This document shows positions 1 to 64,000 of a DNA stretch of 64,000 bases, piece after piece; the first letter of the stretch is position 1, and every line of letters begins with the position of its first letter. The position numbers were made by a program, and so were the translations under genes. This stretch comes from Dehalococcoidia bacterium (GTDB lineage: Bacteria > Chloroflexota > Dehalococcoidia > Lucifugimonadales > UBA3495), in assembly GCA_034428635.1 (NCBI GenBank), contig DAOUHR010000085.1, positions 905 through 64,904 on the forward strand. Reading direction: 5' to 3'. The notes under the pieces were generated by a model. The model saw nothing but the letters and a program-made list of their open reading frames with translations, was not told the DNA's origin and did no database searches.

Positions 1-318
1 CCGGCCGATGTTATAGAGGCGGAGGTACAGACTATTGAAAGCGGCATGCCCCAATACAACCTGCGGGTAGCCTACGGCATCCCTGCGGGCAGCGGTTGCT
101 CCCAGGAAAACGGCTACCGGGTCAGCCGCAGAGAGCCTGGCATAGTGGAGGTAAAGGTGACTTACCACGGAGTTGCCCAGGGAGGGGAACCGGTCATTTG
201 CATTACAGACTACCCGGTCACGGAAGTCATCATCCCCCTGGGATCAGACTTTGAGGCGGGTCAGGATTATGCGGTGATAGTAAACGGTGAAGAGGCAACA
301 ACCTTCACTGTCCGTTAG
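1..318 (+). CDS. hypothetical protein, C-terminal fragment (ORF open to window edge)
   Basis: The frame of the 46..318 ORF stays open back to nt 1 (PADVIEAEVQTIESG-MPQYNL...). Stop TAG at 316-318 is followed by a GC hairpin. No family recognised. Confidence 0.4.
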   Translation, partial: PADVIEAEVQTIESGMPQYNLRVAYGIPAGSGCSQENGYRVSRREPGIVEVKVTYHGVAQGGEPVICITDYPVTEVIIPLGSDFEAGQDYAVIVNGEEATTFTVR

Positions 319-333
319 CGACGGCATTTCGGC

Positions 334-380
334 AAAAATGAACGGGCCCGGACGAGTTGTTCGTCCGGGCCTGTTGTTAT
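334..380. terminator. bidirectional intrinsic-terminator-like hairpin
   Basis: Stem ggcccggacga/tcgtccgggcc (345-371, 5-nt loop) with an A-run upstream and a T-rich run downstream. It lies between convergent gene ends (318 and 466). Confidence 0.5.
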
Positions 381-465
381 CCGCCACTCAAGAACTCCAC
401 GCTCACTCCCACTGAACCGGGGTGTGCGAGAGCCACTGGCTGCCGGCATTCTCCTGGTTAGGGAG

Positions 466-822
466 TTAAACGCTGAAGGAAGTGCCGCAGCCGCAGGCCT
501 TCTTGGCGTTGGGGTTTTCGAAAGTGAAACCCTTGCCGTTGAGGCCGTCGGAAAAATCCAGTTCGGTGCCCACCAGGTAGATATAGCTCTTCTTGTCCAC
601 CATTACCTTGACGCCGTACTGCTCGACAACCTTGTCGCTCTCCAGTTCCTCACCGGTAATCTTCAGGTCATAAGTGAGGCCGGAGCAACCGCCGCCCTTG
701 ACCGCCACCCGCAAACCCACGTTGTCCTTGATTCCTTCCTTCTCGGCAAAGTACTTGATCTTCTCCGCCGCCTTTTCGGTAATCTCGACGCCCAGTTCGA
801 CGCCGTCCATGGTTATAGCCAT
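466..822 (-). CDS. iscA: iron-sulfur cluster insertion/assembly protein, HesB/IscA/ErpA family
   Basis: 118-aa ORF from internal ATG (820-822) preceded by AAGGGAGGG. Contains GGGCSG and the C-terminal CGCGTSFSV signature. The upstream part of the 254-aa track ORF is not protein-like. Confidence 0.85.
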   Translation of the reverse strand: MAITMDGVELGVEITEKAAEKIKYFAEKEGIKDNVGLRVAVKGGGCSGLTYDLKITGEELESDKVVEQYGVKVMVDKKSYIYLVGTELDFSDGLNGKGFTFENPNAKKACGCGTSFSV

Positions 823-968
823 TGATAGCCCTCCCTTTGGAAAGCAATTTATTCGGTTTGGTAAATGCCATTGTACGTTCAAGAGACGTTGCCAGTCAAT
901 GGTGATTATTGGCGCGCTTTCCAGGCCTGACGTGCAATGTGAGGGACGAATACTGAAACCGTTACCAC

Positions 969-1625
969 TTATTCCTCTCCAAAACCCTCGGGCCCCAGCA
1001 GCGGCACAAAGCGGCACTTGCCGCACAGGTTGATTGACAAGCCTTCGCCAGTGCGGCGCACCAGGATCAGGTTCTGCTCCTCCCTCGGTCCCACGGGAGC
1101 CACCAATCGTCCTCCCACCGCCAACTGTTCTACCAGGCTGTCGGCCAGACCGGGACAGGCCGCGGTTACAATAATCGCGTCGAATGGGGCAAACTCCTTG
1201 GCGCCCAGAACCGGGCCGGCAGGAAGGCAAGTGACGTTATGGCAGGCCAGTTCCTCCAGGCGTTGGCGCGCCGCCTCGGCCAGCGCCGGTATCCGCTCCA
1301 CGGTTACAAGCAGGCCTCTGGGGAGCAGCCTGGAAAGAACGGCGGCCTGGTAACCGCTGCCGGTTCCCACTTCCAGCACCTTTTCGTCACCACAAAGCTC
1401 CAGCAGTTCCGTCATCCAGGCAACCATATATGGCTGGGATATGGTCTGGCCGGAGCCTATGGAGAGGGGGATGTTCTGGTAGGCCATGTGGCGGACGTCG
1501 GGGGGCACGAAGAGTTCCCTTGGCACCTGTTGCATGGCGTCCAACACCGCCTTGCTGGATATTTCCCTGCCAAGTTCTACGAATAACGTTCGTTTACGGG
1601 TTGTTAACCTGCGAAACTCATCCAA
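969..1625 (-). CDS. pcm: protein-L-isoaspartate O-methyltransferase
   Basis: QTISQPYMVA and the SAM-binding VLEVGTGSGYQAAVL motifs. The track ORF runs to 1829 with an implausible N-terminus. I prefer TTG at 1623-1625 preceded by AAGAGGG; the start is uncertain. Confidence 0.8.
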   Translation of the reverse strand: MDEFRRLTTRKRTLFVELGREISSKAVLDAMQQVPRELFVPPDVRHMAYQNIPLSIGSGQTISQPYMVAWMTELLELCGDEKVLEVGTGSGYQAAVLSRLLPRGLLVTVERIPALAEAARQRLEELACHNVTCLPAGPVLGAKEFAPFDAIIVTAACPGLADSLVEQLAVGGRLVAPVGPREEQNLILVRRTGEGLSINLCGKCRFVPLLGPEGFGEE

Positions 1626-1862
1626 TATTGCCCTCTTGACTGCACTATAGCATAGCGGACAGGCGCAAACAAACCAGAAAACTGGAAGCAGTCGAGTTCC
1701 AGTGAAGGTGGTACTGGCCGGAAAAGGAACTGGCCGGGCGGCGAGAGCTGAGTTGAGACCTGCCCCTGACCGTTGAGAGCCACCCAAACCGGAACCCAAT
1801 CTTAGGAAGATGGCACAATGTCCCGTCACGTCTTCCCGGGTTGGGGGGAACGGTCCCTGAGT

Positions 1863-2996
1863 TCAGGTTGGCTTGGAAAAACGAGGCATTACCTTCGTTC
1901 CGAAATTTTCCAGGTTCTGCAACGTCTGGCGCAACGGTATGCCGGCGTGAGCAAACTCCACCAGCAGGTAATCCAGGTTGCAGACTTCCTGCAATTCCAC
2001 CATCCTCTCGGAGACGTTCTCCGGGGAACCCACCAGCAGCGTGCGCGGTTCCAGGAAATCCCAGTCCAGCTTGACTGTCGGCTCCAGGTCCTCGCCCGGG
2101 TTGGTGAACACCTCCCTGCCCCGGAAGGGGTCATTGAAGGTGAACGCCGACATGATCCCCGACTCAGCCTCGCGCCGGGCTTGCTCCATGGAAGTTGAAA
2201 CATAGGTGGACCGCATTACGGCCTGGTCTTGCCCGACGGCAAACGGCTTTCCCTCCGACCGGGACCTTACCTCGGCGTAAATCTCCATTCTCTGGCGTAT
2301 GCGCCGGGGAGGAGGCTGCCAGTAGCAGGCTTTCAGGCCCATTTCGGCGGCAGTGGATACGGAACGGTCGGTGGATACCGTCATCCACAGGGGAGGATGA
2401 GGCGTCTGGTACGGTCGGGGCGTTACCCGCAGCCTCGCTACTTTTCCGTCCTCTTGCCAGGCCGGGTCGGGCGGAAAAGAAGGATGGGAAAACACCGTGT
2501 CCTCGGCGGGAAAGGTGTAGTTTTCTCCCCGGTGAGAGAAAAACTCCTCCGTCCAGATCTTCCGGACGATTTCCACCGTTTCCTGGAAAAGCTCCCGGTT
2601 TTCCTGGTCCTTCCGCGGGTCGGCGTTGGGACGAAATTGAGGGCCTTCGTAAGGCCAGACACCCCTGCCGAAGCCGACATCCACCCTGCCCCTGGTCATG
2701 TTGTCCAGGATGGCGATATCCTCCGCCAGCCTTATTGGATGCCACCAGGTTGCGATGTTTGCCATCTGGCCGATGCGAATCCTTGAGGTGCGGGCAGCCA
2801 GGTCGGCGCCCAGCAGAATTGGGTTGGGAAGGTCTCCCGCGCCGTAGAGGCCAAAATGGTGCTCTCCCAACCAGATGGCTTCGAAGCCCAGTTCTTCCGC
2901 CAGGACCGTTTGTTGCCGGAGATTATCCAGTATTTCTGCAGCATTGGTAGCTTTCCCGGCCGATGCAGCCACGGTGGTAAATGCGGCAAACTTCAT
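1863..2996 (-). CDS. LLM-class (luciferase-like) flavin/F420-dependent oxidoreductase
   Basis: 377 aa with luciferase-like monooxygenase features (EAIWLGEHHF, RVDVGFGRG). Cofactor and substrate cannot be determined from sequence alone. Confidence 0.8.
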   Translation of the reverse strand: MKFAAFTTVAASAGKATNAAEILDNLRQQTVLAEELGFEAIWLGEHHFGLYGAGDLPNPILLGADLAARTSRIRIGQMANIATWWHPIRLAEDIAILDNMTRGRVDVGFGRGVWPYEGPQFRPNADPRKDQENRELFQETVEIVRKIWTEEFFSHRGENYTFPAEDTVFSHPSFPPDPAWQEDGKVARLRVTPRPYQTPHPPLWMTVSTDRSVSTAAEMGLKACYWQPPPRRIRQRMEIYAEVRSRSEGKPFAVGQDQAVMRSTYVSTSMEQARREAESGIMSAFTFNDPFRGREVFTNPGEDLEPTVKLDWDFLEPRTLLVGSPENVSERMVELQEVCNLDYLLVEFAHAGIPLRQTLQNLENFGTKVMPRFSKPT

Positions 2997-3097
2997 GTGG
3001 TCATCCCAGTATCAGAAGACGGTTGCCATGTCCCAATAATGTAAACGGTTGGGAGCCAATGACAATCCGGGTATGGATGCCAGCGCCTCGCTGTGCA

Positions 3098-3904
3098 CTA
3101 CTTCCGGGTTGCCCGGCCCCGCAGGGTGTACAGGGCCAGGGTCATGCTTACCACCCCCAAACCCAGCGTGGCTATGACCCCATCCCGTATGACCACCCAC
3201 TGCCAGCCCTCAGTTATCAGCGAGCGTTCGGCAGCCAGGATGTAGGTTACCGGATTGAAGTCCGCATAGGTGGAGAGCCACGGCGTCATCTGTTCCTGAG
3301 GTATGAACAGGGTGGTCATAAACAGGAAGGGAAAGAACAGCAGGAAGGACAGGTTCACCGCCGCCACGTTCCCCGTCTTGAAGGCAATGGCGTAGGGGAA
3401 ACCGTTGAAAACAAGCCCCCACAGACCGGCCAGCAGCATGAATGTCAGGATTCCCAATACGCCCGTCACAAAGCCCACGCCAACGATGAAGCCCATGATA
3501 ATCACGGGAATGGTCAGGGCCATGATGAGCACAAAGTCAGCCATTAACAACCCCAGGAGCAGGGCCATCCGGTTAACCGGCGTGATGACCAGGCGGTCGA
3601 AATACCCCGACTGGATATCCGTCACTACCGTTATGGCCCGGGAAACGCCGGTTACGGCAAAAAGCACCGCAACAGGCAACTGGAAAGCGCGATAGTCCAG
3701 GCCTGGGATATTCTCCGCAAAGTCCTGCAGGGCCCCCACGGTTACCACAAACATGAACACCGGTATAAACAGGGCGGGAATCACCGTTTCCAGGTCCCGC
3801 AGCATGGAGCGCACCGCCCGCCGGGCCACGGCAAAAATGTCCCTGAAGAAGCCTGCCTTGCGGGCGTGAACGGTGACCACGCTCGCGCCTGACGCTACGG
3901 CCAT
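3098..3904 (-). CDS. ABC-2 type transporter permease
   Basis: 268 aa with multiple hydrophobic segments. It lies immediately downstream of the ABC ATPase gene on the same strand (42-nt gap). Confidence 0.75.
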   Translation of the reverse strand: MAVASGASVVTVHARKAGFFRDIFAVARRAVRSMLRDLETVIPALFIPVFMFVVTVGALQDFAENIPGLDYRAFQLPVAVLFAVTGVSRAITVVTDIQSGYFDRLVITPVNRMALLLGLLMADFVLIMALTIPVIIMGFIVGVGFVTGVLGILTFMLLAGLWGLVFNGFPYAIAFKTGNVAAVNLSFLLFFPFLFMTTLFIPQEQMTPWLSTYADFNPVTYILAAERSLITEGWQWVVIRDGVIATLGLGVVSMTLALYTLRGRATRK

Positions 3905-3946
3905 AAACCTCTCCTGGAATCGATGAATTGGAAGAATAAAGTGCGG

Positions 3947-4957
3947 TTAGTCGTCATTCCCGCTTGTCTCCTGCCCTGGCTGTCCCAATTCCTCCCGCTG
4001 CAGCCTGGAACCGGTTACCTGCAGGAAAACGTCGTCCAATGTCGGGGTGCGCAGGGTCAACTCCCGGACGCCCACGCCCAGTTCGTTCAGTTTCAGGGCC
4101 ACCCCGCTGACCAGCGCGGCCCCGTTGCCGGTGATCACTGTCAACTCCGAGTCGTGAGCGTCCACCGCGTCCACCGATGCCAGAGCTTCCAGTGCGGCTA
4201 CAACCTCACCGGAAACGTCGCCGTCCAGCTTCACGATAATCAGGTCGGCCCCCCGCGAGTGCTTCAGTTCCTCCGGCGTTCCCTGGATAGCCAGTCGGCC
4301 CCGGTCAATTATGCCCACCCGGTGGGCCAGGGCGTCGGCCTCTTCCAGGTACTGGGTGGTGAGGAAGATGGTTACGTCCAGGTCTTTATTGATCTTTCCA
4401 ATCTCTTCAAATATGCGGTTGCGGCTGATGGGGTCCAGGCCCGTGGTGGGTTCGTCCAGGAAAAGGATTTCAGGCTGGTGAATCAATGCCGCCGCCAGGT
4501 CCAGCCGCCGCTTCATACCGCCGGAGTAGGTGCCGACGAGGCGGCCTATGGCGTCGCCGATATCAATCAGGTCGGTCAGGTCAGCCATCCTCGCGGCGAT
4601 CTCTCTGCCCCTGAGACCGTAGAGTCTTCCCTGCAGGGTTAGCAGTTCCCGGCCGGTCTGCTTGTCGTCCAGGGCGGCTTCCTGCAGGGCCGCGCCGATG
4701 CGCAAGCGCACCTGGTCGGGTTGGGCTACCGCGTCGTATCCGGCCACGGAAATTGAGCCCGCGGTGGGGGCCAGCAGGGTGATCAACATACGGATCACGG
4801 TGGTCTTGCCCGCCCCGTTGGGACCCAGGAAGCCGTAAATTTCGCCGCGGTGGACCGACAGGTTAACGCCGTCCACGGCCCTCACGGCGCCGAACTCGCG
4901 CACCAGTCCTCGCGTTACAATTGCATCGGCTGTGTTGTTGGCGTTGGTTTCATTCAT
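3947..4957 (-). CDS. ABC transporter ATP-binding protein (DrrA/ABC-2 exporter type)
   Basis: Walker A GPNGAGKTT, signature YSGGMKRRL, Walker B ILFLDEPTTGLD. Start taken at ATG 4955-4957 (MNETNANN...). Confidence 0.9.
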   Translation of the reverse strand: MNETNANNTADAIVTRGLVREFGAVRAVDGVNLSVHRGEIYGFLGPNGAGKTTVIRMLITLLAPTAGSISVAGYDAVAQPDQVRLRIGAALQEAALDDKQTGRELLTLQGRLYGLRGREIAARMADLTDLIDIGDAIGRLVGTYSGGMKRRLDLAAALIHQPEILFLDEPTTGLDPISRNRIFEEIGKINKDLDVTIFLTTQYLEEADALAHRVGIIDRGRLAIQGTPEELKHSRGADLIIVKLDGDVSGEVVAALEALASVDAVDAHDSELTVITGNGAALVSGVALKLNELGVGVRELTLRTPTLDDVFLQVTGSRLQREELGQPGQETSGNDD

Positions 4958-5154
4958 TGTGCGGCACGTTTCGATTCTGGCAAAATTCTGTACGATTTCC
5001 CAATACAACATTCCTGTTTAGGAGCGGATTTGATGTTATCATATACGGATTAAAGCAACTAGAAAAGACTTTGCCCGGCAGCGGATAAACCTGGATGATT
5101 TCCAGGGATTCCTCAATTAACCGGGGAATACCTGGCAACTCGAAGGTATCCTCA

Positions 5155-5183
5155 TTGACCAACGGCCCCCGCTATGCTAGTAT
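5155..5183 (+). promoter_or_regulatory. candidate sigma70-type promoter
   Basis: TTGACC (5155-5160), 17 nt, TAGTAT (5178-5183), about 55 nt upstream of the regulator ATG at 5241. Pattern match only. Confidence 0.3.
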
Positions 5184-5240
5184 CCTTACCGCTAAATTGG
5201 CGACCACTGCCCCAGACTTTTATAGATTTTTGTAGATTTA

Positions 5241-5909
5241 ATGGCCAACCTCCAGCTAGCTGACCGGACCCAGTGGCTGTCCCTGCGGGATGCTTGCGAC
5301 CTGTTGCAGGTCAGCCAGGTTACCCTGCGCCAGTGGGCCGATGCCGGCCATCTTCGGGTGTACCGCACCCCCGGCGGCCATCGCCGGTTCGCCCGGGAGG
5401 ACCTGGTGGCCCTGACCCGGCAGCAGCCTGATTCCCACTCGGCAGAAACTACGGGCAAGCTGGAAGATGCCGCCCTGCGCCGCATCCGTCGCCGCCTCAA
5501 TCACGAAGAAGTGGCCAGCCAGTCCTGGTACCAGAGCGTGGAAGAGGAAGGCCGGGACCGGATGCGTCTTTTTGGCCGCCGTTTGCTGTCCCTGCTGGTG
5601 CAGGGTATTCCCCAGCGACGGGCGTCCGGCCGCCGTCAGGAAGTGCTGGCCGAGGCCCTGATGCTGGGGCATGAATACGGCGCGGAAATGTCGGAACGCA
5701 ATGTCCCCCTTAAGGATACGGTGGAGGCTTTCATCTTTTTCCGCACCCTGGTTCTGGACTCCACCGGCAACCGTACCTGGGGGCCCATTCTGGAATTGGC
5801 CGACCGTGTCCTGGTGGGTGTGGTGGAGTCATATCAGAGACGGTTGGAACTGTCCTCGCCTGCCCCGGTCCCTGCGGAAGAGACTACTGCCCACAACTTC
5901 GGAGGCTGA
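5241..5909 (+). CDS. MerR/excisionase-type HTH DNA-binding protein with unidentified C-terminal helical domain
   Basis: N-terminal LSLRDACDLLQVSQVTLRQWADAGHLRVYRTPGGHRRF resembles the excisionase/MerR HTH. It ends 10 nt before the siroheme decarboxylase gene on the same strand. Confidence 0.6.
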   Translation: MANLQLADRTQWLSLRDACDLLQVSQVTLRQWADAGHLRVYRTPGGHRRFAREDLVALTRQQPDSHSAETTGKLEDAALRRIRRRLNHEEVASQSWYQSVEEEGRDRMRLFGRRLLSLLVQGIPQRRASGRRQEVLAEALMLGHEYGAEMSERNVPLKDTVEAFIFFRTLVLDSTGNRTWGPILELADRVLVGVVESYQRRLELSSPAPVPAEETTAHNFGG

Positions 5910-5919
5910 CTGATAAGTT

Positions 5920-6975
5920 ATGGACTTGATTGATCGCACGCTGCTGAATCTCATTCAGAGCAAGTTTCCCATGGTGGAACGCCCCTACCTGGCCCTGGCC
6001 GAAGAGCTGGAAATAGGGGAAGAGGAAGTGATCTCCCGCCTGGACGACCTGAAGCGGCAGAACGTGGTGCGCCAGGTCAGCGCCATATTTGACACCCGCC
6101 GCCTGGGTTACAAGACGACCCTCGTGGCCTTTGCCTACGAACCGGACCATTTGAATGCTGGCGCCCTGTTCATCAACCGCCATCCTGGCGTCAGCCACAA
6201 CTACGCCCGAGAAGGCTCCTACTACAACCTCTGGTTCACCCTGGCGGTGCCGCCCGACGGCGACCTGCAGTCCACCGTAGAGTGGATGGCCCAGGAGACG
6301 GGCGCCCTTAATTTTCGGGTGATGCCCACCATTCGGTTCTTCAAGATCGGCGTCAACTTCGATATGGTCCAGCAGCGCAGCGCCGCCCATAACTACAGCC
6401 CGGACAACGTCGGAGAACGCACTCCCGCTCCGGACTGGAACCAGGCCCAGATTGTCTCCGAATTCGACAAGACCGTCATCCGGGAACTTCAGGAGGACCT
6501 TCCGCTGATTCCCCGACCTTTCGACGGCATGGCAGAAAGACTGGGCATGGATACTGCCCGCCTGTTTGCCCTGGCCGATGAGTACCAGGAACGGAAGATT
6601 ATGCGCCGCTTCAGCGCGGTGCTGCACCACCGCCGTTCGGGCTTCCGGTCCAATGCCATGGTGGTGTGGCAGGTGCCGCCGGAACGGGCCGAAGAAGTGG
6701 GCATGACCATGGCCCAGCACTCGGCAGTTACCCACTGCTACGAGCGGCCAACCTTCCCCGACTGGCCCTACTCCCACTTCTCCATGATTCACGCCACCAC
6801 CCAGGAGGAGTGCGAGCAGATTGCGGAAGAAATAAGCGAAGCCACCCAGATAACCGATAATCTCCTCCTCTACAGCACCCGGGAATACAAAAAGACCCGC
6901 GTCCGCTACTTCGTTGAGGAGTACGAGGAGTTCTGGGAAAGCGAACCGGAACTGGAAGAGGCCGTCCAGGATTAG
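5920..6975 (+). CDS. ahbAB: siroheme decarboxylase, fused AhbA/AhbB (NirD/L/G/H family)
   Basis: Two tandem Lrp/AsnC-like modules typical of this family (DRTLLNLIQSKFPMVERPY... and VIRELQEDLPLIPRPF...RRFSAVLHHRRSGF...). Confidence 0.78.
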   Translation: MDLIDRTLLNLIQSKFPMVERPYLALAEELEIGEEEVISRLDDLKRQNVVRQVSAIFDTRRLGYKTTLVAFAYEPDHLNAGALFINRHPGVSHNYAREGSYYNLWFTLAVPPDGDLQSTVEWMAQETGALNFRVMPTIRFFKIGVNFDMVQQRSAAHNYSPDNVGERTPAPDWNQAQIVSEFDKTVIRELQEDLPLIPRPFDGMAERLGMDTARLFALADEYQERKIMRRFSAVLHHRRSGFRSNAMVVWQVPPERAEEVGMTMAQHSAVTHCYERPTFPDWPYSHFSMIHATTQEECEQIAEEISEATQITDNLLLYSTREYKKTRVRYFVEEYEEFWESEPELEEAVQD

Positions 6976-6976
6976 A

Positions 6977-7181
6977 CACGAACATTCATCCACGAAGGAC
7001 ACGAAGAGACACGAAGAGACACGAAGCTTTTCCTGAGTTTCACCAGGGTGAGGGCCCGTTGAGTTTTCACCCCATTCCTTCGGCAGGATCAGGACAGGCT
7101 CTAACCTTGCTCCTTTACGGAGGAAGGAACCTTTTCAGAAGTTCCATGAGCTATTCGTGAATCTTCGTGTCCCTTCGTGGA
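6977..7181. repeat. CACGAAG-repeat inverted-repeat element filling the ahbAB-sirC intergenic region
   Basis: Left arm has CACGAA(C/G) at 6977, 6991, 7000, 7010 and 7020. Right arm has TTCGTG at 7154, 7164 and 7174 (10-bp phase), inverted relative to the left arm. About 125 nt of hairpin-rich interior. Confidence 0.6.
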
Positions 7182-7205
7182 TATAATAGAGAAAAGAGGA
7201 GACCA

Positions 7206-7940
7206 ATGCCCGACTACTACCCCGTATTCCTGAACCTGGCGGGAAAGCGCTGCGTCATCATCGGCGGCGGAACCATTGCCCAGGGCAAAATCGGTGGCCT
7301 GCTGCAGGCCGGCTGCCAGATCACCGTTATCAGCCCCGACGCCACGCCGGGCATCCGGCAGGCTGCCCAGCGGGGCGACATTACCTGGCTGGAGCGCACC
7401 TACCAGCCGGGCGACATGGAAGGCGCCTTCATCGGCGTGGCGGCTACCAATGTGTGGCACGTCAATCGGGAAATCTACGAGGAAGCGGAGCGCCTGGGCG
7501 TCCTGCTCAACGTGGTGGACGACCCCGACCTGTGCAGCTTTATCGCGCCTTCCGTGGTCAAGCGGGAACCGGTGACCCTGGCCATCTCCACCGGCGGCGC
7601 AAGCCCGGCCCTGGCCCGCAAGCTGCGGGAAACCCTGGCCCGCGCCGAAGCCCTGGAATGGGCCGACCTGGCCGACGTGTTGGCCCAGGCCCGCCGCATT
7701 ATCAAGGAGCAGCGCGTGGTCGTCGATCCGGAACGCTGGCAGTGCTGCATCACCCGCAACCTGCTCGACATGGTGCGGGATGGACGAGGCCAGGAAGCCC
7801 TGGATTTGTTGCTGTCCCAACTGTTGAATCCGGAAACGGCCGGCATGTGCGACAATCTGGCCAAGTGCCAGACCCGGAGCTGTCAGGTACGACAGTCTGC
7901 CCGGGAAGAAGACGCCAGTCAGCGGGAGGCCGTGCGGTGA
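7206..7940 (+). CDS. sirC: precorrin-2 dehydrogenase / sirohydrochlorin ferrochelatase (SirC/CysG N-terminal type)
   Basis: Rossmann IIGGGTIAQGK, NVVDDPDLCSF and STGGASPALARKLR motifs. ATG 7206 follows AGAGGAG. Stop TGA overlaps the hemA GTG (GTGA). Confidence 0.85.
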   Translation: MPDYYPVFLNLAGKRCVIIGGGTIAQGKIGGLLQAGCQITVISPDATPGIRQAAQRGDITWLERTYQPGDMEGAFIGVAATNVWHVNREIYEEAERLGVLLNVVDDPDLCSFIAPSVVKREPVTLAISTGGASPALARKLRETLARAEALEWADLADVLAQARRIIKEQRVVVDPERWQCCITRNLLDMVRDGRGQEALDLLLSQLLNPETAGMCDNLAKCQTRSCQVRQSAREEDASQREAVR

Positions 7941-9280
7941 GCCTCCTCGTTCTTGGGGTGAACCACCGGACCGCTCCCGTCGAAGTTCGGGAGAGGTTGA
8001 CTATTGACGAGGTGAACCTTCAACCGGCTTTAGATTCCCTGGCGAGGCAGGTAGCCCCGGGCGTAATCCTCTCCACCTGCAACCGCCTCGAAATCTACAC
8101 GCTGACCAATGAGGACGCGGACAACCCTGAACCAGTAGCCTGGTTAAAACGGTTCCTGTCCAGCTACTCCGGTCTGCCCGAAGCCGACCTGGCGCCTTTT
8201 CTCTACCAGCGCCAGGAGGGCGATTGTGTCAGGCACCTCTTCCGGGTTGCCAGCGGCCTGGACTCCATGGTGGTGGGCGAGTGGGAAATCCTTGGCCAGA
8301 TAAGGGCAGCCTTCAGCGGCGCCAGCAACCCCAAGTCGGGCCCCAGTTATGTCAAGGGGCCCCTGTCCCGCCTTTTTCACCAGGCCTTGCGGGTGGGCCG
8401 GCGGGTGCACCACGATTCCAACCTGGGCTCCAACCTGGGTGACTATCGCCGCCGTTCCGTCAGCCACGTGGGCGTCCGTCTCATCCACCGGCTGCTGGGC
8501 GACCTGTCGCAAAAGCGGGTGCTGCTTGTTGGCGCCGGTGAAGCGGGAAAACTGGCCGGCCGGGCCCTGGCCACCGCCGGGGTTGCCAACCTGATAGTTA
8601 CTAACCGTACCTACGAACGCGCCCAGGCGCTGTCCGAGGAACTGGGTGGGCAGGCCGCCCCCCTGGAGCGTCTCCACCAGGCAGTGGGCGATGCGGATGT
8701 GGTTATCAGCACCACTTCTTCGCCGGATTATCTGCTGCATCGCGCCGGGCTGCAGGAAATAATGGCGCTGAGGACCAGCCGCCCCCTGCTCATAGTGGAC
8801 ATTGCCGTGCCTCGGGACATAGACCCGGAGGCAGGGGATCTGGATGGAGTAAGCCTGTATGACATTGACGGCCTGAGTCGAACATCCGACGCTGCCAGCG
8901 TGGGAATGGAACCGGAAATCGCCCACGCTGAAGACCTGGCGGCGCAGGAAGCGTCCAGATTCATGGACTGGTGGCAGTCCCTCGACGCAATATCCGCCGT
9001 CGCCACCATTCGGGAGTATGCCGAGGAAGTCCGCCGGGCCGAAGTCGATAAAACCCTCTCCCGTCTGCGCCACCGGCAGGCCACCAGCGGGGATTCCAGC
9101 GAAGAAACGGAACTGGACGATCTGGCCGCCCACCTGGATGCCCTGACCACGGCCCTGGTGAAGAAACTCATGCACCACCCCACCATGTACCTCAAGGAAG
9201 GCAACGATCCCGCCCGCCAGGAAATAATTCGGGAGATGTTCAAGATGGACGGGACTGGTGGACGCCATGGCCGCCGCTAA
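7937..9280 (+). CDS. hemA: glutamyl-tRNA reductase
   Basis: VSLLVLGVNHRTAPVEVRE and STCNRLEIY motifs. GTG start at 7937 follows GGGAGG. The upstream part of the 608-aa track ORF is an out-of-context extension through sirC. Confidence 0.92.
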   Translation: MSLLVLGVNHRTAPVEVRERLTIDEVNLQPALDSLARQVAPGVILSTCNRLEIYTLTNEDADNPEPVAWLKRFLSSYSGLPEADLAPFLYQRQEGDCVRHLFRVASGLDSMVVGEWEILGQIRAAFSGASNPKSGPSYVKGPLSRLFHQALRVGRRVHHDSNLGSNLGDYRRRSVSHVGVRLIHRLLGDLSQKRVLLVGAGEAGKLAGRALATAGVANLIVTNRTYERAQALSEELGGQAAPLERLHQAVGDADVVISTTSSPDYLLHRAGLQEIMALRTSRPLLIVDIAVPRDIDPEAGDLDGVSLYDIDGLSRTSDAASVGMEPEIAHAEDLAAQEASRFMDWWQSLDAISAVATIREYAEEVRRAEVDKTLSRLRHRQATSGDSSEETELDDLAAHLDALTTALVKKLMHHPTMYLKEGNDPARQEIIREMFKMDGTGGRHGRR

Positions 9281-10268
9281 CGAAGAAGGCATCGAATCTT
9301 CACCCTCTCGCCACGAACTTTCCGGGACTGCCCCGGCTGAACGGGGACACGGAGAGGTACGGGTGGGAACCCGGGCCAGCGCCCTCGCCCGCTTGCAGAC
9401 CGATCTGGTCCTGGAACGCCTCCGCCCCATATACCCCGACCTGGAGTTCCAGGTGGTCACCGTCACCACCCACGGCGATGCCAACCAGGCCGCCCCCCTG
9501 GCCGGAATGGGCCTGGGGGTATTCGTCAAGGAAATAGAACAGCAGCTAATTGACGGCCGCCTGGATATGGCGGTCCACAGCCTCAAGGACATGCCTACCC
9601 TCCTGCCCGAAGGCCTGGCGCTGGCGGCGCTGCTGTCCCGAGAAGACCCGCGGGACGTTCTGGTCAACCGATTTGGTAGCAACCTGGACCAGTTGCCGCA
9701 GGGGGCGCTGATTGGCACCAGCAGTCCCCGCCGCTGCTCCCAGTTGCTAAGTCTGCGCCCTGACCTGGCCGTTATCCCCATTCGCGGTAACGTGGAGACC
9801 CGACTGCGCAAGTCGAAAGGTGAAGAGTGCGATGGCGCTATACTGGCCGCCGCCGGCCTGCTGCGGCTGGGCCTGGGTGACCGAGTCACCGAGTATCTGT
9901 CTCCCCAGCAATTTGTGCCTCCTCCCGGGCAGGGCGTCCTGGCAGTGGAAACCCGGGCCGACGACGATCGCATGGCCGGCATCCTGCGGGCCATTGACCA
10001 CGCCGCCACCCGCTACGCCGCCACCGCCGAGCGCGCCTTCCTGGAGCGCCTGGGCGGCGGCTGCCAGGTGCCCGTGGGCGCCTACGCCCAGTCCGAGGGC
10101 GACCTGATGAACCTGACCGTATTCCTGGGTTCTCCCGACGGACAGCAGACCTTTCAGTCCAAAGTCCGTGGCCTCACCCGCTCGCCCCACGAGCTTGCCG
10201 CCGATGCCCACATGGCAATAGTGGAACGAGGAGGAGGCAGCTTGCTGGACAATGCGGCAAACCCATAG
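9258..10268 (+). CDS. hemC: hydroxymethylbilane synthase (porphobilinogen deaminase)
   Basis: VRVGTRASALARLQT, HSLKDMP and the cofactor-Cys region GGGCQVPVGAYA. The start (9258 or 9267) overlaps the hemA 3' end. Confidence 0.92.
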   Translation: MDAMAAANEEGIESSPSRHELSGTAPAERGHGEVRVGTRASALARLQTDLVLERLRPIYPDLEFQVVTVTTHGDANQAAPLAGMGLGVFVKEIEQQLIDGRLDMAVHSLKDMPTLLPEGLALAALLSREDPRDVLVNRFGSNLDQLPQGALIGTSSPRRCSQLLSLRPDLAVIPIRGNVETRLRKSKGEECDGAILAAAGLLRLGLGDRVTEYLSPQQFVPPPGQGVLAVETRADDDRMAGILRAIDHAATRYAATAERAFLERLGGGCQVPVGAYAQSEGDLMNLTVFLGSPDGQQTFQSKVRGLTRSPHELAADAHMAIVERGGGSLLDNAANP

Positions 10269-10353
10269 CCCCACCAGGCTTGAATGGTAGAATCCGAAAA
10301 GAGGATAGCCCTAGTGGTTCAACAGCATTGTAATGATGGGTTGGGGTTTAACC

Positions 10354-10449
10354 GTCATTCCGGCGAAAGCCGGAATCCAGGGCCATTCTTGTACTTTGCA
10401 GATGCCAATTTTGCAACCATTCTGGATTCCGGCTCAAGGCCGGAATGAC
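10354..10449. repeat. ~95-nt palindromic intergenic element
   Basis: Arms gtcattccggcgaaagccggaatccag (10354-10380) and ctggattccggctcaaggccggaatgac (10422-10449) are near-perfect reverse complements. Each arm also folds on itself (attccggc-GAAA-gccggaat). Confidence 0.65.
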
Positions 10450-10528
10450 GAAAACGGTTTACCAGTCATCATGTCAAATCAGTCGTAACACTAGCCACAC
10501 CCGTTTCGTTCTAGACGGGGGTAAGTCC

Positions 10529-10705
10529 ATGACCAGTCAAAGTACGCAGGAAGTCGAAGACCATGCATACTCTGGAATAGACGTTGAACGGGCATCCGCT
10601 GCCTTGCGCCGCGCTTCCATCGTAGCCCGCCGTCGCGCCCTGGAGAACCGTGGAGGGGTTTATATTTGGCGCGACGGTGAAATGGTCTGGGAAACAGACC
10701 CCTAG
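10529..10705 (+). CDS. small hypothetical protein (58 aa)
   Basis: Internal ATG 10529 follows GGGGGT. The track start at 10445 lies inside the palindromic element. No family recognised. Confidence 0.35.
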   Translation: MTSQSTQEVEDHAYSGIDVERASAALRRASIVARRRALENRGGVYIWRDGEMVWETDP

Positions 10706-10828
10706 CGAATATTCCCCGAGGGAGTCGAAGCCAAAATATGCGAATGTGGCAGGGTCCTGGTGAAGGACTCGTTGGACCCTCTTACGGAAGAGTTCCTCAA
10801 CAACCCCAAGCTCGAAAAGTATAAGTAG

Positions 10829-12382
10829 GTGAACGAATTGCCCGGCAAAGTTTTCCTGGTAGGCGCTGGCCCTGGCGACCCCGGCCTCATTACCGTCAAG
10901 GGACTGCGCTGTTTGCAGCGGGCCGACGTGGTGGTGTACGACCGCCTTATGGACCCGGCGCTGCTGCAATCCGCCTCACCCGCAGCCGAACTGGTATTCG
11001 TGGGCAAGGAGCGGGGGCGCCAGGCCCTTACCCAGGACGAAATTAACGCCCTCCTGGTGGAAGAAGCTGGACATGGCAAGTCGGTGGTCCGCCTCAAGGG
11101 GGGCGACCCCTTCGTCTTCGGCCGGGGCGGCGAGGAGGCCCAGGTACTGGCCCGCAATTCCATTCCCTTCGAAGTCGTGCCGGGCATCACCTCCGCCATT
11201 GCCGCCGCCGCCTATGCCGGTATTCCCGTCACCCAGCGCCGAGTCGCCACCTGCTTTACCGTGGTCAGCGGCAGCGAAGACCCATCCAAGCCCGAGTCTT
11301 CCATCCCTTGGGATGTGCTGGCCCGCACCGGCGGCACCCTGGTGGTGCTGATGGGCTGGGCCGCCCTGCAGTCCATCCTGGAAACCCTGCAGCGAGAGGG
11401 CCTGGACCCCAATACCCCGGTAGCCCTGGTCCAGTGGGGCACCTGGAAGAAGCAGCAAACGGTGGACGGTAGCCTGTCAAACGTGGTCGACCGGGCGAAA
11501 GAGGCTGGGTTAACGCCTCCGGTGGTCGCCGTAATCGGTCCGGTGGCAGGGCTGAGAAATGAACTGCGCTGGTTCGACCGTCAGCCCCTCTTCGGCAAGA
11601 GAGTCCTGGTTACCCGTTCCCGCACCCAGGCATCCCGCCTGCGGGAATTGCTGGAGGAACAGGGAGCGGAACCGCTGGAACTGCCCTCCATAGAGATCGC
11701 TCCGCTGGAAGACTGTTCTGAACTGGACACGACTCTCGCCCAGTACGGCCTTTTGCCCCTGGAAACACGCTTCGGCGCCATCAGCAAGTTTTGGGCCATT
11801 TTCGCCAGTACCAACGCCGTTGATGCCGTCTTCGGTCGCATAGACCAATACGGCAAGGACGCCAGGGTATTCGCCGACTCCACCGTCGGCGCCATAGGCC
11901 CAGCCACCGCGGCGGCTCTTACGCAACGGGGCATTCGTCCCGACTTTGTTCCGACCTCCTCCGTTTCCGAAGCGGTGGTGAAGGAACTGTCCGACCGGGA
12001 ATGGTCCGGCGTTCCCGTGCTGCTGCCAGGGGCCGATATAGGGCGCGACGTACTGGCCAATGGCCTTGTAGAACTGGGCGCCAAGGTTGAGTGGGTAACG
12101 GCCTATCGCACCATCACCCCTGTGGGTGCCGCCAGTAATGCCCGTAAGCTGTTGTCCCAGGGCGTGGACGTCATAACTTTCACCAGTTCCTCCACCGTCC
12201 GCAACCTGGTAGATATACTCGAGGGGGACAAATCAGCCCTGGAATCTGCCCTGATTGTGTGCATCGGCCCGGTCACCGCCGGCACCGCCAGCGAGTTGGG
12301 CCTGCGGGTAGACCTGGTGGCCAGTGAGCACACGGTGGAAGGGTTGGTGGACTCCCTGGTAACCCACTACAATGCTCAGTAA
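10829..12382 (+). CDS. cobA-hemD: uroporphyrinogen-III C-methyltransferase fused to uroporphyrinogen-III synthase
   Basis: N-terminal SUMT half (VGAGPGDPGLITVKG...) plus C-terminal HemD-like half (KRVLVTRSRTQASRL...). GTG start at 10829. Confidence 0.9.
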   Translation: MNELPGKVFLVGAGPGDPGLITVKGLRCLQRADVVVYDRLMDPALLQSASPAAELVFVGKERGRQALTQDEINALLVEEAGHGKSVVRLKGGDPFVFGRGGEEAQVLARNSIPFEVVPGITSAIAAAAYAGIPVTQRRVATCFTVVSGSEDPSKPESSIPWDVLARTGGTLVVLMGWAALQSILETLQREGLDPNTPVALVQWGTWKKQQTVDGSLSNVVDRAKEAGLTPPVVAVIGPVAGLRNELRWFDRQPLFGKRVLVTRSRTQASRLRELLEEQGAEPLELPSIEIAPLEDCSELDTTLAQYGLLPLETRFGAISKFWAIFASTNAVDAVFGRIDQYGKDARVFADSTVGAIGPATAAALTQRGIRPDFVPTSSVSEAVVKELSDREWSGVPVLLPGADIGRDVLANGLVELGAKVEWVTAYRTITPVGAASNARKLLSQGVDVITFTSSSTVRNLVDILEGDKSALESALIVCIGPVTAGTASELGLRVDLVASEHTVEGLVDSLVTHYNAQ

Positions 12383-12463
12383 CCTTGGGCGCCAGCCATC
12401 GTTTGTTTAGATTCCCTGCACTGGGCGCCATTTGTGCCGAATAGTGGATAAAGGAGCCAAGTC

Positions 12464-13447
12464 ATGACCAGTTTCCCTGATATGCGGCTGCGGCGGGTGC
12501 GAGAGTTGGAACCGGTGCGCAACTTGATAAGGGAAACCCACCTAAGCGCCTCCAACTTTGTGTATCCTCTCTTTGTCACCCACGGCCAGGGTGTAAAGCA
12601 ACCCATCGAACCCATGCCCGGCAACTTCCAGCTTTCGCTGGACATGCTGGAGGAAGAAATCAATGAAGTAGTGAACCTGGGTATACCCGCGGTGCTCCTC
12701 TTTGGCCTGCCCGAAGAGAAGGACCCGGTGGGTAGCGGCGCCTACGATCCCGAGGGCATCATCCAGGAGGCCATACGGGTCATCAAGCAGACCGCGCCCA
12801 ATTTGATGGTGGTCGGCGACGTCTGCCTGTGCGAATACACCGATCACGGCCACTGCGGCATAATCGACGGCCACCGCATTGACAACGACCAGACCCTGGA
12901 ACTGCTGGCCCGAACCGCCCTGGCCCAGGTCCAGGCCGGCGCCGACATGGTCGCGCCCTCGGCCATGATGGACGGCCAGGTGCGCGCCATCCGCGAAGCC
13001 CTGGATGCCAACGGCGAGGAGACGGTGCCGGTGATGGGCTACGCCGCAAAGTATGCTTCCGCCTTTTATGGTCCCTTCCGCGTTGCCGCCGACTCAACTC
13101 CCCAGTTCGGCGACCGCCGCAGCTACCAGATGGACCCGGCAAACCGCCGCATGGCCATGCGCGAAATAGAAAGCGATATTGCCGAAGGCGCGGACATCGT
13201 AATGGTAAAGCCGGCCCTGGCCTACCTCGACGTAATCAAGTCCGCCCGCGACCGGTTCGACCACCCCATGGCCGCCTACAACGTCAGCGGCGAGTTTTCC
13301 ATGGTCAAGGGCGCGGCCAAACAGGGCTGGATCGACGAGAAGGCGGTAACCCTGGAATTGCTGACCGCCATCCGCCGCGCCGGCGCTGACATAATCATCA
13401 GCTACCACGCGAAGGAGGTAGCCCGCTGGCTGCGGGGAGAGGAGTAG
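12464..13447 (+). CDS. hemB: porphobilinogen synthase (delta-aminolevulinate dehydratase)
   Basis: Full-length 327 aa with SAMMDGQV and the active-site Lys region IVMVKPALAYLDV. Confidence 0.95.
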   Translation: MTSFPDMRLRRVRELEPVRNLIRETHLSASNFVYPLFVTHGQGVKQPIEPMPGNFQLSLDMLEEEINEVVNLGIPAVLLFGLPEEKDPVGSGAYDPEGIIQEAIRVIKQTAPNLMVVGDVCLCEYTDHGHCGIIDGHRIDNDQTLELLARTALAQVQAGADMVAPSAMMDGQVRAIREALDANGEETVPVMGYAAKYASAFYGPFRVAADSTPQFGDRRSYQMDPANRRMAMREIESDIAEGADIVMVKPALAYLDVIKSARDRFDHPMAAYNVSGEFSMVKGAAKQGWIDEKAVTLELLTAIRRAGADIIISYHAKEVARWLRGEE

Positions 13448-13451
13448 TCCT

Positions 13452-14042
13452 ATGGCACTGCTGACGGAACGTGTTGCCCAGGAACTTGCGGAAATGCACG
13501 TCTTCAGCGAACTGCTGAAGCGGGGCGTAACCGTTTACCGCTCCGTTGGGGGTAATGACGCAACCGCCTTGGTCCGCCACCCCGACGGAGAGGTGTTGGA
13601 ACTCAAAATCAGGACCAATTGCATTGGCGAGGACGGCGAATCATCTGTGTTCAAGACAGTCGAGTACAAGCCGGATCGCACCTCCTTCATGCTTTGCGTA
13701 GTCCTGGAGGACCAGCAAAGCGAAGAAGTCTGGGTTTTTCCTTCCATGGTTTTCTATGCCTACTCAAGCAGTTCGCGAGGCAAAGTTAAGAATCGTCTCC
13801 TGGACCTGGAATCCGGAGAGAAGAAGTACGATGCGCCGTTAAGGGAATACCTGCGAGGCTTTCGCAACCGTTGGAGACTCATTACCGAATACCCTGACTT
13901 CCGGGAGATGCTGACTTCTCCAGAAGGATTTATGGACCTCGAGGACTTGGTGTCCGCGCAAGCAGCCTTTGAAGAACCGGAGGAAGATAAGGTACCTTGG
14001 GAGGAGTACGTACGTAGTGTCTCCGAACAGGTATCGGATTAA
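13452..14042 (+). CDS. hypothetical protein in antitoxin position; N-terminal half has a PD-(D/E)xK-like D...ExK pattern
   Basis: 196 aa. D36 ... E50-L-K52 (GGNDATALVRHPDGEVLELKIRT), acidic C-terminal tail, and the 3' end overlaps the relE-like ORF by 26 nt. The nuclease-fold call is by eye only. Confidence 0.5.
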   Translation: MALLTERVAQELAEMHVFSELLKRGVTVYRSVGGNDATALVRHPDGEVLELKIRTNCIGEDGESSVFKTVEYKPDRTSFMLCVVLEDQQSEEVWVFPSMVFYAYSSSSRGKVKNRLLDLESGEKKYDAPLREYLRGFRNRWRLITEYPDFREMLTSPEGFMDLEDLVSAQAAFEEPEEDKVPWEEYVRSVSEQVSD

Positions 14043-14301
14043 CCCCCCTAGCAACACTGTCATACGAGCCTTGCGCAGGATACACCCCGTCGAAGAAAGG
14101 AGAATCCGCGACAGAATTGAAGCGCTGAGTGAAAATCCCAGGCCAGCAGGATGCCTCCAGTTGTACGAGAACGTCTATAGGATTCGAGTAGGCGCCTACC
14201 GGATTATTTACCAAGTGGACGACAATCAATAATTGATTGAGATTGGCCGGATTGAACACCGCGGCGAGACCACTTACCGAGACATACGCCGGTTATTCTG
14301 A
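14017..14301 (+). pseudogene. relE: RelE/ParE-family type II toxin gene interrupted by in-frame TAA
   Basis: ...ENPRPAGCLQLYENVYRIRVGAYRIIYQVDDNQ-TAA(14230-14232)-LIEIGRIEHRGETTYRDIRRLF-TGA. This aligns residue-for-residue with the RelE C-terminus (YRLVYQVIDEKVVVFVISVGKRE). Candidate GTG start at 14017 follows GGGAGGAG. Confidence 0.7.
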
Positions 14302-14381
14302 ACCGCGTTTCGCGCGGGCGTTGGTAAGTTAGCTACCTCCTTCGCGTGGTAGCCCGCTGGCTCCAAGGAAAGGAGTAGCCC

Positions 14382-15251
14382 TTGCTCCAATTTGGCTTCG
14401 ACGCCTCAATATTCCGTCGTCAAAGGGGCTTCCGCCTGCCGGAAGGCATTGTCCCGGCACAGGACCATACCGCCGGTCAATGGATCGAGAGCCGGTTGCA
14501 GCCCTGGGGCCTGGAAGGGGTACCCCTCCGATCGTTGCTTCCCGATACCTTCCCCGCCTATGCCCGAATTTTCCACCCCTTCTATTCGGGCGACGATGAA
14601 ACCCTGGCCAAGGGTGAAGAGCAACCCGTCCACTGGTCAACAGTTGCTGAGTGGACGGGGGCCACAATTCATCCCCTTATGCAATTAGAAGGCATCGCCA
14701 GAGTCCCTTTTCCCTACCATGTTGAATGGGGCAGGTGTCCGGAAATGGGCAGTATCCCCGTACCGGAAAGTACCGCGCTGACCGGTTTGCTGCGTGACTT
14801 CACCACGACGCCCGACGACTGCTACCTGGGCTACTGGGAAGGTAACGGCTTCTTCCACGGGGGGAGAATCTATTACTACGGCGGTGGTCCGGGCTTGATG
14901 ACGAGTATCGAAGACCTGGTGCGTAACCTGTGGAAGAAGCTTCGACCCGTCCCCAACCCCCTCGCCAACATACCTAAATTGGTGGCCTGCCACCGGGAGT
15001 ACCTGCTGTTTTACGGCTCCCTGGAAACCGTGCCCTCGCTAAGCCGGTACCCACCGTGGGGCCAGTCCCCGAACCTCTGGTGGCCCGAAGACCGGGCCTG
15101 GTGCGTCGCCACCGATATCGACTCGTACGATACCTATGTAGGTGGCAGTGATGCCTGCATCGAACAAATCCTGAAATGCCCGGACCTGGAAGCCCTGCCG
15201 GTGTCCATTGATTCCCGTATTGACGGGGACGCAGATATGGTTAACACTTAG
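14382..15251 (+). CDS. hypothetical protein (289 aa)
   Basis: TTG start after AAGGAAAGGAG, with coding-like composition. No family confidently recognised. It sits between the toxin remnant and hemL. Confidence 0.55.
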   Translation: MLQFGFDASIFRRQRGFRLPEGIVPAQDHTAGQWIESRLQPWGLEGVPLRSLLPDTFPAYARIFHPFYSGDDETLAKGEEQPVHWSTVAEWTGATIHPLMQLEGIARVPFPYHVEWGRCPEMGSIPVPESTALTGLLRDFTTTPDDCYLGYWEGNGFFHGGRIYYYGGGPGLMTSIEDLVRNLWKKLRPVPNPLANIPKLVACHREYLLFYGSLETVPSLSRYPPWGQSPNLWWPEDRAWCVATDIDSYDTYVGGSDACIEQILKCPDLEALPVSIDSRIDGDADMVNT

Positions 15252-15286
15252 CCACCTACCAAAACTCTTCCACCAACGAGGCCCAA

Positions 15287-16573
15287 ATGAACCAGTCCAG
15301 GTCCCAGCAGCTATTTGAGCAGGCCCAGCGCTACATCCCCGGCGGCGTCAACAGTCCGGTGCGTTCCTTCCGCGCCGTGGCCGGAACCCCGCCCTTCATC
15401 GCCCGCGGGCACGGTTCCAACGTCTGGGACGTGGACGGCAACGAATACATCGACTACCTCGGGTCCTGGGGGCCGCTGGTCCTGGGCCATGCCCACCCCG
15501 CCGTGGTGGAGGCCCTGCATCGCGCCGCCGAGGGTGGCACCAGCTTCGGCGCCCCGGTGGAAATGGAAGTAGAACTGGCCCGCACCATCTGCGAAGCCCT
15601 GCCTTCGGTGGACAGTGTTCGCCTGGTCAGTTCCGGCACCGAAGCCTGTATGAGCGCCATCCGCCTTGCCCGTGCCTACACCGGGCGCAGCAAGGTCATC
15701 AAGTTCTCCGGCTGCTACCATGGCCACGCCGACGGGCTGCTGGTTCGGGCCGGTTCCGGCGCCTTGACTCACGGCATCCCCACCAGCGCCGGTGTACCCG
15801 ACTCCTACGCGGCAGAAACCCTGGTGGCCGATTACAACGACATTGCCTCGGTGGAGGCCTTCTTCGAGGCCTGGCCCAACGGCATCGCCGGAGTAATCGT
15901 GGAACCGGTAGCTGGCAACATGGGCGTAGTGCCGCCGGCGGAGGGCTTTCTGCAGGCGCTGCGGCAGGTGACCGCCGACAACGGGGCCATGCTCATCTTC
16001 GACGAAGTGATAACCGGCTTCCGCATTGCCTACGGCGGCGCCCAAAGCCTGTTCGGTGTCATCCCCGACATTACCTGCCTGGGCAAGATCATTGGCGGCG
16101 GCCTCCCCGTGGGGGCGTATGGGGGACGGCAGGAGATCATGGAGATGGTAGCGCCCCTGGGCCCCATGTACCAGGCCGGCACCCTGTCCGGCAATCCCCT
16201 GGCCGTTACCGCCGGCCTGACCACCCTTACTGAACTGCAACGAGAAGGGACCTACCAGCGGCTCGAATCTATGGCAACCCGCCTGGCCGACGGCATTACC
16301 CAGGCCTTTGCCCGGGCCGAGATTCCCGCCACCCTGAACCGGGTCGGTTCCATGATGACCGGCTTTATGAACCCCGGGCCGGTGGACACCCTGGCCCAGG
16401 TGGAACAGTCCGACACCGAACTCTACGGCCGCTACTTCCACGCCATGTTGGAGCGGGGCGTCTACCTTGCCCCCTCCCAGTTCGAGGCCGGTTTCGTCTC
16501 TCTGGCCCACGCCGAGGAGGACATTGACCGCACGGTGGCTATTGTGGAGGAAGCGGCGGGGAGTTTGGGGTAA
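15287..16573 (+). CDS. hemL: glutamate-1-semialdehyde 2,1-aminomutase
   Basis: 428 aa class-III aminotransferase with DEVITGFR and the PLP-Lys region LGKIIGGGLPVGAYGGR. Confidence 0.95.
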   Translation: MNQSRSQQLFEQAQRYIPGGVNSPVRSFRAVAGTPPFIARGHGSNVWDVDGNEYIDYLGSWGPLVLGHAHPAVVEALHRAAEGGTSFGAPVEMEVELARTICEALPSVDSVRLVSSGTEACMSAIRLARAYTGRSKVIKFSGCYHGHADGLLVRAGSGALTHGIPTSAGVPDSYAAETLVADYNDIASVEAFFEAWPNGIAGVIVEPVAGNMGVVPPAEGFLQALRQVTADNGAMLIFDEVITGFRIAYGGAQSLFGVIPDITCLGKIIGGGLPVGAYGGRQEIMEMVAPLGPMYQAGTLSGNPLAVTAGLTTLTELQREGTYQRLESMATRLADGITQAFARAEIPATLNRVGSMMTGFMNPGPVDTLAQVEQSDTELYGRYFHAMLERGVYLAPSQFEAGFVSLAHAEEDIDRTVAIVEEAAGSLG

Positions 16574-16623
16574 GGAGGGAGTATAATGGGGAGGCTGTCT
16601 TACTACCCTAGAGGTACCTTGAG

Positions 16624-17130
16624 ATGTCAATAGAACTTGCCAACAGGCACATTGACACCAGCCACCGCCTGATGCAACAGGCCAACTACGAACTGGACCT
16701 TAAGGGGGACCGGCTGCAGGCTACGGAGAAGGCATACGGAGCGGTAGCCCACGCCGTAAAAGCTATTGGCGAAGACCGAATATGGCGCCACGACTCCCAC
16801 AATCTGAGACGCACCATTGTGAACCTGATTGCAGCCGAGTTTGACAGCCCGGATTTGGCGCCGCTTCATGCCATCGCCGACCAACTGCATGATAACTACT
16901 TTGAGGACCGGATTTATGACTGGGAATTGAGGCAACATTTAGACCAAATAGAGGACCTCTTGTTGCATCTGTGGGAAATTCGAGAACGGGGTCCCAACCC
17001 CGATTTCGTCCCCACTACGGAACAGCAACGTACCATCGAGAGACTTCAACTCTCCGAAGAGGAAGCCGCCGCCGACCCATTAATTGACTACCCACCTCAG
17101 TTGCCTCCCTTTGTATCGCCCGACGAGTAA
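16624..17130 (+). CDS. hypothetical protein, PaREP1-like helical protein (tentative)
   Basis: 168 aa. ...GDRLQATEKAYGAVAHAVKAIGE...HDSHNLRRTIVNL...LHDNYFED resembles the PaREP1 helical pattern. By-eye call. Confidence 0.45.
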   Translation: MSIELANRHIDTSHRLMQQANYELDLKGDRLQATEKAYGAVAHAVKAIGEDRIWRHDSHNLRRTIVNLIAAEFDSPDLAPLHAIADQLHDNYFEDRIYDWELRQHLDQIEDLLLHLWEIRERGPNPDFVPTTEQQRTIERLQLSEEEAAADPLIDYPPQLPPFVSPDE

Positions 17131-17172
17131 AGTCTTCCTGAACGGGTTATTCAAGGAACCAGCAAGAGATGA

Positions 17173-17192
17173 GGCGGGCCATTTGGCCCGCC
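17173..17192. terminator. bidirectional terminator-like hairpin
   Basis: ggcgggcc-attt-ggcccgcc between convergent gene ends (17130 and 17235). The flanks are only weakly T-rich. Confidence 0.35.
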
Positions 17193-17234
17193 CCTCTCTC
17201 TTGGCTGGTTTACGTGAGACTGGGTGCTGCCGAT

Positions 17235-17690
17235 TTAGGTCCCGTAGCGGGCGGCGGCGTTGGGGTCGCTGTACTCGACGCCCTTGGTGGCCCAGAAGGC
17301 GGCGGCGATGTTGTCCACCGAGGCTACCAGTTCTTCGCAGGCGGCCATGTCTACAACCTGGCGGCAGCGGCCGGCCAGCTTCAGAGCGGCGTTGAAGGAA
17401 CCGTGCAGGTCAAATCCTTCGGGCATGTTGGGCCAGGCATAGTCGGCCCAGAGAATCCGCAGTTCGCGCTTGCAGATCTCGGCGTGCTCTTCCTTGGTCG
17501 CCACGTAACGGGCCATAGTGTTGGCGTAGGCCACATGATCGTCGCCCTCTTCCAGGGCCTGCATCCGCAACACCATCTTCTGGACGGTCTGGGCCGCAAT
17601 CTTGGCGGATACGGGGTCGTAGATGCCGCAGGGGATGTCACAGTGGGCTTCGGCTTCTTGAATCTTCAACCATTGGAGCGGGTTAAACAT
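17235..17690 (-). CDS. sodN: nickel-containing superoxide dismutase precursor
   Basis: Ni-hook HCDIPCGIYDP follows a 14-aa propeptide (MFNPLQWLKIQEAEA|HCD...). 151 aa. Confidence 0.9.
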   Translation of the reverse strand: MFNPLQWLKIQEAEAHCDIPCGIYDPVSAKIAAQTVQKMVLRMQALEEGDDHVAYANTMARYVATKEEHAEICKRELRILWADYAWPNMPEGFDLHGSFNAALKLAGRCRQVVDMAACEELVASVDNIAAAFWATKGVEYSDPNAAARYGT

Positions 17691-17787
17691 TCTTGCTCTT
17701 CCTCAATTCATAAGTTTGGCCCCTGTCCGGGGGCAGTCCCAAGATTACAAGAAATGCCCCATAGACGCAACCCCCGGCCGTCACCGG

Positions 17788-17890
17788 GTAGGGTTTTGTT
17801 TCAGTTGGTATGGACAATCGGAACGGTAGGGGCAGACCTATGTGTCTGTCCTGGTCTCAAAAGTAAAACCACCTAAATCGGAACGCTACT
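17788..17890. repeat. 103-nt structured repeat element, copy A (REP-like GTAG hairpin core)
   Basis: Matches 31160-31262 with 5 mismatches by hand alignment. Contains cGTAGGGGCAGAC-ctatgt-GTCTGtCC and the outer pairing ca-gttggt/accacct. Confidence 0.75.
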
Positions 17891-18049
17891 CCGTCACCGG
17901 CCGCAATCCCTACTGCGAGTCCCAAACAGTCGTCGCGTGGTTGACGCTACCCTGACTGCCCAACATAATGGTGCCCGGTCTATCGATGCAGGGTGTTCTG
18001 CTACCAATGTGCCAGTATCCTGATACGATCTGGTCAAAATGAGGCGCCA

Positions 18050-19192
18050 ATGGAACCATCCCTGAAGCGAAAACGCTTCCTGCTGCTGGGGACCGCCGCC
18101 ATATTGTTGGCAACCCTGGCAGTGCTGTACTTCCTGGGCACCGTCCTGCTCACCCTGGGTATCAGCGCGGTAATTGCCTACGTGCTGCTGCCCGTGGCCA
18201 AGCTGATGGAGCGGGGAATGCCCTGGCGGCACAAGCGCCCCGGCCTGGCTCGCGGCATTTCCGTGGGCGTAATCTTCCTGGTCGGGCTGGGAGTGTTAGC
18301 TGGTCTGATTATCGCCGTTGTCCCTCCCACCATTGAGCAGGGCCAGCGGTTTATCGAGGAATTCCCCGCCTTTCTCAACAATGCCCGCGCTACCATAGAG
18401 GGGTGGGTCGCCCACTACGCCGACCTGGTGCCCGCCGACCTGCGCGACCAGGCTGAGGACGCCCTGGCCGGCGCCGGCGGCATCATCGGGGCCGCTGCCT
18501 GGAACGTGGTCAAGCAGACCCTGGGCATTATCACCGGCTCCTTCGCCTTTATCCTGGGACTGGCCACCGCGCCGGTCCTGGTCTTCTACCTGATGAAGGA
18601 CTCCAGCCCCATCCGCGAGTCCCTCCACGCTCCCTTCCCTACGGCCATTCGCCCCTTCCTGCGGGACATCCTGGACATTGCCGACCGCACCCTGGGCGGT
18701 TACATACGGGGCCAGCTTACCCTGGGCGTCATTGTCGGGGTAATCGTGGCCGTCGGCCTGCTGTTGCTCGACGTACCCTTCGCAGTCCTGCTGGGAATCG
18801 TGGCCGGCCTTACCGAGTTAGTTCCCATCATCGGCCCCTGGATTGGCGGCGCCGTGGGTGTGCTGGTTACTCTGGCCACCGAACCGGACAAAGTACTGTG
18901 GGTAATCCTGCTTTATCTAATAGTCCAGCTTCTGGAAAACACCCTGCTGGTGCCCCGCATCCAGGCCGACACCCTCAACATGCATCCCATCGCCGTCATC
19001 CTGGTCATCACCATCGGCAGCCAGTACTTCGGCTTGTGGGGCGTCATCCTAGGTCCGCCCCTGGTGGCCCTGGCCAAGGACGTAATTATCTACCTGGTCA
19101 AGCAGTGGAACGAGGCGCCGGTGGTGGTGGAGCCGGCAGATCTGGAAGAACCTGCGCTCGAAACTCAGGTTACCGAAGAAAGTCAAGCATAA
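18050..19192 (+). CDS. AI-2E family transporter (PerM/UPF0118)
   Basis: Multi-pass membrane protein with LVPIIGPWIGGAVGVL and LENTLLVPRI motifs. ATG 18050 follows GAGG. Confidence 0.85.
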   Translation: MEPSLKRKRFLLLGTAAILLATLAVLYFLGTVLLTLGISAVIAYVLLPVAKLMERGMPWRHKRPGLARGISVGVIFLVGLGVLAGLIIAVVPPTIEQGQRFIEEFPAFLNNARATIEGWVAHYADLVPADLRDQAEDALAGAGGIIGAAAWNVVKQTLGIITGSFAFILGLATAPVLVFYLMKDSSPIRESLHAPFPTAIRPFLRDILDIADRTLGGYIRGQLTLGVIVGVIVAVGLLLLDVPFAVLLGIVAGLTELVPIIGPWIGGAVGVLVTLATEPDKVLWVILLYLIVQLLENTLLVPRIQADTLNMHPIAVILVITIGSQYFGLWGVILGPPLVALAKDVIIYLVKQWNEAPVVVEPADLEEPALETQVTEESQA

Positions 19193-19240
19193 GTAGTTTC
19201 TTCTCAAATGGGTGGTCAGAGGGCGATTATCACGGCGCCG

Positions 19241-19651
19241 CTACTTGTCCTCCACCCGTATCCAGGCGTACTCCAGTATCGCCCTGGCTACCACCTCGGC
19301 CCGAGATTCCTCGTCGTGGGCGGCAATGTCGTCAATCAGGTCCAAAATGGGGGAAGGGAGGGTGATGTCAATGTCAATATTCTCCACTTTTAGTTTGGAG
19401 GCATCCACGTCAACCGATGCCCAAAAGCCATCAGCCAAAAGTTCGTCTTTTCTGTGTACGCTAATGTCCTTTTTCTCCGGTATCTTCTCGCCGCCCATCA
19501 ACATACCCTGGACATGGCAAATTATTGCTTCCTTTGAGGAAACCAAGGCCTCTTCAAGGGTATCGCCGCCCGAAAAACAGCCGGGCAGGTCGGGAACAAT
19601 TACACCGTAGCTGCTTCCCTCATCCTTGTGGATAACGATAGGGAACTTCAT
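19241..19651 (-). CDS. hicB: HicB-family antitoxin with C-terminal RHH-like tail
   Basis: MKFPIVIHKDEGSSYGVIVPDLPGCFSGGDTLEEAL... is the classic HicB N-domain. The ATG overlaps the hicA stop (ATGA). Confidence 0.85.
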   Translation of the reverse strand: MKFPIVIHKDEGSSYGVIVPDLPGCFSGGDTLEEALVSSKEAIICHVQGMLMGGEKIPEKKDISVHRKDELLADGFWASVDVDASKLKVENIDIDITLPSPILDLIDDIAAHDEESRAEVVARAILEYAWIRVEDK

Positions 19652-19848
19652 CGTCGCGTCCTCCAATCCCATCCGGCTTGCCGGAAAATACTCCTCAGCT
19701 CAAAGATAGGGACGTCCTTCTGGGGATGTTTCACAGTAACTTTTCCGGGCTTTTCGTGATGCACGTATTGATAGTGGCTACCCGCTACGCTGGCACGGTA
19801 CCACCCTTCCCGTTGAAGCCTTTGTATTATTTCTCTGCTTTCGATGAT
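19648..19848 (-). CDS. hicA: HicA-family toxin ORF lacking a canonical start codon (possible pseudogene or ATC-initiated)
   Basis: Hand translation: IIESREIIQRLQREGWYRASVAGSHYQYVHHEKPGKVTVKHPQKDVPIFELRSIFRQAGWDWRTRR*. In-frame TAG at 19849-19851 lies immediately upstream. The first ATG/GTG/TTG in frame is codon 29. Confidence 0.7.
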   Translation of the reverse strand: MIESREIIQRLQREGWYRASVAGSHYQYVHHEKPGKVTVKHPQKDVPIFELRSIFRQAGWDWRTRR

Positions 19849-19963
19849 CTATATGGTACACACGGCTAAGGCAATTGACCATACCAATCCTTTACCCTCC
19901 GTTCCTTCCCATCTATAATGTTGCCAGTTTCCACCCGCCAAAAATGCGCCAGGAGGCCCCCTT

Positions 19964-21685
19964 TTGACTACCGTTACCGACGCCACCCAGACCACTACCC
20001 GGGACGCCGCCACCGTCGCCCGGATGAAGCATCGCAGCAATGACGTTACCCAGGGAGCCGAGCGGGCCCCGGCCCGGGCCATGCTGCTGGCCATGGGCCT
20101 GACCCAGGAAGACCTGGACAAACCCTTCGTCGCCATAGCCAACCTGGCCAGCGACGTTACCCCCTGCAACGTCCACCTGTCCCGCTTTGCCCAGGCCGCC
20201 AAGGAGGGTATACGCCAGGCCGAAGGCACCCCCTTCGAATTTGGCACCATCACCGTCAGCGACGGAATCTCCATGGGCACCGAGGGTATGAAGGCATCTC
20301 TGGTCAGCCGCGAGGTCATCGCCGACTCCATCGAGGTGGTCACCTTCGGGGAGCGCATGGACGGCCTGGTTACCATCGCTGGCTGCGACAAGAACATGCC
20401 CGGCTGCATGATGGCCATCGCCCGCCTCAACGTGCCGTCCATCTTCATCTACGGCGGCACCATCATGCCCGGCCAGTACCTGGGCAACGACGTGAACATC
20501 CAGGACGTGTTCGAGGCAGTGGGCGCCTACGCCAAGGGCAGCATCACCCGCGAGGAACTGACCGCCCTGGAGTGCGTGGCCTGCCCCGGCGAGGGTTCCT
20601 GCGCCGGCCTGTTTACCGCCAACACCATGTCCACCGCCATCGAAATCATGGGCATGTCTCTGCCCGGCGACGCATCCATTCCCGCCATCGACCCTCGCAA
20701 GGTGGATGAAGCCCGCCAGGCCGGAAGCACTCTTCTGCGCCTGCTGGAGGAGGATGTACGGCCCCGGGACATTATGACTCGCCAGGCCTTCGAAAACGCC
20801 ATCACCGTGGTGCTGGCCATGGGCGGCTCCACCAACGCCGTCCTGCACCTGATGGCCATCGCCAACGAAGCGGGTGTTGAGCTGAGCCTGGACGACTTCG
20901 ACCGCATCAGCCGCAGCACTCCCTACATTTCCGACATGCGCCCCGGCGGGCGCTATGTTATGGCCGACCTGCACCGCTACGGCGGCGTTTCCCTGGTGGC
21001 CAAGCGAATGCTGGAGGCCGGCCTGCTCCACGGCGACGCCATGACCGTTACCGGCAGGACCCTGGCCGAGAACGTGGCCGATATGCCCACCATCGACGAC
21101 CAGGCAGTAATCTACCGGCCCGATAATCCCCGCGGTCCCACGGGCGGCCTGGCCATCCTGCGCGGCAACCTGGCCCCCGATGGCGCGGTTATCAAGGTGG
21201 CCGGCCACCAGGAAAAGGTCTATGAGGGTCCCGCCCGGGTATTCGAACAGGAAGAACCCGCCTTCCAGGCCATCCAGCGCGGCGAGATTAAAGAGGGCGA
21301 CATCGTCATCATCCGCTACGAGGGCCCCAAGGGCGGCCCCGGCATGCGGGAAATGCTGGCGGTAACCGGCGCGTTGATCGGCCAGGGCCTTGGCGACTCG
21401 GTGGCCCTGGTTACCGACGGCCGGTTCTCCGGCGCCTCCCACGGACCCATGGTGGGCCACGTCGCCCCCGAGGCAGCGGTGGGCGGCCCCATCGGCCTGC
21501 TGCGTGAGGGCGACATAGTAACCCTGGACATTCCCAACCGCCAGCTCAACGCCCGCCTCACGGAGGAAGAACTGGCCGACCGGCGGGCCGCCTGGCAGCC
21601 CATCCCGCCCAAGTACACCACCGGAGTGCTGGCCAAGTATGCCAAGCTGGTATCCTCCGCCGCCGAGGGAGCGGTTACGCGGTAG
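19964..21685 (+). CDS. ilvD: dihydroxy-acid dehydratase
   Basis: 573 aa with [13 protein letters not shown] and the Fe-S Cys ligand regions. TTG start follows AGGAGG. Confidence 0.95.
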
Positions 21686-21804
21686 CTAACGCTCGTAAGG
21701 AAGCTCCGGCTCCAAAACAGTCCCTTCCTCCTTGAAGGGCTGAAAGGTGAAGGCATTTTCCCCAGGGTTCCGTAATTAGTAGGTCATCCTGAACCTCCAG
21801 GGCT

Positions 21805-21898
21805 GTCAATCTGAACGGAGTGAAGAATCTGAAACGGTCCGGGTCTGGAATGTTTCTCTTGCCAGGGATTTTGGATCCTTCGCTTTACTCAGGCTGAC
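21805..21898. repeat. ~95-nt imperfect palindromic intergenic element
   Basis: gtcaatctgaacggagtgaagaatc (21805-21829) against the reverse complement of gatccttcgctttactcaggctgac (21874-21898) matches 17/25 by hand. Same architecture as 10354-10449. Confidence 0.4.
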
Positions 21899-22134
21899 AT
21901 GCCACCAGGCAGTTCATATCTGAAATGCTGAATACATACCCCTTTCAGCCCTTGGCGAGAGAGGGTCAGGCTGGGGCTGAACGCACTCATTTTATGGCTG
22001 GCGCCCACGGCTTTCCTGCTGAAGTTTCAGCCATTGCTGTGATGTCGATGACCTTTTCGGCCGATGACTTTTTCGGAGGTTCCCCAAGTGTGGCCTTCCT
22101 TCTTTAGTTGCACTCAATCGACCAACAACAGCCT

Positions 22135-22992
22135 ATGAACTGCCACAATTGCGGTACGGAAGTAGATAGCGGGGCCGTATCCTGCCAGGCGTGCGGGGCA
22201 CAGTTCCGGTTTCAATGTCCAGACTGCCAGCACCCCTTTCTCCCGGGCAACAGATTTTGTGGCAATTGCGGCCGGAAGCTTGCCGATGCAGCCACCGTGT
22301 CGACCCCGCCTGTTGCCTCAGCGCCAGCCCAGGCCCCTCCCGCAACGGATGCCGCACCGCCTCCCGTCGACTATCCGGAAACCCCTGCCGCCCAACCACC
22401 ACGGGACATTGTCTGTCCCCGCTGCCACCGTTCCAACGACGCCGATTCGGCTTACTGCTTTACCTGTGGTTTTCCCCTGCTGACGGGCAGGCAAGAGCCG
22501 GCAGAAAGGGACCGGTTACCGGCCTTTGAGCTGGGCGCCCCGGGTAGCTTTTGGTTCAGGGCTGCGGCCTACATTATCGACTCCCTTGTAATTGTGCTGC
22601 CGCTTGTCTTCCTCTGGATCATCCTGGGCCAGCCCGTGCCTGATAATTTCGACCAGATTGTGGATCCGCCGGAAGGGTATGACCGGCTGCAGGTCCTGGT
22701 TCTGTTCCTGACCATGGCCTACGATACGGCCCTGATTACCTATTTTGCCACCACGGTGGGAAAGCGGGCCTTCGGCCTGTACGTGGTGCGGACCGACGGG
22801 TCCCGGGTCGGATTCGTCCGCGCCCTGGCCCGCCATGTGGTGACCGCCCTGTCCGCCAACCTCACCCTGGGCTTCATTTTCCTGGTAGTTCTATTCCGTG
22901 AAGACCGGCGGGGTGTCCACGACCTACTCTGCGATACGGTGGTGATTCGCCGGCGCCGCCAGCAAACACCCCCGGACGCGGGCCGCGAGTAG
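22135..22992 (+). CDS. RDD-family membrane protein with N-terminal zinc-ribbon repeats
   Basis: CHNCG..CQACG, CPDCQ..CGNCG and CPRCH..CFTCG ribbons, a Pro/Ala-rich linker, then an RDD-like membrane domain (AAYIIDSLVIV...GVHDLLCDTVV). Confidence 0.75.
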   Translation: MNCHNCGTEVDSGAVSCQACGAQFRFQCPDCQHPFLPGNRFCGNCGRKLADAATVSTPPVASAPAQAPPATDAAPPPVDYPETPAAQPPRDIVCPRCHRSNDADSAYCFTCGFPLLTGRQEPAERDRLPAFELGAPGSFWFRAAAYIIDSLVIVLPLVFLWIILGQPVPDNFDQIVDPPEGYDRLQVLVLFLTMAYDTALITYFATTVGKRAFGLYVVRTDGSRVGFVRALARHVVTALSANLTLGFIFLVVLFREDRRGVHDLLCDTVVIRRRRQQTPPDAGRE

Positions 22993-23076
22993 CGCCGCCG
23001 TCCTCCATGCCCTCTGCCGTTGCTCTCTCCGGCCACGCAGGCCCGTGTATGGCAGTACCCAATCAAGGAGAATCCC

Positions 23077-23721
23077 ATGTTAAGCGCCGTCCTCCTCTAC
23101 ATCCACATAGGTGCAGGCTCCCTTGCTTTGCTCACTGCCGCCATCGCCGTATTCACTTCCAAAGGGGAGAAATGGCATATCCTGTCAGGAAGGATCTATG
23201 CCATTGCCATGGCCGTGGTGTTCCTGACTGCGGTGCCCCTGGCGCTGCTGGGAGCCAGCATCTTCCTGCTGCTCATTGCCTTTTTCAGCTTCTACCTGAT
23301 CTTCGCCGGCTGGCGGTTTGCCCGCAACCGGCGGGGCCGTCCCCACGCCGTTGACTGGGCCGCCACCGGCATACTGTTGACCACCGGCCTGGGCATGGGG
23401 GTCTATGCCGGAATCCTGGCCGGGTCCGGCGACTCCCAGTGGGTTACGATGACCGGGTTCGCGGGGATTGCCCTTGCCCTGGGGGTGGCAGATGGTCTCT
23501 ATCACCGCCTCCAGAGGGCCACCGGCGGCCGGCGCATCGCCCGCCACCTGACCAACATGCTGGCCGGCACCATTGCCACCATAACCGCCGTGCTGGTGGT
23601 CAACGTGGACACCAATCCACCCTGGATCGCCTGGATTCTGCCCACGGTGGTTCTAACCCCCTTAATTACCTGGTGGAACATTCGGACCGCGCGCCAGTAC
23701 CGCACGGGCCGGCCGGCCTGA
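23077..23721 (+). CDS. hypothetical integral membrane protein
   Basis: ATG 23077 follows AAGGAG. Several hydrophobic helices. Family not recognised. Confidence 0.55.
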   Translation: MLSAVLLYIHIGAGSLALLTAAIAVFTSKGEKWHILSGRIYAIAMAVVFLTAVPLALLGASIFLLLIAFFSFYLIFAGWRFARNRRGRPHAVDWAATGILLTTGLGMGVYAGILAGSGDSQWVTMTGFAGIALALGVADGLYHRLQRATGGRRIARHLTNMLAGTIATITAVLVVNVDTNPPWIAWILPTVVLTPLITWWNIRTARQYRTGRPA

Positions 23722-23776
23722 GCCGTCGGCGCGGACCGTCGGCCTAAACCGTCAGCGTAGAAGTGAGGCAACGCCA

Positions 23777-24322
23777 ATGCCTGAAGTGATTCTGTACATA
23801 GCATCCAGCCTGGACGGCTACATCGCCCGCCCCGACGGCGGGGTGGACTGGCTGGACGAGGTGCCCGAGCAGGGAAACGGTCCGGAGGAGGACTTTGGCT
23901 ATGAGGAGTTTTATGCCGGCATCGGCACCGTGCTGATGGGTCGGGTAACTTACGAGCAGGTCCTAACATTTGGCGTGGACTATCCCTATCCCGGCACCGA
24001 TGGGTACGTATTCTCTCGTACCAGGGCGGGCGAGAGGGACGAAAATGTTGAGTTCGTGGACGGCGCTGATATTTCCGCTTTCATCGAGAACATAAAGGCA
24101 ACGTCAGGCAGGAACATCTGGCTCATCGGAGGCGGCCAACTGGTGCGGGCCTTTCTCGCGCTGGACCTGGTTGACCGGATCGTGGTTACTTTCTTGCCGG
24201 TCATCCTGGGCCAGGGCATTCTCATGTTTCCGCCGCCCACTCCTCAGGTAAACCTGGAACTGGTCGAAAACCGCTCCTACTCCAGCGGCATGGTGCAACT
24301 TACCTACCGGCGGCGCGGTTAA
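23777..24322 (+). CDS. dihydrofolate reductase family protein (RibD C-terminal domain type)
   Basis: ILYIASSLDGYIARPDGGVDWL...GRVTYEQV...IWLIGGGQLV pattern. 181 aa. Confidence 0.8.
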   Translation: MPEVILYIASSLDGYIARPDGGVDWLDEVPEQGNGPEEDFGYEEFYAGIGTVLMGRVTYEQVLTFGVDYPYPGTDGYVFSRTRAGERDENVEFVDGADISAFIENIKATSGRNIWLIGGGQLVRAFLALDLVDRIVVTFLPVILGQGILMFPPPTPQVNLELVENRSYSSGMVQLTYRRRG

Positions 24323-24634
24323 CGCGGCATTCCAGTCGCCCTGCCCAATTGTCATACCGGCGATAACCTGTATCCGGAAAACGCCGAAGATTCAATCAGT
24401 AGTTCCTGGGGCGTGCTGCCATGCCCGAATTTGGGGCGACTTCCGCCAGTTTCTTCCGGCAGGTCCATTCGCCAGGTCCATCCGGCGGTTCTATTCATTG
24501 CGGGTTCGATATTTGCCCATAAACTTGCTTTAGGGTTTATAATTGGCGAATCCAATTTAACAGGACAGCAACGCGCCGAAAGTTACGGTCACCGGCGGGC
24601 GTTGCTCAACAACAAATTAGGTGGGTAAAGAAAT

Positions 24635-25792
24635 ATGATGGACTACGGAGTGGAAGCAATCAATCGCCATCGCGCCAGTCGGGGTAAGATAAGTATCGCC
24701 TCCAAGATGAAGGTGGAGACGATGGAGGAGCTTTCCATTGCCTACACTCCCGGCGTCGCCGCGGTATGCCTGGCCATTGACAAGGACAAGTCGGAAAGCT
24801 ACGCCCTGACCAACCGGGGCAACACCGTGGCAGTGGTAACCGACGGTTCCGCCGTTCTGGGCCTGGGCAACATCGGCGCCGAGGCGGCCCTGCCGGTGAT
24901 GGAAGGCAAGTCCATCCTCTTCAAGGGCCTGGCCGACGTGGACGCTTTCCCCATCTGCCTTGGCACCCAGGACAATGCTTCCATCATCCAGACGGTCCGC
25001 AACCTGGCCCCCTGCTTCGGCGGCATCAACCTGGAGGACATTGCCGCGCCCCGCTGTTTCGAAATTGAAGAAAGCCTCCAGGACCTGGGAATACCCGTCT
25101 TCCACGACGACCAGCACGGCACGTCCATCGTGGTGCTGGCTTCCATCATCAACGCCTTGCAGGTGGTCGGCAAGTCAATCGCAGACGCCAGGTTTGTTTT
25201 CTCCGGCGCCGGTGCCGGCGGAGTCGCTTCCACCAAGCTGTTGTTGGACTATGGCGCCAAACACATTGTCCTGGTGGACAGCCAGGGCATCATCCACCGC
25301 AACCGCCCCGATCTGACGCCTATCAAAACGGAAATGCTGGACATTACAAACCAGGAAAATCTTGAAGGCGACCTGGCCGCCGCCATGCGGGACTCGGACG
25401 TCTTCATCGGCCTGTCCGTGGGTGATACCGTCTCCCAGGACATGGTCCGCTCCATGGCCTCCGACCCCATAGTCCTGGCCGCCGCCAACCCCACGCCCGA
25501 AATCTGGCCCGACGCTGCGTCCGAAGCCGGCGCCAGGGTGGTGGGCACCGGCCGCAGCGACTTCCCCAACCAGATCAACAACAGCCTGGCCTTCCCGGGC
25601 GTCTTCCGCGGCGCTCTGGACGCCCGCGCCACCAGCATCACCACCCGCATGAAGCTGGCGGCTGCCGAAGCCCTGGCCGGCCTGGTAGCCGAACCCACCG
25701 CCGAAAATATCATCCCCTGGTCGCTGGACCCCGCCGTGGTTCCCGCCGTATCCCACGCCGTAGCCCGCGCCTGGCAGGCGGAGCAAGGGTAG
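24635..25792 (+). CDS. NAD(P)-dependent malic enzyme (short form)
   Basis: AYTPGVA, VVTDGSAVLGLGNIG, FGGINLEDI and FHDDQHGT motifs. 385 aa. Confidence 0.9.
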   Translation: MMDYGVEAINRHRASRGKISIASKMKVETMEELSIAYTPGVAAVCLAIDKDKSESYALTNRGNTVAVVTDGSAVLGLGNIGAEAALPVMEGKSILFKGLADVDAFPICLGTQDNASIIQTVRNLAPCFGGINLEDIAAPRCFEIEESLQDLGIPVFHDDQHGTSIVVLASIINALQVVGKSIADARFVFSGAGAGGVASTKLLLDYGAKHIVLVDSQGIIHRNRPDLTPIKTEMLDITNQENLEGDLAAAMRDSDVFIGLSVGDTVSQDMVRSMASDPIVLAAANPTPEIWPDAASEAGARVVGTGRSDFPNQINNSLAFPGVFRGALDARATSITTRMKLAAAEALAGLVAEPTAENIIPWSLDPAVVPAVSHAVARAWQAEQG

Positions 25793-25819
25793 GGACAAGG
25801 GCAGCAGGGTGAGTAAGAA

Positions 25820-26137
25820 CTGTCCGCTGAGCTTATTGGAGTAATAGCGGCCGGTGTTGGGCTTTTCAGTGCCAACCTGGCGATGAGAAGGTTTGTTATC
25901 CTCCGCTTCAATCTGTCGGATAGACGGACTAACTAGCGAACAGACCGGATTGAAAAGTGCATGGATCGTAGGCTTAAGCAGTTTCGTGCAGAAATGAACC
26001 TGAGGTTCGACGAACAAGATGTGCGCATCCGCGGTCTGGAACAGGGCCGGGCATATATGTCCGGTCAATTCTCGGAATTGAAGTCCTGCCTTACCTACGG
26101 ATCCCAGTCCGACAGCGATTCGCAGTCCGGAGATTAG
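25820..26137 (+). pseudogene. decayed tandem paralogue of the downstream membrane coiled-coil gene
   Basis: The same frame reads (E)LSAELIGVIAAGVGLF...DRRTN-TAG(25934-25936)-RTDRIEKCMDRRLKQFRAEMN...IRGLEQGRAYMSGQFSELK...GD*. CTG replaces the ATG and TAG replaces the CAG of the intact copy. A 58-aa ORF (25961-26137) remains. Confidence 0.55.
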
Positions 26138-26493
26138 TGCTTATGTCGGCGGAGTTAATTGCAATCCTGGCCATTGGGGCGGGAATGGTCACTACCTTCC
26201 TGATTTTTGCAGGGCTAATGCTTGCGCTAATCAATCAATTGAACAAGGAGTCACGCCAGCGAACGGACCGCATTGAAGACCAGATGAACCGCGGGTTCGA
26301 GCAGTTGCGAACTGAGATGAACCGCGGGTTCGAGCAGCTGCGGTCCGAAATGAACCAGGGTTTCTCCCAGCAAGACGCACGCATCCGTGGTCTGGAGCAG
26401 GGCCAGGCATATATGTCCGGCCAGTTTTCAGAGTTGAAGGACTACTTCGTCCATCGCCCTCCTGCCGGAAATAATCCGGAAACTGGAGATTAA
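26137..26493 (+). CDS. membrane-anchored coiled-coil protein with 11-residue tandem repeats
   Basis: N-terminal TM helix (AILAIGAGMVTTFLIFAGLMLALI), then MNRGFEQLRTE / MNRGFEQLRSE / MNQGFSQQDAR, encoded by 33-nt repeats from 26284. No family recognised. Confidence 0.6.
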   Translation: MLMSAELIAILAIGAGMVTTFLIFAGLMLALINQLNKESRQRTDRIEDQMNRGFEQLRTEMNRGFEQLRSEMNQGFSQQDARIRGLEQGQAYMSGQFSELKDYFVHRPPAGNNPETGD

Positions 26494-26614
26494 CTAACCG
26501 GCTGCAACAGTTATTCCTCTCAATCTGGCCTGATCCTTGTCAAGCACAACAACCCGCAAACCCGGCCTCTGGACCAACAACCATCCAGAGGCCGACTTGT
26601 AAGACGGATGAGGT

Positions 26615-28183
26615 ATGCCCGACACCATAACCGTAGATGACCTGGATTCCATCCGGCCCAAGCTTCTGTCGCTGGTAACCGGACGGGCCAGGTCCCTTCC
26701 CAAGTTCCGCTACTGCGACCTTCGCATCCAGATACGGGAGGAAAAGCGCGGCTCGGCGGAAAACGGCTTGGAAAAGGCCAGTTCCGAGGATGTAACCTTC
26801 GGGTTCGGGGTGCGGGTCATCGCCCAGGAGCGGATGTCCGCCGCCGGCTTCTACGGCCAGGTCCTGGGCGCATCCGATCTGAACCGCATCGAGTCGGTGG
26901 TCTGGGAGGGCATTGGCCAGGCCCACCAGCGCGCCCGCGCCAACGCCCGCAAAAAATCCCAGACCTGGCGCCGCTTCCCCGCCGTGGCCCGCAGCCTGGA
27001 CGACACCTTCCTGGCCCGGGTCCCCGTGGCCGAGGACACCATTCCCGCCATCTATGAAACCGACCCCCTCACCGTGCCGCTGGGGGATACTGTGCGCATG
27101 GCAGTGGATGGCTGCAGGGCCGCCGGAAGCCGGGCCAGGAACGTCCTCTTCACCGCCGCATCTACCTCCACCTTCCTGTCGCGAGAGCTTTTCATCAGCT
27201 CCGAAGGGGCTGACATTGACCAGGCCTTCGCCCAGACCGAGGGCTTCATTTTTGTCATCTGCGGCAGCGAAAATGGCAGCTACGAGCTATACGACTCCAC
27301 CGGCCACCAGCGGGGCTGGGAGGTCCTGACCAGGGGTTACAACAACGGCCCCATAGACCTGCCCGACTTCCCCACCTTCTGCCGAAACCTGGGGAGGGAC
27401 GCCTCCGACGTAGCCGCCGCCCCGCCCCTGAAGCCGCCTGACCGGGAAGTACCGGTAGTCACCGACCCTAGCTTCAACACCCTGCTGGTTCACGAGGTCG
27501 TGGGGCATCCCTCGGAGCTGGACCGGGCTCTCAAGTACGAAACCGCCTACGCCGGCCGCTCCTGGTTCCTGAAAAACCTGCACGACAACCAACTGGGTCA
27601 GCAGATTGCCTCGCCGCTGGTCACCGCCTATTCCGACCCATTAATGGAAGGCTACGGCTCCTTCCGGTACGACCATGAGGGTACGCCCGGCCGTCGGGCT
27701 TACATCATCCGTGACGGGGTGCTGGAAGAGTTCCTGAACGACCGGCAGACGGCGGCCATCCTGGGCGTTGCTCCCAACGGCTCCGCCCGGGCCACCGATG
27801 CCCACCTGGCGCCCCTGATCCGCATGACAAATACGGTGTTCGCCCCTGGTGAACAAGATCCCCAGGACATTATCGCGGGCGTAGAATCGGGTTACTATGT
27901 GGTGGGCCACCGCACCCCGTCCATCGCCGAATCCCGGGAGAACTTCCGCATCACGGCGGTGAAGGTGTACGAGATCGAGCGCGGGCGGGTGGGCCGCCTC
28001 TACCGCGACGGTGGCATAACCGCCGATTCCCGCAACTACTTCCAGTCCATAGACGCTGTGGGCAACGACCTTCAGGTCAATCCCATTCCCAACTGCGGCA
28101 AAGGCCAGCCCATGCAGGCCAAGCGGATGAGCAACGGCGGCCCCACCATGCGCGGCATCGCCAGGCTGACCGGGCCGGTGTGA
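26615..28183 (+). CDS. tldD: TldD-family metalloprotease
   Basis: HExxxH site LLVHEVVGHPSE and the conserved C-terminal GxC region NCGKGQP. 522 aa. Confidence 0.88.
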   Translation: MPDTITVDDLDSIRPKLLSLVTGRARSLPKFRYCDLRIQIREEKRGSAENGLEKASSEDVTFGFGVRVIAQERMSAAGFYGQVLGASDLNRIESVVWEGIGQAHQRARANARKKSQTWRRFPAVARSLDDTFLARVPVAEDTIPAIYETDPLTVPLGDTVRMAVDGCRAAGSRARNVLFTAASTSTFLSRELFISSEGADIDQAFAQTEGFIFVICGSENGSYELYDSTGHQRGWEVLTRGYNNGPIDLPDFPTFCRNLGRDASDVAAAPPLKPPDREVPVVTDPSFNTLLVHEVVGHPSELDRALKYETAYAGRSWFLKNLHDNQLGQQIASPLVTAYSDPLMEGYGSFRYDHEGTPGRRAYIIRDGVLEEFLNDRQTAAILGVAPNGSARATDAHLAPLIRMTNTVFAPGEQDPQDIIAGVESGYYVVGHRTPSIAESRENFRITAVKVYEIERGRVGRLYRDGGITADSRNYFQSIDAVGNDLQVNPIPNCGKGQPMQAKRMSNGGPTMRGIARLTGPV

Positions 28184-28370
28184 ATCGGGGCAGGGCTATC
28201 GCCTGTCAGCTTCGGGGAAAACCCGTCGTTCCAGCGCCGGCGGGAACCTCGAACCCGAGGCAGACTTGTCACGGCAATAGGGGAAAGGGCATTTCCAGGG
28301 ACAATTGCCATAATAGCAAGCTTCTGGAATTGCCAAAGGGGCTGGGGCGGACGTGCAGTACGCCCCAGTT

Positions 28371-28679
28371 TCAGTTCACCGAAAAAGCAGGCCCGGGACT
28401 CCTGGTCTGTTCATTAACGAGGAAGGACGCGCTGTCCCGACCGTAGATCGTGTCCAGTTCCACATCAAAGCGCTGGCCACCGAAGTGCCCCAGCACCTCG
28501 TACTTGTGGTCGGTGCTCACCGTACCCTCGAACTCCGAACCCGACACCTTTCTTTGGTCTTCATCCTGCAGGTACATCTCCACGGCGGATGTCATCAGGT
28601 CCTTCATGTCGTCTTCGGACAGGTAAACCGCGCCCCGCAGGAAGACGTACCCCCATCTTATTCCCTGGTGTTCCAGCAT
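28371..28679 (-). CDS. hypothetical protein (102 aa)
   Basis: GC-rich third positions and acidic protein-like composition, downstream of the LLM gene on the same strand. No obvious SD. Confidence 0.4.
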   Translation of the reverse strand: MLEHQGIRWGYVFLRGAVYLSEDDMKDLMTSAVEMYLQDEDQRKVSGSEFEGTVSTDHKYEVLGHFGGQRFDVELDTIYGRDSASFLVNEQTRSPGPAFSVN

Positions 28680-28796
28680 CTCTCAAGCAATCGCAATTCG
28701 ACAGGCTCTGCATAAGCGACCTGTGCTGACGAGGCCGCTCACCCTGAGCCTGTCGAAGGGTGTACCGTTACATTACTTCAGTTTCAGTCAGCTTCT

Positions 28797-29987
28797 CTAG
28801 TCGTCCGCTGGCACGGCCACGTTGGCCTGGTCCTTGAACTGGGGCATAACCTCTTTCCCGAACCATTCCAGCTGTTCCAGGATGACCTTCTGGGGCGTGC
28901 CCACCACGGAACCGACGTTGATCTGGGTCAGGCCCGGGTACATTTCCTGGATCACGTTGAGCTTCTCTGCCACCAGTTCCGGAGGCCCGCACAGCCACGA
29001 CCCGGCCCGCACGCCGTCCTCAATGGTCGGCAGCCCGGCGGAGCGCGCCCGCGACGGGTCTCCCAGGGCGATTAGCTGGTCGTCCGACAGGCCATGGAAG
29101 AAGCCCAGGGGCGCGAACATCTTCATGTTCTCTTCGAAGAACAGCCTGGCTTCATTCATGCCCTTCTCTTCGGTATCGGCCAGGTGGATGGAGAACCCGA
29201 TAATCAGGTCGCCGCCCAGTTCCGTCTCCTTGCCGGCATTGGCCAGGGTCTCCCGCCACCGTCGCACCACCTCCAAAGTGGCGCCCCCGGCCGCCGCGCC
29301 GCCGCCGATCATGCCCTTGATGCCATGCTTGACCATGAAGTCCATGGCCCGCTGGCTCCCGCTGACCACTGGCTGATAGCACTCCACGGGCAGATACCTG
29401 GGCCTCGGCACCAGGGTAATCTCCTTCAGATCATAACCCCGGTAGGGTACGTCCGGCGGGATGTTGTAATGCTTCCCGTGGTGGGAGAAGGAGCGCTCGT
29501 TGAAGGCCTTGAACATCACCTCCACCTGCTCCTCGAACAGTTCCCGGTTGGCGTCCTGGTCAATAATAGGTGCGTCAAAGGTCTCCACTTCCCGGGTGTG
29601 ATAGCCCCGACCCACGCCGAACACCACCCGGCCGTCGGTCAGTACGTCCGCGGTGGCATAGTCCTCGGCCATGCGCAGGGGATTCCACATGGGTGCGATG
29701 TTGAAGCCGCATCCAATTTTGAGCTTCTTGGTCAGGTGGGCCAGGTGGACGGCAAACAGCATCAGGTTGGGAATGCACTCGTAGCCTTCCCGCTGGAAGT
29801 GGTGTTCCGCCATCCAGAAAGTCTCGTAGTCCAGCCGGTCCATCACGCCGGCAATGGCCTCGGCCTTGTCAAATACGGTCGCCAGGTGCTCGTCCGGCAG
29901 CCAGCGATCATTCAGCGCGGTGGCGTCCAGCCCTATATCTTCAAAGTCAACGTGCCCGGCAAACAGGCTGCCAAACTTGGTAATCAT
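28797..29987 (-). CDS. LLM-class (luciferase-like) flavin/F420-dependent oxidoreductase
   Basis: ETFWMAEHHFQREGYE and GRVVFGVGRGYH motifs. 396 aa. Paralogous type to 1863-2996. Confidence 0.82.
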   Translation of the reverse strand: MITKFGSLFAGHVDFEDIGLDATALNDRWLPDEHLATVFDKAEAIAGVMDRLDYETFWMAEHHFQREGYECIPNLMLFAVHLAHLTKKLKIGCGFNIAPMWNPLRMAEDYATADVLTDGRVVFGVGRGYHTREVETFDAPIIDQDANRELFEEQVEVMFKAFNERSFSHHGKHYNIPPDVPYRGYDLKEITLVPRPRYLPVECYQPVVSGSQRAMDFMVKHGIKGMIGGGAAAGGATLEVVRRWRETLANAGKETELGGDLIIGFSIHLADTEEKGMNEARLFFEENMKMFAPLGFFHGLSDDQLIALGDPSRARSAGLPTIEDGVRAGSWLCGPPELVAEKLNVIQEMYPGLTQINVGSVVGTPQKVILEQLEWFGKEVMPQFKDQANVAVPADD

Positions 29988-30363
29988 TCAGGCCCCTCCG
30001 GGTTTCAAGATGTAAGCGCCTTGGTTGGCGCCATTATAGCCGATTCGGCGTTCCCGGGGCAGGGCCGTCCCCTTTCCCAACAGGGCAAGCGCATTTCAGC
30101 TCAGGGGAAGTCTGTCGGTCCCGCGCAGGCTGGAACCTCGAACTTGAAGAGTAACGAAGAAGCCCACGCTATTCCCTGGATAGTGCGGTTTGGTCGGAGA
30201 ATGCGTTTGCCCTGAAGCGCGGGGGCTTAAATGGAGCGTGATGAAGTTCGGCTGTTGTATAATTCTCCGGCTGATGGCCGGCCGCGTCATCTGTCGGTTG
30301 CCGAGCAATCGCAGGCGGACTGCTGCCGCCCAATCCTCAATAACGACAAGGAAGTATTTCAAT

Positions 30364-31143
30364 ATGCCTGAAGTAACCAGCCACGCTCCCGGCAATTTCT
30401 GCTGGGTTGACCTCTCGACCACCGACGCCGAAGCCTCCAAGAGCTTCTACTCCCGGCTGTTGGGGTGGACTGCCTTAGACAACCCTGTGGGCAATGGAAT
30501 GGTCTATTCCATGATCCAGAAGGACGGCAAGAACGTTTGCGGCCTGTACGAGATGGGCCCCGGCATGGAGGACGTCCCTCCCCACTGGAGCAGCTACATT
30601 TCGGTGGAGGACGTGGATGCCCAGGTTGCCCGGGTGACCAAGGCCGGGGGCGCCGTAATTATGGCGCCCGATGACGTGTTCGATGCCGGGCGTATGGCCT
30701 TCGTCGCCGACCCCACCGGAGCCGTCTTCGGTTTGTGGCAGCCCAGAGAACACATTGGCGCTCAGCTAATTTACTCCCCAGGCTCCCTGGGCTGGAACGA
30801 GCTTTACACGCACGACACCGAGGCCGCCGCCGGCTTCTACGGCAACGTCTTCGGCTGGAGTCGGGCCATTACCAACCCCGACCCGCAGGGAGGCCAATAT
30901 CACGAGTTCAGCAATGGCGACAGCCCCGCAGGCGGAATGATGCAGATCAAGCCCGAGTGGGGCGAAGTGCCCCCCAACTGGTCCGTCTACTTCTGCGTCG
31001 ACGACTGCGCCGCCAGCCTGGAAATAGCCGAGAGCATGGGCGCCGAGGTCATTCTCCCGCTAACCCAGGTAGACAACATCCGCTTCGCCTTCCTGAAGGA
31101 CCCGCAGGAGGTCTACTTCGGCATTTCCCAAGTGGTGGAGTAA
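30364..31143 (+). CDS. VOC (glyoxalase/bleomycin-resistance) family protein, two-domain
   Basis: Two repeats of the FCWVDL...FY..L.GW...GG motif pattern. Start taken at ATG 30364 (MPEVTSHAPGNFCWVDL). Confidence 0.82.
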   Translation: MPEVTSHAPGNFCWVDLSTTDAEASKSFYSRLLGWTALDNPVGNGMVYSMIQKDGKNVCGLYEMGPGMEDVPPHWSSYISVEDVDAQVARVTKAGGAVIMAPDDVFDAGRMAFVADPTGAVFGLWQPREHIGAQLIYSPGSLGWNELYTHDTEAAAGFYGNVFGWSRAITNPDPQGGQYHEFSNGDSPAGGMMQIKPEWGEVPPNWSVYFCVDDCAASLEIAESMGAEVILPLTQVDNIRFAFLKDPQEVYFGISQVVE

Positions 31144-31159
31144 TGGTGGTTAGAGCTTG

Positions 31160-31262
31160 GTAGGGTTTCGTTTCAGGTGGTATGGACAATCGGAACGGTA
31201 GGGGCAGACCTATGTGCCTGCCCTGGTCTCACAAGTAAAACCACCTAAATCGGAACGCTACT
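31160..31262. repeat. 103-nt structured repeat element, copy B
   Basis: Matches 17788-17890 with 5 mismatches. Core cGTAGGGGCAGAC-ctatgt-GcCTGCCC and outer pairing caggtggt/accacct. Confidence 0.75.
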
Positions 31263-31278
31263 TTAGAGCTTGCATTTG

Positions 31279-31308
31279 TTGACATTGTAGTTTAGATAAC
31301 TTTACAAT
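31279..31308 (+). promoter_or_regulatory. near-consensus sigma70-type promoter pointing antisense into the DUF3800 gene 3' end
   Basis: TTGACA (31279-31284), 18 nt, TACAAT (31303-31308). Two short hairpins follow (aagagcc/ggctctt and ccggtg/caccgg). Confidence 0.35.
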
Positions 31309-31388
31309 CTAAGTGCTTCTAAAGAGTTGGCGACAAGAGCCCCTGGGCTCTTCCGGTGTCCATCACCGGATAGTCAACTTATTCTCTT

Positions 31389-32042
31389 TTAGTAATAGTG
31401 TGTGTTTCCTCTCCGGAACAGGTCATATTCCGAGCCTATCTTATTCTGGATAAGGACATAGGATCGGTCGTCGCCACGTTCCCACTTTCTTTGAATCGCC
31501 CAGCAGCAGTAGTCCGCAACCTGCAGGCAAGGCTCGACAGAGAACGGCCACATATCCACTCTGACGTTTCTACTTCGTGACGTCATTTGCACGGCTTCAA
31601 GTAATCCGAATCTGAATCCGGCAAGTTTCCTTTTCTCGCCTATGGATGCCGCGATCACAAAAAGGTCGTCAAATGGGTCCGCAACTTGATTAGCAATGTA
31701 GTTCATGTGATAAAACCAGGCAAGTTTGTAAAAAGCTCCTTCCGTTGGCCTGGTGTGCGGCCTCGCCTTGCTCTTCTCCAGGATGGTGGCGTCCACTCTG
31801 AATTCATAGTGGGATAGCAAGTCAAAAACTCTATCTCGCACTGGTTGTTTATCGGTTGTGGCATGAAAAGGTCCAGGCTGGTTTAGGTTCTCCCAAACTA
31901 ACTCTCGCCTTAAGTTAAGCAATTCACTCTCAATGCCATGATCATCAATCAATACTGTAGCTAAGACAAAATATCTGGACGCACTCTGATTTCTACTGAA
32001 GTCAAAATTGCCCGCTTCATCGGCGTAAACATATCGTCGCAT
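31389..32042 (-). CDS. DUF3800-like protein
   Basis: N-terminal YVYADEAGNFDF and C-terminal LQVADYCCWAI match the DUF3800 pattern by eye. AT-richer than its neighbours (e.g. 28 G+C in 31861-31920). Confidence 0.7.
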   Translation of the reverse strand: MRRYVYADEAGNFDFSRNQSASRYFVLATVLIDDHGIESELLNLRRELVWENLNQPGPFHATTDKQPVRDRVFDLLSHYEFRVDATILEKSKARPHTRPTEGAFYKLAWFYHMNYIANQVADPFDDLFVIAASIGEKRKLAGFRFGLLEAVQMTSRSRNVRVDMWPFSVEPCLQVADYCCWAIQRKWERGDDRSYVLIQNKIGSEYDLFRRGNTHYY

Positions 32043-32129
32043 CTCGCCATTCTACATGAAGCTCCCTCTTCCCATACAACCCCATCATCACATCCCAAAA
32101 TGTTAACCCCAAATTAGTATCAAAACCTG

Positions 32130-32158
32130 TTGACAACCCCGACAGACGCCATTAAAAT
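32130..32158 (+). promoter_or_regulatory. near-consensus sigma70-type promoter of the sulfite reductase leader
   Basis: TTGACA (32130-32135), 17 nt, TAAAAT (32153-32158). The leader ATG begins 9 nt after the -10 hexamer. Confidence 0.5.
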
Positions 32159-32166
32159 TCCTGACA

Positions 32167-32223
32167 ATGTTAGTCAGCCATATCTGCATCTGCGTTTGTA
32201 TTTGTACTTGTCCGCCCACATAG
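32167..32223 (+). CDS. candidate Cys-rich leader peptide MLVSHICICVCICTCPPT
   Basis: 18 codons plus TAG. Five Cys codons (TGC TGC TGT TGT TGT) alternate within 32185-32211. No SD, consistent with leaderless initiation from the adjacent promoter. Confidence 0.55.
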   Translation: MLVSHICICVCICTCPPT

Positions 32224-32261
32224 GGAGCGGGTAAGTCAACACGTCTGACAGACAACCCAGC

Positions 32262-32301
32262 GCCCACCAAGCTGATCGCCGTTTGGTGGGCCTATTTTTT
32301 T
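32262..32301 (+). terminator. intrinsic terminator (attenuator) in the sulfite reductase 5' leader
   Basis: 9-bp stem gcccaccaa/ttggtgggc (32262-32270 / 32283-32291), then cta plus a T7 run (32295-32301), 77 nt upstream of the GTG start. Confidence 0.7.
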
Positions 32302-32377
32302 GCCCGATTCCCAAACCCCAGGCACCGGAAAATCAGCATTAATTCAACCGACAAAGCGGAATTCGCAGGAGGCCAAA

Positions 32378-34213
32378 GTGACCACAAAAACTCAGCAGTC
32401 CCAGGAGGAAGTCTACCGGGAGAGCCTTGATCTGGCCTCAACCGCTCCGGGCGTCATCCCCTTCATGGAAAGTGAAGTCCAGCGGTTCGAGGCGGAGTCC
32501 GCCCGGTTCCAATCCGGCGAGCAAGACAACTCCGAATTCACTCCCTTCCGCCTCCGTCAGGGTGTGTACGGCCAGCGCCAGGCCGACGTGCAGATGATCC
32601 GGGTTAAGATTCCCGGCGGCATTCTCACCGCCGACGCCCTTGATGTCCTGGGCGACATCGCCGAGCAATATGCTCCCCTTGGCAAGGGTCACATTACTAC
32701 CCGCGAAAACATCCAGTTCCACCACATTCCCCTGCCCGAGTGCCCCGACGTCCTGCGCTTGCTGGGCACGGTGGGCCTGACCAGCCGCGAGGCCTGCGGC
32801 AACACCGTCCGCAACGTGGTGGGCGCCCCCACCGCCGGCGTGGATGCCGACGAAATATTCGATCCCACCCCCTACCTCACCGGCTACGTGCGGTTCGGGG
32901 TGCGGCACCCCATCACCCAGTCTTTCCCGCGCAAGTTCAAGTCCGCCTTCACCGGCGTTGACAGCCGCGACATGGTGGCCGCCGCCATCCAGGACCTGAC
33001 CTACGTATCGCAGATAAGGGTGGAGGACGGCGTCGAAAAGCGGGGATTCAAGGTTTACGTGGGCGGCGGCACCTCCATCATGCCCCGCCTGGCCAAGCCC
33101 CTTTACGAGTTCCTCCCCGAGGAGGACTACCTGCGCCTGGCCCTGGCCGTCTGGACCGTGTTCGACAAGGCCGACTCCCTGCGCAAGAACCGCATGATGG
33201 CCCGCCTCAAGGTGCTGATCGACCGCATTGGCCTGGACGAATTCCGCAACCTGGTGGAGGCCGAACTGGCCGAGATCGGCCCCATCGACCCCAACGACTA
33301 CATCGCCGACGAGGACATTTACCGGGAAAACCCGCCGGCCCTGCCGTCCGTCTCCGCCAACGGGTCCGGCAACGGCAGCGGCGAGTACAATTACTGGCTG
33401 GAGACCAACGTGGTAGCCCAGAAACAGGCCGGCTACAACATCGTCTACGTCAAGCCCGTTCGGGGCGACCTCAGCCCGGCCCAGTTCCGGGGCCTGGCCG
33501 ACATCCTGCGCCGCTACACCGGCGGCCGTTCCAACGCCACCCAGGAACAGAACCTGGCCCTCCGCTGGGTTCCCGACGGCTACCTGCACGACGTCTGGGA
33601 GGCCTTGGGCGCCATTGATTTGAACGAACCCGGAGCCCACACCATCAACAACGTGGTGTCCTGCCCCGGCACCGACAGCTGCAAGCTGGGCATCACCGCC
33701 TCCATGGGCCTGGCCAAGGCCGTCCGCGAGGAACTGGGCACCTGGAACGGCCTGATGGAGGACGAAGGCGTCAAGAAGATCCGCATCAAGATGAGCGGTT
33801 GCCCCAACGGCTGCGGCCTGCATCACATCGCCAACATCGGCTTCCACGGCGCCGCCATCAAGGGCCCCGACGGCAGCCAGATCCCCGCCTATGAAATGTT
33901 CCTGGGCGGCAACTATGGCGACAACCGGGTGGAGGACTCCCGCATCGGCTCCCGCATACCCAAGGTCAAGGTTCCCGCCAAGCTCGTGCCCGGCATGATT
34001 CGCGAAATCGCCACCTACTACAAGGACAACCGCCAGGAAGGCGAGGCCTTCAACCACTTCCTGGACCGGGTGGGCGTCGAGGAACTGACCTCCGTCGCCG
34101 CCGCCATCCAGGAGTCGGCGGCCAGCAAAGAGGTTGGCGGCGACCTGTACGTGGACTGGGAACGCACCAGCAACTACGTCCTGGAGCGGGGCGAAGGCGA
34201 GTGCGCCGTTTAA
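32378..34213 (+). CDS. sir: ferredoxin-dependent sulfite (nitrite/sulfite family) reductase, siroheme/4Fe-4S
   Basis: NIR_SIR repeats. Cys cluster SCPGTDSCKLG ... SGCPNGCG. GTG 32378 follows AGGAGG plus 5 nt. The track TTG start at 32300 lies inside the terminator T-run. Confidence 0.88.
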   Translation: MTTKTQQSQEEVYRESLDLASTAPGVIPFMESEVQRFEAESARFQSGEQDNSEFTPFRLRQGVYGQRQADVQMIRVKIPGGILTADALDVLGDIAEQYAPLGKGHITTRENIQFHHIPLPECPDVLRLLGTVGLTSREACGNTVRNVVGAPTAGVDADEIFDPTPYLTGYVRFGVRHPITQSFPRKFKSAFTGVDSRDMVAAAIQDLTYVSQIRVEDGVEKRGFKVYVGGGTSIMPRLAKPLYEFLPEEDYLRLALAVWTVFDKADSLRKNRMMARLKVLIDRIGLDEFRNLVEAELAEIGPIDPNDYIADEDIYRENPPALPSVSANGSGNGSGEYNYWLETNVVAQKQAGYNIVYVKPVRGDLSPAQFRGLADILRRYTGGRSNATQEQNLALRWVPDGYLHDVWEALGAIDLNEPGAHTINNVVSCPGTDSCKLGITASMGLAKAVREELGTWNGLMEDEGVKKIRIKMSGCPNGCGLHHIANIGFHGAAIKGPDGSQIPAYEMFLGGNYGDNRVEDSRIGSRIPKVKVPAKLVPGMIREIATYYKDNRQEGEAFNHFLDRVGVEELTSVAAAIQESAASKEVGGDLYVDWERTSNYVLERGEGECAV

Positions 34214-34224
34214 CTCGTTTCTTT

Positions 34225-34295
34225 TCCACGAAGGGCGCGAAGTAACACGAAGAGCAGAGAGGTTCAACTTCGTGATTCGTCCCGTCCTTCGTGGA
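34225..34295. repeat. short CACGAAG-repeat inverted-repeat element
   Basis: tccacgaagggcgcgaagtaacacgaagag (34225-34254) and cttcgtgattcgtcccgtccttcgtgga (34268-34295) are inverted arms of the same family as 6977-7181. Confidence 0.5.
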
Positions 34296-35163
34296 CTTCA
34301 TTCGTCGGGAGTATGAGACTTTGGCCTCTCTGAGCGGCAAGACCGTAGCCTTCGTGGAAGCCCGGATGACTTCGGAAATGGCCGGGCTCATTGAACGCCA
34401 CGGCGGCGTTCCCTACCCCGCGCCGGTGCTGCAGGAGGTGTACCTCAAGGACAGCCCCGAGGTGCAGCAACTCGTCCTCGACACCTGCTCCGGCCACATC
34501 GACGCCGTTACTCTCCTCACCGGCGTCGGCACCCAGGCACTGGTCTCCACCGCCGCCGCCATGGGCCGCGAGGAAGAATTCATCCTCGCCCTCGACCAAC
34601 TCACCGTTATCGCCCGAAGCCCCAAACCCGCCCGGGTCCTGCGCCAGCACAAAATCCACATCGACGTAATGCCCCCGGAACCCTACACCACCGCCGACCT
34701 GGTCAACTCCCTGGAGAACTGGGACCTGTCCGGCAAGGTGGTAGCCCTCCAGCACTACGGCGGCCCCAACCGCCCCCTAGTCCAGCACCTGCAGGATAAG
34801 GGCGCCGACGTCAGGGAAGTCACCCTCTACACCTGGGGTCTGCCCGAAGACGAGACCCCCGTTCTCGCCATGGTCGACGACCTGGCCGCCGGCGCCATTG
34901 ACGCCATTGCCTTCACCAGCCAGCCCCAGGTGGGCAACCTGCTGACCATCGCCGCCAACGCAGGCAGGGAAGCCGCCCTGCGAGCCGCCCTGGGCGCCAG
35001 CAGCAAGCCGGCCGATGGCGCTAAAGATCGGGGAGCGGTCGTGGCCTCCGTGGGGCCGGTTTGCAGCCGTCGCCTGCGGGATGCCGCAATCCCCGTTGAC
35101 GTAGAGCCGGAACACCCCCACATGGGCAGCATGGTACTCGCCCTGGCCGACTATTTCGGGTAG
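34291..35163 (+). CDS. uroporphyrinogen-III synthase (HemD) family protein
   Basis: GKTVAFVEARMTSEMAGLIERHGG...IDAVTLLTGVG...IDAIAFTSQPQV pattern of HemD two-lobe proteins. The start is uncertain: GTG 34291 lies inside the repeat arm. Confidence 0.7.
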   Translation: MDFIRREYETLASLSGKTVAFVEARMTSEMAGLIERHGGVPYPAPVLQEVYLKDSPEVQQLVLDTCSGHIDAVTLLTGVGTQALVSTAAAMGREEEFILALDQLTVIARSPKPARVLRQHKIHIDVMPPEPYTTADLVNSLENWDLSGKVVALQHYGGPNRPLVQHLQDKGADVREVTLYTWGLPEDETPVLAMVDDLAAGAIDAIAFTSQPQVGNLLTIAANAGREAALRAALGASSKPADGAKDRGAVVASVGPVCSRRLRDAAIPVDVEPEHPHMGSMVLALADYFG

Positions 35164-35304
35164 CGCGAGGCCAATACCGTCTTACACCCTTTCTCTCGTC
35201 CCGCAACCCGGGATGCGCTCAGTGGTTACCGCCGCATCTCCCCCAGACAATCCTTCCTGATTCTCGTATAATCCCCCTGCAAAACTTACCACGGGTTAGG
35301 TTGT

Positions 35305-35706
35305 ATGAAGGTATACGTGGCCAGCTCCTGGCAAAACGACGTCTATCCGAAAGTCGTGGAAACGCTGCGGCAGGCCGGCCACGATGTGTATGACTTCCGG
35401 CGCCAGGGTGGCTCCGACTCCAATCCCTCTGAAATGACCTCCGACCGACTGCTCGACTTCCTGGACGAGCCCAAGGTTCGCTCCATTTTCCAGAACGATA
35501 TGGATGCCCTGATCGCCAGCGACGCCGTCGTCTGCGTCCTTCCTTGCGGCCGCTCCGCCCACCTGGAATTGGGTTACGGCATCGGGGCCGGCAAGCGCAC
35601 CGTTCTCCTCTGGCACGATGGTGACGCCCCCGACATCATGCACAAGGCGGTGGACTCCATCGTCTTCAAGGTGGCGGACATTGCCGGGGCGCTCACCGGC
35701 GACTGA
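35305..35706 (+). CDS. nucleoside 2-deoxyribosyltransferase-like protein (tentative)
   Basis: MKVYVASSW... and DAVVCVLPCGRSAHLELGYGIGAGKRTVLL resemble the NDT-like fold motifs. 133 aa. Confidence 0.45.
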   Translation: MKVYVASSWQNDVYPKVVETLRQAGHDVYDFRRQGGSDSNPSEMTSDRLLDFLDEPKVRSIFQNDMDALIASDAVVCVLPCGRSAHLELGYGIGAGKRTVLLWHDGDAPDIMHKAVDSIVFKVADIAGALTGD

Positions 35707-35802
35707 CCTGCCCGGCCAGGCGGGACAACAGCCGCGAATAGAGGGGACGCTGCGATTATGTGAAAATGTAGGCGGGTCGTGGTCCGAACGGGGAAAAGTG
35801 AA

Positions 35803-37593
35803 TCAGGGGACGCGGGGCAAGGTAAATATGAAGGCGCAACCCTCGCCCTCTTTGCTTTCCACCGTAATCTGGCCCCCGTGCGCCTCCACCAGTTGCTTGA
35901 CGATAGACAGGCCCAGGCCGGTGCCGCTGTCCCGCCGCGACCGGTTTACCTTGTAGAACCGCTCGAACAGGTGGGGCAAATGTTGTGGAGCAACGCCGAC
36001 CCCCGTGTCCTTGAACACAACCTGAACCTGCCCTTCCGACGCTTCGGCGCCTATGCGAATCTCCCCACCAGGCGGCGTGAACTTCAGCGAGTTTTCAACC
36101 AGGTTCACAAATACCTGGGTCAGCTTCTCACCGTCTGCCATTATCTGGGGCAGGTCATCGTCCAGTTCTTCCATCACGTCCACTTCCTGGGCCGCGGCGA
36201 CCTCTTCGAACTGCCTCTTCACTGCCTGGACCAGCGGCGCCAGGGCCATTGGTTCCGCATCTATCTTGAACTGGCCGCTCTCCATCCGGGACAACTCCAA
36301 AAGGTCGTTGACCAGGCCGTTAATCCGGTCCACATCCCCCCGCATCCGGGACAGGAAATCCAGCGCCACCTGCGTGTCGTTCACCGCGCCGGACTCCAGG
36401 GTCTCCACCATGGCCTTGATGGACGCCATGGGGTTACGCAATTCGTGGGACACATTGCTCACAAACTCCCGCTGGCTCGTCTCCACCTGCCGCATCCGGG
36501 TCAGATCGTGCAGGGTCAGGAGCACCCCCCCGTTGTTGTCCAGCGGTGTTGCAATGGCGCTCAGGTACCGGCGGGGCAGAATCAGCGAGACCTCTGCCTC
36601 GTGGCGCACCTGCTCATTCTGGCATCTGGTCAAAAGCTGGTGAATCTCGTTGTCCCGCACCAGTTCCCCCAGGCGTACTCCCTCCACCTGCTCGGCGCGA
36701 ATCCCCAGCAGGTCCCGGGCCGCGGGATTGAACAGGGACACCCGGCCACCGGGGTCTGTTACCACTACTCCGTCGGCCATCGTCCCCAGCACCGCCGACA
36801 GCGTGTCCCGTTCCGACGAAAGGCGGGTAATCACGCTTTTCATGGTGTCGGCCATGTGGTTGAAGGACTCGGTAAGCTGGCGAGAATCTTCGTAGGCGCC
36901 GGAGGGGACCCGGTAGTCGAAGTCGCCCTGCTCCAGTTGCTGGGAGGCCCGGGCCACATCACGGAGAGAACTGGAGGAACGGCGAGCCACCAGCCAGATT
37001 GCCACCACACCCCAAGTCCCCACCGCCAACCCCCAGATCGCAAGCCAGACGAATACGGCGTCTACTCCAGAGGAAGGCTCCGGTACCGGCGTCCTCAGCC
37101 TGATTACCCCGACTACTTTGCCGTCATTTGTAATCGGCGCCGCGGTGTAGAGAACCCTGGGAGGGTCCGCGTGAAATACCGTCCGTTGGGAGCTGGCCAC
37201 GTTGCCGTGGCGGGCCTGGAGAAGGTCATAGTCAGAGCTGAAGTCGTAACTGGAGTCGTCTTTCCCGTCAATGGCAGGATTTTCCCAATTGCTGTCGGCC
37301 ACCGCCTCGCCGGACAGGGAAATAATGGTGACCCTGCCGCTCACCCATCGGCTCAGGGTCTTGCCTAGTTCGTGCAGGGATTCCCGGTCCGGAGGCTCCG
37401 GGGTGTCAGCCAAGTAGGGCGCCGCCAGGGTGGCAGCAAGACGCGCTTCGTATTCTCTCTGGTCTTCCAGGTCCGCGACACTTTGGGGAGAGGAATCTTC
37501 TTTCAGCAAGAAGAACAAAGCGGCCAGTGAGGCTATGACAATGACCGCGTAGATGAAGGAAACGCGCCAAATAAGGGACCGGTGGAACTTCAT
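35803..37593 (-). CDS. sensor histidine kinase (TM-HAMP-PAS-HisKA-HATPase)
   Basis: H-box SHELRNPMASI, plus N/G boxes (NLVENSLKF, DTGVGV, GTGLGLSIV). N-terminal TM segment. 4-nt overlap with the regulator gene. Confidence 0.9.
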   Translation of the reverse strand: MKFHRSLIWRVSFIYAVIVIASLAALFFLLKEDSSPQSVADLEDQREYEARLAATLAAPYLADTPEPPDRESLHELGKTLSRWVSGRVTIISLSGEAVADSNWENPAIDGKDDSSYDFSSDYDLLQARHGNVASSQRTVFHADPPRVLYTAAPITNDGKVVGVIRLRTPVPEPSSGVDAVFVWLAIWGLAVGTWGVVAIWLVARRSSSSLRDVARASQQLEQGDFDYRVPSGAYEDSRQLTESFNHMADTMKSVITRLSSERDTLSAVLGTMADGVVVTDPGGRVSLFNPAARDLLGIRAEQVEGVRLGELVRDNEIHQLLTRCQNEQVRHEAEVSLILPRRYLSAIATPLDNNGGVLLTLHDLTRMRQVETSQREFVSNVSHELRNPMASIKAMVETLESGAVNDTQVALDFLSRMRGDVDRINGLVNDLLELSRMESGQFKIDAEPMALAPLVQAVKRQFEEVAAAQEVDVMEELDDDLPQIMADGEKLTQVFVNLVENSLKFTPPGGEIRIGAEASEGQVQVVFKDTGVGVAPQHLPHLFERFYKVNRSRRDSGTGLGLSIVKQLVEAHGGQITVESKEGEGCAFIFTLPRVP

Positions 37594-38384
37594 CCGTCCA
37601 GGCGATAGCCCACTCCTCTAATGGTAACAATGCTGCGCGCGGTGCTGGAGTCCCCCTGCAGCTTCTCCCGCAGCCAGCTTATGTAGACGTCAACGGTCCT
37701 GGTCTGGCCTACGTAATCGTACCCCCACACCTTTTCCAGGATCTGGTCCCGGGTAAAGGCCCGCCCCTTGTTGGCAACCAGCAGCGCCAGCAGGTCAAAT
37801 TCCTTGGGCTTCAGGTTAAGGGGCTGCCCGGCCAGCCGGGCTTCGTGGCTGTTCAGGTCTATTTCCAGGGCGCCAATCCGGTAGTTCTGCTCTTCGTCGG
37901 CGCCAGCCTGGTTCTCTTCCAGGTACCTGGTGCGCCGCAGCGTGTTGCGCACCCGCGCCACCAGTTCCCGGATGCTGAAGGGCTTGGTAATGTAATCGTC
38001 GGCCCCCAGTTCCAGTCCCACCACCCGGTCAACCTCTTCACCCTTGGCAGTGACGATGAGAATGGGGACTTCAGACTCGCGGCGGAGGATACGGCAAATT
38101 TCGAAGCCGTCCAGGGTGGGGAGCATTATATCCAGCAGGACCAGGGAAGGGTTGAGCTTGCGGGCCATCTCCAGCCCCTCGCCGCCGTCGGTGGCGGTAT
38201 GGACCGTGTAACCCTCACGCTCCAGGTTGTAGCGCAGGGCTTCCAGAAGATTTTCCTCGTCTTCAACGACGAGCACTGAGCGTTCCGGCACTTCACCCTC
38301 TGCCCGGGACTGTCCGTCCCGGGGCTCATTATTGATCACCGTTGACCTTCGGCTGAAAAGGGCGCGTCCGCCTTTTGCGTTCAA
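37590..38384 (-). CDS. OmpR/PhoB-family response regulator
   Basis: Receiver VLVVEDEENL...LLDIMLP...TAKG and wHTH ...RGVGYRL. The N-terminal ~35 aa extension means the start is uncertain. Confidence 0.9.
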   Translation of the reverse strand: MNAKGGRALFSRRSTVINNEPRDGQSRAEGEVPERSVLVVEDEENLLEALRYNLEREGYTVHTATDGGEGLEMARKLNPSLVLLDIMLPTLDGFEICRILRRESEVPILIVTAKGEEVDRVVGLELGADDYITKPFSIRELVARVRNTLRRTRYLEENQAGADEEQNYRIGALEIDLNSHEARLAGQPLNLKPKEFDLLALLVANKGRAFTRDQILEKVWGYDYVGQTRTVDVYISWLREKLQGDSSTARSIVTIRGVGYRLDG

Positions 38385-38415
38385 TTATTGGGAACAGGCA
38401 GCCGGATTGGTACCG

Positions 38416-38748
38416 CTAGTCCGCCGCCAGCGCCAGTTCGGGACTGTCAATGATCTGGGTTGCCATACGCAGTTCGTCCAGCGAGAACCGGCTTACTTCC
38501 CGTAGGCCGGCCCAGGAAATTACCAGGGTCTCATCGTATTCTATGCACACCGACCAGGGACTGAGTTCGTCCTGCCGGTCTACGTAGGACACCAGTTTCC
38601 CACCTGTTACGGGGTGGCGGTTGTCCGGTGCGTTTTCCTTGAGCCAGTGGTGGGGGAATGTCGACTCCTGGCCGTTGCCCCAGTGGAGGACCAGCCCATC
38701 TTCATCCCGGGTTACCTTTACGCTGGAGGGGGCAGCAAAATCATTCAT
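38416..38748 (-). CDS. DUF971-like protein (gamma-butyrobetaine hydroxylase N-terminal-like)
   Basis: LVLHWGNGQESTFPHHWLKENAPDNRHPVTGGKL matches the DUF971 pattern by eye. 110 aa. Confidence 0.65.
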   Translation of the reverse strand: MNDFAAPSSVKVTRDEDGLVLHWGNGQESTFPHHWLKENAPDNRHPVTGGKLVSYVDRQDELSPWSVCIEYDETLVISWAGLREVSRFSLDELRMATQIIDSPELALAAD

Positions 38749-39082
38749 ACCTTCCTCCTTTCTTAAACAACTCTTGGTCTGCCACTCAGAATAGGCGACA
38801 GGTATTAACCTCTAATTACGAAGAAGTTAAATCTTAATTTCCTGAATGTTAAAATTATATTAACATTAATGGTATGGAATCGTCAACTTTTGACGAATAT
38901 GCAGAAATCGGCTCACCTAACGATGCCTGCTTTTCGAATAGCGAGTTACTGATTTCGGAACCCTCAGCTAAGTAAGGGAACCGGGTTCCCCACCGACACT
39001 CCCCCCTTGCCATCCTGCATAACCCATCTCCACCATAAGAATACAGCCTGGAAAAAGGGAAACGGAGGCAAGCGCTCCCCAC

Positions 39083-39203
39083 CGTAGGGGCAGACCTGCG
39101 TGTCTGCCCTGGCCTGGCGCATCAACCGTAGGGGTAGACCTGCGTGTCTGCCCTGTCCCACCGGCGGTAATCGTAGGGGCAGACCTGCGTGTCTGCCCTG
39201 GTC
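39083..39203 (+). repeat. array of three REP-like units (GTAG + 8-bp hairpin)
   Basis: Units at 39083, 39127 and 39172: cGTAGGGG(C/T)AGAC-ctgcgt-GTCTGCCCtg. All are in direct orientation with 12-13-nt linkers. Confidence 0.8.
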
Positions 39204-39249
39204 GAGGGACAATACCCCCTCCACCCTCCGGTACCAGCCCCGGGGGTGA

Positions 39250-39332
39250 GGGCAAAAACGGCACAAAATGGCACAAAACGGGACACTTTTCCAAAAATCC
39301 CACCTTCGTGCCCCTTCGTGTCCCTTCGTGGA
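39250..39332 (+). repeat. ~80-bp tract of strictly 10-bp-phased direct repeats
   Basis: gggcaaaaac/ggcacaaaat/ggcacaaaac/gggacacttt (39250-39289), then caccttcgtg/ccccttcgtg/tcccttcgtg (39301-39330). The 19-mer cttcgtgtcccttcgtgga (39314-39332) is identical to 7163-7181. Confidence 0.65.
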
Positions 39333-39355
39333 AGAAAAAAAGGAGACAGACAACC

Positions 39356-39751
39356 ATGCGAACCCTCAGCGAAATCAGAAGAGAAATCCGCGCCCTCCAG
39401 CGCAAATACCACCGCCAACTCACCATCTACCGCATGCGCCGCGTCACCGAACAGGTCTACAACGACTACGCCCGCGCCGTAGGCGACCAGCAGGAACCGC
39501 CCAAACCATTGGAGGTAATCCGCAAGATCGCCGACCAGGGCTTCCGCCTCACCACCTGGATGCACCTGCACAACTACCTGGACAAGGTTAGGGAAAAGGG
39601 AGCCATCCCCGAACCCCGGCGCATGCTGCTGGCCCTGCTCCCCTGGGCCTGGGAGAGCAAGTACGACAAATTGCTCATGCGGGAACTGCCCGCCCCAAAG
39701 CCCAAACCCGACCTGTCCCTGCTCTGGGCCCGATGGTTCGCCATGGCATAA
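39356..39751 (+). CDS. hypothetical basic protein (131 aa)
   Basis: ATG 39356 follows AAAGGAGA. No family recognised. Bracketed by the two REP-like arrays. Confidence 0.5.
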   Translation: MRTLSEIRREIRALQRKYHRQLTIYRMRRVTEQVYNDYARAVGDQQEPPKPLEVIRKIADQGFRLTTWMHLHNYLDKVREKGAIPEPRRMLLALLPWAWESKYDKLLMRELPAPKPKPDLSLLWARWFAMA

Positions 39752-39776
39752 GACCCGAACGACGGCAAAACCCCCA

Positions 39777-39897
39777 TCGTAGGGGCAGACCTATGTGTCT
39801 GCCCTGGCCCCACAGGTCAACCGTAGGGGCAGACCTATGTGTCTGCCCTGGCCCACCGGCGGCAATCGTAGGGGCAGACCTGCGTGTCTGCCCTGGT
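39777..39897 (+). repeat. second array of three REP-like units, colinear copy of 39083-39203
   Basis: Units at 39777, 39821 and 39866 have the same order, linkers (..tcaac.., ..caccggcgg(t/c)aat..) and orientation as the upstream array. Confidence 0.8.
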
Positions 39898-40024
39898 CTC
39901 AAGCAACCATCGCGGGAGCAGCCCTGGCGGCGGAAGTATTGATCGGGGGCGGCATACCTGAATTCTTGACCTGATATCTCGGCAAGACCACCGTAATTGC
40001 AAATCTGGGCTGGCTAGTCTATTT

Positions 40025-40053
40025 TTGCAATTTCCCCTTGCCTCATTTAATAT
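40025..40053 (+). promoter_or_regulatory. candidate sigma70-type promoter of ftsH
   Basis: TTGCAA (40025-40030), 17 nt, TAATAT (40048-40053), about 70 nt upstream of the ftsH ATG. Confidence 0.35.
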
Positions 40054-40125
40054 ATACTTCTAGGGATGGGATGCTGGGCAAGGGATCGGCCCTCAAGTCG
40101 GTCGTACAAGGGGAAGAAATTGAGA

Positions 40126-42120
40126 ATGGGAAATAACCGGTGGCTCCGCAACAGTCTGGTTTACCTGTTGATAATCATCGGGGTTATCGTCATCTTTTAC
40201 ACCCTGATTCCGGCCTTCGGCACAAGCAACGATTTGCCCCTTACTGAAGTGATTGCCAAGGCCCAGAACCACGAAATCAGCGAGATTATCGTGGAGGGCG
40301 ACAAGCTCACCGTAATTCCCATCGTTACCGGCGGCGCCGGCGGCGCCCAGTACACCAGTCGCATCAACGAGCAAACCGACATTATGCAGGTGCTGGCAGC
40401 CAACGACGTGGAAACCGGCCCCGCGGGCGTACAGGTTACCTTCAAGGGTTCCGGCGGCCTTGGCAGCTTCCTCGGCCTGCTGCTCAACTTCCTGCCGCTC
40501 ATCTTCTTCGGCGGCCTCATCCTGTTTATGATGCGCCAGGCCCAGGGCAGCAATAACCAGACCCTGAGCTTCGGTCGCAGCCGCGCTCGTATGATGCCCT
40601 TCAATCGTCCTACCGTCACCTTCTCCGACGTGGCCGGCGTGGACGAGGCCAAGACGGAACTGGTAGAAGTGGTCGAGTTCCTCAAGTACCCGGAACGCTT
40701 CTTGTCCCTCGGCGCCCGCATCCCCAAGGGTGTGCTGCTGGTGGGCCAGCCCGGCACGGGCAAGACCCTGCTGGCTCGGGCCGTCGCCGGCGAGGCGGGA
40801 GTCCCCTTCTTCCATATCAGCGGCAGCGAATTTGTCGAAATGTTCGTGGGCGTGGGCGCGGCCCGGGTCCGCGACCTGTTCGAACAGGCCAAGCGCAACG
40901 CCCCCTGTATCGTTTTCGTGGACGAGATTGACGCCGTAGGCCGCCACCGTGGCGCCGGCTTGGGCGGCGGCCACGACGAGCGGGAGCAGACCCTGAACCA
41001 GATCCTGGTGGAGATGGACGGGTTCGAAAGCACCACCAACATCATCGTCCTCGCCGCCACCAACCGCCCGGACATTCTCGACCCGGCCCTGCTCCGTCCC
41101 GGCCGTTTCGACCGGCGCGTGGTGCTGGACCTGCCCGACGTGGTGGGTCGCCAGGCTATCCTCAAGGTACACTCCGCCGGCAAGCCCTTGGCAGCCGAGA
41201 TCAACCTGGAAACCCTGGCCAAGGAAACACCGGGATTCAGCGGCGCCGACCTGTCCAACCTGATTAACGAGGCGGCCCTGCTGGCAGCCCGCAAGAACCA
41301 GAAAACCATCCTCATGCCGGACTTTGAGGAGGCTGTGGAACGTGTCATCGCCGGCCCCGAGCGGAAGAGCCGGGTCATAAACAGCCGGGAAAAGGAAATG
41401 ACGGCCTACCACGAGGCCGGCCACGCCCTGGTCGCCTGGGTCCTCCCCCACGCCGACCGGGTGCACAAGATTTCCATCATCTCCCGCGGCAATATGGGCG
41501 GCCACACTACTCTGCTTCCGGAGGAAGACCGGTACCTGTGGACCAAGAACCAGTTCCTGGACATGATGGCCGTTACCATGGGTGGCCGGGTGGCCGAGGA
41601 GCAGATCTTCGACGAGGTAACCACCGGGGCCAGCAACGACTTGGAAAGGGCTACCAAGATTGCCCTGAGCATGATCAAACGCTACGGCATGAGTAGCGCA
41701 CTGGGCCCCCGCACCTTCGGCAAGCGCGAGGAACTGGTCTTCCTGGGCCGTGAGCTTAGCGAAGAGCGCGACTACGGCGACAAGGTGGCCGAGGAGATTG
41801 ACCAGGAGGTCAAGGAACTGGTCAACAACGCCTACGTCCAGGCGTGCGACATCCTTACCGAGCAGAAGCCCAACCTGGTGCGGATTGCCGAGTATCTGAT
41901 AGAGCACGAGGCCGTATCCGGCGACGACCTGCAGCGCCTGTTCAATGGCGAGGAAATGACCGGGGGAGGAGACCAGGGCAATCCGGCAATACCTCCCGAC
42001 GCGCCGCCCTTTGCTCCCAAGCCGGCCCAGCCAAATGTTTCGCCTCAGCCGGCCCCCACGCTGTCCAGCCAACACGACCAGGACTTGGGCGCCATGCCCT
42101 CCGGCAGCGGGGACAATTAA
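40126..42120 (+). CDS. ftsH: ATP-dependent zinc metalloprotease FtsH
   Basis: N-terminal TM, Walker [15 protein letters not shown], and zinc site HEAGHALV. Start taken at ATG 40126 (MGNNRWLRN...). Confidence 0.95.
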
Positions 42121-42162
42121 CCTGCCAAAGCCAACGGCGCCAGCCAGCCACTGCATACACAA

Positions 42163-42190
42163 CAGGGCCGGGGTGCAGACCCCGGCCCTG
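42163..42190 (+). terminator. terminator-like hairpin after ftsH
   Basis: 11-bp stem cagggccgggg/ccccggccctg with a 6-nt loop, followed by tctattcat (T-poor tail). Confidence 0.5.
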
Positions 42191-42614
42191 TCTATTCATA
42201 ACACCCGCCAGGCTCTGCGGTGCGGTTCTGGATTACCTGGTAGTATTCATCGGATGGATCGGGCATGGTATGAACGGCCCCATCACCCAATACTGCCGCA
42301 AGTGCCATCGCCGCCTTTAAACCCCGGGCACCCTTTACTGCGACGACTGCCTTCTAGATGTCCGCTGGGGAGAGGACGAACTCAGGGATGCTCCCAACAG
42401 GAAGTAGAATGCTAAGTCCACAGGATACGAAACCGCGGGTTATGAGGAACCTCTGACTAAACCGTAGCCATTGCGGCGAGGGCCAGTATCCCGGAAGCAA
42501 TTCCGTCTCTTCAGCTATGAAATGGGCTCTTGACCCCCATCCTCCCCTTCCCCTGTCGAGGGCGCAGGGATTGTTTAGAGACTTCTTGGGCGCCATGGCC
42601 GGGCCGGGATACCC

Positions 42615-42884
42615 TTAGCCTTCTGCGTCCCCCTGCTCCCCTTCCAGTGGCAGCTGCCGGAAGTAGAGGCCCCATTCCTGCATCAGGGCGGCCACACGGT
42701 CGTCCTTGAGGTTGACGAGTTCTCGGAAGAACCCGGCCAGCGCATGGGCCGGTACCTGCTCAGGATCGCAGACCCAGCTTCGTTCTGCCGGCACCACGTA
42801 GAGCAGTCCGCTCTGGTGGGGGCAGGTAACCTGTATTCGGGTCATGTCCGCCCCATGCTTAATGGTCATTCCATTGTCCGGCAT
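42615..42884 (-). CDS. hypothetical protein (89 aa)
   Basis: ATG preceded by GGGAGG at about 8 nt. No family recognised. Confidence 0.45.
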   Translation of the reverse strand: MPDNGMTIKHGADMTRIQVTCPHQSGLLYVVPAERSWVCDPEQVPAHALAGFFRELVNLKDDRVAALMQEWGLYFRQLPLEGEQGDAEG

Positions 42885-43177
42885 AGGTTACTGGCCTCCC
42901 GCCCCGGTGAAGATTTGCTAGTTGAAAGGACTGGCGCCGCTGCGCCTTCGAGGAGCTTAACAGTCATCAATTATATGCCCGCCACTCCCCGCAGGCCAGC
43001 ACATAGCGCCCGGGCCACAGGGCAGGATGGTGCAATCCGTGTCGAATTCGGGCAAAAGCGTCACGGCCTTGCATTTAATGGTAGAATCTATAAATGTCAT
43101 TTCCTGCCCTCTGAGGCATGGATAACGGCGGCGGATGAAAAAACTGCCGCCGGAATATTATTGGAAGGAAACCGCTT

Positions 43178-44260
43178 ATGTATCCTCCTGGCGGACAACG
43201 TCAGCCTGAAATGGATTTCGACCAGGTAACTGCGAGATTTCGTGCAGGAATGGGCCGGTTCTCGGGCCGCTTTGGCAGCGGCGGACTGTTCCTGTTCATT
43301 ATAGGCATCATCGTATTGGCAATTATCGTTTGGATGGGCACCGGCGTTTACACCATTGGTCCCGGTGAAAATGCCGCCCTGCGCCTCTTCGGCGCTGTGC
43401 AGGGCAACCCGGTAACCCAGGAAGGTCTGGGGTGGTGGTGGCCCCGCCCCATAGGTCAGCGGGACGTGATCCTGGTCACTGAGACCCGCCGCATGGAGCT
43501 GGGGTTCCGCAGCAACGCGACCGGAGCTGGCAACCCCTTCCCAACCGAGGCGCTGATGATCAGCGGCGACCTGAACATCGTGGACGTTCAGATGGTGGTG
43601 CAATACAACATCAAGAGCCTGAACGACTTCCTCTTCCGGGTGGATGATCCGGGCGAGGAGACCCGCAACATTCCACAAGGCAGGCCCGACGGCCGCACCC
43701 TGAAGGATGCCGCCGAAGCAGCCCTGCGGCTGGTAGTGGGACAGCGTTCCATTGACGACATACTGGTCCGCGACCGTGAAGGTGTCGAGGAACAGACCAA
43801 GCTGCGACTGCAGGAAATCCTGGACACCTACAACACGGGTATCGACGTTCAGACGGTGCAGCTACAGGACGTGAAGGCGCCGGAAGAGGTGCGTGACGCC
43901 TTCGACGACGTGCTGCGTGCCCGCCAGGAGCGGGACACCCGCATAAACCAGGCCCGCGCCTTTGAAGCCGATATTATTCCCAGGGCTCAGGGTGACGCGG
44001 AAAGGATCAAGGAGGCTGCCGAAGCCTTCCGCCAGGCTCGTATCGCCAGGGCCCAGGGTGAAGCAGACCAGTTCAGCTTCATTCTTTCCGAGTACCAGCA
44101 GTCCAGGGAAGTGACCAGGCGCCGCCTGTACCTGGAAGCCATGGAAGAGGTGCTGCCGGGCGTCAGCAAGATAATCGTTTCGCCTGAGGCTGAGACGGTG
44201 CTGATTCTGGGAGGCCAGGAAGGCACCACTACTCCTGTTCCCATAGGTCCCCAACCATAG
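43178..44260 (+). CDS. hflK: FtsH protease modulator HflK (SPFH domain)
   Basis: N-terminal TM, then an SPFH/band-7 core (YTIGPGENAALRLFG...LMISGDLNIVDVQMVVQY...) and a coiled-coil tail. Paired with hflC. Confidence 0.88.
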   Translation: MYPPGGQRQPEMDFDQVTARFRAGMGRFSGRFGSGGLFLFIIGIIVLAIIVWMGTGVYTIGPGENAALRLFGAVQGNPVTQEGLGWWWPRPIGQRDVILVTETRRMELGFRSNATGAGNPFPTEALMISGDLNIVDVQMVVQYNIKSLNDFLFRVDDPGEETRNIPQGRPDGRTLKDAAEAALRLVVGQRSIDDILVRDREGVEEQTKLRLQEILDTYNTGIDVQTVQLQDVKAPEEVRDAFDDVLRARQERDTRINQARAFEADIIPRAQGDAERIKEAAEAFRQARIARAQGEADQFSFILSEYQQSREVTRRRLYLEAMEEVLPGVSKIIVSPEAETVLILGGQEGTTTPVPIGPQP

Positions 44261-44356
44261 TATTTAGCAAGGCACCTGCCCGGCCGTCCGGCGGGGCAGC
44301 GCCGTAATTTCCTGAACCAGGCTCAAACCGGATTCTTCGAGAGTAAAAGAGTAAAT

Positions 44357-45295
44357 ATGAGAGTGATGCTAATCTTGGGGGTGATCGTGGTTATAGGACT
44401 TATCGTCCTGCGCCAGTCACTCTACATTGTTGACGAGACCCAGCAGGTGATTATCCTGCGCTTCAACGAGGTAATCGGCACGCACAATTCCCCGGGGCTC
44501 TATGCCAAAGCCCCCTTTGTTGATGTTGTCGTTACTTTCGACAAGCGGATCCTGCGCATTGACGCCGACCCAGCGTCCATGCCAGACAAGGAAAAGCAGA
44601 ACCTGATAATTGATTCCTACGCCCGTTACCGGATCGTTAACCCGGTGCAGTTCCGCAAGACCCTGCAGACAGAAAGCAATGCCCGCAGCCGCCTGGGCGA
44701 CATTGTCACATCGACATTGCGCGACCGGGTAGCTCTGCGCGACCGGTTTGAAATCATCGGAGCCGAGCCCATTGTGGACGCCGATGGCAATCCGGAAGTG
44801 GATGAGGAGGGCCTGCCCGTTATTGAGGGTCGCAATACCAGGACCGAGATTCTTGATGAGGTGCTGACGGGAGTGCGGGAGCGTACCCGGGACCAGGACT
44901 TCGGTATCGCGATTACCGACGTGAGAATCAAGCGGGCCGACTTCCCCGAATCGGTGACTCCCAGCATTTACACCCGTATGCGGGCGGAACGTAACCGTAT
45001 CGCCACCCGTTTCCGGGCCGAAGGTGAAGAGGAGGACCTGAAAATTCGCGCCGTAGCTAACCGTGACCGTGAGGTTATTTTGGCGACGGCGGAACAGGAG
45101 AGCAACCAGATCAGGGGTCGAGGTGAAGCCGAGGCCATTAGTATCCTGGCCCAGGCCCTGAACCAGGACCCGGAATTCTTCGCTTTCCGCCGCAGCCTGC
45201 AAGCCTACCAAGCGTTCCTGAGCGGCCAGGACACAATTATCCTGTCCTCAGACGAGGAATTGTTCGAGTTCCTGGGATCGCCGGCAGTGAACTAG
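44357..45295 (+). CDS. hflC: FtsH protease modulator HflC (SPFH domain)
   Basis: TM plus SPFH core (LYIVDETQQVIILRFNEV...DSYARYRIVNPVQF...). Directly follows hflK. Confidence 0.88.
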   Translation: MRVMLILGVIVVIGLIVLRQSLYIVDETQQVIILRFNEVIGTHNSPGLYAKAPFVDVVVTFDKRILRIDADPASMPDKEKQNLIIDSYARYRIVNPVQFRKTLQTESNARSRLGDIVTSTLRDRVALRDRFEIIGAEPIVDADGNPEVDEEGLPVIEGRNTRTEILDEVLTGVRERTRDQDFGIAITDVRIKRADFPESVTPSIYTRMRAERNRIATRFRAEGEEEDLKIRAVANRDREVILATAEQESNQIRGRGEAEAISILAQALNQDPEFFAFRRSLQAYQAFLSGQDTIILSSDEELFEFLGSPAVN

Positions 45296-45398
45296 GGAGC
45301 GCGGTTCATCCTCCAGGCCTGCTGACCCAGGCGCTAATAGAATTGTAAATTTGGGCAACGCCTTCCCGTCGTTGCCCAACCTTTGTCAGGAAACATAG

Positions 45399-46553
45399 AT
45401 GAAACTGCACGAGTACCAAGCCAAGGCGATTTTCGCCCGCTACGGCATTGAGATTCCCCGGGGCATCGTCGCGAACACTCCCGAGGAAGCTGGCAATGCC
45501 ACCCGCGAAATGGGTGGCCAGGCGGTTGTTAAGGCCCAGGTCCACGCCGGGGGACGCGGCCAGGGCGGCGGCATCAAGGTAGTCCGCTCCCCAGAGGAAG
45601 CGGAAGAGGTAGCCCGTGGCTTCATCGGCCGTAACCTGGTAACCCGCCAGACCGATGCCCAGGGCGTCCCCATAAACTCGGTGCTGGTGGAGGAGCTGGC
45701 CGATATCAAGCAGGAACTGTACGTGGCCCTGACTATTGACCGGGGTTTCCGCGGCCCGGTGATGATCGCCAGCGCCGCCGGCGGCATGGACATTGAAGAG
45801 GTAGCCGCCACCAACCCTGAGAACATCCACACCGAACCCATTGAACCCGTCCTGGGCCTGATGCCCTACCAGGCGCGGCGGGTTGTTGCCCGCCTGGGGC
45901 TGGAAGGATCTCAGGTCAGGCCAGCCAGCCAGGCGCTTAATGCCCTGTACCGTATTTTTACCGAAAACGACTGTTCCCTGGTGGAGATTAATCCGCTGAT
46001 CATAACCGGCGACGACCGGGTGGTGGCCCTGGACGCCAAGCTGGACGTTGAGGACGACTCCCTGTTCCGCCACAGCGACCTCCGGGACCTGCGGGACCGT
46101 TCCCAGGAGGATGCCCTGGAGGCCCGGGCCTCGGACATGGAGATTGCCTACGTGAACCTGGACGGCAGCGTGGGCTGCCTGGTCAACGGGGCAGGCCTGG
46201 CCATGGCCACCCTGGACGTTACCAACGCCGCCGGCGCGGCCCCCGCCAACTTCCTGGACGTAGGTGGCGGAGCGGACGATGAAAAGGTGGCCAGCGCGGT
46301 GAGCATCATCCTGTCCGACCCCAAGGTGGATCGGGTCTTGATCAACGTCTTCGGCGGCATCCTGCGCTGCGACATAGCCGCTCGGGGTACCGTCCTGGCC
46401 TTTGAGCGCATGAACTCCGATCTGCCCCTGATTGTCCGCATGCTGGGCACCAACGTGGACGAGGGCAAGGAAATTTTGGGAGCCTCATCGCTCAACGTAA
46501 CCTTCGCCGACACCCTGACCGAGGCGGCGGAAGCCGTCCGGCGGGCCGTTTAG
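45399..46553 (+). CDS. sucC: succinyl-CoA synthetase beta subunit
   Basis: MKLHEYQAKAIFARYGI..., an ATP-grasp domain, and the C-terminal GGIVRCD-like GGILRCD motif. Confidence 0.95.
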   Translation: MKLHEYQAKAIFARYGIEIPRGIVANTPEEAGNATREMGGQAVVKAQVHAGGRGQGGGIKVVRSPEEAEEVARGFIGRNLVTRQTDAQGVPINSVLVEELADIKQELYVALTIDRGFRGPVMIASAAGGMDIEEVAATNPENIHTEPIEPVLGLMPYQARRVVARLGLEGSQVRPASQALNALYRIFTENDCSLVEINPLIITGDDRVVALDAKLDVEDDSLFRHSDLRDLRDRSQEDALEARASDMEIAYVNLDGSVGCLVNGAGLAMATLDVTNAAGAAPANFLDVGGGADDEKVASAVSIILSDPKVDRVLINVFGGILRCDIAARGTVLAFERMNSDLPLIVRMLGTNVDEGKEILGASSLNVTFADTLTEAAEAVRRAV

Positions 46554-46688
46554 ACTGCACGGAAGGTCCATTCCCCCCTTATGGGGGAAGTTTAGGATGG
46601 GAGTGGCCGGTACAAGTGCGACCGCCTCAAGAAAGCATAACGCAGATTTCACTATAGTTATTACAGATATCTGGAGTATTAACCACCA

Positions 46689-47576
46689 ATGGGCATTCTC
46701 TTAGATGAAAATTCGCGCATCCTGGTCCAGGGCATTACCGGACGGGAGGGCAGCTTTCACGCCCGGGCTGGCATGGCTTACGGCACCAACGTGGTGGCAG
46801 GCGTTACCCCCGGACGGGGCGGCCAGATGTTTGAGGAAACCGTCCCCGTGTTCAACTCCGTGGAAGAGGCTGTGGCCAAAACAGGGGCCAACGTGTGCCT
46901 GATTTTCGTGCCGCCACCCTTTGCGCCCGACGCTGTGGTCGAGTCTGCCGACGCCGGTGTCCCCCTCATTGCCTGTATCACCGAGGGAGTTCCGGTGCAG
47001 GACATGGCCAAGGTGGCCCGCTACCTGGAGCGCAAGCCGGACGCTCGGCTCATCGGCCCCAACTGCCCCGGCATGATTAACCCCGGGGCCCGCTGCAAGG
47101 TGGGCATAATGCCCGGCAACATCCACATGCCAGGCCGGGTGGGCGTTGTCTCTCGCAGCGGCACCCTCACTTACGAAGCCGTGGGTCAGTTGACCAACCT
47201 GGGGATCGGCCAGTCCAGCTGCGTTGGCATCGGCGGCGACCCCATCATTGGTACCAGCTTTGCCGAAATCCTGCGCCTGTACAACGAGGACCCCGATACC
47301 GACCTCATTGTCTTCATCGGGGAAATCGGCGGTACTATGGAGCAGGAAGCGGCGGCTTACATCAAGGAATCGGTAACCAAGCCCGTGTGCACCCTGATAG
47401 TGGGGGCCACGGCGCCGCCGGGCAAGCGCATGGGCCACGCCGGGGCCATCATCACCGGCGATAGCGCCCGCGCCGAGGCGAAGATCGCCGCCATGCGCGA
47501 GGCCGGCGCCCATATCATACCCACGCCCGCCGACATCGGCGCCACTGCCCAGTCGGTGCTGGCCGGCACGGAGTAG
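46689..47576 (+). CDS. sucD: succinyl-CoA synthetase alpha subunit
   Basis: [21 protein letters not shown] and the phosphohistidine loop GHAGAII. Confidence 0.95.
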
Positions 47577-47602
47577 CTTCCAGACTTTGCAGGTCTTCGC
47601 AG

Positions 47603-47623
47603 GGGCGGCCCTTGTGGCCGCCC
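47603..47623 (+). terminator. terminator-like hairpin after sucD
   Basis: gggcggcc-cttgt-ggccgccc followed by ttcatcg (weak T tail). Confidence 0.35.
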
Positions 47624-47777
47624 TTCATCGTCCCCGTTTGAACCTCCGAGGTCCATGCCTCCCTGCCTTCACCAGCTTATATCGTACAATTGCTACTATT
47701 GGCATCAGGCTGCGGTCATCCGTGAATGACCTTCATCGCATACCTTTCGTATGGTATTATTCCCCCTTGGAGGCACT

Positions 47778-48269
47778 ATGTTTGGACTTGCGGTTCTTAC
47801 GGTCAGTACATCGGGCTACCACGGCCAGCGGGAAGATTCCAGCGGCGACAAGATCAAGGAGTTGCTGCCCCCGCCCGACTACGAACTGGTCCGGTACGAG
47901 GTAGTCTCCGACGACAAGGATATGATTGCCCAGCGCATGGCCGATTGGGCCGACTCTGCCGACGTTAACCTGATCGTCAGCACCGGCGGCACGGGCCTGG
48001 GCCCTCGCGACGTTACTCCCGAGGCCTGCCTGTCCATCATCGAGCGGGAGGTGCCCGGCCTGGCTGAGACCATGCGGGCGGAAACGCTGAAGTTCACGCC
48101 CATGGCCATGCTCAGCCGTTCCGTGGCCGGGATACGGGGGACAACCCTCATCCTGACCCTGCCCGGCAGCCCCAAGGGGGTGGCGGAGACCCTCGATGTG
48201 GTCAAGCCGGTCCTGCCCCACGCGCTGGAGTTGCTAAGGCGGGAATCGGTGCAGGAGCACCCGGTTTAG
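47778..48269 (+). CDS. moaB: molybdenum cofactor biosynthesis protein MoaB/MogA family
   Basis: STGGTGLGPRDVTPEA and LPGSPKG motifs. ATG 47778 follows GGAGG. Confidence 0.85.
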   Translation: MFGLAVLTVSTSGYHGQREDSSGDKIKELLPPPDYELVRYEVVSDDKDMIAQRMADWADSADVNLIVSTGGTGLGPRDVTPEACLSIIEREVPGLAETMRAETLKFTPMAMLSRSVAGIRGTTLILTLPGSPKGVAETLDVVKPVLPHALELLRRESVQEHPV

Positions 48270-48308
48270 ACTCAGATCAATTGCAATTCATAGAATAAGG
48301 GTGAGTGG

Positions 48309-49697
48309 TTGATTTCCGACGGTTACATATTTTTCACAGAGGCGCTAAGGCTTTATGTTCAGGGAGTCAGACTTTCGTTAGAAGAACGACTAATCGGGGC
48401 ATTTGCCGAGGAATGGTGGGAAAGAGGAGTGGAAGGCGCTCTGAAAGACCACTTGCTAAGAAACGTTCAGGGTCTAGTTGACAAGAACCCGGATTACCCC
48501 CGGCACATGTTCCTGGATACTTCTCATTATAGTTGGATCGTCTCCGCCCATTATAATGCCGTCTTCGCAGATTGCTTTGGTGATGTGAACAGGACTTTTA
48601 GGAGCCTTCAAAACATTAATGACGTTAGAAATGAATGGGCACACATACACTTCATTCCATCTGCGAAAGTTATCCGAACTGTGAACCTGATGAAGTCCAT
48701 CCTTGCGTCATTGGGAAGAGAGGAGGCGTTGGAGCTTGACCGGATGAGCCAAGAGTTTGTATTGGACCCTGAGGACCGGGACATGGAGGAGGCTCTAAGC
48801 TTCCAAGATGCGGAAGACATTGAACCTCGAACAGTGAATGTTTCAATGGGGCCCTTGGAAGCTTTCCGGCAACTCCAATCATACTTGGTGCTGGAGAAAT
48901 TGGTTGTCTTGCCTGAAAGCGGTGCAGGTACAAAAGCTACTATAAAAGTGAGGGTCCACAACACTGCGCCAGACAGTGATGGATGGCCTGGAGTGTATTT
49001 CTCGCCAGTGATCGTTACGTGTCTCAGGCCAGCATCAACACGTCTCAAAGACATCCTACGATCGGAGATAAGTGGATACGAAAGGCTACGCCAAGAAATA
49101 GAGCAAACCGGAAATAATGACTCTAGCATAAACTTTGGGTCCCTGCGTCCTGGCGAAACGAAGGAAGAAAGTATTTCGCTGGAAGCTGTCGAACTACTTC
49201 AGGTGGAGATGGAAGTATTTGGCATGATAGACCTTAGCAGACTGTTTGAATTCCATCGTAGTACCAGCCTCCCAGCTGACACTATCAGCCCCTTTCAGCA
49301 CAACTTTGTAAACAAACTGGCGACCATCGGCGTAAGGGATTTCGTCAGATTGGTCTTGGAAGAAATTGGCACCTTAAATTCTGACATAGCTATATCTCAA
49401 GTTGCCGCTGTTCGTGAAAGCATAAAGGCTTACTCTAACGAGAGTTCCCAAAAAAGACAGGCCCTCGCGGAGTTAACCCGAGAATTCCGCCTGAGCCGCG
49501 AGACAACTGTTGGTTCCAGGCTCCGGGGGATCATTGTTTCATTGGATGCGTTCGAGAATAAGTTGGCGGAATTGGATCAGGCTATTGGTCAAACCAACTT
49601 GGAACTAATTGCCGAGGCGGCTCAAAACCTTAAGCAGGTCCAATTAGGTGTAATCAGACTGGAAGATGCTATCAGAACTATGGTCGAGGATGACTGA
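48309..49697 (+). CDS. Swt1-type HEPN domain protein with beta-rich middle region and C-terminal coiled coil
   Basis: N-terminal ...FAEEWWERGV...NDVRNEWAH (R107-x4-H112) fits the Swt1-like HEPN pattern. The middle TKATIKVRVHNTAPDSDGWPG... looks Ig/CARDB-like. AT-richer gene (27 G+C in 48541-48600 against 44 in 45541-45600). TTG start. Confidence 0.65.
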   Translation: MISDGYIFFTEALRLYVQGVRLSLEERLIGAFAEEWWERGVEGALKDHLLRNVQGLVDKNPDYPRHMFLDTSHYSWIVSAHYNAVFADCFGDVNRTFRSLQNINDVRNEWAHIHFIPSAKVIRTVNLMKSILASLGREEALELDRMSQEFVLDPEDRDMEEALSFQDAEDIEPRTVNVSMGPLEAFRQLQSYLVLEKLVVLPESGAGTKATIKVRVHNTAPDSDGWPGVYFSPVIVTCLRPASTRLKDILRSEISGYERLRQEIEQTGNNDSSINFGSLRPGETKEESISLEAVELLQVEMEVFGMIDLSRLFEFHRSTSLPADTISPFQHNFVNKLATIGVRDFVRLVLEEIGTLNSDIAISQVAAVRESIKAYSNESSQKRQALAELTREFRLSRETTVGSRLRGIIVSLDAFENKLAELDQAIGQTNLELIAEAAQNLKQVQLGVIRLEDAIRTMVEDD

Positions 49698-49801
49698 CTA
49701 GAGCCCATCGGTCACACCGTGACTTGGGCACTAACCAGTCGGTCAGCATTCCCTTGATCCGGTCCTGACCGGTTAGAGGAACTTTTGCGGAGAATCTACC
49801 C

Positions 49802-50152
49802 ATGACGCAGACCAGCGAATCCCCCGAACCCGTCTATTGGCCCAGGGTTAAGGAAATTATTGGCGACATCATGGAGCGGTGGAAGGAACGGTGGGGACGG
49901 GAACCCTACCCGGGCATCCACGAGTACTACTGGGAGACGCCAGAGGACCTGCAGAACGCCGTCCTGAACGGTTTTCGGGCTATCGAACCCGGCGTCCCCG
50001 GCCGTGACACCCACTTTGTGCGCTCCCTGTACCGCGGCGTTGGCACCTTCGGGAAGATGCCCCTGCGCGGCCCCTTCATAACCAGGGCAGAGGTGGACGA
50101 AATCGCCCAGTGGATCGACGACGGTATGCCTGAAGGGCCTCAGGAGGAGTGA
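49802..50152 (+). CDS. hypothetical protein (116 aa)
   Basis: Coding-like composition. The C-terminal ...GKMPLRGPFITRAEVDEIAQWIDDGMP resembles the tail of cytochrome-c-like domains, but there is no CxxCH. Confidence 0.5.
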   Translation: MTQTSESPEPVYWPRVKEIIGDIMERWKERWGREPYPGIHEYYWETPEDLQNAVLNGFRAIEPGVPGRDTHFVRSLYRGVGTFGKMPLRGPFITRAEVDEIAQWIDDGMPEGPQEE

Positions 50153-50279
50153 AGACTTCGTCCATCACTAACGGGCTTCTGATTGCAAGTGCAGGGGCGG
50201 GTTTCTAGCCGGCCCCGGCACTTGTGGTCCAATGAGCCTCTCGTCGCTCCACCCGCTTTGGGTTCTTCGCCCAAGAAAT

Positions 50280-50314
50280 CAGGGGCTCACCGATTGGTGA
50301 GCCCCTGAGGTTTT
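50280..50314. terminator. bidirectional intrinsic terminator
   Basis: 12-bp stem caggggctcacc/ggtgagcccctg (50280-50307), then aggTTTT. The complementary strand has a T-rich tail too. Lies between convergent genes. Confidence 0.6.
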
Positions 50315-50343
50315 GCCGTGGTTGAAGGTTCGGAAACGGGCGG

Positions 50344-51348
50344 TTAGACCAGCACCGGGTCCTTTACCTTGCTGTACACCTGTATGCGGCCGCGGGTATG
50401 ATCCAGGACGCAGAGGCGGCCCTGGCTGTCAATCCGCACGGCGCAGGGGTGGGCAAAGTTGCGTTCGTAGGTCGGGTCGTTGGCGAAGGCCAGCGCCCGT
50501 TGCCGGATCATGTCCGGATTGGAAAGCAGCTTGTCCTTGCCCCACTGGGACATTACGTGGTCGCCCACCATCTGGGTGACGAAGCGACCGTCGGGAGCCA
50601 GGACCTGTACCCGGTTGTTCAGCCAGTCAGCAACATAGATATCGCCATCTCCGTCCACTGCCACGCCGTTGGGGCGGTTGAACTGGCCCACGCCGTCGCC
50701 AGACTGGCCGTAGCTGGCCTGCCACTCGCCGTCGGAACTAAAGACCTGGATGCGGTCATTGCGCCAGTCGGCCACGTAGACGTTGCCATCCTTGTCCAGG
50801 TCGATTCCCCAGGGCATGTTCAGCTCGCCGGGGCCGCTGCCGAAGCTGCCGAACTGACCCAGGTATTGGCCGTCCAGGGTGAATTTCTGGACCCGTGAAT
50901 TGCGGCTGTCCACGACGAAGACGATGCCGTCTTCGCTGATGGCGATTCCGGCCGGGCGATCCAGTTCTCCATCGCCGGAGCCACCGGTGCCCCACTTGCC
51001 CAGGAACTCGCCGTCCTTGGACATGATGGTGACCCGGTTCAGCCACTCGTCAGTGATGAAAAGCCGTTCCTGGCTGTCTAGGGCGATGCCGGCGGGCCAT
51101 ATGAAGTTGCCGTCTTCCTCGCCATAGGTGCCGAACTCGCTGATGTACTCCTCGCCCAGGGTGCAGGCCGTTACCCGCACACCGTCGGGACGGTTCTCAT
51201 AAGACCGGTTGACCACGTACACCGTGCCGTCGGCATCCACTGCCATGTCTGAGGGGTTGCGGAACCCCGTACCAGCGAACTCGTTACGGCCCACAGAGTG
51301 GCTGTACTCGTACGTCCGGCTGGTAAGACCAAAGAAATGGGTGCTCAT
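50344..51348 (-). CDS. NHL-repeat beta-propeller protein
   Basis: Six repeats of the form F..P.G.A.D..G..YV.D..N.R.Q.F (e.g. NRPNGVAVDGDGDIYVADWLNNRVQVL). No signal peptide seen. Confidence 0.85.
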   Translation of the reverse strand: MSTHFFGLTSRTYEYSHSVGRNEFAGTGFRNPSDMAVDADGTVYVVNRSYENRPDGVRVTACTLGEEYISEFGTYGEEDGNFIWPAGIALDSQERLFITDEWLNRVTIMSKDGEFLGKWGTGGSGDGELDRPAGIAISEDGIVFVVDSRNSRVQKFTLDGQYLGQFGSFGSGPGELNMPWGIDLDKDGNVYVADWRNDRIQVFSSDGEWQASYGQSGDGVGQFNRPNGVAVDGDGDIYVADWLNNRVQVLAPDGRFVTQMVGDHVMSQWGKDKLLSNPDMIRQRALAFANDPTYERNFAHPCAVRIDSQGRLCVLDHTRGRIQVYSKVKDPVLV

Positions 51349-51505
51349 GCTCTTACCTCGTCAATATGCTTTGTGTTGCTCCAGGAACCGACTCTTCTTC
51401 CTTTGGAGGAATGAGCCGGACCCGGATTCTCGGTTGATTCAGTTGTTCCTGTTTAAATGCCTGGTGGGGGGCGGGTTTGAATCCCGCCCCAATGGTCAAT
51501 AGGGC

Positions 51506-52642
51506 CTACAGGAAGCTAATCTTCTCGAAGGAGCCGCCAACGATGGGTTGGGGGTCCATCTTGTAGAAGTCTTCCACTATGGTGGTGTAGATGGAGCGGA
51601 AGTCCATGCCGTATTTGAGGTTTCCGCCCTCTTCCTGCTGGCTGGGCTCCAGGGACGGGTACTCGCCGTAGATGCCGCCCTTAACGTGCTCGCCCACAAC
51701 AAAGGCGATGCCGCCGGCGCCGTGGTCGGTGCCGGAACCATTGTCGGAGATGCGGCGGCCAAACTCGGTGAACATTAGCAGCATGACTTCATCGCTGGCA
51801 TTGTGTTCTCTCAGGTCCTGGTAGAAAGTGTCCACGTTGTTGGACACGTCCGTCCAAAGGCCGGAATGCAGGGAGGCCTGATTGGCGTGGGTGTCAAAGC
51901 TGTTGTACGGGGAGGTGGTGTAGAGCACTCGGCTGCCGAACCCGGCCAGATGGGTCTGGGCGATGTTCTTCATGTACTGGCCGACTACCGTGTTGGAGTA
52001 CTCGACGCTGCTGGTGTACTTGTCGGGGGCGGTGGCCAGGATGTCGGCTCCCTTGAGGGCGTTGGTGCCGGTGCTGTGGATGTAGTCCATGACGGCGCCA
52101 GTGCCCATGGCCGGGGAGTACATGCGACCGAACACGTCCAGAGCATCATTGCGCTGCTCTTCGCCGTCGATGCCGGTCAGCAGTCCATAGGTCTCCAGGT
52201 TGCCGACAGAGGCGACGGGCACGCCTTCCATTACCAGAGCGCGGGGAAGGCCGCGGCCGAAGTTGACGCCAGTCAGCACGTTTTCAGCGTTGGGGTCAAT
52301 TTCCTTGAGGACGCGACCCAGCCACCCCTCGGTGCCGATCTTGTCGGGCTCGCAGGTGTGCCAGATGTCCATGGACCGGAAATGGGAGTAGCTGGGGTTC
52401 TGGTAGCCGACGCCCAGGAAAATGGCTAGCTTCCCTTCGTCCCAGAACTTCTTCAACGGACCCATGGTGGGGTGGAATCCCAGGTCGTCATTGATGGGAA
52501 TAATCTGCCCTTCGGGAATGCCCAAAGTGGGGCGATAGTCCCGATACAGGGGATTGCTATAGGGAATCACGGTATTCAGGCCATCGTTGCCGCCGGAAAG
52601 GGACAGAACGGCCAGTACCGGGTCTTTCTGTGTAGAAACCAT
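51506..52642 (-). CDS. DUF1501 (sulfatase-like) protein
   Basis: LSLSGGNDGLNTVIP and SDNGSGTDHG motifs. Start taken at ATG 52640-52642 after GAAGGAGAAAAGG, 22 nt after the DUF1800 stop. Confidence 0.82.
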   Translation of the reverse strand: MVSTQKDPVLAVLSLSGGNDGLNTVIPYSNPLYRDYRPTLGIPEGQIIPINDDLGFHPTMGPLKKFWDEGKLAIFLGVGYQNPSYSHFRSMDIWHTCEPDKIGTEGWLGRVLKEIDPNAENVLTGVNFGRGLPRALVMEGVPVASVGNLETYGLLTGIDGEEQRNDALDVFGRMYSPAMGTGAVMDYIHSTGTNALKGADILATAPDKYTSSVEYSNTVVGQYMKNIAQTHLAGFGSRVLYTTSPYNSFDTHANQASLHSGLWTDVSNNVDTFYQDLREHNASDEVMLLMFTEFGRRISDNGSGTDHGAGGIAFVVGEHVKGGIYGEYPSLEPSQQEEGGNLKYGMDFRSIYTTIVEDFYKMDPQPIVGGSFEKISFL

Positions 52643-52664
52643 ATCCTTTTCTCCTTCTACTAAA

Positions 52665-54083
52665 TTACTCGAACTGGAACTCTGCCGTAGCGGCAATCAT
52701 CTGGAACATTTCGCCGGTGCGGCGGGAGAACTCGGCCTGGTCAAAAGTTCTGAGATCGCCTTCCTTGGAAGCGTGCGACCTGAGCTGCTGCAGAGTGTCG
52801 CCGGTGACCATCAACGGACCGGTCAGGTCCAGGCAGCCTGCCACGAACTGGTCGGGGGTCAGGGTGTCGCCCTGGGCCCGCAGGCGGTCCACCAGGGACT
52901 GGACGCCCGGAAGCTCTGTGTTCCCCATCAGGTCGGCAGCAAAGTTAATGCGCTCAACCAGCGTGCCGCTGTCAATCCACTCGCGGCCGGTGTGCCAGCC
53001 CTCCACGGTGGGGGGATTCATCAGGTCCATGCCCATGTACTTGGGCTCCTGGGAAAACTCGAACAGCCCGGGTTGGATGTCCCGGTGCTCGCCTACCAGG
53101 CGCATGGTGCCTACCACCATCTCGGCGGGGTTCTTGACCTTGGCGTATCGGACGTCCTCGGCCTTGAAGAAGTCGGACTTGAACAGGACTTCCAGCATGG
53201 CCTTGATTTCGTAGCCGGAGTCGAAGTAGGCCTTCTCCATGGCCTCGATGGCGCCCATGTCCCGCGGGGGAGTCAGACGCCAGGCCGGAACCTGCACGTC
53301 GTCGGCGACGAAGAAGTTGTAGAGATGACGGGCCAGGAATCGGGCGGTGGCGGGCTGCTTGCATATAATGTCCAGCACGTCGTCGCCGTTAAGGTTCCCG
53401 GTCTCGCCCAGGAAGGTCTTATCGCTGTCATCGTGGTCGGCCGGGTCGAAGCGGAACTCCCAAGGGCTGCGACCATAGGGGAAGGGCGGGTAAGAGGGAG
53501 CAATGTTCCAGCCGGTGAAAGCGCGGGCGCAGGCCTTTACGTCGTCCTCGGAGTAGTTGAACTCATCGTCCTTGCCAACACCCAGGGAGAACAACTCCAG
53601 CAGTTCCCGACCATAGTTCTCGTTGAGGTTAGTCTTGTGGCTTTCGCTGTTGTCCAGGTAGTACACCATGGCGGGACTGGTGGACAGCAGTTGAAGCATA
53701 TTCCGGAAATTGCCCATGCCGTGGTCCCGGAACATCTGGATCATTCGACCCATTTCCTGGCCGCTGTCAATCTTGGAATGACCGGCGCAAAAAATCATGT
53801 GCCAGAAGAGGGCCATCTTCTCCTGCAACTGGCGAGGGGTGTTGATCATTCGCCAGACCCACGCCTGGATGTTGGTCTCAATGGCGGCCGCTTCGTGATA
53901 AGCCGGCATGTACCGCATCAGCAGGTCTTCCTCGACATTGGGCACCGAGTCGGGGTTCAGCAGTTCATCTACCACGCTGTCGTAGCCTTGGGCAGCCTTG
54001 GCCTCGATCTCATCGCGGCTGGCGCCAAAACCGGCGCGCCGCAAAAGGTGGGCCATCAAGGCAACATCTTGTTGGTCAGCCAT
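52665..54083 (-). CDS. DUF1800 protein
   Basis: N-terminal HLLRRAGFGA signature. 472 aa. Upstream partner of DUF1501. Confidence 0.82.
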   Translation of the reverse strand: MADQQDVALMAHLLRRAGFGASRDEIEAKAAQGYDSVVDELLNPDSVPNVEEDLLMRYMPAYHEAAAIETNIQAWVWRMINTPRQLQEKMALFWHMIFCAGHSKIDSGQEMGRMIQMFRDHGMGNFRNMLQLLSTSPAMVYYLDNSESHKTNLNENYGRELLELFSLGVGKDDEFNYSEDDVKACARAFTGWNIAPSYPPFPYGRSPWEFRFDPADHDDSDKTFLGETGNLNGDDVLDIICKQPATARFLARHLYNFFVADDVQVPAWRLTPPRDMGAIEAMEKAYFDSGYEIKAMLEVLFKSDFFKAEDVRYAKVKNPAEMVVGTMRLVGEHRDIQPGLFEFSQEPKYMGMDLMNPPTVEGWHTGREWIDSGTLVERINFAADLMGNTELPGVQSLVDRLRAQGDTLTPDQFVAGCLDLTGPLMVTGDTLQQLRSHASKEGDLRTFDQAEFSRRTGEMFQMIAATAEFQFE

Positions 54084-54365
54084 ACAGTCCTCCTTGCATT
54101 TTTTATTTTCAGTACGCTGATTCCACTGGCCCGGTCGTTAACCAAGCCCCACCGATACCGGCCAACCGCCTATCTGAAAAGTGCTGGACAGGCCGTTGTT
54201 TGGTACCGATTATAAGGTAGAAAAAAGATACCTTAACACCTATTGGCTGTCAATATTTTGCGGTGCGCAGTTGGTGCTGTCCTGACTTTAGGATGAACAG
54301 TCCAGAGCAGGTCCTTGAGCAAGAAATGCAGTCGTGAACCGCCGTAAAGATTGGTAGCCAAGAGC

Positions 54366-54920
54366 CTAAATCGGCAGCACCGCCTCTGTCCGTTGTTCCG
54401 GCAAATCTATCAGGAAGGTATTGGCATTGAAGGCCAGCAGGGCGTAGTAGCCGAAAAGGGTGCAGAGCTCGGTCAGGCCCTGGGCGCCGTACTGTTCGTG
54501 GGCCGCCTGGAATGTGGCATCGCTAACCTTGCGAGTGCTGAAGAATTCCAGACCCAGGTTGACCACTGCCTGCTCATCAGCAGCCAATTCGGGCAGAGGC
54601 TGTCCGTCCCGCAGGGCATCCACGAAGGCGTCAGGGATTCCCTCGCGGCGAGCGCCGGCAGCGTGGGCATTCCAAATGAACTGGCAGTCGTTGGCCCGGG
54701 CGGTGACGATCATGGCCAGTTCCTGGATGCGCTTGGGCAATGTGGACTCGTCGCGCAGGTAGTTTACCAGGCTGTTGGCCCGGCGGCGCATTTCGGGGCT
54801 GTTGATCATAGCGGAGCCGGGGCCGCTGGTAATAGTTCCTCCGCTGGCGGCGGTCTCGTGGTCAAAAGCCTCGCGCAGGTTTTCGGGCACCATGTCACGG
54901 GTGGTTGCAGGTGTTCGCAC
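54366..54920 (-). CDS. carboxymuconolactone decarboxylase (AhpD-like) family protein
   Basis: ELAMIVTARANDCQFIWNAH... is typical of the CMD/AhpD-like helical fold. 184 aa. Confidence 0.8.
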   Translation of the reverse strand: MRTPATTRDMVPENLREAFDHETAASGGTITSGPGSAMINSPEMRRRANSLVNYLRDESTLPKRIQELAMIVTARANDCQFIWNAHAAGARREGIPDAFVDALRDGQPLPELAADEQAVVNLGLEFFSTRKVSDATFQAAHEQYGAQGLTELCTLFGYYALLAFNANTFLIDLPEQRTEAVLPI

Positions 54921-55050
54921 CGGTGGGCCTCCTCAATTCACGAAGATGTACAGGGTTTACAGGATGATAGCGTTTTTCGAGGTCAGTTGATAGTAGCTGG
55001 CGTCAGCGCCATGGTAATTGGACCTGGAATTCCGGGGATTTTAGGGGCGG

Positions 55051-55977
55051 TCAGGACTCGGGCGGCACGAATGTGACATCCAGAGTCTCTCGCAGGATTT
55101 CCCCGCCCATGCAGATGGCGACCACGTCGATAACATTCCGCTCCGGCTGCAGGCTGATCGTAGTCGAGAAGATACCCAGCTGGTCCACGGGAAGGGCAAT
55201 GCCGTTGACCGACACCGTGGCATCCGACGCAGTGCGTCCCCAAAGTCGAACGGTAGGCTGGCCCACTGTCCTGTCCTGTTCATCGGGCTGGGTAATGGTC
55301 AAGAAGCAGGGCTCCAAAGGCAGATAGGTAACTGTGAGGGTCTTGCCCTGACGCTGACCGCCGGGATTGATGGCGAAGATGTCCAGGTTATTCACGCCGG
55401 GAGCCAGGGGAACGGAAAGCCGGAACCGTCCCTCCTCGCCGGCTGCTACGGCCCGTCCCCGCACACTGACCGACGCCCCCAGGCTGGTTATACCCTGGAT
55501 GGTTACCGATTCTTCCCGGATAATGCTGCGATCCAGGGGCGACTCGATGATGAGTATGGGCGGTTCCGGAGTCGGCGTGGGTGATGGCCCGGGTGTAGGC
55601 GTAGGTTCCGGTACCGGCGTGACGGTGGGAGTTGGCGTAAGTGTGGGCGTGGGGGTAGGTTCCCGCGTGGGCGCGGGTGTGGAAGTTGGCTCCGGCGTCA
55701 GTGTCGATGTTGGCGTGAGCGTGGGTTCGGGCGTGGGCGCCGGCGTCGGTGAAGGTACCGGAGTAAGTGTAGGTTCCGCGGTTGGCGCGGGCGACGGGAT
55801 GGGCGTTACCAGAGGAGGGGTTTCCGGCGGCGCAGCAGTAGGTGCGCCCGGCCGGTCTAACACCTGGACGCAACCCAGCAGCGCTATAAGGCACAGGCTG
55901 GCCACTTTCAGCAATCGAAAGAGAAGGGTATTAGTCCGGGTGGACCGGGGCCGGCCGCCGCTGGGATGGAAGGTCAT
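55051..55977 (-). CDS. putative lipoprotein with long Pro/Thr-rich linker and two Ig-like beta domains
   Basis: Internal ATG (55975-55977) overlaps the kinase stop (ATGA). Signal plus LLGC lipobox-like site, about 120 aa of PT-rich linker, then beta-rich repeats. Confidence 0.65.
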   Translation of the reverse strand: MTFHPSGGRPRSTRTNTLLFRLLKVASLCLIALLGCVQVLDRPGAPTAAPPETPPLVTPIPSPAPTAEPTLTPVPSPTPAPTPEPTLTPTSTLTPEPTSTPAPTREPTPTPTLTPTPTVTPVPEPTPTPGPSPTPTPEPPILIIESPLDRSIIREESVTIQGITSLGASVSVRGRAVAAGEEGRFRLSVPLAPGVNNLDIFAINPGGQRQGKTLTVTYLPLEPCFLTITQPDEQDRTVGQPTVRLWGRTASDATVSVNGIALPVDQLGIFSTTISLQPERNVIDVVAICMGGEILRETLDVTFVPPES

Positions 55978-57029
55978 GCCACAGGTTCCCCCGATTTCCG
56001 GCCCGGCCTGGTGTGGAGCGGCAGGGTTACCGTAAAGCAGGTGTGATGGTCCGGGTCCGGGTCGGTGATGCTCTCGACTGTCAGGTCGCCCCCATACCGG
56101 TTGGCGAGAGTATGAGCTATGAAAAGGCCCAGGCCGGAGGTGGTGCGCTCCTCGTGGCGCGCCACTTCCGGTGTCCATCCCCGGTCGAACAGGTAGGGCA
56201 GGTAACGGGCGGCGATGCCCGGACCGTCGTCCCAGACGCGGATGTGAAAGTTGTTATCATCCCTGGTCAACCCGATTTCGGCAAAGGACATGGCATACCG
56301 AACGGTGTTGTCCACCAGGTTGGTAACAATGTGCTCTATGGCTGAACTGTCGCTATAGACAATGCCAAAGTCGGTGGGTTCGGACCACCATACTATTTGC
56401 TTGCTGGCGTCGGCGGCCACGAGGCCGTAGCGGTCTACGATGCGGCGCACCACCTCCACAGGTTCTACGGCGTGCAGGCTGGCGCCGGTAATGGGCGTCT
56501 CCAGCTCAATCAGGACCTGCATATTGGACATCATCAGACGGAAACTGGGGGTTTGCTCCTCGATTTCGTCCAGCAGTTCCCGGACGGAGGGTGGAACTTC
56601 GGTCCCCATGGTCTGCAGCTGCTCGCGAATCTCTCGCTCCTTTCCAAGGATGCGGCGCAGGGGACGGCCCAGGTCGTGGTTGAAAAGGTCGAAATACTGC
56701 TGCGTAACCTGGGTCCAGCGCTCGGCGAAGCGGGTTTCCTCGTCGGCAGCCTGGCGCCGGGACCGAAGCAACTCGGAAACAAAGTAGGAAAGGGTGGTTA
56801 CGGCAAGGCCCAGGATGACCAGGGACGCACCCACGTAGGTAAGCGGTTCTATCCCCCAAATACGTGCGAACATGGCCTCGCCAACGAAGGGGGCCAGTAC
56901 CAGGCCAGCTGCACCCAGGACCAGAACCACACTTCCCAGCAATCGGAAGACGCCGCCGGGACCCACAGGGCGAAGCCAGGCACGGGGAAGGCTCCAAGAC
57001 AGGGAGTTCCTCAGGTTAGGTAACAGCAC
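55974..57029 (-). CDS. sensor histidine kinase (2 TM, HisKA-like, HATPase)
   Basis: H-box FNHDLGRPL. ATPase boxes NLVDNTVRYA, DDGPGI, SGLGLFIA. Confidence 0.82.
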   Translation of the reverse strand: MLLPNLRNSLSWSLPRAWLRPVGPGGVFRLLGSVVLVLGAAGLVLAPFVGEAMFARIWGIEPLTYVGASLVILGLAVTTLSYFVSELLRSRRQAADEETRFAERWTQVTQQYFDLFNHDLGRPLRRILGKEREIREQLQTMGTEVPPSVRELLDEIEEQTPSFRLMMSNMQVLIELETPITGASLHAVEPVEVVRRIVDRYGLVAADASKQIVWWSEPTDFGIVYSDSSAIEHIVTNLVDNTVRYAMSFAEIGLTRDDNNFHIRVWDDGPGIAARYLPYLFDRGWTPEVARHEERTTSGLGLFIAHTLANRYGGDLTVESITDPDPDHHTCFTVTLPLHTRPGRKSGEPVA

Positions 57030-57033
57030 GGTC

Positions 57034-57816
57034 TCACATTTGCGGGGGAGCCAGCCGGTAACCCCGGTCCCTTACGTTAACTATCAGGTCGTTGGCGCCC
57101 AGCTGTACCCCCAGAGCCTTGCCGACAGAAACCTTGATTTCGCGGATTCGCACTCGCAGGGAGGCGCGGGCTTCCTCGCCCTCCGAGTAGCGTTCCAGCC
57201 GGCTGAATGGCACAAGTTCGCCGGGGCTACGGTACCAGGCGGCGGCCAGTTCCCGAAAAATCTCGAACTTCATTCCGTGAATGTCGGTTACCGGGGACAT
57301 GACGTCGTCCCTCTCCTTGCGGGCGGATACCGTTTCCGCTCCCACGTCCACCAGCAAGTGGGCGCCAATGGGAATAAGCTCGGGACTGGAACCCATCAGG
57401 CGCCGCAGCCGCAACACCACCTCTTCGGGGCTGGCCAGTTTATCTATGAAATCTACGGGAGCATTCCAGCGCAGCGCGCCCCGTACAGCCGTATCCCTCG
57501 CCGGTCCCTGGGCGTACTGGGTGAACATCAGCACCGGCAGGGTAGGGTAATGTTCCACAATCTGGCGCAGAATCTCCAGACCCTTGAACTGGTCGTCCCG
57601 GTGCTCCCCCAGACGCACATCCAGCAGGACGCCGTCAGGACGTTCATCTTCAATGGCGTAAATGGCGGCAGTCTCAAATTCGTCGCCCACCAGCCACTGG
57701 GACTGGGGCTGGACTATGATGGTCTGCCAGCCTTCGTCCTGCAGACGCCGCTGCACCGCCTTGACGATGGCGGATTCCCATTCGTCGTCGATTATCAGTA
57801 TCTTGCTGTCCGGCAT
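57034..57816 (-). CDS. response regulator with C-terminal winged-helix DNA-binding domain
   Basis: Receiver KILIIDDE ... VLLDVRL ... and C-terminal ...NVRDRGYRL wHTH. Confidence 0.82.
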   Translation of the reverse strand: MPDSKILIIDDEWESAIVKAVQRRLQDEGWQTIIVQPQSQWLVGDEFETAAIYAIEDERPDGVLLDVRLGEHRDDQFKGLEILRQIVEHYPTLPVLMFTQYAQGPARDTAVRGALRWNAPVDFIDKLASPEEVVLRLRRLMGSSPELIPIGAHLLVDVGAETVSARKERDDVMSPVTDIHGMKFEIFRELAAAWYRSPGELVPFSRLERYSEGEEARASLRVRIREIKVSVGKALGVQLGANDLIVNVRDRGYRLAPPQM

Positions 57817-58390
57817 TTTCTTGCTTCCAGGTGAGTTGAATGCCCCGGCGACCAGTCTTAAGTAGTCGCCGCCCGGGCTTCACCGGGTAGATGTCCTGGA
57901 TCAGGATTTCATCCTCAAAGGTGCGAAGGTCTGAATTCAACACTCCCTGTATGTCGCCACTGGCATCAACCCGTGCCTTGATGCGGGGATTGGGACTATC
58001 CACGCACTCCACGGCGTCGGGGCCCCGCTGCACGTCCCATAAATCAGTAGCTCGGTCGCATTTAACGGTGAGGGTATGGGAATGACGATCTTCAAAGGCA
58101 GACGTTTCTTTCACGTTGTCGCTATTATGTGTACCCAAGATGTGGGAACCTACTGTTCGGGCTTCGGAAATCGGATAGTGCCGAGCAGTTCCAACTGCAA
58201 TGCGGCCATGTAACTGTGTTGGCCGCCAGGGTCTATGATATGCAGCCACCGCTCCCCAGGAGGCCTTATCAGCTGACCCTGAAAATCGTAGACCAACTAA
58301 TCTCTTTCGTTAATGATACCACGCACCTTGATGGGAAAGAATGTGCAGAACTTTCCAGCCAATCGCTAGTCGCCGGTGGAGTAACGGAAA

Positions 58391-58419
58391 GGCCCCCTCT
58401 CTACAGGAAAGAGGGGGCC
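58391..58419 (-). terminator. intrinsic terminator after rho
   Basis: 10-bp stem ggccccctct/agagggggcc. On the minus strand it is followed by tttccgtt. 32 nt downstream of the rho stop. Confidence 0.55.
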
Positions 58420-58450
58420 GCTTAAACCAACTTTGTGCTGGAGTTCTTGG

Positions 58451-59752
58451 TCAGGTCTCCTTGTTTAGGTTGTCCAGAAATTCCACGTTGTTGGCGTATT
58501 TGGAAAGCCGCTCCAGTACGCGCTCCGTGGCGTTGGTAGAGCCGTCGTTGGAGATGAGGGATATCATCCGGCGCAGCAGCCAGATCTGCTTCATGGTGTT
58601 CTCGTCGTACAGCAGTTCCTCCCGGCGGGTGCCGCTACGGACGATGTCGACAGCAGGGAAGAAGCGGCGGTCTGCCAGCTTCCGGTCCAGGTGCAGTTCC
58701 ATGTTGCCGGTGCCCTTGAATTCCTCGTAAATCACCTCGTCCATGCGGCTGCCCGTATCCACCAGGCAGGTGCCGATGATGGTCAGGCTGCCGCCTTCCT
58801 CGATGTTACGGGCGGCGCCGAAGAACTTCTTGGGCGGGTAAAGGGCGGCGGGATCGATGCCGCCGGAAAGGGTGCGCCCGCTGGTTGGCACTGCCAGATT
58901 GTAGGCGCGGGTCAGGCGGGTAACGCTGTCCAGCAGTATGATGACGTTCTGGCCGTTTTCTACCAGTCGCTTGGACCGCTCCAGTGCCAGCTCGGCCACC
59001 CGGCACTGTTCCTCCACCGATTCGTCGAAGGTGGAGGCAAAGACATCGCCATCAACAGCTCGGCGCATGTCGGTAACCTCTTCAGGGCGTTCACCGATCA
59101 GCACCACCATCAAGACCGCTTCGGGCATATTCATGGAGACGCTATGGGCGATCTGTTTCAGGATGGTTGTCTTCCCAGCCTTGGGCGGCGAGACGATCAA
59201 ACCTCGCTGGCCCAGGCCGATGGGAGCGAAGAGGTCAACCATCCGGGTGGAAAGGTTGACGCTATCGGTCTCCAGCACAACCTGGCGTTCCGGGAATATG
59301 GGGGTGAGGTATTCAAACTGAGCCCGGTACCGGGCGTGAACCTGGTCGGTTTCCAGCCCGTTGACCCTTTCAACCCGTACCAACCCGAAGTACCGCTCTC
59401 CTTCCTTGGGAGGGCGCACCTGGCCCGTTACGGTGTCGCCCGTGCGGAGGCCGAACCGGCGAATTTGCGACTGTGAAATATAGACGTCGCCCGTGGCCGG
59501 CAGGTAGTTGATCTGGCGGAGGAAGCCGTATCCTTCATCCATTATCTCCAGGATGCCGGAGGAAAGCAGGGCCTGCTGGGAAGATACAGCGTGCAGCATC
59601 CGGTTGAGGACGTCTTCCCGGCGCACCGCGGCCAGGGCGGCGCCGTCTTCCAGGCCGTAATCTTCGGCTAAGTCCAGCAATTGCTCCTTGGTCATAGCCC
59701 CCAGTTCGGCCACGTCCATCATCCTGGGCTTGAAAGTAGTTGTCATCATCAC
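58451..59752 (-). CDS. rho: transcription termination factor Rho
   Basis: N-terminal RNA-binding domain ([14 protein letters not shown]), Walker [10 protein letters not shown], and Q/R loops. The start may be one of the downstream Mets (MMDVAEL...). Confidence 0.95.
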
Positions 59753-60102
59753 CTCGATTTACTCTTGGGACCGGCCGCTGTGCGCTGTGCCGGTGGGCCG
59801 TTACCGACCCGAATTGGAAATAAGGGGGTACAACCCCGAACAGGGAAGCCTTCCAACTGTTAATTGGTCATTGGGACTGAGGTAGCCGGTGGGGGGATTC
59901 TCCCGCCCAACCTGCCTGCTGTTACGGGTCAACCATTCCAGTGCTGGACCTGATCGGAGAGGGGGAATCGCTGAATATGTCGAAATTTATAGAGAGCTAT
60001 GCTTCTTGAAGAAGGGCCTCGAAACTAAAGGTTAGGTAAACACATCAATTATCATTTGGCCATTGTGCATTCCATTATGTCAAGGCACCCGGCCACATTA
60101 TT

Positions 60103-60762
60103 TCAGGCGTTGCCCGCTTTTTCCCAGTCCTGCAGGAAGCGGGCGAGCCCTGCGTCGGTCAGGGGGTGCTGCACCATCTGTTTCAGGACGGGGTAGGGCA
60201 CGGTGGAAATATCCGCCCCTGCCTTCGCTGCCAGGGTACAGTGCAGGGCATGGCGGATGCTGGCTGCCATTACCATAGTGGGGATTTGGTACTCCCGGTA
60301 AATGGAAACGATGTCTTCCACCAGGGTCATACCTTCCTGGCCAATGTCGTCCAATCGGCCAATAAAGGGGCTGACCACGGTGGATCCGGCCTGAGCGCCC
60401 AGGATGGCCTGGTTCACCGAGAAGCACAGAGTCTGGTTAATCTTGATGCCGTCCCGCGCCAACGCAGATATTGCCTTGAATCCTTCGGCGGTACTGGGAA
60501 TCTTCACCCAGGGATTTGCGATCCACTCGGCAATATCGCGGCCCTCGGCGATCATGCCTTTCGCGTCGGTGCTGACTACTTCTACCGAAATGGGCCCGTC
60601 GACGATGTCGGCAATCTCTTCCACCGCTGCCCGGTAACCGGCTTTGCCGCCGATACCTTCCTTGGCAGCCAGGGACGGGTTGGTGGTGACGCCGGTGACG
60701 ATGCCCAGTTCGGCGCCCTCGCGTATTTCATCAATGTTCGCAGTATCCAGAAAAATCTTCAC
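60103..60762 (-). CDS. tal: transaldolase / fructose-6-phosphate aldolase (short type)
   Basis: MKIFLDTANIDEI, VTTNPSL and the Schiff-base Lys region WVKIPST. 219 aa. Confidence 0.92.
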   Translation of the reverse strand: MKIFLDTANIDEIREGAELGIVTGVTTNPSLAAKEGIGGKAGYRAAVEEIADIVDGPISVEVVSTDAKGMIAEGRDIAEWIANPWVKIPSTAEGFKAISALARDGIKINQTLCFSVNQAILGAQAGSTVVSPFIGRLDDIGQEGMTLVEDIVSIYREYQIPTMVMAASIRHALHCTLAAKAGADISTVPYPVLKQMVQHPLTDAGLARFLQDWEKAGNA

Positions 60763-60876
60763 GGCAACCCCGTCTTGCCTGGTTTGTCGGCAGTTGTTTC
60801 TATTCGTTGATTAAGAATCTTGTCCGGCATCCTACAGGCCAAAACCACCTGAAATGCAGTCTATTTCCATCCGGCC

Positions 60877-62517
60877 CTACCTGGTCTCCAAGGGAAAGGC
60901 TTGCTGGCTGCCCTCCCGTATCGTGCCAAGCGCCCGACGGACGAATTCGCAGAACAGGGGGTGGGGCCGGTTGGGCCGGGACTGAAACTCCGGATGGAAC
61001 TGTACTCCAACCATGAAGGGATGGTTAGCAACCTCGGCCGTCTCCACCAGCTTGCCGTCAGGTGAAAGGCCTCCCATGATCAAGCCGGATTCCTCCAGGC
61101 TTTCCCGGTAACGGTTGTTCACTTCAAACCGATGACGGTGCCGTTCCTGTATCTCTTCCTTTCCGTAGGCGAATGACGTCAGCGTATCCTTCTGGGGATG
61201 ACAGGGATAGCCTCCCAGGCGCATGGTGCCGCCCATGTCAGTAACGGCTGCCTGCTCCGGCATGATGTGGATTACCGGGTAGGGCGTTTCCGGGTCCAGT
61301 TCCGACGAATTGGCTCCCTCGAATCCCAGGATGTGCCGGGCCCAGTCAATTACCATCACCTGCATGCCCAGGCAAAGGCCCAGGTAAGGAATGTTGTTCT
61401 TCCGGGCGTACTGCACCGTGTCGATCATACCCTCGACGCCTCTGGGCCCGAAGCCCCCGGGCACAACTATGCCTTGCACGCCTTCCAGATAGGCTTCCGG
61501 ACCGTTTCGCTCAACATCCTCCGAGTGCACCCACTTGATATCCACTTCATGGTCGTGGGCCGTGCCGGCGTGGCGCAGGGCCTCCCGCACGGAAAGGTAA
61601 GAATCGGGATATTCCACGTATTTGCCGACGATGGCTATGGGGAGCCTTCCCTTGGGCCGGCTCATGCGCTCCACCATCTGGGACCATTCCGTAAGGTCTC
61701 GCTGCTGCCCTTCCAGGAGCAGCAGATCCAATATAAACTCGCCCAGCCCGGCCCGTTCCAGGATCAGGGGCACCTCGTAGACATTGTCCACCGTCTGCAG
61801 GGGTATGACCGCTTCCCCGTCCACGTCGCAGAAGAGGGACAGCTTCTCGCGGATGGAGTTGGAGATGGCCACGTCGCTGCGGCAGATCAGGGCGTCGGGC
61901 TGGATACCAATGCTGCGCAACTCCTTGACACTGTGCTGGGTGGGCTTGGTCTTCAACTCGTCGGCCCCCGTGATAAAGGGCAGCAAGGTCAGATGAACGT
62001 AGCAAACATTGTTTCGGCCCACGTCCTTGCGCATCTGCCGGATGGCCTCCAGGAAGGGCAGACCCTCAATGTCGCCCACCGTACCGCCTACCTCCACCAC
62101 CAGCACATCCAACTCGGATTCCTCGGCCAGTTCGGTAAGGCGGGCCTTGATTTCGTTGGTAACGTGCGGCACCGTTTGTATTGTTCCGCCCAGGAAGTCA
62201 CCCCGCCGTTCCTTGGCGATCAATGTCATGTAAACCTGGCCGGCGGTGAGGTTGGAGGAACGAGTAAGCTCCACATCAATGAACCGCTCGTAATGGCCCA
62301 GGTCCAGGTCTGTCTCCCCCCCGTCCTTGGTTACGAAGACCTCGCCATGCTGGTAGGGGGACATGGTACCCGGATCGACATTCAAATAGGGGTCCAACTT
62401 CACAACGGAAACGGAAAGCCCACGGCTCTTAAGGAGACGGCCTATGGAGGCAACGCAAATCCCCTTGCCGATGGAGCTTACGACTCCGCCTGTGACGAAA
62501 ATATACTTGGTGGTCAT
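60877..62517 (-). CDS. pyrG: CTP synthase
   Basis: [19 protein letters not shown], the GATase Cys in GLCLGMQ, and C-terminal HPEF. Confidence 0.97.
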
Positions 62518-62634
62518 GCCTCAGCCATCAACCAGTTGAGAGGCGGAAAATAGGTCTGGAGAAAGTGCTGTCCAGGATCGGTAAGGGAGACGGCCCATGC
62601 CGGGGAGCTTTGCTGGTGGACTGTAGCCAGCCTG

Positions 62635-62664
62635 ATTATATTCAAGTAAATTTCGCTATGTCAA
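62635..62664 (-). promoter_or_regulatory. consensus sigma70-type promoter upstream of pyrG
   Basis: On the minus strand: TTGACA (62664-62659), 18 nt, TATAAT (62640-62635). It overlaps a direct repeat GCGAAATT(T)ACTTGA x2. About 110-nt 5' UTR. Confidence 0.5.
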
Positions 62665-62718
62665 GTAATTTCGCTTATTTGTACGTTACGGAACGCCGGA
62701 CTTCGGAAGCAAAAGCTG

Positions 62719-63501
62719 TCAGGTTTGGTGATTATCCGACACTTCCTCCTCTGTTTCCATGCCTGATTCCGCTGCCCTTTGCTGGGCGGCAGCCCAGTTC
62801 TGGAGCCAACGGCGATATTCGTCCAGGGCCGGCGGCGCCACGTAGAATACCTCGATGTCGGGGGAGAACTGGACCTGGTGCCGCTCGTTGATCAGCAGCA
62901 GGCCCGTTTCATCGGGCTGAAGGGTCTGGTCGATCCGGTTCCCTATGTGCTCGTAGCGGGCGCGAGTGCTTTCGGCCAGCCAGTCCTGGATGCGGGCGGC
63001 CACGCTGTCGTTGGTAAAGGGGATCATCAGGCAGCGTTGCAGGTCCAGGGTCTTGGTTATCAGGTCAATGTCTTCAGTGGCTTCCAGCGTGGCACCGGCA
63101 TGGCACCGAACCTGAATCATCGAGTGGGCGTGGCGGTAGGCCATCTGCAGGTAGTTCAGGCCGGGTTCGCCGCCTTCTACCAGGCTTTCGTGGTAAATAC
63201 GGTGCAGGCCGCCCAATCCCACGGCCAGGGCGTCTATCTGGGTCCGTACCTGGTCCCAAAACCGGTCGTAGATGGTCTGGCCGTCGGAAATTTCCCCATC
63301 TGCTCCGGCAGGAGGTACGAACATCAGGGGAACCAGCAACAATCGTCGCTTGCCCTGGAACCGATCGGCCGGCGGCCGCTCCACCCGGCCCAGTTCCTGG
63401 GCTGCCGGCTGCTCATCAGGCGTGTCCGCCGTCGATTCGCCGGCATTCTCGGGTTCGGCGATTTCTCCGCCGTTAACTTGCGCTTCTTCGTCCGGGGACA
63501 T
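62719..63501 (-). CDS. hypothetical protein (260 aa)
   Basis: Coding-like composition with an acidic N- and C-terminus. It starts 2 nt after the upstream S1-domain gene stop. No family recognised. Confidence 0.55.
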   Translation of the reverse strand: MSPDEEAQVNGGEIAEPENAGESTADTPDEQPAAQELGRVERPPADRFQGKRRLLLVPLMFVPPAGADGEISDGQTIYDRFWDQVRTQIDALAVGLGGLHRIYHESLVEGGEPGLNYLQMAYRHAHSMIQVRCHAGATLEATEDIDLITKTLDLQRCLMIPFTNDSVAARIQDWLAESTRARYEHIGNRIDQTLQPDETGLLLINERHQVQFSPDIEVFYVAPPALDEYRRWLQNWAAAQQRAAESGMETEEEVSDNHQT

Positions 63502-63503
63502 AG

Positions 63504-64000
63504 CTACATTCCGAAGGCCTTTTTGTAACTAAGGCTGATGCGACGCTTAACCGGGTCAATGTCCATGATCAACACGCGGACTTGCTGGTTGACGTACACG
63601 CACTCGCTGGGGTTCTTTACCTGGCGGGGAGACAGTTCGGAGATGTGGACCAGGCCCTCGACCCAGTCTTCCAGCCGCACAAATGCGCCGAAGTCGGCCA
63701 GGCGGGTAACGGTACCTTCGACAATGTCGCCCACGTTGTAGCGTTCCGGCAACGATTCCCAGGGTTCCGGCAACGTGCGCTTCAAGCTGAGGCTGATGCG
63801 CTTGGTCTCAGAGTCTACCTTCAGTATCTGGACCTCCAGTTCCTGCCCGACGCTGACCACCTCCTCTGGCCCCTTGATGCGGCTCCAGGACAGTTCGGAG
63901 ATGTGGACCAGGCCCTCGGCCTTGCCCAAATTGACGAATGCGCCGAAGCCCCGCAAGGAGGTTACCCTGCCGCTGACCCTGCTTCCCTCCTCCAAAGAGG
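63504..64000 (-). CDS. rpsA: 30S ribosomal protein S1 / S1-domain protein, C-terminal part (runs off window)
   Basis: Two S1 repeats (GRVTSLRGFGAFVNL...GLVHISEL and GTVTRLADFGAFVRL...GLVHISEL). The ORF is open at nt 64000. Confidence 0.85.
   Translation of the reverse strand, partial: SLEEGSRVSGRVTSLRGFGAFVNLGKAEGLVHISELSWSRIKGPEEVVSVGQELEVQILKVDSETKRISLSLKRTLPEPWESLPERYNVGDIVEGTVTRLADFGAFVRLEDWVEGLVHISELSPRQVKNPSECVYVNQQVRVLIMDIDPVKRRISLSYKKAFGM

Follow-up and report, generated by a model that had tools for sequence, protein, structure and literature searches.

In the 64,000-nt stretch of SAR202/Dehalococcoidia (Chloroflexota) DNA analysed here (the window), the sulfite reductase gene sir is very probably preceded by a transcription attenuator of the classical leader-peptide type, in which the ribosome senses cysteine specifically. 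Most likely, this element turns sir on when charged Cys-tRNA runs low. Such a reading of the leader, with alternating 1:2, 2:3 and 3:4 pairings and sensing of tRNA-Cys, had been put forward in an initial annotation of the sequence, and all the comparative and folding tests that were run support it in silico. The elements of the locus are the following:

32130–32135, + strand: −35 hexamer TTGACA, shared by almost every sir and thiF locus that has the leader
32153–32158, + strand: −10 hexamer TAAAAT, with a 17-nt spacer from the −35 hexamer
32167–32223, + strand: leader ORF MLVSHICICVCICTCPPT, 18 codons plus TAG, without a Shine–Dalgarno (SD) sequence
32185–32211, + strand: run of Cys codons (codons 7, 9, 11, 13 and 15), presumed to be regulatory
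32203–32217, + strand: region 1, the 5′ strand of the 1:2 hairpin, spanning the last two Cys codons, Thr and Pro-Pro; paired in the minimum free energy (MFE) fold
32223–32238, + strand: region 2, GGGAGCGGGUAAGUCA, whose partner is either region 1 (anti-antiterminator or pause hairpin) or region 3 (antiterminator)
32255–32265, + strand: region 3, ACCCAGCGCCC, which forms the antiterminator 3′ strand and overlaps the 5′ arm of the terminator
32259–32301, + strand: intrinsic terminator, a 13-bp stem (32259–32272 with 32281–32293) followed by T7 (32295–32301)
32367–32372, + strand: SD sequence of sir, AGGAGG, 5 nt before the GTG at 32378
32378–34213, + strand: sir, encoding a NirA/SirA-type siroheme-[4Fe-4S] sulfite reductase of 611 aa (Pfam NIR_SIR and NIR_SIR_ferr)
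34291–35163, + strand: gene for a HemD-like uroporphyrinogen-III synthase (Pfam HEM4, NCBIfam)

The promoter, the SD-free ATG at 32167 and the ORF with five Cys codons all lie where the initial annotation had placed them, as do the terminator hairpin and the AGGAGG-5 nt-GTG start of sir. The promoter (TTGACA-17-TAAAAT, 32130–32158) scores 11/12 in a consensus scan, and 8 nt (TCCTGACA) with no SD sequence separate its −10 hexamer from the A of the ATG. The leader ORF is presumed to be leaderless or to have a 5′ UTR of 1–2 nt, with the transcription start site placed from the −10 spacing only. Its Cys codons, TGC TGC TGT TGT TGT, start at 32185, 32191, 32197, 32203 and 32209, and no other mini-ORF of the 64-kb window reaches five Cys in nine codons, the number expected in Markov-1 random sequence being 0.03. 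A Cys-rich mini-ORF at 7780 was rejected as a chance match: it lies within a coding sequence, in another frame, and has neither promoter nor terminator. As for the gene product, the match of Sir to the NCBIfam NirA family falls below the cutoff, and its best homologue in the PDB is NirA of M. tuberculosis (1ZJ8, E = 5e-55). The hemD-like gene is predicted to be the co-transcribed second gene of the operon, supplying tetrapyrrole and siroheme precursors.

Conservation was assessed upstream of sir orthologues at 58 loci from different species of SAR202/Dehalococcoidia (Chloroflexota), in 42 of which hemD lies directly downstream on the same strand. This comparison, which the initial annotation had proposed as a check, revealed that both the Cys mini-ORF and the terminator are kept, the latter with covariation. 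Nearly all loci whose sir identity is 66% or higher have the layout, as do three loci at roughly 50%; the sir-like loci at 54% identity or lower designated L043–L049 have no leader and no Rfam match. In its 5′ part the shared layout comprises TTGACA-17-TAnnnT, about 8 nt, a start codon without an SD sequence and the Cys ORF, and in its 3′ part a hairpin over the stop codon, the intrinsic terminator, an SD sequence and sir-hemD. The spacer of 17 nt is sometimes 18 nt, and the gap between the −10 hexamer and the start codon is mostly 8 nt (range 6–9) in the sir leaders. Among 45 distinct sir leaders the ORF has 14–26 codons, with 2–6 of them encoding Cys, and the last Cys is positioned four codons ahead of the stop in 34. 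The mini-ORF sits 90–190 nt upstream of sir, and the distance from terminator to SD sequence ranges from about 20 to 100 nt across loci. Cys accounts for 22.8% of the residues of the sir leaders versus about 1% in Sir and HemD.

The same RNA family was found upstream of a second operon, which encodes a ThiF/MoeZ-like E1 enzyme and a cysteine synthase (cysKM), in 70 of 79 loci. A covariance model built from the sir leaders alone detects 59 thiF leaders over their full length, with no other matches in 630 kb. In 68 of 69 thiF leaders the last Cys again precedes the stop by four codons, and Cys makes up 16–23% of residues over the sir and thiF leaders. The gap from the −10 hexamer to the start codon is mostly 10–11 nt in the thiF leaders, which implies a short 5′ UTR, as predicted from this spacing, rather than strict leaderlessness; in Chloroflexi, leaderless genes were predicted to be uncommon, with 4 of 12 genomes having them at a level of about 5%. 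Both operon classes can occur in one genome, for example in OZ250155.1 (L098 and L111) and OY761558.1 (L001 and L206), and the products of both, sulfite reductase with HemD and the ThiF-like E1 with cysteine synthase, fit the pathway of the sensed amino acid. Since the family stands before a second operon in the same genomes, stalling at Cys codons would coordinate a small cysteine-assimilation regulon. A looser pattern scan for a third operon class returned just sir or thiF-cysM among its Dehalococcoidia matches. Other matches to the motif were discarded: one in Rhodococcus (L232, five Cys) is a chance hit inside overlapping high-GC ORFs, and those in Alphaproteobacteria and Selenomonas are unrelated, with no Rfam family fitting them. 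In all, the whole arrangement is kept in more than 100 species.

The N-terminal sequence and length of the leader peptides vary, and the ORF remains open despite indels upstream of the Cys run, while the C-terminal motif C-x-C-(T)-C-P-P-T is conserved. This motif might point to a Cys-rich micropeptide with a role of its own, active in metal or redox chemistry or serving as the precursor of a modified peptide, which would be produced together with the sulfur genes and possibly from a dual-function RNA. The Cys residues would then be kept for what the peptide itself does. For the mycobacterial peptides, Canestrari et al. (10.1101/834739) point out that conservation outside the Cys residues might stem from a separate role of the peptide. 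But the conserved C-terminus coincides exactly with RNA region 1, in which CCN codons pair with the region 2 G-run, and in low-GC relatives VPK stands in place of PPT with the pairing retained. Moreover, the N-terminal half is unconstrained in sequence and length, Cys number and spacing vary, a terminator lies between the ORF and the operon, only two cysteine-assimilation operons are preceded by the element, and no modification or export genes are adjacent. We therefore consider a micropeptide function very unlikely.

An attenuator demands mutually exclusive RNA structures, and those sketched by hand in the initial annotation reappeared in the computed folds. The pairing of region 2 with region 1 (32223–32238 with 32203–32217) is part of the MFE fold, and that of region 2 with region 3 (32255–32265) emerged once a ribosome was placed on the last Cys codons. 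The core terminator hairpin, gcccaccaa/ttggtgggc at 32262–32291 followed by cta and T7, is lengthened to a stem of 11–13 bp by the terminator scan and the MFE fold. Across the family, a terminator of −9 kcal/mol or lower is present in 114 of 116 leaders, and its stem shows 42 cells with double changes against 18 ± 3.4 expected, a number reached in none of 500 shuffles. In the 1:2 hairpin 72.9% of alignment cells pair, versus about 45% when the strands are slid. For the 2:3 helix, a 97-sequence alignment made with the covariance model in contiguous register gave 89.1% of cells paired versus 37–61% when slid, and six double-change pairs versus 2.1 ± 0.9 expected. A 41-sequence MAFFT alignment, in which the columns are nearly invariant, gave no covariation signal for this helix; the modest covariation of 2:3 is explained by its G- and C-runs, which barely vary. 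The 2:3 helix is weak in the clade of the window: its 9 bp are interrupted by a bulged A and an A-G mismatch, and it reaches only the basal 4–6 nt of the 13-bp terminator stem. An outer helix, joining the 5′ end and AUG (32168–32179) to 32243–32254, pairs in only 51% of cells.

Whether 2:3 or 3:4 forms is predicted to depend on the position of the ribosome. In equilibrium folds with a ribosome mask the terminator was present in every state, and the antiterminator must therefore act kinetically. Nascent-transcript folds with a ribosome mask were used in place of the equilibrium folds, and in these the two structures alternate with ribosome position, a positive outcome for the test of mutual exclusivity that the initial annotation had suggested. 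In the window leader, 2:3 requires that Cys13 or Cys15 occupy the A site, with region 1 masked. When 46 sir leaders and 68 thiF leaders were examined, the terminator arm was sequestered most at offsets of −5 to 0 from the last Cys and less at the stop. The values at this peak and at the stop are 0.43 versus 0.29 for sir leaders (p = 3e-4) and 0.67 versus 0.33 for thiF leaders (p = 3e-11), p-values that are optimistic because the loci are phylogenetically related. The peak is robust to ribosome footprints from A+9 to A+13, and the signal of the sir leaders fades when ribosome protection 3′ of the A site is set at 15 nt or more.

For the transcription start site, translation of the leader, the choice between termination and read-through, and the response to cysteine, we infer the following course of events. 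Transcription would start about 7–9 nt past the −10 box, placing the 5′ end of the RNA at the AUG or 1–2 nt before it, and the 18-codon leader would be translated without an SD sequence. When Cys-tRNA(Cys) is plentiful, the ribosome would pass the five Cys codons and reach the UAG, where it would cover region 2 (32223–32238), or regions 1 and 2 would re-pair after its release. Region 3 would then be free, the 13-bp 3:4 terminator would form, and transcription would stop near 32301, leaving a transcript of about 135 nt. With Cys-tRNA(Cys) in short supply, the ribosome would stall with one of the last Cys codons in the A site, masking region 1. Region 2 could then pair with region 3, capturing the base of the 5′ arm of the terminator, whose formation would be delayed or weakened, and RNA polymerase would read through into sir-hemD.

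Alternatively, the Cys codons could act at the level of translation, as in mycobacteria. In that case the leader RNA would hide the ribosome-binding site of sir, a ribosome stalled at Cys would free it, and the hairpin and T-tract would be incidental or secondary. Such a mechanism is experimentally established for Ms5788A, and the MFE fold of the read-through transcript in the window indeed pairs the SD region (32365–32373) with 32177–32187, which includes the first Cys codon. This pairing is unconserved across loci, and SD sequestration was rejected as a conserved mechanism. The probability of pairing between the SD sequence and the leader ORF averages 0.23, about the share of the transcript that the ORF occupies, and exceeds 0.5 in only 9 of 44 loci; that of pairing between the SD sequence and the Cys run averages 0.07. 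On the other hand, the intrinsic terminator is conserved among leaders with strong covariation, while its distance from the SD sequence is variable. Translational attenuation thus appears highly improbable.

Riboswitch or T-box control is common in cysteine and methionine regulons. The leader might accordingly be an untranslated structured RNA, a riboswitch or a protein-binding element for a sulfur metabolite or regulator, with the ORF as a by-product; the conserved sequence blocks TGTCCNCCNACATAGGGNGCNGG and CCTGCGCCCNCC and the stability of the leader fold (z = −2.8) would fit such a view. But the Cys codons are frame-specific: TGY occurs in frames 0, 1 and 2 in the ratio 171/32/3 in the sir leaders and 181/52/13 in the thiF leaders, with TGT and TGC interchanging synonymously. 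The start codon is held at a fixed distance from the −10 hexamer, the in-frame stop sits in the loop of the 1:2 hairpin in more than 100 loci, and indels upstream of the Cys run leave the ORF open. Furthermore, no conserved multi-helix, aptamer-like core was seen besides the two alternative hairpins, and Rfam 15, including its leader-peptide families, gave no + strand match in 32130–32377, even at E up to 10. There is accordingly little room for an untranslated regulatory RNA here, which we rate as a most improbable account of the leader. Finally, although consensus promoter and terminator matches occur near the background rate in the region, the idea that a promoter-like site, a short ORF and a hairpin happen to lie together between genes by chance is effectively refuted by conservation of the arrangement in over 100 species and before two operons with a covarying terminator, as well as by the expectation of 0.03 such Cys-dense ORFs per 64 kb.

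The leader-peptide attenuator thus preferred resembles in most respects the classical attenuators (trp, his, leu, thr, ilv and pheA of Proteobacteria and trp of Corynebacterium and Streptomyces). In both, a short ORF contains codons for the end product, regions 1 and 2 flank the stop codon, mutually exclusive 1:2, 2:3 and 3:4 structures and an intrinsic terminator precede the first structural gene, and the regulated genes make the cognate amino acid. Unlike these systems, the SAR202 leader senses cysteine, belongs to the Chloroflexota, has no sequence or Rfam kinship with them, and is predicted to be leaderless or nearly so, with no SD sequence and a start codon 8 nt after the −10 hexamer.

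The initial annotation was wrong in holding that no Cys-leader attenuator has been characterised, as leaderless poly-Cys short ORFs of mycobacteria have been shown to respond to cysteine (10.1101/834739). Among Cys-codon attenuators, only this ‘Cys ribulon’ (Canestrari et al. 2020, 10.1101/834739) has been validated by experiment. Like the SAR202 family, it has Cys-rich short ORFs with a C-terminal Cys tract before several cysteine-metabolism operons, which form, or in SAR202 would form, a regulon sensed by the ribosome. In the mycobacterial case, however, regulation is translational: an RNA duplex hides the downstream SD sequence and there is no intrinsic terminator (10.1101/834739), whereas the feature conserved in SAR202 is a covarying terminator, not SD sequestration. 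The Cys codons are consecutive in mycobacteria and often alternating (CxCxC) in SAR202, and there is no homology between the two.

The claim of novelty was overstated in other respects too, since Cys-codon uORFs followed by terminators had been predicted for cysS in Rhodobacterales (PMC8632094) and Deinococcus deserti (PMC4007540), and Cys leader peptides of Actinobacteria had been noted as early as 2005 (PMC1262725). The uORFC-8-2 motif upstream of cysS in Rhodobacterales, with predicted Cys-tRNA attenuation (Brewer et al. 2021, PMC8632094), likewise has the Cys codons of its uORF within a stem followed by an intrinsic terminator, both cases being predictions. That alphaproteobacterial motif controls a tRNA synthetase gene and has two tandem Cys codons at positions 14–15, whereas the SAR202 leaders stand before sir or thiF-cysM and have CxCxC or CC ending four codons before the stop. 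In D. deserti, cysS has a leaderless 10-aa leader peptide with two Cys and a mapped transcription start site (de Groot et al. 2014, PMC4007540). It shares with SAR202 the Cys codons and predicted transcription attenuation, but concerns one gene in one genus, and its start site is mapped where that of SAR202 is deduced. In the candidate Cys leader peptides of the actinobacterial cys and cbs operons (Seliverstov et al. 2005, PMC1262725), Cys codons likewise form runs close to the stop, in a short ORF that precedes operons for cysteine biosynthesis. For these, no terminator or alternative hairpins were found and Rho-dependence was suggested, whereas the SAR202 leader has all the components. We found no paper on this Cys-leader family in Chloroflexota. 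The SAR202 Cys leader, for which the attenuator reading is well supported in silico, thus adds a further case to a kind of switch that was known before.

A bolder proposal, which we regard as unlikely, is that this is a minimal SD-free attenuator, with initiation on the 5′-terminal AUG once that end of the RNA is exposed. In this view, the ending Cys-Pro-(Pro)-Thr-UAG-G, which is near-invariant, would act through the peptide as a module for slow elongation or slow termination, not just as the C-rich strand of 1:2, and together with the thiF-cysM copy the leader would form a phylum-specific ‘ribulon’ that replaces protein regulators of sulfur assimilation. If the slow module were real, the ribosome would be parked over region 2 in cysteine-replete cells and would set the timing of termination; the proposed ‘ribulon’ would belong to an abundant and largely uncultured lineage of the ocean and of sponges.

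The cysteine attenuator described here extends ribosome-mediated sensing of this amino acid to the Chloroflexota. It is apparently the first complete classical attenuator, with leader ORF, antiterminator and terminator, to be found before cysteine biosynthesis genes rather than cysS. As an RNA family outside Rfam, present in more than 100 species of SAR202/Dehalococcoidia, it could improve the annotation of these abundant metagenome-assembled genomes from the sea and from sponges. Indeed, the Cys leader supports the assignment of an ambiguous NirA-like enzyme as a sulfite reductase, and it ties the operon of the ThiF/MoeZ-like E1 and cysteine synthase to cysteine supply. The logic of the mycobacterial ‘Cys ribulon’ would thus have arisen independently in these bacteria, with an output that is transcriptional rather than translational.

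The leader of the sulfite reductase gene sir (32378..34213, + strand) contains every element listed in the initial annotation, from promoter to AGGAGG-GTG start, each confirmed in the sequence where it had been placed:

32130-32135 (+): -35 hexamer TTGACA, from a consensus scan (promoter 11/12).
32153-32158 (+): -10 hexamer TAAAAT, 17-nt spacer from TTGACA.
32167 (+): start codon ATG, 8 bases (TCCTGACA) past the -10 hexamer, without a Shine-Dalgarno (SD) sequence.
32167-32223 (+): leader ORF, MLVSHICICVCICTCPPT then stop, with Cys codons at 32185, 32191, 32197, 32203 and 32209.
32262-32291 (+): GC-rich hairpin, its stem lengthened by folding to 13 bp (32259-32293), then CTA and T7.
32378 (+): GTG, 5 nt after AGGAGG, start of a 611-aa NIR_SIR/NIR_SIR_ferr protein.

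Mini-ORFs with at least five Cys in nine codons occur once in the window (G+C ~60%), where random sequence matched in composition would yield 0.03, and the leader fold is more stable than those of shuffled sequences (z = -2.8). A further Cys-dense mini-ORF, MDEARKPWICCCPNC (7780-7827, +; 4 Cys), was rejected as a second leader: it lies out of frame within a longer ORF (7167-7940), without promoter or terminator, and is therefore a chance occurrence. The divergent DUF3800 gene (31389-32042, -) has, just past its 3' end, a near-consensus promoter-like site, TTGACA-18-TACAAT (11/12; 31279-31308, +), that is directed into it in antisense orientation. Sir itself is closest to Mycobacterium tuberculosis NirA (1ZJ8), a protein shown to be a sulfite reductase. 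HMMs alone do not tell nitrite from sulfite reductase for this protein; the Cys leader argues for sulfite as its substrate. In 42 of 58 orthologous loci the next gene on the sir strand encodes a HemD-like uroporphyrinogen-III synthase, consistent with a role in providing the tetrapyrrole precursor of the siroheme cofactor of Sir; 3' of this gene, the window carries a small gene with a promoter-like site of its own, and a two-component system in convergent orientation.

The initial annotation proposed a cysteine-sensing leader-peptide attenuator; upstream of the closer sir orthologues the Cys mini-ORF and terminator are kept, the latter covarying strongly. The 58 loci (46-98% identity, one per species) all come from Dehalococcoidia, SAR202 or Chloroflexota MAGs, many of sponge or deep-water origin. 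The mini-ORF lies 90-190 nt 5' of sir in essentially all loci with Sir identity of at least 66%, and in three of ~50%. Its peptide usually ends in CxCTCPPT/S before the stop, with endings such as CCVPK, CTCTPK, CCRPFT and LCICLSP among diverged or low-GC lineages; the N-terminal half is free to differ in both length and sequence, yet its frame remains open. Nearly all loci have a TTGACA-17-TAnnnT promoter, and the start codon mostly stands 8 nt past the -10 box (range 6-9), a spacing from which we infer transcription to begin at the start codon or 1-2 nt before it. Judging solely from this geometry, the start is probably leaderless; for Chloroflexi, predictions put leaderless genes in the minority. 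In 45 distinct sir leaders, TGY triplets number 171/32/3 in frames 0/1/2, TGT (98) and TGC (73) are interchangeable, Cys makes up 22.8% of residues versus ~1% in Sir and HemD, and the final Cys stands exactly four codons ahead of the stop in 34. The Cys signal lies at the codon level. Sir-like loci of at most 54% identity (L043-L049) have no Cys leader; ~120 nt upstream of the gene (for example L043:330-450) they have in common a conserved promoter, ttgacacg...tgctagact, and ~100 nt of GC-rich leader in which a short ORF (MDSSDAASLR) lacks Cys. No Rfam family reached its gathering score there. A regulatory leader of another kind may be present, and the product is possibly a differently specialised (nitrite?) reductase.

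An exact-motif scan over one genome per species placed the Dehalococcoidia matches 5' of sir and of one other gene, encoding a ThiF/MoeB/MoeZ-family E1-like adenylyltransferase and followed by a cysteine synthase gene (TIGR01136 cysKM, 353 bits; cutoff 344). A promoter-linked mini-ORF ending in C(T/A)CP.T, with 2-4 Cys, precedes 70 of 79 usable orthologous thiF loci, including that of the genome closest to the window (L206, OY761558.1). When 630 kb were searched with a covariance model trained on sir leaders only, 59 thiF leaders matched full length (E down to 3e-12), so the two sets form one RNA family; the remaining matches were only the window's leader and three 2-Cys sir leaders outside the training set. 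A looser pattern scan gave no third operon class, and the family matched nothing in Rfam. The E1, which lacks a rhodanese domain, and its paired CysK/M-family synthase (L074:3521-5453 and orthologues L150-L229) resemble the sulfur-carrier (CysO) route of cysteine synthesis; no ThiS/CysO-like small gene adjoining the operon was seen in L074. In one thiF locus (L195:2270-2500, OZ253548.1), many tandem 16-nt units (ctactatagaccaagc) fill the space where relatives have the Cys leader. The 23-nt motif also matches a conserved ~28-codon frame ending in ATCPPA in several alphaproteobacterial genera (Bradyrhizobium and others; L061:3724-3746, L065, L076, L078, L115, L121, L125) and a frame ending in CPPP in Selenomonas (L094, L128, L131, L136). 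Their conservation across genera suggests an unrelated element or gene; L061, L094 and a Caulobacter match (L119) hit nothing in Rfam at gathering score.

The minimum free energy (MFE) fold of the window leader comprises hairpin 1:2 (32203-32217 with 32224-32238), with the stop codon in its loop, and terminator 3:4. The terminator shows 42 double-change cells against 18±3.4 expected (41 leaders; none of 500 shuffles as high), and hairpin 1:2 pairs in 73% of cells versus ~45% in slid controls. At equilibrium the terminator forms at every ribosome position, so that any antiterminator 2:3 would have to act kinetically; nascent RNA was therefore folded as far as the terminator loop with the ribosome footprint masked. 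In the window leader, region 2 (GGGAGCGGGU) then paired with ACCCAGCGCCC (32255-32265), a segment overlapping the 5' arm of the terminator at its base. It did so only with the A site on Cys13 or Cys15, and not with the ribosome at the stop codon or absent. In 46 sir and 68 thiF leaders, the terminator arm was sequestered most when the ribosome stood at offsets -5 to 0 relative to the last Cys codon, and less when it stood at the stop (sir, 0.43 vs 0.29, p = 3e-4; thiF, 0.67 vs 0.33, p = 3e-11), robustly at footprints A+9 to A+13 and more weakly at A+15 and A+17. In a 97-sequence alignment fitted to 1:2 and 3:4 only, the contiguous register of 2:3 pairs in 89% of cells (slid controls, 37-61%), with double changes in 6 pairs against 2.1±0.9 expected. 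The pairing logic first worked out by hand thus re-emerges in silico as a mutually exclusive 2:3 helix dependent on ribosome position. The geometry is that of trp-type attenuators: regulatory codons in and just before region 1, regions 1 and 2 separated by the stop codon, and antiterminator and terminator sharing region 3. Conservation, frame-specific TGY codons, terminator covariation and ribosome-position folds together back the initial interpretation in silico, and we regard a cysteine leader-peptide attenuator as quite likely.

The premise that no Cys-leader attenuator had been characterised was mistaken. Experiments in M. smegmatis showed several cysteine operons to be attenuated through SD sequestration by leaderless polycysteine sORFs, a system named the 'Cys ribulon' (Canestrari et al. 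2020, 10.1101/834739). The same mechanism is suggested here by the MFE fold of the full read-through transcript, in which the sir SD region (32365-32373) pairs with 32177-32187, around the first Cys codon; this pairing is not conserved in orthologues and is therefore probably fortuitous. A functional Cys-rich micropeptide is unlikely and need not be assumed, since the conserved end of the peptide falls on RNA region 1, where low-GC relatives preserve the pairing despite different residues. Cys codons that are frame-specific yet tolerant of synonymous change contradict an untranslated, riboswitch-like leader, as do start and stop codons in fixed positions. Conservation excludes chance co-occurrence.

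The attenuator concept is already anticipated by examples from mycobacteria, Deinococcus and Rhodobacterales. Candidate Cys leader peptides without terminators were noted in Actinobacteria (Seliverstov et al. 2005, PMC1262725), a leaderless 2-Cys leader peptide was mapped upstream of Deinococcus deserti cysS (de Groot et al. 2014, PMC4007540), and a uORF with Cys codons and an intrinsic terminator, uORFC-8-2, was described upstream of cysS in Rhodobacterales (Brewer et al. 2021, PMC8632094). Unlike the latter two, which sit on cysS, the present leader precedes cysteine biosynthesis operons. Our literature search found no paper on a Chloroflexota Cys-leader element. What is new is the phylum, an apparently complete attenuator of the classical type, with ORF, antiterminator and terminator, on biosynthesis operons, its probable leaderless start, and an RNA family not described before that extends over >100 species and two operons. 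The regulatory family is clean, well conserved and open to testing, and belongs to an uncultured, ecologically important lineage.
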